Source: an uncultured virus (IMG/VR IMGVR_UViG_3300025728_000011)
Lineage: Duplodnaviria; Heunggongvirae; Uroviricota; Caudoviricetes
Strand: one strand, 5' to 3'
Virus record (IMG/VR): IMGVR_UViG_3300025728_000011
DNA length: 20,000 nucleotides
This document shows, one piece after another, positions 1 to 20,000 of this stretch. The notes beneath the pieces are model-generated. The model was given only the letters and a program-made list of their open reading frames with translations, did not search any database and was not told where the DNA came from. Numbering within the stretch: position 1 is the first letter of the stretch; each line of letters begins with the position of its first letter. Made by a program: the position numbers and the translations under genes.

Positions 1-139
1 TATAGGCACATGCAACCGAACGTATGAGTCGCTGGACATGGATTTCCATACGACGCGTTTGTTCTTCTTTCGGGAGTTGATTCCATAGGTGGAGTGCTAT
101 TAACCGTTGGATGTGTTTGCGCTTACCCTTACTGATCAT
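1..139 (-). CDS. Partial small hypothetical protein (MISKGKRKHIQRLIALHLWNQLPKEEQ...), oriented against the tail operon (moron-like)
   Basis: Read manually: ATG at 139 preceded by GGGAG, frame open to the window edge, own promoter upstream. Not in the ORF track. Confidence 0.55.
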   Translation of the reverse strand, partial: MISKGKRKHIQRLIALHLWNQLPKEEQTRRMEIHVQRLIRSVACAY

Positions 140-170
140 TCTCGTATCACTCCCGTGCTGGTGTACCGAC

Positions 171-198
171 ACTGTATCACCCGTGACGAATCCGTCAA
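171..198 (-). promoter_or_regulatory. Sigma70 promoter TTGACG-16-TACAGT (extended -10 TGn) with a TGAC-N6-GTCA palindrome over the -35
   Basis: Seen directly: plus strand actgta 171-176, cgtcaa 193-198, palindrome tgacgaatccgtca 184-197. Confidence 0.55.
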
Positions 199-210
199 TC
201 CCTACCGATT

Positions 211-231
211 AAAAAGCCCGCCGAAGCGGGC
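211..231 (-). terminator. Rho-independent terminator (minus strand)
   Basis: Minus strand reads GCCCGC-TTCG-GCGGGC-TTTTT. Confidence 0.8.
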
Positions 232-333
232 AACATATCAACACAATCAGGGAGGTTGTACAGTCGCATTTAATGACGTGACTGTCAAGCGTCGTCAATG
301 TATTATCATGTCCATATTTAATGGGGTCGACAC

Positions 334-999
334 ATGGCGCATACGCGGGCACAACAGCCACAAATGCTACGGGAAGCGTTCCGGGAAATGATGAAGGGTG
401 TCGCCACCTCGGTGCCCGGTCACATTCTCGCGTTTGATCCCGCAACCCAGCTCGCCCAAGTGCAGATCGGTATAACCCGTGTGGACTTGAGCGGTGCGAC
501 GTTCGACCCACCAGCGATCATCGAGACACCCGTATATTTTCCGGGTGGTGCGTATCATCTGGAATACCAGATCGACCCTGGTGACGAGGGCGACATCCTG
601 TTCAGTCAGCGGTGTGTTGACGGGTGGTTACAGACGGGTGGTATTGCCGCGAATCCCATCGGTCGTTTCCACGACCCACAGGATGCGTTCTTTCTCCCAG
701 GTTTCCGGTCACTCCCCAATGCGCTCCCGGCGTTCCAGAACAATGGTATACGCCTGAGCAATTTGACCGGGACACAGGTTATGTGGTTGAAGAACGATGG
801 GTCAATGTCTTGGGAGAACGGTGTTGGGTTCATCCGGATAGGTGCCGACGGGATCGTGAACATTAACGGTGTTACAATCGATACTGCGGCCCTCGTGACC
901 ACGTCGAACGACGTTGTAGCCGGTGCAATCCACCTCAAAACCCATCGTCATACTGGCGTCACTGTCGGTACTGGCACATCTGGGGTACCGACACCATGA
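334..999 (+). CDS. Baseplate central spike (Gp138/gpV-like puncturing protein)
   Basis: N-terminal OB-like segment (TSVPGHILAFDP...PVYFPGG...GDEGDILFSQRCVDGW...RFHDPQDAFFLPG) and C-terminal iron-binding HxH motif LKTHRHTGV; sits before wedge and J genes. Confidence 0.85.
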   Translation: MAHTRAQQPQMLREAFREMMKGVATSVPGHILAFDPATQLAQVQIGITRVDLSGATFDPPAIIETPVYFPGGAYHLEYQIDPGDEGDILFSQRCVDGWLQTGGIAANPIGRFHDPQDAFFLPGFRSLPNALPAFQNNGIRLSNLTGTQVMWLKNDGSMSWENGVGFIRIGADGIVNINGVTIDTAALVTTSNDVVAGAIHLKTHRHTGVTVGTGTSGVPTP

Positions 1000-1349
1000 C
1001 CGTTCGACATCTCGACGAAGAGACCGGCGACATCGTGACCAGCGGCGAGTTACAGTTCATCGGTGGGCGTGAAGAAATTGCGCAGACTGTCAAGACTCGT
1101 CTCGCCCTGTTCCTCGGTGAGTATTTCCGGAACATTCTCGACGGTACGCCGTGGTACGAGCAGATCCTCGGCAAATTCACGAGTTTGGATATCGCTGAGT
1201 CGGTGTTGCGTGTGCGAATCGCCGCGACCCCGGGTGTTATCCGACTGACCAGTTTCGACACAGATTTCGATATTGATTCCCGCACGTACACCGTGACTGC
1301 CGGAATACTCACCATTTACGGGGTTGACGAGGTAACTTTCAATGGCTGA
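996..1349 (+). CDS. Baseplate wedge/sheath initiator (gp25/Mu gp46-like)
   Basis: 117 aa; IAQTVKTRLALFLGEYF..GTPWYEQILGK motif; ATGA overlap with the spike gene. Confidence 0.75.
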   Translation: MTVRHLDEETGDIVTSGELQFIGGREEIAQTVKTRLALFLGEYFRNILDGTPWYEQILGKFTSLDIAESVLRVRIAATPGVIRLTSFDTDFDIDSRTYTVTAGILTIYGVDEVTFNG

Positions 1350-2556
1350 AGTCACGGCGCAGGGTTACGCCCTCAAGACCCAAAATGATTGGTTCGACGA
1401 GGAACGTCAGCTCTATCTGGATATCGACCCGGCGTGGAACCTCGACCCCTCGACCCCGGACGGCCTGAAGCTCGCTCACGACGCGGAAGTATTCGGTGTG
1501 CTGGATGAGACGCTGCAACAGGCGTACAACTCCAAAGACCCCAACAAGGCCGTTGGTATCGATCTGGATACCATCTGTGCACTAACCGGTACGACTCGTT
1601 CTAAAGGGACACCGTCTAATGTCACGGTAACTCTGACCGGTACGACGGGAACCATTATTGCAGCCGGGAAACGCATTGAGTCAGCGACCACGGGGTCGCG
1701 ATGGACCATTGATCAGACGGTGACGTTGGTAGCCGGTACGGCGTCTACTACAGCTACCTGCACAATTGCCGGACCGACACAGGCTGATATCGCGACACTC
1801 ACGAAAATCGTCGACGTGGTGGGCGGTTGGACGGGCGTCAGTAACCCCAGCGTGGCTACACCGGGTACCGATGAGCAACTCGACGCATCGCTGCGTATGG
1901 AGCGCGCCACGTCCGTTGGACGGCCAGGTAACAACCAGATCGATTCGATGCTTGGCGAACTCTTCGCTGTATCGGGCGTACGTCGGGTCAAAATCTACGA
2001 GAACGACACGAACAGCGCCACTGTCGATCCGGTGAACAACCCGTGGGGCCTCCCTGCGCATTCGATCTCGGTCATCGTTGATGGCGGTGTGATTGCCGAT
2101 GTGGGTATGGCGATTTACATCAAGAAGAATCCCGGCGTGCTACTGAACCAGTCGGGCACGCCGGTAAGTACTACTGTCATCTCGCCGAAGTATCCGACCA
2201 ACACCAAACTGGTTCGTTGGGCGACGCCACTGTACCTCGACATGATCATCGCAGTTACGGTAAAGAGCGACGGGACGTTACCAACAAACATCGAGGATCT
2301 CATCGACGAGGCGTTCCTAGAGTTCACTGTTGGTACGCTGGTCCCCGCTGGGGATGGCTTCAAACAGACTGGTTTCGACATCGGTGAGAGTGTACCGTAC
2401 CTGACTTTGACCACACCCATCAACAAGGTTCTCGGCGAGTTCGGCAACAGCTACATTCAATCATTTACTGTCAACGGCGGCACAGCCAACGTCGCGATAG
2501 CATTCAACCAATTATCCCGTTGGACAGCCGTCAACATCAGTACGACGGTGGTGTGA
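1342..2556 (+). CDS. Baseplate J/gp47 family protein
   Basis: 404 aa; DPNKAVGIDLD, PGTDEQLDASLR, VSGVRRVKIYEN, LPAHSISVIVDGG motifs; synteny. Confidence 0.9.
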   Translation: MAEVTAQGYALKTQNDWFDEERQLYLDIDPAWNLDPSTPDGLKLAHDAEVFGVLDETLQQAYNSKDPNKAVGIDLDTICALTGTTRSKGTPSNVTVTLTGTTGTIIAAGKRIESATTGSRWTIDQTVTLVAGTASTTATCTIAGPTQADIATLTKIVDVVGGWTGVSNPSVATPGTDEQLDASLRMERATSVGRPGNNQIDSMLGELFAVSGVRRVKIYENDTNSATVDPVNNPWGLPAHSISVIVDGGVIADVGMAIYIKKNPGVLLNQSGTPVSTTVISPKYPTNTKLVRWATPLYLDMIIAVTVKSDGTLPTNIEDLIDEAFLEFTVGTLVPAGDGFKQTGFDIGESVPYLTLTTPINKVLGEFGNSYIQSFTVNGGTANVAIAFNQLSRWTAVNISTTVV

Positions 2557-3194
2557 TGAATATCCCTGACCGGATTTACGCTCAATATCGCAACAAGCCC
2601 AAGGCTATTGCGTGGTATGCGATCACACGTGAAGCCGCCGCCGAACTTGACACGGCGGCTCAGGCCGTTCGGCGCATGTACGACATCGACAATAGTATTG
2701 GTGCACAGCTTGACATTATCGGTCGTATCGTCGTTGCGGATCGTAATTTCCTGGCGAATACACCGTTGACGGTGAGTCAGTTTGGCGATGTGGATGCCGA
2801 GTTCGGTGATATTGATGCTGTGTTCAGCGAATTGTCCATCGGTACGGACTCACAAATGTCGGACGAGTTTTTTCGTCTAGTCATTCGTGCCAAGATCGTA
2901 AAGAATAATAGTGACGCGACAATCGAATCGATTCTCAACGGGGTGACATTTCTGATTCCGAATGCCGACGTTGTTAGGGTGGTAGACGGGGAAGACATGT
3001 CGTTCAGTATTGAATTTCAAGGTAACATCACCGATCTTGAACGTTGGGCGTTGCTCAACGCAAAACTGATACCAAAACCACAGGGGGTCCGCTTTAACGG
3101 ATTTCTCGACAGTTACATCCCCTCGGAATTTGGTGATGTTGATGCCGAGTTTGGCGATACAGACGCACAATTCCACGGCTATGTAGGAGTTTGA
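2556..3194 (+). CDS. Baseplate wedge protein (DUF2612-like)
   Basis: IYAQYRNKPK...DIDNSIGAQLDIIGRIV...MSDEFFRLVIRAKIVKN...PKPQGV. Start set at ATG 2556 (TGATG overlap with baseplate J) rather than 2520. Confidence 0.8.
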   Translation: MNIPDRIYAQYRNKPKAIAWYAITREAAAELDTAAQAVRRMYDIDNSIGAQLDIIGRIVVADRNFLANTPLTVSQFGDVDAEFGDIDAVFSELSIGTDSQMSDEFFRLVIRAKIVKNNSDATIESILNGVTFLIPNADVVRVVDGEDMSFSIEFQGNITDLERWALLNAKLIPKPQGVRFNGFLDSYIPSEFGDVDAEFGDTDAQFHGYVGV

Positions 3195-3197
3195 CGA

Positions 3198-4100
3198 ATG
3201 GCTTTACAACGTGACACACGATACCCGGGTCGTTGGACCACTGGTAACGCAGCGCACCCGCAAGGGGCGTTCAAAAATCGCACCGCCCCCGGTTCGCTTG
3301 ACGGTTCGTATATCGAACAAGATTGGGCGAACGATTGGGATGGGTTCTTTGCACGGTTAATGACCGTTGCCGGTATGACAGCCAATGGAACCATAGATAC
3401 TGCAACAGCTTCGCAGTATTACGACGCACTTTTAGCGGCCATGCCGGGGCGATTAATCGGTACACAGAAAATCACGGCTAGTGGGACGTATACGCCTACC
3501 CCCGGCATGAAAATTTGCCGCGTCCGTGGCGCGGGTGGTGGTGGGGGCTCTGGCGGATCGGCTGCCACTGCTGCCGGTACTTACACGGTTACCGGTGGTG
3601 GTGCGTGCGGCGGTTACAGCGAGGGCTGGTTTACCGCAGCGCAGATCGGCGCAAGTATCGCGGTGGTGATTGGCTCGGCCGGTACAGCGGGCGCATCCAC
3701 CCCGACCAATGGCGGCAGCGGTGGGGCTACATCTATCGCCGCCTTGATGAACATACCTGGTGGCGGTGGCGGTATTGCTGTTGCCGCCACACCAAACGCC
3801 AGCCCCGCACTTTCAAGTGGCGGCTCACCGGGCGCAGTACCTACGGGCGGATCCATAGTAAACATGGCTGGCAACCCGGGGGATTATGGATTAGGGACAA
3901 CGACGGGGGGGCTTACTGTTTCGGGAAGGGGTGGGTCTGGGCCTCTCGGGGCTGGTGGTTTTTCCACATCACTGTCAGTCGCCGCATCAGGATCGGGGTT
4001 TGGGGCTGGCGGTTCTGGGGCTGTTACGCCTTCCAGTTTTGCTGCGCGTACCGGTGCCGCTGGCACGGCTGGCGTTCTGATCATTGAGGAGTTTGCATAA
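3198..4100 (+). CDS. Short tail fibre protein with Gly-rich C-terminal domain
   Basis: N-terminal baseplate-attachment segment (QDWAND...ASQYYDAL), then TASGTYTPTPG..GAGGGGG...GVLIIEEFA Gly-rich domain. Confidence 0.75.
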   Translation: MALQRDTRYPGRWTTGNAAHPQGAFKNRTAPGSLDGSYIEQDWANDWDGFFARLMTVAGMTANGTIDTATASQYYDALLAAMPGRLIGTQKITASGTYTPTPGMKICRVRGAGGGGGSGGSAATAAGTYTVTGGGACGGYSEGWFTAAQIGASIAVVIGSAGTAGASTPTNGGSGGATSIAALMNIPGGGGGIAVAATPNASPALSSGGSPGAVPTGGSIVNMAGNPGDYGLGTTTGGLTVSGRGGSGPLGAGGFSTSLSVAASGSGFGAGGSGAVTPSSFAARTGAAGTAGVLIIEEFA

Positions 4101-4628
4101 ATGGCCATCGTTCAGAATTGGGCAGTAATAAATACTGCGACCTGGATTGTTGAAAATGTGATCGTGTGGGACGGCATCGAATATACGGAAGAGACCGGGG
4201 TTGGCTGGACTGTTCCGGATGGGTATATGGCTATTCAAACTGACGTTGCCAGTGTCGGCTGGTCGTATTCTGACGGCGTGTTTGTTCCGCCCCCAACCCC
4301 TGAAGTTCCACCGCCAACCCCTGCTGAGATTCTGGCGAGTCAGAGCGCAAAACTGCAGGGGTTGACTCAGCTAGCGGCGGCTCAAAAAGCAGCGCTCACC
4401 AATCGTATTGGCGTTATCAACGATGGCGTTGAACTTGGCGAGGCTACGCCTGCCGAACTCGCTGAACTGCCAGTGCGACAGGCGCAGTTAATTGAATGGA
4501 AGCGCTATGCCTTGTACCTTGGTCGCGTGACAAGCCAAGAAGGATGGCCGCCTGATGTTGTATGGCCTACACAGCCAGCTGAAGGCATGGACCTCACGGT
4601 TTCAGCTTCTGCTCCCGAAACCGTTTAG
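4101..4628 (+). CDS. Tail fibre assembly chaperone
   Basis: C-terminal LGEATPAE...EWKRYALYLGRV..QEGWPPDVVWPTQP motif typical of Tfa proteins. Confidence 0.8.
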   Translation: MAIVQNWAVINTATWIVENVIVWDGIEYTEETGVGWTVPDGYMAIQTDVASVGWSYSDGVFVPPPTPEVPPPTPAEILASQSAKLQGLTQLAAAQKAALTNRIGVINDGVELGEATPAELAELPVRQAQLIEWKRYALYLGRVTSQEGWPPDVVWPTQPAEGMDLTVSASAPETV

Positions 4629-4684
4629 CCAATCAAACCTGCAAGCCGGTCGGGTATTCGACCGGCAGTCTGGGGAATGCATTC

Positions 4685-5236
4685 ATGCCAATCACCGCGC
4701 AGCAACTGCTACAGATCCTCCCGAGCGCCGAAAAGCAGGCAGGCGTGTTCGCCTCGGCGCTCACGCTTGCCATGGACAAATACCAGATCAACACCCGGCT
4801 GCGCATGGCGGCCTTCATCGCCCAGGTTGGTCATGAGTCCGGACAGTTCCGATATGTGAAGGAGCTGGGCGGCGACCAGTACCTGAGCAAGTACGACACC
4901 GGGACCCTGGCCAAACGCCTTGGCAATACGCCCGAGGCTGATGGTGACGGGCAGAAGTACCGCGGGCGCGGCCTGATTCAGATTACCGGGCGCGACAACT
5001 ACCTGGCGTGCAGCAAGGCCCTGTTCGGGGATAATCGTCTTCTGAGTACGCCGGAGCTTCTGGAGCAGGCTGAGTGGGCCTGCAAGTCGGCGGCGTGGTT
5101 CTGGAATTCTCGCAACCTGAATGCGCTGGCGGATGCTGGCGACTTCGTGGGGCTGACTCGTCGCATCAATGGCGGAACCAATGGCCTGGCCGAGCGCCAG
5201 GCTTTCTACAGCGCCGCATTGAAGGTGCTGGCATGA
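4685..5236 (+). CDS. Endolysin, glycoside hydrolase family 19
   Basis: AAFIAQVGHESG, YRGRGLIQITGRDNY, SAAWFW and TRRINGGTNGLAER motifs. Confidence 0.95.
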   Translation: MPITAQQLLQILPSAEKQAGVFASALTLAMDKYQINTRLRMAAFIAQVGHESGQFRYVKELGGDQYLSKYDTGTLAKRLGNTPEADGDGQKYRGRGLIQITGRDNYLACSKALFGDNRLLSTPELLEQAEWACKSAAWFWNSRNLNALADAGDFVGLTRRINGGTNGLAERQAFYSAALKVLA

Positions 5237-5739
5237 TCTGGGGAAAGGCGCTGGAAATTGCGGCTGTTGTCGGCCTCGTCGGCGCCGTGCTGTTCGCCGT
5301 CTACGGTCATGGCCGCTCAACCATGGATGCCGAGTGGCAAGCGCGCTGGTCCGAACGCGATGCTGCCGACAGCCTGGCACTCGCTGCCGCCGAAGTTGCT
5401 GAACGAGCCAAAGAACAATCCCGCCAGCAATCCATCAACAAGGTGATTCAAGATGGTCAGAAAGCCATTGATTCAGCGAATGCTGATGCTGCCACTGCTC
5501 GCGCTACTGCTGACAGCCTGCGCAACGAAGTCGATAGAGTCGCCAGCCGTTCCGCAAGTCAGGCCGGCAGCCACTCCTGCACTACCGCAGCAAGCCAGGC
5601 AGCAAGCCGCGCCGTCCTGGTGCTTGCCGAGCTGTTCAAGCGCGCTGATGAAAGAGCGGGAGATTTGGCGAGCCACGCTGATGAAAGTCGAATCAGGGGA
5701 TTGAGCTGCGAAGCGGCGTATCAGGGGATTTCGAACTAG
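5233..5739 (+). CDS. Rz-like inner-membrane spanin (DUF2514-like)
   Basis: Start set at ATG 5233 (ATGA overlap). N-terminal TM helix, Ala-rich coiled coil, C-terminal GLSCEAAY. Confidence 0.85.
   Translation: MIWGKALEIAAVVGLVGAVLFAVYGHGRSTMDAEWQARWSERDAADSLALAAAEVAERAKEQSRQQSINKVIQDGQKAIDSANADAATARATADSLRNEVDRVASRSASQAGSHSCTTAASQAASRAVLVLAELFKRADERAGDLASHADESRIRGLSCEAAYQGISN
5453..5704 (+). CDS. Rz1-like outer-membrane lipoprotein spanin nested in Rz (+1 frame)
   Basis: Signal peptide with lipobox LLLTAC, Pro-rich linker and C-terminal WCLPSC, fully embedded in the i-spanin. Start could be slightly downstream. Confidence 0.75.
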   Translation: MVRKPLIQRMLMLPLLALLLTACATKSIESPAVPQVRPAATPALPQQARQQAAPSWCLPSCSSALMKEREIWRATLMKVESGD

Positions 5740-5758
5740 CCCAGAACGGCAGGAAGCG

Positions 5759-5782
5759 AGCCCGCATTGCGCGGGCTTTTTT
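5759..5782 (+). terminator. Rho-independent terminator of the late operon
   Basis: AGCCCGC-attgc-GCGGGCT followed by a T run. Confidence 0.85.
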
Positions 5783-5824
5783 GTGATCTCAACATTCACC
5801 GGCAGGCTGGTAGGTGGAAGAGGG

Positions 5825-6136
5825 TTAGGGATTCTTGCGGTCTGGCGGGGATGGCGGGAAGCCGAAGTGATGCCGTCGTTTGCCGGTGTAACCGCACTCA
5901 CTGCATCCCGCTGAAGGGCCGCACCCGCAGCCGCCCTCACAGCCGCAGCTGCACCCGGAGCAATCCAAGGTGCACCAGCTTTCTTGCTCTACCTCTCCCT
6001 CTTGGCTGATTGAGTAATTGATGCGCCGATCCAGGCGAAAACCTGTGATTTTCTCGGCTTCCTCATAGGTCGCTGGCACTGAGCGGAAACCGTATTCGGC
6101 TGATGGGTCATCTACAAATCGGCGAACACTTCTCAT
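5825..6136 (-). CDS. Cys-rich putative metal-binding protein
   Basis: CTLDCSGCSCGCEGGCGCGPSAGCSECGYTG. Start at ATG 6136 gives an ATGA overlap with the upstream mini-ORF. Confidence 0.65.
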   Translation of the reverse strand: MRSVRRFVDDPSAEYGFRSVPATYEEAEKITGFRLDRRINYSISQEGEVEQESWCTLDCSGCSCGCEGGCGCGPSAGCSECGYTGKRRHHFGFPPSPPDRKNP

Positions 6137-6198
6137 CGCCGCGGCCCTTTGTAGATGTTCCATGCCATGTAGGCGATTGCGCAGACTGGAATAATCAT
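6133..6198 (-). CDS. 21-aa hydrophobic mini-protein MIIPVCAIAYMAWNIYKGPRR
   Basis: Read manually; ATGA overlaps at both ends fill the gap in the operon exactly. Confidence 0.55.
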   Translation of the reverse strand: MIIPVCAIAYMAWNIYKGPRR

Positions 6199-6362
6199 GA
6201 TTGTCCCCCCGCTTGATATTTGGCCTGGCGCTTCTTCGAGCAGGCCGCGTGACTTCCGTGTGACCTGTGCCGGTTGCAATACTCGCAAGTCGGGTTCAGC
6301 TCAAGGATTGGCGTCGGAGAGCTGTTCCGGCGAACCTCGGCGGTTCGGTAGAGCTTGCTCAT
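6195..6362 (-). CDS. Small Zn-binding-like protein (CEYC..HRSHGSHAAC)
   Basis: Start set at ATG 6362 (MSKLYRT), which overlaps the upstream stop. Confidence 0.65.
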   Translation of the reverse strand: MSKLYRTAEVRRNSSPTPILELNPTCEYCNRHRSHGSHAACSKKRQAKYQAGGQS

Positions 6363-7057
6363 TGATTCAGCTCCTTGACCTTGTCGAGGCAGGCGGTCAT
6401 CTGCGAAAGCGAGGTATAGGCTGCCCAAGCATCGTCATGGCCAGCGAACTGCATGACGATCTTGTATCTACCGTCGAGGGTTTCCAGGGTGTTGAAGCCT
6501 TTCGCGAATGCTTTTGCCGCATCCACCGCTACCGTCGTGGCCGACGAGACGGCGCGAACCTGGCATCCCATGGATTCTGCTTTTGATTTATCAGCTTCAT
6601 TTTCCAGCGGGCGCCAACTACGAAGAGGTTTCGAATAATACTCCCACGCCGCCAGCTCACCCTGCCCACCCTTCAGCCGCTCGGCCAATGCATTGCGCTC
6701 ATCAATCACGGCGTTGTAAAGCTCTTCGAAGCTTTCGGATTTAAGCCGCTCGATTTCCGCCGTCAGCTTGGCGATGGCGGCTTGCGCCTTGTCGTATGCA
6801 GCCTTCAGCGAAGGCCACGATGACTGGTCAGGCTCTTTGGCTTGCAGTTCGGCGAGTTCGGGCGGGGCGGCATTTATGCACTTCGGGCATGTTGGCCGGT
6901 TGCCGCCCCAAAGTTCCTCGGGCGTGTAATCCCCGGCGGCCAATAACTTCTTCTCTTCAGGCGTTGGCGTGCAGCATTGCTGGCGCTCGACGACAGGGGT
7001 GGACGGATTCGATGCAACTATCCACTCAGACTGAGGGACTTCAATTTTACTGCTCAT
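6359..7057 (-). CDS. Hypothetical mosaic early protein with a coiled-coil segment (Ead/Ea22-region type)
   Basis: 232-aa ORF coupled at both ends. Confidence 0.6.
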   Translation of the reverse strand: MSSKIEVPQSEWIVASNPSTPVVERQQCCTPTPEEKKLLAAGDYTPEELWGGNRPTCPKCINAAPPELAELQAKEPDQSSWPSLKAAYDKAQAAIAKLTAEIERLKSESFEELYNAVIDERNALAERLKGGQGELAAWEYYSKPLRSWRPLENEADKSKAESMGCQVRAVSSATTVAVDAAKAFAKGFNTLETLDGRYKIVMQFAGHDDAWAAYTSLSQMTACLDKVKELNQ

Positions 7058-7461
7058 TCGCTTGCTCCCGATTCGGTGGGTTTGAGGGCGGCCACATACT
7101 CCATCGCCAGCGTCCCTACTTGAGAGACGTCAGCGCAGCTTGCGAAGTGTCTCAGCTTGCTTTCGTGTCTCGCATTCCGCTGCTCGGCGGCTGTCAGGCG
7201 CTGAACAATTTCACTCGCAGGCAGAGGTGGTGACGCCAAGAATTCAGAGACTGCTGGCGCGTAGGACGGATTAACAGCCAGCGTTTTCAGGTGCCACAAC
7301 GCAGTCATGCGGTGGTTGTCGAATTGCAGCGCCAAGTCTCGCCAATGCTTCATATCGGCAAGCTCTTCCCGCAGCGCAGCCAGTTTACGTTCGGTGTCAT
7401 ACAGCTTTGCCTCGGCCCTTTCGCAGCGGCCAGACAGACCACCCTCTTCATTCATGCCCAT
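7054..7461 (-). CDS. Hypothetical phage protein
   Basis: 135 aa, GGAGG RBS, coupled to the next gene. Confidence 0.6.
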   Translation of the reverse strand: MGMNEEGGLSGRCERAEAKLYDTERKLAALREELADMKHWRDLALQFDNHRMTALWHLKTLAVNPSYAPAVSEFLASPPLPASEIVQRLTAAEQRNARHESKLRHFASCADVSQVGTLAMEYVAALKPTESGASE

Positions 7462-7493
7462 TTTTCAAACCTCCGATAGTCCGTTATGAAACA

Positions 7494-7805
7494 TCATTCT
7501 TCGTGGCAAACCCTAAGCGCTTCACGCTGATAGGCCTGCTCAAGTTTGCGCGCCACGACTGGCGATACGTCGATTTCGTGGTGCGGTACTTCTAATAAGG
7601 GCCTAGCTTTAGAAGAGCCAAGCGCGTGTAGATGGTGAATCATCAGTGTCAGTGCTTCGCCCTGCTCCTCGATCCCGGCCCATTCCATCAGGTCGGCCAA
7701 GGCCTTCTTGGTGCCGGGTCGCACCTTCAGGCGCAGATCCTCTTCCTGAAGCTTGATGGCCTTCTCGCGGCGTTTCTCGTCTCGCTGCTGCTGGGTCAAA
7801 GCCAT
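7494..7805 (-). CDS. Hypothetical phage protein (basic N-terminus, possible DNA binding)
   Basis: AGGAGG RBS; MALTQQQRDEKRREK...LADLMEWAGIEEQGEALTLMIHH resembles a protein common in Pseudomonas prophages (recognised from memory). Confidence 0.7.
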   Translation of the reverse strand: MALTQQQRDEKRREKAIKLQEEDLRLKVRPGTKKALADLMEWAGIEEQGEALTLMIHHLHALGSSKARPLLEVPHHEIDVSPVVARKLEQAYQREALRVCHEE

Positions 7806-7886
7806 GGACGGCCTCCTTTAGGCCGCTTGGCGGCAAGTGGAATTGTTCGGCCCGCTTGCGGGTGCGGACTGCTGTACTGATGCGTT

Positions 7887-8348
7887 TCATGCTGCTCTCT
7901 TGTTCGTCCAGGCGCCCATGGATTTGAACACCTTGGCCGCCTGCTCTTCGGTTAGGTCGATGGCGTCAGGCACTGCAATCCAGCCGGACCCAATGACGTG
8001 GTTTCGATTGGCGCTGGCGCACAGCTCGGCGTGGTACTGCTCCATGTGCTCGGCCAGGTTGATGACCAAATGCACGCCATCCGTGGTGAACTGAATCGAC
8101 TTGCTGTACTGCTCGCCGGCTGGCGTCTCGCAAAACACGCTGATGTAGATCGTCCAGCGGTGCGCGATGTCGCAGAGCGCATTGGCGACCGGCTCGCTAC
8201 GGATCTGCGTGCAGTTCTTCCAGTGCAGCATGATCTGTCGATCGGGCGGCTCGACATTCGCCACGCAGGCGTAGTTGGTCTTAAGCAGCGCCCTTGCTGC
8301 TCGCTCCATCCGCGCCCTGAAGTTGTGAGGCTTTCTTTTGATAGCCAT
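7887..8348 (-). CDS. Hypothetical phage protein
   Basis: 153 aa, AAGGAG RBS, ends in AA. Confidence 0.7.
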   Translation of the reverse strand: MAIKRKPHNFRARMERAARALLKTNYACVANVEPPDRQIMLHWKNCTQIRSEPVANALCDIAHRWTIYISVFCETPAGEQYSKSIQFTTDGVHLVINLAEHMEQYHAELCASANRNHVIGSGWIAVPDAIDLTEEQAAKVFKSMGAWTNKRAA

Positions 8349-8350
8349 GG

Positions 8351-8566
8351 TTAGCTCCTTGGATCAGCAAGGCACTCAAGCGCGAACTGGACCGCGTAAG
8401 GCGCAGGCCGGTATCCTTTGCCGGGAGCTTCGCAAAGGTAGTAGCGCATCATGCGGGCGCTCACACCGACAAGCTCGGCGCACTTGTTCTGTGTTTCGCC
8501 GGACTTTCTGACCAGCTCGCGTAGGTAGGTGGCATCCGGTTTGTGGTTGCTGGCGTCAGGCTTCAT
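8351..8566 (-). CDS. XRE-type helix-turn-helix protein
   Basis: YLRELVRKSGETQNKCAELVGVSARMMRYYL...PYAVQFALECL; start set at MKPDAS. Confidence 0.75.
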   Translation of the reverse strand: MKPDASNHKPDATYLRELVRKSGETQNKCAELVGVSARMMRYYLCEAPGKGYRPAPYAVQFALECLADPRS

Positions 8567-9272
8567 TCGTCGATCCTTTTTCATTTAGGTAGCGACCCCA
8601 CTGATCGCCGGCGGCGGCAGCAATTCCCGGCCATGTCTTTGAGCGCTCAAGCCAGCGATCTGCGCCGGGTGTAGTTTTCTCTTGCCCGCTGTCGGTCTGG
8701 TTTGACCAGCGAGGGAGAAGCTTGCCGTTGGCCTGAACGCACCACCTAGGCTCAACGTGTTTCGTATGAGTCAGGACAGGAAGCCCCTTGGTCAGCCACC
8801 AACCGGTGCCCTTGCTTGCGTCATCGCCGAACTGATGCGGATGAATTACTTGATCGGGCGGCCGGATCGCCGTGTTGATCCCCGATGGCGCCGGGTTCTC
8901 GATAGCCACAGGGAAAGGCAGCTCGAGCAGAAGCTTGAAGTTCTCGACGTCGGCCGCCTTGGCTGCGCGCCGATCGGCGCCGAATAGCGTCCCCGGCTTA
9001 AGCCGCTGGTGATAGCCGCCTTTGTCCGGGTAGCGTTTAAGGTCTGGATCTTTCAGCGCCCAGACCGATGCGTTATTGAGATATGTGCACATCGGGTGCA
9101 ATACGGCCATATCCCAGCTCATTGCTAATGCCTGCCAGATGTCGCACTGCAAGTGCTTGGGCGAGTCGCCTCGTGACGGTAGAAGGTCGCACGTCCACAC
9201 GTCATGGCCGTGGGCTTCGAACGCTTGCCGTGTTAACTGGCAAGCTGAGTAACCGATCAATACTTTCGACAC
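8556..9272 (-). CDS. Short phage DNA cytosine-methyltransferase-like protein
   Basis: AFEAHGHDVWTCDLLP, WDMAVLHPMCTYL (motif IV-like), AIENP (motif VI), HPHQFGD..SKGT.WW, RSKTWPGIA. GTG start at 9272 follows GGAG. Confidence 0.7.
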   Translation of the reverse strand: MSKVLIGYSACQLTRQAFEAHGHDVWTCDLLPSRGDSPKHLQCDIWQALAMSWDMAVLHPMCTYLNNASVWALKDPDLKRYPDKGGYHQRLKPGTLFGADRRAAKAADVENFKLLLELPFPVAIENPAPSGINTAIRPPDQVIHPHQFGDDASKGTGWWLTKGLPVLTHTKHVEPRWCVQANGKLLPRWSNQTDSGQEKTTPGADRWLERSKTWPGIAAAAGDQWGRYLNEKGSTNEA

Positions 9273-9318
9273 TTTATGTTCTCCGTTTCGCCTCGCCTGA
9301 GTGGCTGGCATGGGTATT

Positions 9319-9355
9319 ACTTTAGGCAATTTATGCCGGCCTGTATATAGGCAAT
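9319..9355 (-). promoter_or_regulatory. Possible internal promoter TATACA-17-TAAAGT with two ATTGCCTA direct repeats
   Basis: AT-rich gap; taggcaat at 9323-9330 and 9348-9355. Confidence 0.4.
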
Positions 9356-9382
9356 CTGTGTATTTCTTGATTTATTTTCAGA

Positions 9383-9904
9383 TCACACTTTCGTGCGATT
9401 CCTGAATTTCGGAAAGTCGATGTCGTAGTCGTCGATGATCCGCCGCAACGTACCGCTACCGATACCCATCTGCTTTTCCACCTGATGGCGCGTCAGCCCG
9501 ACATCGCGCAGGGCGGTGATTCGCTCAATCAGCTTGGCGTCATCGGATCGCGCATTGGGCTTGCCCATGGTGTCAGGCAGGAATTTGAATTCCTCGCGCT
9601 GCGCCATGGTCCACAGCGTGGTTTGCGCCATGCCTACGGCTGCCGACACTTCGCGGCACGTCATGGTCTTGGCCATTTCCGCGATCAGGATTGCTCGCTC
9701 TTTGCTGCGCTGGTATCGCACTCCCTGCTGATGGATGCCCTTGGTCTTTTTCTCGCCAGGCTCTGGATGCTTACGCGGCGGCTTCGGCTTGAATTCGAAG
9801 CCGGCCACTTCTTCGACCTTGCCGCCTGATTGGAAGAAAGCTTCTTGAGCCGCCTGAAGTCGCGCCTGCCGGTGGGTGCTAATTAGGATCTGATTATCGA
9901 TCAT
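9383..9904 (-). CDS. Putative DNA-binding protein with two HTH-like segments
   Basis: MTCREVSAAVGMAQTTLWTM and LTRHQVEKQMGIGSGTLRRI. Confidence 0.65.
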   Translation of the reverse strand: MIDNQILISTHRQARLQAAQEAFFQSGGKVEEVAGFEFKPKPPRKHPEPGEKKTKGIHQQGVRYQRSKERAILIAEMAKTMTCREVSAAVGMAQTTLWTMAQREEFKFLPDTMGKPNARSDDAKLIERITALRDVGLTRHQVEKQMGIGSGTLRRIIDDYDIDFPKFRNRTKV

Positions 9905-10668
9905 GCCATCTTCGCTCTGAGCTTGGTTTCGTATTGGTCAACCAGCAGCTTGAATTGCCACAAGTCTTCCTCCAGCTTTTCGATGTAGTCGTCATCGCGC
10001 TTGAACTCTTGAAGCCAGAGCTGGCGCCCTACAGGCTTCAGCAGCGGGCAGTACATCCCGATATGCCACCACTTGCGCTCTGCGATCCACATGCACCCCT
10101 GCACCTGGTCGATCACTCCGCTGGCATCATTGTCGATATGAAAGGCGCGAAGCTTTTCAGGGGCAAGGAAGCACTTGTATTCAGAACCGCCATCAGCGCC
10201 GATAAACCCATCCGCGCTGGCCCCGAAGGCACCATCATCAGTCTTTATCAGTCCGACCTGCGTAACGATCAGGCCGGTCTGGATCTCGTGCTCCATGCGC
10301 GCCTCAGGCTCCAGTTCGTGGCCTCGGCGCATCTGCCAGGTTTCGAAGCCGTTATCGAGTGGCTTCCCGCCGATCCTCTCAACTGCCAACTGGAATGCAT
10401 AGTCGAGCGCAGCCGATGAAGGCTCGCCGACCGACTCGCCATCAAGCGCACGCTGTACAACTTCGGCCCGAGGTGCTGCCTTGTAGCCAGCTAGGTCGCG
10501 AGACTTGGCTTCACTATGGCCGGCAAGCATTGCATCGACGTAAGTACGCTGCTGAACGGTTAGTCCGTTCACCTTGGATCGAGCAGTAGTAAACATGCTG
10601 GCCGTGATGCATCCGGCTCGCTCTTGGAGCCAGATGTCTGAACCCTGAGTGCAATTGACGACGATCAT
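9901..10668 (-). CDS. YqaJ/lambda-exonuclease family recombination nuclease
   Basis: QGSDIWLQERAGCITAS, MRRGHELEPEAR, GASADG..G.EYKC and QVQGCMW motifs. Confidence 0.9.
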   Translation of the reverse strand: MIVVNCTQGSDIWLQERAGCITASMFTTARSKVNGLTVQQRTYVDAMLAGHSEAKSRDLAGYKAAPRAEVVQRALDGESVGEPSSAALDYAFQLAVERIGGKPLDNGFETWQMRRGHELEPEARMEHEIQTGLIVTQVGLIKTDDGAFGASADGFIGADGGSEYKCFLAPEKLRAFHIDNDASGVIDQVQGCMWIAERKWWHIGMYCPLLKPVGRQLWLQEFKRDDDYIEKLEEDLWQFKLLVDQYETKLRAKMA

Positions 10669-11396
10669 TGCTGAGCCTCCAGTTTTGCCTTCTGCTTAGT
10701 CACGGCAACCTTTACCGAGTCATAGCCAGCAACGTCGCCAGCCTCTTTAAGCGCTTTTACGGCTGCCTGCCACACGTCCTTAAGTTCGTCGGCGGTGGTT
10801 GTGCCTTCAACCTGGGCAATGATGCCTGCCACCACTTCTGCCCGATCCTCCGCGCTGTCCGATCCATCCGCCGTCTGCGCGTCATCGTCCTGAGCATCGC
10901 TGGTGGTGATGTTCAGCAGGGCGCACATCACATAACGCTTGCCGTAAGTGGTGGACGAGCCGACCGACTGAACGTCGTTGCGACCTTTGCCGACATCCAG
11001 CGGCAGGCGCATCGTGGTTTGCTCGCGATGGCCGCCGCGGTGCATCAAGATCCCCGTCACCTCGATGGCCTTTTCGGCGTTTTCAACCTTGAAGGTTATC
11101 GCGAATCCGTGCTGCTGCATGATCGGCTTGATGGTCCGGGTGATGTCGTCCAGGGTGGCGTAGGAGTTGCCCGTGTGCAGGTTGATAGCCCCCTCGAAGA
11201 CGGTCGGGATATCGCACTGCATCTGCGCCATGCCGGCGTTAAACTGCTTCTCTGCTGCCTTGTCTTGCAGACGCTCGTGCATCTCAAGCAATTTTTCAAG
11301 CTTCACAACATCAACAGATGGGTCGCTTGCAGCTCGGCTGATGGTCGAAAGAACACTATCGTTTGTTTCGGTCTGTATTGTTTGAATCTCGTTCAT
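10665..11396 (-). CDS. erf: ERF family single-strand annealing protein
   Basis: YATLDDITRTIKPIMQQHG, ILMHRGGH, QSVGSSTTYGKRY, DDDA. Confidence 0.9.
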   Translation of the reverse strand: MNEIQTIQTETNDSVLSTISRAASDPSVDVVKLEKLLEMHERLQDKAAEKQFNAGMAQMQCDIPTVFEGAINLHTGNSYATLDDITRTIKPIMQQHGFAITFKVENAEKAIEVTGILMHRGGHREQTTMRLPLDVGKGRNDVQSVGSSTTYGKRYVMCALLNITTSDAQDDDAQTADGSDSAEDRAEVVAGIIAQVEGTTTADELKDVWQAAVKALKEAGDVAGYDSVKVAVTKQKAKLEAQQ

Positions 11397-11400
11397 GGTC

Positions 11401-12036
11401 TTATTCCTGATATTTAAAGAAGGAAGAACAGTTTTCGCGTGGCGGCTTGTCGCTGTATCCGCTGCACCATCGGCTTATTGTCGCGCTACTAACACCCAAT
11501 TCCTTTGCCGCTTCGGTTGAACTTTCAAATTCAACTCCATCAATTACCCAGATTTTAGATCGCCTGGTATTTTTTGACTGTTCAAATCTAGTTGCCCACC
11601 TGCAATTCTCTTTGTTGTAGCCAAGGTCGTTATCTCGGCGGTCCATCGTGTATTTAATCGATGGCCTAGCCCCCATGTCCCGGTAAAAATTTTCAAATGA
11701 GTCTCGCCACTCATCGCAAACCTCTATCCCGCGCCCACCATAATTTGAGTATCCTGGGTTGTCTTGGTTGTGACAGCGAGAAAGCATGTTCTTCCAGATT
11801 GAGAATTCAGTTGTTCCCGTCATGCCATGGGTAGTACATCGTTCTATATTTGACGATGAAACTCCGCACCCGCACGATCTAGACAATCCTGATTTAAGCG
11901 AACCTCCGTTAATAACGGTCAGGTTTCCGCAATCACAAATACAATTCCATCTGATCTTTTTATGCTGTCGCTCTGGGTTCTCAGAAACAACAACGATCAT
12001 TCCAAATCTCATGCCCGTGATATCAATAAATTTCAT
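11401..12036 (-). CDS. Free-standing HNH-type homing endonuclease with a C-terminal NUMOD1-like HTH
   Basis: DITGMRFG..WNCICDCG..SCGC..HGM..W..MLSRC..YGGRGIEVC.EW..FENFYRDMG.RP..TMDRRDND.GY..ENCRWAT..Q..N, then FESSTEAAKELGVSSATISRWC. Visibly AT-richer than its neighbours. Confidence 0.8.
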   Translation of the reverse strand: MKFIDITGMRFGMIVVVSENPERQHKKIRWNCICDCGNLTVINGGSLKSGLSRSCGCGVSSSNIERCTTHGMTGTTEFSIWKNMLSRCHNQDNPGYSNYGGRGIEVCDEWRDSFENFYRDMGARPSIKYTMDRRDNDLGYNKENCRWATRFEQSKNTRRSKIWVIDGVEFESSTEAAKELGVSSATISRWCSGYSDKPPRENCSSFFKYQE

Positions 12037-12049
12037 TTGTTACGCCCAC

Positions 12050-12182
12050 AAAAAAAGCTTTGAATTGCACCGGTGAGAATCCTGGGAAGGCTCGGATCGA
12101 CGGCTAGTCAACCAACCCAGAAACGGTGCAAATCAAAGCTTTATCAGCCGTCGACCCTAATTCTGCTTCGCCTTCTCACGGG
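12050..12182 (-). ncRNA. Structured RNA element, copy A (leader of the HNH gene)
   Basis: Four helices: 12054-72/12124-42 (18/19), 12073-79/12173-79, 12080-86/12116-22, 12094-105/12146-57. Homologous to copy B. Confidence 0.75.
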
Positions 12183-12217
12183 CTACGCATGCAGAACTTT
12201 AATCTATTCTGCCTACT

Positions 12218-13408
12218 TTAGAAAGTTATTGTTACGTTCGGCACTTCGCCGCGGGCGATCTTCAGGACGATGGCCTTGGCCAGTTCCTCGGAGACGTTCA
12301 TCGACATGATTGCCTGCTTGGCTTCGCCCAGGATCTTGGACTTGTGCGCTACGTCGGCTTGGCGGGCTTTCTGCTGGCGAATGACTTCCGCTGCCTCAGC
12401 CTCTTGTCGGGCCTGCTCATCAAGGCGCGCCTTCTCTACTGCCGCTGCTTGCGCTTTTGCAGCATTGATTCTGTATTGTTCTGCGCGCTGCTCTGTAGCA
12501 ATGCGAGCCGCTTCAGCGTCAGCGATCGCCTGATCATGAAGCTGCTGATCACGTATCTGTTGCTGAGTTGCACGCTGCTCGGCCGCCAACTGATCGGCCT
12601 TTGCCTGAATCGCCAGGCGCTCAGACTGCTCAGCCTTCCATTTCAATTCCAGTTCACGTTTCTCGGCGGCGTCCTTTGCATCTTTCTCTCGCTGGGCTAC
12701 AGCTTCGCGCTCGAGCTTTGCTGCCAGATCGGCATCGGCCTTGGCGCGCTCTTCGGCTTCTCGGGCAATCTGTGCCTCGCGGTCACGCTGAGCCTGAGCT
12801 TCTGACTCGGCGCGTAAGCGGATCAGTTCGGCCTGTTCTGCTTCGTATTGCTGGCGAGCGGTTAGAGCCGCGCGCAGCTTGACCAGCGTGGACTCCTTGG
12901 CTCGGGCGGCTTCGGTTTCGAACTCTTCCCAGTGATCGCCCATCTGCACGGCTTCGACCGATGCGATGGATTCCAGCAGCACCGAGGCGCTGACGTCGGC
13001 CAGGTCGATGCAGAAGTCATGGATGGCCTGGACTGCATCAACATGCCGATCCTTGCGAGCCTGCTGTTCGGTTTCCCAGTCGTTTAGCGGCTTGCGGGTG
13101 GTGTCGCGAAGGGCGTCCATCTTCTTGACCCAAGCTGCCAGCTCGACCTCGATCACCTTCGGCATTTCTTTCAGCTTTCGCAGGTAGTCACGCCCAGGCT
13201 TTTCGACCGCCGCCTTGGAGCTACTGACCTTGGCTGCCAGGGATGCGATTCGAGCCCGGCCTTTCGCAGTGGTCAGGTCCGGCACTTCGCCGGTTACTTC
13301 CTTCTCTACAGCAGCGAAAAACTTGTCCAGACCTCCGGCGACATAAATGGTTGGCGCGTTGTCGGCGCTGATGTCGTCGATGGTGATGACTTGCTTTGCT
13401 TCTGACAT
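12218..13408 (-). CDS. Long coiled-coil phage protein (type often labelled TolA-like)
   Basis: VPDLTTAKGRARIASLAAKV N-domain, Ala/Glu/Gln/Arg heptads, C-terminal AKAIVLKIARGEVPNVTITF. Start set at ATG 13408 after GGGAG. Confidence 0.8.
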   Translation of the reverse strand: MSEAKQVITIDDISADNAPTIYVAGGLDKFFAAVEKEVTGEVPDLTTAKGRARIASLAAKVSSSKAAVEKPGRDYLRKLKEMPKVIEVELAAWVKKMDALRDTTRKPLNDWETEQQARKDRHVDAVQAIHDFCIDLADVSASVLLESIASVEAVQMGDHWEEFETEAARAKESTLVKLRAALTARQQYEAEQAELIRLRAESEAQAQRDREAQIAREAEERAKADADLAAKLEREAVAQREKDAKDAAEKRELELKWKAEQSERLAIQAKADQLAAEQRATQQQIRDQQLHDQAIADAEAARIATEQRAEQYRINAAKAQAAAVEKARLDEQARQEAEAAEVIRQQKARQADVAHKSKILGEAKQAIMSMNVSEELAKAIVLKIARGEVPNVTITF

Positions 13409-13423
13409 TTCCCTACTCCCACG

Positions 13424-13560
13424 AAAAAGCGCTTTGGGGTTGCCCGGTGGAACTCTGTGAATAACCTGGATCGACGGCTTGTCGGTCAGACACAGAACGG
13501 GCAACTCCAAAACGCTTTGATAGCCGTCGATCCTGATAATTTGCTTTGGCGTTCCACGGC
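13424..13560 (-). ncRNA. Structured RNA element, copy B (leader of the coiled-coil gene)
   Basis: Four helices: 13426-46/13498-518 (19/21), 13447-53/13551-57, 13453-59/13491-97, 13468-79/13522-33 (12/12). Confidence 0.75.
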
Positions 13561-13573
13561 CTTGGCGAGGTGG

Positions 13574-13601
13574 ATAATACCCTAAAACTTAACTTCCTCA
13601 A
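13574..13601 (-). promoter_or_regulatory. Sigma70-like promoter TTGAGG-16-TATTAT driving RNA copy B
   Basis: Seen directly. Copy A has TAAAGT (12196-12201) at the same distance from its first helix strand. Confidence 0.55.
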
Positions 13602-13610
13602 CCTGTTTGT

Positions 13611-13727
13611 TCATCCAGTGATATGCCCAGCCAGGGCGCTGACGAGCATGAAGCCGGTGCAGGCGAGAAGCGTGATTGCGCTCCCTCTCCAATAGGCGTA
13701 TCGCTTGGCTTTCTGGTAGCTGCTCAT
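13611..13727 (-). CDS. 38-aa membrane mini-protein MSSYQKAKRYAYWRGSAITLLACTGFMLVSALAGHITG
   Basis: Read manually; basic N-terminus plus one TM helix. Confidence 0.6.
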   Translation of the reverse strand: MSSYQKAKRYAYWRGSAITLLACTGFMLVSALAGHITG

Positions 13728-14095
13728 GACCAAGGCCTCATGCTCTGCATTACCAGGTCGTGCAGCGCCTTCCCGTTACGACTGATGCGCTCACCGCGCA
13801 ACTGTCATTTCTTCGTGCTTGGCCAGCAGTCAATCATTCGGCCATCCGGCAGCGTCAGAACAACATGGAAGCCGTTGTTGTGCTTCTTGTGGGCGATCCC
13901 GGTCCGAGACAGCCACGCATCAAAGCGCAGCATGGCTTCGGCCTTCTGGCGCTTCTTGTGGCCTTCTGGGTTGGACTCGCTACCTTCCCCGCCGCAGTTT
14001 CGGCAGCAGCGCCGATAACCAACGTCCTCGCCGATGTATTCGCAGCAACTCATGCAGTGGCTTCCGTCCGCTACATTGTCTTCGTAGAAGCTCAT
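13724..14095 (-). pseudogene. Cys-rich protein gene with an in-frame TGA at 13805-13807 (probable TGG>TGA)
   Basis: ORF stops at CWPSTKK*, but the frame stays open for 26 more codons to a TGA that overlaps the next ATG. Confidence 0.55.
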
Positions 14096-14331
14096 GGCGA
14101 TTCATACTCCAGATAGAAGCTGTCAGGCTCATGCATCACCTGGGCGTCGTCGCGGATATACCGGAAATCAGTTATCCACTTGACCTCCAATTTCCCGCAA
14201 ACATCAATTCGGCAAATGCCGCTTTCAACATCGATATCGACTATCGGCCACCACCAGTCTTTGCCGTTTTCGCTGCCCCACAATGGCTGTGGCAGAGAAT
14301 TGATAAGCTCCATGTTTAGTAGGTCGGTCAT
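14092..14331 (-). CDS. Hypothetical phage protein
   Basis: 79 aa, coupled at both ends. Confidence 0.65.
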   Translation of the reverse strand: MTDLLNMELINSLPQPLWGSENGKDWWWPIVDIDVESGICRIDVCGKLEVKWITDFRYIRDDAQVMHEPDSFYLEYESP

Positions 14332-14528
14332 AGCATCACCAGCCGGCCGCGAAGGTCATAGATGAAATCTCCGAACATCAATGCGCCCGCATCGCTTGGC
14401 GGCGTCTGCCATGCTCCTTTAATCGGATTTGGCAGGTCGCACACCCGAGTTTCGCGCGGCAGATTGAAGGCCGCCGCCAGGCTTTCCACTTGCTCGTCGA
14501 TGAGCGATTTGACGATTGGAGTATTCAT
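14328..14528 (-). CDS. Hypothetical phage protein
   Basis: 66 aa, AGGAGG RBS, coupled. Confidence 0.6.
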   Translation of the reverse strand: MNTPIVKSLIDEQVESLAAAFNLPRETRVCDLPNPIKGAWQTPPSDAGALMFGDFIYDLRGRLVML

Positions 14529-15130
14529 TTGGCCTCCTGCTTGCGATAGCCAGCGTCGTAGAGGGCTCTCATCTCGGCGAGATTGACGCCGAAGCCGACC
14601 TTGGCCTTCAACAGTTCAGCCATCTCGTAGACGGCCTTATTGGATTCGTCCTCCGCGATCTGCTCCGGCGTGCGTATTGGCCGGAAGAAAGCCATGCGCA
14701 GGCAGGTTTCAGATGATTCATGGCCGTCACGACGAAACCATGTTTCCTCTCCGCTATGCCCGAGGATCTCAACCTTCACCCAGCCATCCTGATTAGGATT
14801 CCACTCGCATACCGTGCCGACTGGCGGCTTACCCTCTCCGCTCCATTCAGCTCTTGAAGGGTGATCAAATCCGCATTTGACGCAGAAGTCTGAATCGGCA
14901 ATCCAGTAATGATCGCAAACTTTTTCAGCCTTCAGCGCATCGACTGCGGCTTGCCATTGGGAGCGATCAACAACCTCTTCTGCGTAGCTATCGCACAGTG
15001 TGAATCTTTGTGCCGTGTAGGAAGCTGATCCAGCCGGATGCAGCGACCCATCACAAGCTTGGCCAACTTCGAACACATACGGCCAAGGCCAGCTCACCAA
15101 CTCTCGCGCCAAAATATCAACAAGCTTCAT
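14525..15130 (-). CDS. Hypothetical phage protein (W.GEG.PPVG..CE ... FRPIRTPEQI ... LYDAGYRK type)
   Basis: Motifs recognised as recurrent in phage early proteins; coupled. Confidence 0.7.
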   Translation of the reverse strand: MKLVDILARELVSWPWPYVFEVGQACDGSLHPAGSASYTAQRFTLCDSYAEEVVDRSQWQAAVDALKAEKVCDHYWIADSDFCVKCGFDHPSRAEWSGEGKPPVGTVCEWNPNQDGWVKVEILGHSGEETWFRRDGHESSETCLRMAFFRPIRTPEQIAEDESNKAVYEMAELLKAKVGFGVNLAEMRALYDAGYRKQEAK

Positions 15131-15351
15131 GCCTTCACCCCCATTTTCCGCATCAATTCGATTTGCTCGCGCTCAATGATCTTTCTGAGCCGTGCGACGT
15201 AGTGCTGGTGCAGATGGATATCGATCGCCCCGAGCGTGTAGGCCATTTCTATGGCCATGGATGTTTCGCCGTGCAGCATTCCCGAACTTGACGTGACCAG
15301 TGACGCTAGTCGCGATTCGATGATGTCTACCGCCTGATCGTGCCTGTTCAT
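15127..15351 (-). CDS. Hypothetical phage protein (MNRHDQAV...)
   Basis: Start set at ATG 15351 after GGAGG. Confidence 0.65.
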   Translation of the reverse strand: MNRHDQAVDIIESRLASLVTSSSGMLHGETSMAIEMAYTLGAIDIHLHQHYVARLRKIIEREQIELMRKMGVKA

Positions 15352-15500
15352 TCGTCCTCCGGTTCCGCGTCGTCGTTCTTTGGGCAGGCCGCTACGTGCC
15401 GCATCAGCTTGCTGGTGGATCCGAAGATCCCGAAGCAGTACGGGCATTCGTGCTCTGCGTCTGGGTCGAGCTGTCGATCGCCGATATAAATCCCGCTCAC
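15348..15500 (-). CDS. 50-aa single zinc-finger protein (C2HC)
   Basis: Read manually: GGAGG RBS, GTG start, MSGIYIGDRQLDPDAEHECPYCFGIFGSTSKLMRHVAACPKNDDAEPEDE, ATGA overlap with the next gene. Confidence 0.7.
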   Translation of the reverse strand: MSGIYIGDRQLDPDAEHECPYCFGIFGSTSKLMRHVAACPKNDDAEPEDE

Positions 15501-15522
15501 TCTAATTCCTCCAGATCATCTT

Positions 15523-15918
15523 TTAGGCGAAGAGATAGCCGATGCCGGCAAGGATAAGGCCGATACACATAAGCCCTACGGCGGCGAAGAGAACCCCACC
15601 AACTGCGCCCATGAATGACCCTCCGAGATCTCTTTCGCTTCGATAGCCGGCGATTGCCCCCGCGATCAGTGCGATGAACAAGATGACGATACAGCCTTTG
15701 ATCAGATACGTTTCGCCTTCAGTGGTTGGCATCGGGTAAAGCGTTTCAACGCATGAGGCGTATTCATGCTTATCAGCTACCGATGCTTGAGCTACTTCAA
15801 ACCGGCTTTCGAACGCTGTGCAGCGATCAACTCTGGCGCGGTGTGCTGCTTCCTGAGCCATCGCGTTGTTTGCGGCGCTTGCTGCAGTAAGTCCTGCGTT
15901 AACGGCGGTCATGCTCAT
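15523..15918 (-). CDS. Membrane protein with two C-terminal TM helices
   Basis: GAGGAG RBS; two hydrophobic segments. Confidence 0.7.
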   Translation of the reverse strand: MSMTAVNAGLTAASAANNAMAQEAAHRARVDRCTAFESRFEVAQASVADKHEYASCVETLYPMPTTEGETYLIKGCIVILFIALIAGAIAGYRSERDLGGSFMGAVGGVLFAAVGLMCIGLILAGIGYLFA

Positions 15919-15990
15919 CTATTCTTGCTCCTCGGTTTATGCCCAATGATTCTCTCTAAGTCCCCGGTCGCTTACCCAGCGAGCTAAGGG

Positions 15991-16146
15991 TTATTGGTCG
16001 CTGCGGCGCCGACCCTTGTTGTCGCGCTTCAATTGCGCGGAGTCTAGCTCGTCGGCGCTGAAGTACCAGACCAGCATGCCGGTACCGACGATGGCGGCGA
16101 TGATGACCAGCGCCAGCAGTGACAGCGGTAGTAAATGGGCAAGCAT
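15991..16146 (-). CDS. 51-aa membrane mini-protein MLAHLLPLSLLALVIIAAIVGTGMLVWYFS...
   Basis: Read manually; AAGGAG RBS, TM helix and charged tail. Confidence 0.65.
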   Translation of the reverse strand: MLAHLLPLSLLALVIIAAIVGTGMLVWYFSADELDSAQLKRDNKGRRRSDQ

Positions 16147-16164
16147 GGCGGCGACTCCTTTGTC

Positions 16165-16341
16165 TCAAATGGACCGGGCGGCCTGCTCGTTCAGCAGATT
16201 GGCTTCGGCCTCGCTGGGTTTGCGTGGCTTGCCGAGAAGCTTTGGCAGCAACACGCGCTGGGTGTAACTCTGGCCGATGGCAATTTCGTACAGGCTGCCG
16301 AGGGCGTGCAGGAAAACTAGTTTGCTGATGTGAAGCTTCAT
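16165..16341 (-). CDS. 58-aa first gene of the leftward operon (MKLHISKL...)
   Basis: AAGGAG RBS before ATG 16341; lies directly after the leftward promoter. Confidence 0.6.
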   Translation of the reverse strand: MKLHISKLVFLHALGSLYEIAIGQSYTQRVLLPKLLGKPRKPSEAEANLLNEQAARSI

Positions 16342-16414
16342 TGCGGTGACTCCTTGGGTGAGTTGCTTCCTTTGTTTGCAGGTTCTCTTAAGATCCTGCG
16401 CTTCTATGGATCTA

Positions 16415-16443
16415 AATCTACTTAAGCTGGAATCTTTCGTCAA
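16415..16443 (-). promoter_or_regulatory. Leftward early promoter TTGACG-17-TAGATT
   Basis: Near-consensus sigma70 boxes. Confidence 0.75.
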
Positions 16444-16447
16444 CCCT

Positions 16448-16476
16448 TTGCAAAAATAAATTTACTAACGCACAAT
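16448..16476 (+). promoter_or_regulatory. Rightward early promoter TTGCAA-17-CACAAT
   Basis: Sigma70-like boxes upstream of cro. Confidence 0.65.
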
Positions 16477-16503
16477 GCCGACTATACCTAAGGAGCAGTC
16501 GAG

Positions 16504-16722
16504 ATGAACAAAGCAGACGTAATCGCCTTTTTCGGCAACCAGAAGCAGACGGCAATTGCTCTGGGGATCAGTGAGGCGGCGGTAAGCCAGTGGGGCGACG
16601 TGGTTCCAGGGCCGCGCCAGGGTCATGTGCGCCTGGCCATGGAAGCCGAAGCGAACCGCCGCGCAGATGAGGCGGCTAAAGAAACCAAGAAGGCCGCACG
16701 CAAAGCGCGAAAGGCCGCATAG
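16504..16722 (+). CDS. cro: Cro-like repressor (P22 Cro/DicC type)
   Basis: MNKADVIAFFGNQKQTAIALGISEAAVSQWGDVVP. Confidence 0.85.
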   Translation: MNKADVIAFFGNQKQTAIALGISEAAVSQWGDVVPGPRQGHVRLAMEAEANRRADEAAKETKKAARKARKAA

Positions 16723-16740
16723 ACAACCGAGGACCGAACC

Positions 16741-17025
16741 ATGTACGACAACCCAAAACACCGCAAGCTGAGAGAAAGAACGCTTCGCTTTGATCCGTAC
16801 CACGACGAGCGGCTATGTCAGGTCGCGGCATCGCTTGGCCTTCAGCCGGCTGTGTTGGGGCGAGAATTGGTCGAGATGGGGGTGGAGCTGATGGGCGACA
16901 AGAACGTCAACGCTCTGGCGAAGAAACTGAAGTGCTCGAAGGCCGCACTGATCCAGCAACTGGTGGCGCAGGGCGCGCTTGAATTGAAGGCAATGCTCGA
17001 AGACAAAGAACGCCTAAGGGCCTAA
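16741..17025 (+). CDS. CII-position regulator, ribbon-helix-helix-like
   Basis: MYDNPKH...RTLRFDPY..LCQVA...LQPAVLGRELVE; follows cro. Confidence 0.6.
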   Translation: MYDNPKHRKLRERTLRFDPYHDERLCQVAASLGLQPAVLGRELVEMGVELMGDKNVNALAKKLKCSKAALIQQLVAQGALELKAMLEDKERLRA

Positions 17026-17040
17026 ATAGGAGATGGTGGC

Positions 17041-17214
17041 ATGGCTAACAATGCCGTAACGGGGCGCAAGCCGCATGAAGCGGGCGAAGTCCCGGAATCA
17101 CTGAAGGGAATGATCCAGGAGGCTGCGCGTCGGGCGAGTCCGAAGGTAGCCGACGCACTGTCGCAACAATCCGAAGGCCTGCTTTTTCGCCTACCGGAAA
17201 GGCTCAGGGCCTGA
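17041..17214 (+). CDS. 57-aa hypothetical protein MANNAVTGRKPHE...PERLRA
   Basis: Read manually; AGGAG RBS. Confidence 0.55.
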   Translation: MANNAVTGRKPHEAGEVPESLKGMIQEAARRASPKVADALSQQSEGLLFRLPERLRA

Positions 17215-17234
17215 AAAGACTCTGAATTCCACGC

Positions 17235-17266
17235 AAAAAAAAGCCGCCTGGGGGATGGGCGGCTTG
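17235..17266 (-). terminator. Leftward (antisense) terminator
   Basis: Minus strand AAGCCGCCCA..TCCCC..CAGGCGGCTT followed by a T run. Confidence 0.55.
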
Positions 17267-17286
17267 AAGGGACTAACTGAGGAATC

Positions 17287-17589
17287 ATGATTATGGGCAA
17301 CGAAAACGAAAGTGGCAAGCCGACTCCGGGGCCATGGGCAAAAGCCGAAACGAGAACGGAAGGTTTTGTTATCACCTCCCGCACTGATCTGGTCGTGCAT
17401 TCGGTTGATGAATACGGTCATTACGGCCCCATTAAAAGTTCGGCCAACGCCGATCTAATCGCCGCCGCGCCTGATCTTCTTGAGGCGCTGGAACATCTTC
17501 TCCTGTATTCAAACCAAGGAACTCTTCATCCTGTGGCCGCGCACAATGCCCGAAAAGCCATCGCCCGCGCCCGAGGCCTATCCCAATGA
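17287..17589 (+). CDS. Hypothetical phage protein (TPGPW...ANADLIAAAPDLLEAL family)
   Basis: Recurrent phage motif; GAGGA RBS. Confidence 0.75.
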   Translation: MIMGNENESGKPTPGPWAKAETRTEGFVITSRTDLVVHSVDEYGHYGPIKSSANADLIAAAPDLLEALEHLLLYSNQGTLHPVAAHNARKAIARARGLSQ

Positions 17590-17717
17590 CCGCGCAAAAT
17601 ATCGCACCACGAAATGAGAATGGTGATTCTGTGGAGCGCGCGACAACGCATCAAGCAAAAAAGAACGCGGTTTCTCCGCGGTCCGCTTCCATGACCGAAA
17701 TGATCGTAGCCGCATGA
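17586..17717 (+). CDS. 43-aa ORF linking the operon to tnpB
   Basis: Read manually: MTAQNIAPRN...SMTEMIVAA, with ATGA overlaps at both ends. Confidence 0.5.
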   Translation: MTAQNIAPRNENGDSVERATTHQAKKNAVSPRSASMTEMIVAA

Positions 17718-18832
17718 ATCACACAAAGACCCTAAAGGTTCGAGTTCGAGATAAGCACGCCCCGCTCCTACGGGAGATGGCGCGCAGTGTCAACTATGTC
17801 TGGAACTATCTGAACGAACTCAGCCATCGCTCGATCCGCGAGCGCGGGGTCTTTCTATCGGCCTTCGACATGCACCCTTATACCAAGGGTGCCGGTAAAG
17901 AGCTGAACTTGCACAGTCATACCTTGCAGTGCGTGGCAGCCGAGTACGCTGCTCGACGCAAGCAGTTTCGAAAGCCCCGGCTCAACTGGCGTAAGTCCGG
18001 CGGCGTTCGTCGGTCTCTCGGCTGGATTCCGATCAATACGGGCGCAGCCAGCTGGAAAAACGGGCAAGTGTTTCACAACGGCCACCACTTCACCGTCTGG
18101 GACAGTTATGGGCTTGGCCAGTATCGCTTTCGCTCTGGTAGCTTCAGTGAGGATTCCCGTGGCCGCTGGTATTTCAATATAGCGGTTGATGTGCCGGAGT
18201 TTGTCGGTCCGCTTCAGCAGACGGAATCCATTGGCATCGACCTTGGCCTCAAGGAGGTGGCCACCTGCAGTGATGGCTTTACCAGGCTGGAGAACGCTAG
18301 GTTCTACCGGGGTCTTGAGCCAGCGTTGGCTATCGCCCAGCGGGCCAACAAGAAAGCGCGCATACGAGCCATTCACGCCAAGATCGCCAACCGGCGAAAA
18401 GAAGCACTGCACCAATTCAGCCGTTCGCTTCTCAAGCGCTGCGGAATGATTATTGTGGGCGATGTCAGCCCGCAGAAACTCGTTAAAACCACCATGGCCA
18501 AGTCGGTGCTTGATGCCGGCTGGGGCCAACTGAAGACGATGCTGGACTATAAATGCGCTCACGCAGGCATTGTCTTCAAAGTAGTAAACGAGGCGTACAC
18601 CACCCAAACCTGCTCGTGCTGCGGAGCAATCTCTAGCAGTAGTCCGAAAGGTAGAGCCGGCTTGCGAATAAGAGAATGGACGTGTGAGTGCGGTGTGACT
18701 CACGACCGCGATGTGAACGCGGCACGCAATATTCTCGCGCTCGGACTGAGCGTCCCGCAGGGGGAATCCACGTCATTTAGGACGGGGAGGAAGTCAAAAA
18801 TCCGCACTGAAGGCCATAGCCGAGACAGCTAA
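17714..18832 (+). CDS. tnpB: RNA-guided endonuclease TnpB family, solo (no TnpA), rearranged RuvC-II
   Basis: RuvC-I IGIDLGLK; IIVGDV at the usual RuvC-II position; VNEAYTTQTCSCCG; zinc finger ..WTCECG; RuvC-III HDRDVNAARNI. Confidence 0.92.
   Translation: MNHTKTLKVRVRDKHAPLLREMARSVNYVWNYLNELSHRSIRERGVFLSAFDMHPYTKGAGKELNLHSHTLQCVAAEYAARRKQFRKPRLNWRKSGGVRRSLGWIPINTGAASWKNGQVFHNGHHFTVWDSYGLGQYRFRSGSFSEDSRGRWYFNIAVDVPEFVGPLQQTESIGIDLGLKEVATCSDGFTRLENARFYRGLEPALAIAQRANKKARIRAIHAKIANRRKEALHQFSRSLLKRCGMIIVGDVSPQKLVKTTMAKSVLDAGWGQLKTMLDYKCAHAGIVFKVVNEAYTTQTCSCCGAISSSSPKGRAGLRIREWTCECGVTHDRDVNAARNILALGLSVPQGESTSFRTGRKSKIRTEGHSRDS
18700..18817 (+). ncRNA. Predicted omegaRNA 3' part plus guide (scaffold end TCAA 18794-18797; guide from 18798; 5' boundary uncertain)
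   Basis: GGAATCC-acgtc-atttag-gacggggagg-aagTCAA hairpin and end motif typical of tnpB element right ends. Confidence 0.7.
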
Positions 18833-18850
18833 TAGAATTCCCCAACCCCC

Positions 18851-18894
18851 AAGGCGCCATGCCCGCATAGCGGATGCTCGGCGCCTTTTCTTTT
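18851..18894 (+). terminator. Terminator-like hairpin after tnpB and the guide
   Basis: AAGGCGCC...GGCGCCTT followed by TTCTTTT, with a large internal loop/stem. Confidence 0.55.
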
Positions 18895-18913
18895 GCCTTT
18901 GAATTCAATGTTC

Positions 18914-18942
18914 TTGATAAATATTTATAGAACCTATAAAGT
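18914..18942 (+). promoter_or_regulatory. Promoter TTGATA-17-TAAAGT with palindrome ATAAATATTTAT
   Basis: Seen directly, upstream of the second cro-like gene. Confidence 0.7.
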
Positions 18943-18968
18943 GCCTGCATCTCAAAAAGGAAGTGATC

Positions 18969-19187
18969 ATGAAGTCAAAAGCAGTGATTGAGTTTTTCGG
19001 TAGCGTTCGCCTCACGGCTGAGGCTCTTGGCATGAGCGCCGCCGCTGTTTACCTGTGGAAGGATGAGGTTCCAAAGACGCGCCAGGCTCATGTAGAGGCC
19101 GCTACGAATGGGAAAATTAAGCGTGATAAGCCGGTATACGGCGTGAAGCTGAAGGCCGTCGACTCCGTGGCCCTTGGCGAAGATTGA
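18969..19187 (+). CDS. Second Cro-like HTH protein
   Basis: MKSKAVIEFFGSVRLTAEALGMSAAAVYLWKDEVPKTRQAHV...ATNGKIK; aligns by eye with 16504-16722. Confidence 0.85.
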   Translation: MKSKAVIEFFGSVRLTAEALGMSAAAVYLWKDEVPKTRQAHVEAATNGKIKRDKPVYGVKLKAVDSVALGED

Positions 19188-19196
19188 GGCCATGCC

Positions 19197-20000
19197 ATGC
19201 ACTACTACAAGCGAAACATAGGGGACTACCACAAGAAGGCCGGTCGTCTTTCAATGCTTGAGCACGGTGCGTACACGCTATTGATCGATGCGTGCTATGA
19301 CCGTGAACGATTCCCCACAGAAGCTGATGCAATCGACTGGTGCTGGGCTAGGAGTGACGAAGAAATCACGGCGGTTCGGTTCGTTCTGGGGAAATTCTTC
19401 GAACTTGATGGCGCGGTTTATGTTCAGACTCGAATTTCAGAAGAGATAGAGGCCTACAAAGGAATGGCCATTAAAAACAAGGAGATAGCCGAAAACAGAG
19501 AGAAGGCTAAGCGCGAAGGTCGTAACGGTACTAGCACGAAGCGTGCACCAGTCGTGAACGAATCGCCACCTAACCAAGAACCACTAACCACTAACCAACA
19601 ACCAAGAACCTTAAAAGAACCTAAGGGCGATCAGCAAGCTGACGCTGAACAGAAGTCGCCAAGGAGGAATTGGGTTAAGGAGTTGGTCGGCTTGGGGGTG
19701 GAAGAGAAATTCGCAAAGGATTGGATGGCTGTCAGGAAAGCCAAGAAGGCAAGCATGACCGACACAGCGCTAGAGGCAATCCAGCGAGAGGCTGGAATCG
19801 CAGGGATAACCTTCGGTGAGGCCGTGAGGATCGCGGCTGAAAACTCATGGCAGGGATTTAAGGCGGCATGGGTGAACAAGGCAGAGTCAGGCGTAGGAGG
19901 CCAGTTCATGACCAAGCAGGAGCGGGTAGAGGCGGCCAATCAGCGCGTCTTGGAAGAAATGAACGCGGCGGCCGATGCAATGCTGGCGCAACAGGCTAGC
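19197..20000 (+). CDS. Replication initiator, YdaU/DUF1376 family (3' truncated by the window)
   Basis: Read manually: MHYYKRNIGDYHKKAGRLSMLEHGAYTLLIDACYDRE...; C-terminal DWMAVRKAKKA..T...WQGFKAAW. Confidence 0.85.
   Translation, partial: MHYYKRNIGDYHKKAGRLSMLEHGAYTLLIDACYDRERFPTEADAIDWCWARSDEEITAVRFVLGKFFELDGAVYVQTRISEEIEAYKGMAIKNKEIAENREKAKREGRNGTSTKRAPVVNESPPNQEPLTTNQQPRTLKEPKGDQQADAEQKSPRRNWVKELVGLGVEEKFAKDWMAVRKAKKASMTDTALEAIQREAGIAGITFGEAVRIAAENSWQGFKAAWVNKAESGVGGQFMTKQERVEAANQRVLEEMNAAADAMLAQQAS
19534..19610. repeat. Probable replication origin in the initiator gene: GCACG-N3-CGTGC palindrome and a 7-bp-period AACC(A) array
   Basis: taaccaa gaaccac taaccac taaccaa caaccaa gaacc at 19571-19610. 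Confidence 0.5.

What the first reader, a model, noticed from the sequence alone, without database searches (positions are those of the whole stretch)
12050..13601. Two homologous, covarying four-helix RNA cassettes, each with its own promoter, in the recombination operon
Seen: intergenic segments 12050-12182 (A) and 13424-13560 (B) have diverged in sequence but keep the same four helices. On the minus strand the order is Y1-W1-X1-Z1-W2-Z2-Y2-X2, then a U run, GUGGG and the start codon. X is 19-21 bp (A aaagcuuugauuugcaccg, B aaagcguuuuggaguugcccg). Z is 7 bp (uucuggg/cccagga vs uucugug/cacagag). Y is 7 bp (gugagaa/uucucac vs guggaac/guuccac). W is 12 bp and almost invariant (ggRucgacggcu/agccgucgaucc). 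Changes in X, Y and Z are largely compensatory, and most imperfect pairs are G-U on the minus strand, so the functional molecule is probably minus-strand RNA. Both copies have a -10 box (TAAAGT, TATTAT) separated from Y1 by exactly 16 nt. The fold is a long X+Z hairpin whose bulge (Y2) and apical loop (W2) are complementary to an upstream leader. Established: bulge-plus-loop recognition of an upstream target is how P4 CI, P1 c4 and N15 CA antisense RNAs act. Inference: this is a mobile promoter-RNA regulatory cassette (antisense/attenuator switch or double pseudoknot). I cannot assign it to a named family.
Basis: partly seen in the sequence, partly recalled or inferred. Interest (0 to 1): 0.85.

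Follow-up and report, generated by a model that had tools for sequence, protein, structure and literature searches.

The report
Self-pairing terminator leader RNAs in phage
This Pseudomonas phage puts the same small folded RNA switch, each copy with its own promoter, in front of two neighbouring genes; the RNA can fold either into a stop signal or into a read-through shape, it matches no catalogued RNA family, and it probably lets the gene fire briefly and then shuts it off.

Summary
Confirmed. A and B are two members of an uncatalogued phage leader-RNA family: 60 distinct copies in 29 clusters, plus 8 found later, in Pseudomonas, Pantoea and Erwinia phages. No Rfam match.

All helices covary. 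W, called almost invariant, changes completely between lineages and stays complementary.

Folding models give a two-state switch. W then Y dominate the growing transcript; the terminator X+Z wins only at full length, or early if the leader is blocked (28 of 29 versus 5 of 29).

Best reading (0.5): an attenuator whose released hairpin binds new leaders and forces termination, giving a pulse. It works like P4 CI/seqA but is not C4/CI: no downstream target, no cloverleaf, no RNase P signature. Trans action is inferred; no expression data.

First genes downstream: nucleases 24, recombination 16, replication 7 of 60. 30 of 31 near-complete carriers lack a tyrosine integrase. This scan noted the same layout before on other DNA.

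The parts
13574..13601 (-). Promoter B: -35 TTGAGG (13601-13596), 16-nt spacer, -10 TATTAT (13579-13574), 16 nt before Y1
   Evidence: 9/12; family 21 of 29 clusters >=8/12 against 7 of 566 control positions; not tested experimentally
13548..13561 (-). Cassette B, P0 hairpin (GGC/GCC) with Y1 GUGGAAC (13557-13551) in its loop
13522..13533 (-). Cassette B, W1, single-stranded after an A-rich linker
13424..13518 (-). Cassette B, X+Z hairpin with W2 (13479-13468) in the tip, Y2 bulge (13453-13447) and U tract (13428-13424); predicted intrinsic terminator
12218..13408 (-). 396-aa protein of unknown function (phrog_1376), first gene after B; usually the gene just before erf
   Evidence: no Pfam hit
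12196..12223 (-). Promoter A: -35 TTCTAA (12223-12218, overlapping the upstream stop codon), 16-nt spacer, -10 TAAAGT (12201-12196)
   Evidence: 7/12; both boxes kept while the spacer changes in L036 and L041
12170..12183 (-). Cassette A, P0 hairpin (GCC/GGC) with Y1 GUGAGAA (12179-12173) in its loop
12146..12157 (-). Cassette A, W1
12050..12142 (-). Cassette A, X+Z hairpin with W2 (12105-12094), Y2 bulge (12079-12073), X2 (12072-12054) and 7-U tract; predicted intrinsic terminator
11401..12036 (-). 211-aa HNH endonuclease (phrog_374), first gene after A; A plus HNH are inserted between the phrog_1376 stop codon and the erf ribosome site
10665..11396 (-). Erf-like ssDNA-annealing protein (phrog_155), downstream in the same direction
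9901..10668 (-). Recombination exonuclease (phrog_149), downstream in the same direction

Best explanation
Each cassette is a self-limiting transcription attenuator. (1) A host sigma70-type promoter fires into the leader [promoter conservation shown; firing inferred]. (2) As W2 and then Y2 emerge they pair back with W1 and Y1. This traps X1/Z1 inside a closed loop, so the terminator cannot fold in time and polymerase reads into the gene [shown in nested folding models; kinetics inferred]. (3) The finished leader relaxes to the more stable X+Z hairpin, which leaves W2 and Y2 unpaired [computed]. (4) That hairpin, from terminated or trimmed transcripts, binds Y1 and W1 of new transcripts. With the leader occupied, X+Z folds on time and transcription stops at the U tract [consequence computed; trans binding and trimming inferred by analogy with P4 CI]. 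The result is a burst of nuclease, recombination or replication proteins early in infection, then feedback shut-off that scales with genome copy number. Y and W act as the address, so co-resident cassettes with different Y are controlled largely separately. Steps 1-3 (a two-state terminator leader) are about 0.85 likely; the whole scheme including step 4 is about 0.5.
For: Covariation: 98.4% of 509 cells paired; 21 of 30 pairs with two-sided changes (P0 3 of 3, Y 4 of 7, W 8 of 11, inner X 6 of 8); sliding the partners drops pairing to 22-43%. Terminator geometry: stem ends within 1 nt of the U tract in 29 of 29 clusters, >=3 G-C among the last 4 pairs in 25 of 29, >=6 U in the 8-nt tail in 29 of 29. 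Switch: P(W) is about 1 from W2 until X2 is nearly complete in A and B; full-length OFF beats ON (A -49.1 vs -44.7; B -51.8 vs -42.4 kcal/mol); OFF is lower in 26 of 29, median -7.9; inner X forms with 8 nt of X2 out in 5 of 29 free leaders and 28 of 29 blocked leaders. X = OFF is also indicated by copies whose start codon abuts the U tract with a purine-rich ribosome-site-like stretch inside X2 (L319, L317, L321, L343, L350). Antisense design: W2 and Y2 are the unpaired parts of the OFF fold and Y1 sits in a loop. Cognate leader-tip duplexes average -24.6 against -15.1 kcal/mol for non-cognate, and beat >=99% of shuffles in 25 of 29. Co-resident copies differ in Y in the window (cross-pairing -2.7/-3.0 vs -7.6/-9.0), in 6 of 6 other two-copy genomes and in AH02. 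Precedent: P4 CI pairs with seqA/seqC to cause termination (PMC4825925, PMC10111431, passages).
Against: No transcript, 3' end or processing site has been observed. ViennaRNA scores only nested folds, so a fully folded double pseudoknot was never scored, and equilibrium folding of prefixes only stands in for kinetics. A terminated RNA still carries its own leader, which could cover W2/Y2 in cis; no RNase P signature to remove it was found (no CCA in 0 of 29; X1 starts AAA/AG, not GGW). A and B share W, so they may cross-react. W is weak or broken in 4 of 29 clusters, L319 has no detectable promoter, and OFF is not favoured in 3 of 29. The two-copy cases are only about three independent events.
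Confidence: 0.5

Rival explanations
1. Cis-only kinetic attenuator: W/Y against X/Z simply splits transcripts into a fixed, or protein- or temperature-tuned, fraction that reads through. The short RNA is a by-product.
For: All folding results fit this equally well; no processing signature; T4 homing-endonuclease genes are throttled by cis terminators and hairpins (PMC2988022, passages).
Against: Ordinary antiterminators overlap the terminator stem, whereas W2 and Y2 lie outside it and stay exposed in the OFF fold. Showing Y1 in a conserved loop (P0 >=3 bp in 52 of 60 vs 1 of 27 chance hits) and wholesale turnover of W and Y suit recognition between molecules.
Confidence: 0.25
2. Opposite sign: the terminator folds by default, and W and Y form as tertiary (double-pseudoknot) contacts, or the short RNA activates read-through or translation in trans, as Gifsy-1 IsrK does.
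For: The four helices use separate bases and could coexist; OFF is the global minimum; short IsrK activates its own long transcript in trans (PMC4825925, passages).
Against: W completes about 25 nt before X2 starts and dominates those prefixes. A 12-bp W and a 19-21-bp X crossing each other would need the strand to be threaded through a loop (inference).
Confidence: 0.12
3. Processing or stability element (an RNase III-type long stem) or a self-cleaving ribozyme that frees the downstream mRNA.
For: The hairpin has about 36 base pairs with bulges (1058 pairs over 29 clusters); crossing helices are typical of small ribozymes (recalled).
Against: The U tract abuts the stem in 29 of 29; few invariant positions, most of them paired or in the U tract; no Rfam ribozyme match; a cleavage role does not need swappable W/Y pairs.
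Confidence: 0.08
4. DNA-level element (ssDNA hairpin, protein-binding inverted repeats or recombination site) tied to the neighbouring recombination genes.
For: It lies before recombination and replication genes; Y uses only Watson-Crick pairs.
Against: G-U 100 against A-C 17, strand asymmetry in 27 of 29, a conserved promoter at fixed distance and a U tract; W sequence is not conserved.
Confidence: 0.03

Closest known systems
Phage P4 CI RNA with seqA/seqC (Rfam C4 RF01695 and IsrK detect relatives)
   Same: A constitutive promoter gives one transcript that holds both an upstream target and a hairpin RNA complementary to it; the outcome is premature termination (PMC4825925, PMC10111431, PMC3632133, passages).
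   Different: No Rfam score; no downstream target; the hairpin is itself the U-tailed terminator directly before the gene; carriers mostly lack an integrase, so lysogenic immunity is not the evident purpose.
Phage P1/P7 C4 antisense RNA and the c4-a1b1 motif
   Same: Two recognition elements (a', b') and a variable specificity element; often upstream of anti-repressor genes (2 of 60 copies here, and first or second gene after 2 of the 6 second copies).
   Different: C4 has three stem-loops, is cut by RNase P at a GGW start and targets ribosome-binding sites (PMC5320573, passages); c4-a1b1 rows are about 53 nt (PMC2864571, supplement rows). Here there is one long irregular hairpin, one 3-bp target hairpin plus a single-stranded W1, and no GGW start.
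Gifsy-1 IsrK
   Same: A short terminated RNA and a long read-through mRNA come from one promoter, and the short form acts on the long form.
   Different: IsrK activates translation; no Rfam match; here the modelled effect of blocking the leader is termination.
Antisense attenuators of plasmid rep genes (pT181, pIP501) and IncI/IncB pseudoknot-activated rep leaders (recalled; no paper read)
   Same: A nascent leader folds ON unless an antisense RNA intercepts it; feedback on replication genes.
   Different: Those antisense RNAs come from the opposite strand and a second promoter; here regulator and target are parts of one transcript.
T4-family homing-endonuclease control hairpins (I-TevI, segB, mobE)
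   Same: RNA structure or terminators limit nuclease expression (PMC2988022, passages).
   Different: Those are simple cis hairpins bypassed by a late promoter, with no long-range loop/bulge pairing.

Membership tests
C4 / CI antisense RNA (RF01695; c4-2; IsrK) | Scores against the Rfam models | tested here: not met
   No such family at E<=1 over the window, at E<=10 over each cassette, at gathering score in 19 loci or at E<=1 in 18 loci
C4 / CI antisense RNA | Three stem-loops | tested here: not met
   One long irregular hairpin in all 19 rows; only the L317/L321 type branches at the tip
C4 / CI antisense RNA | Upstream target in the same transcript, complementary to a loop and a bulge | tested here: met
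   Y and W covary
C4 / CI antisense RNA | Second, downstream target (a2/b2, seqC) | tested here: not met
   No Y1 copy in the 400 nt downstream in 29 of 29 clusters (190 nt for L338); the W window scan showed no consistent site but is noisy; no further exact W1 site in the window or G003
C4 / CI antisense RNA | RNase P processing at a GGW start | tested here: inconclusive
   Sequence signature absent (X1 starts with GG in 0 of 29, CCA at the base in 0 of 29); cleavage itself not testable
C4 / CI antisense RNA | Acts in trans to repress | not testable with these tools
   Needs a two-plasmid assay
C4 / CI antisense RNA | Serves lysogenic immunity of a temperate element | tested here: inconclusive
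   30 of 31 near-complete carriers lack PF00589; 0 of 5 have PF07508 or PF13614; other carrier states are not excluded
Intrinsic terminator | G-C-rich stem base directly followed by a U tract | tested here: met
   unusually large loop region; the simple scan does not list these sites
Intrinsic terminator | Transcripts end at the U tract | not testable with these tools
   Needs Term-seq or in vitro transcription
Small self-cleaving ribozymes | Family model match and invariant catalytic core | tested here: not met
   cleavage not tested

The most novel reading that the evidence does not exclude
A widespread, uncatalogued class of one-transcript RNA timers. A 150-nt leader folds ON while it is made, flips to its own terminator afterwards, and then silences later transcripts that carry the same two-part address. 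Phages without an integrase may use it instead of a protein repressor to pulse recombination, replication and nuclease genes and to sense genome copy number or co-infection by kin; homing endonucleases hijack it as a portable promoter. The natural W/Y variants would be a ready-made set of orthogonal, protein-free feedback parts.
Probability: 0.4. Interest if true: 0.82.

Novelty: new variant of a known kind. Interest (0 to 1): 0.66.

Why it matters
It is a strongly covarying RNA family missing from Rfam and present in cultured phages (Orisa01-03, Orimi01, HU1, AH02, PdC23, PEp14), so it can be tested at once. If the trans step holds, it extends P4/P1-type RNA control from immunity of temperate elements to timing of gene expression in mostly integrase-less phages. 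It would also explain how free-standing nucleases arrive with their own self-limiting expression unit, and supply compact feedback switches with natural address variants.

Tried and rejected
First viral pattern: only 8 of 63 loci were true. Genome samples: BLAST of B in 401 Pseudomonas genomes gave 3 short 23-27-nt matches only (not inspected further). Covariance models found 0 of 151 (family), 0 of 151 (genus) and 0 of 151 (class), with only about 20 candidates scored per genome and no positive control, so this means 'not found in those searched'. Plasmids: no match. The third weak repeat at 11718-11744 is not a cassette. The opposite-strand hit G543:29612-29733 is an ordinary terminator. 'HNH-specific element' was rejected: 36 of 60 copies precede other genes, and of 59 relatives of the window's HNH only the two closest showed a cassette in the motif-limited scan. 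The Aca-bound leader motifs (PMC13551039, abstract and outline only) were not pursued. Literature searches that found no description of this element; the library lacks most subscription papers, and the supplement of PMC5737381 that describes c4-2 could not be read, so an earlier unpublished-in-Rfam description is not excluded.

Full report
CONTEXT. The window is part of a Pseudomonas-type tailed phage: baseplate and lysis genes on the left, a leftward early operon (about 5800-16400) with Erf and exonuclease genes, and Cro-like genes on the right. No whole genome is held. Cassette B precedes a 396-aa phrog_1376 gene; cassette A precedes a 211-aa HNH endonuclease, followed by erf and the exonuclease.

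OBSERVATION. The four helices are present as described (coordinates under parts). Minus-strand folds have z of -2.9 and -4.6. A scan for the crossing layout finds only these two sites in the window and none in 60 resampled windows. The model R2 finds only these two strong hits in the window.

FAMILY. Pattern scans of viral and metagenome contigs, a protein-anchored search and BLAST gave 87 distinct candidate cores. Sixty had an X stem of 18-27 pairs and a leader of 24-37 nt and were kept; 27 were chance matches and served as controls. The 60 form 29 clusters at 85% identity. Eight more came later: six second copies found by the model in whole virus records and copies in Pantoea phage PdC23 and Erwinia phage PEp14. 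Named carriers also include Pseudomonas phages Orisa01-03, Orimi01, HU1 and AH02.

ASCERTAINMENT. The patterns demanded Y complementarity and a U run, so those hits cannot count for Y. Sixteen copies were found without that demand (L064, L193, L266, L268, L327, L333, L334, L335, L453-L458, L461, L462) and all 16 have an exact 7-nt Y1/Y2 match, with seven different Y sequences (L453 and L457 read by eye and confirmed). P0, W outside its first class, X, Z and the promoter were never demanded.

COVARIATION. On 17 well-aligned copies (chosen for similar length, so not the whole set) 98.4% of 509 cells pair and 21 of 30 pairs show two-sided changes; slid controls give 22-43%. A rougher alignment of 19 gave 79.2% and 38 of 44. 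These counts do not correct for relatedness. P0 has >=3 pairs in 52 of 60 true copies and 1 of 27 chance hits. W falls into unrelated sequence classes (for example GGAUCGACGGC, UGCCGGGGA, UUUGGACUGAGGCUA, UGGGUGUUAGCGAGG, GAUACGCUGGC, GGAUCGAGGG), each matched by its own tip; cognate duplexes average -24.6 against -15.1 kcal/mol, are best or within 1 kcal of best in 20 of 29, and beat >=99% of shuffles in 25 of 29. A sigma70-like promoter 13-19 nt before Y1 scores >=8/12 in 21 of 29 against 7 of 566 control positions. G-U pairs outnumber A-C mismatches 100 to 17.

MECHANISM. Y and W nest with each other, X and Z nest with each other, and the two sets cross. In prefix folding of A and B, W forms with probability near 1 as soon as W2 is out, Y joins, and both persist until X2 is nearly complete; at full length X+Z wins. 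Across clusters the leader pairs with the tip in 20-26 of 29 at the intermediate lengths and in 1 of 29 at full length. Forcing the leader unpaired lets inner X form early in 28 of 29 instead of 5 of 29. The stem abuts a U tract in 29 of 29. In A and B the ribosome-site-like GUGGG lies after the U tract, so X can only act by termination; in L319 and the L317 type the start codon abuts the U tract and X2 holds the purine-rich stretch, so X would also block translation. X+Z is therefore the OFF state and W+Y the ON state. What blocks the leader in vivo is not shown. The best candidate is the hairpin itself, because its only exposed parts are the complements of the leader, and because P4 CI works this way on seqA (PMC4825925, PMC10111431; passages read). 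Against this, no trimming signature was found and the models cannot score pseudoknots.

GENES AND MOBILITY. First genes after the 60 copies, counted by hand (a few assigned by likeness to a scanned neighbour): nucleases 24 (HNH families phrog_953, 374, 99, 59, 14314 and one endonuclease VII-like), Erf/RecT/RecE 10, phrog_1376 6, replication initiators 7, anti-repressor-like 2, other or unknown 11. Many nuclease copies are close relatives, so the share of nucleases is inflated. Of 13 loci with the phrog_1376 gene, 6 have a cassette and 7 have a different small hairpin; different cassette classes alternate at the same site. A plus HNH sits between the phrog_1376 stop codon and the erf ribosome site, which relatives have side by side. 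In AH02 an HNH gene with its own cassette is followed by the 3' half of a second cassette. Co-resident copies differ in Y in the window, in 6 of 6 other two-copy records and in AH02, but this is about three independent events.

LIFESTYLE. Thirty of 31 near-complete carriers lack a tyrosine integrase (PEp14 is the exception), while 3 of 3 near-complete cassette-free relatives have one. Orisa and Orimi phages were predicted virulent (PMC11256456, passages: the three temperate ones named are others). Shared ancestry confounds this, but it argues against lysogenic immunity as the purpose.

COMPARISON. No Rfam family matches. It works like P4 CI/seqA and P1 C4 in logic but fails their structural tests (membership table). 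Papers seen: PMC2864571 (passages, supplement rows), PMC3632133, PMC4825925, PMC10111431, PMC11256456, PMC5320573, PMC8198154, PMC5737381 and PMC2988022 (passages), PMC13551039 (abstract, outline). The plasmid attenuators are recalled. Notes of this scan describe the same layout on other phages; I did not check them, no look-alike sequence was indexed, and they are not support.

VERDICT. A real, uncatalogued two-state terminator leader RNA; a new variant of antisense-controlled attenuation, with the trans step untested. Interest 0.66.

Noticed in passing
window 17714-18832 (+): 372-aa TnpB-like protein (OrfB_IS605 and Cas12f1-like TNB domains) sitting between two related Cro-like genes (16504-16722 and 18963-19187, both phrog_409); no gene of this size and kind appears in the ORF list of the close relative G003.
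   Followed up: no
L186-L190, L192, L197, just before the phrog_1376 start codon: Cassette-free relatives carry a conserved small GC-rich hairpin directly before the ribosome site instead; three of these records have an integrase.
   Followed up: partly
L036:1808-2440 and L342: The HNH gene after cassette A is broken (114-aa first piece) while the cassette stays intact, suggesting the cassette is kept for the downstream erf/exonuclease genes.
   Followed up: no
L335:2997-3085 (phage AH02): 3' half of a second cassette after an HNH gene that has its own full cassette; its W2 and Y2 have no matching leader nearby.
   Followed up: partly
L317, L321, L343, L350: AT-rich copies with a branched tip and a start codon abutting the U tract, ahead of a replication initiator and DnaB-like helicase; probably another host group.
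   Followed up: partly
L459 (G543:29612-29733), L283, L358: Plain terminators in some of these contigs end in the same U-run-(G/A)UGGG tail as the cassettes.
   Followed up: no
L333:3164-3316 (phage HU1): The cassette precedes only a 51-aa HNH-type N-terminal fragment.
   Followed up: no
L385, L395, L405: Three related 113-118-aa genes with no PHROG match follow a cassette subtype with a longer P0 and a short leader.
   Followed up: no
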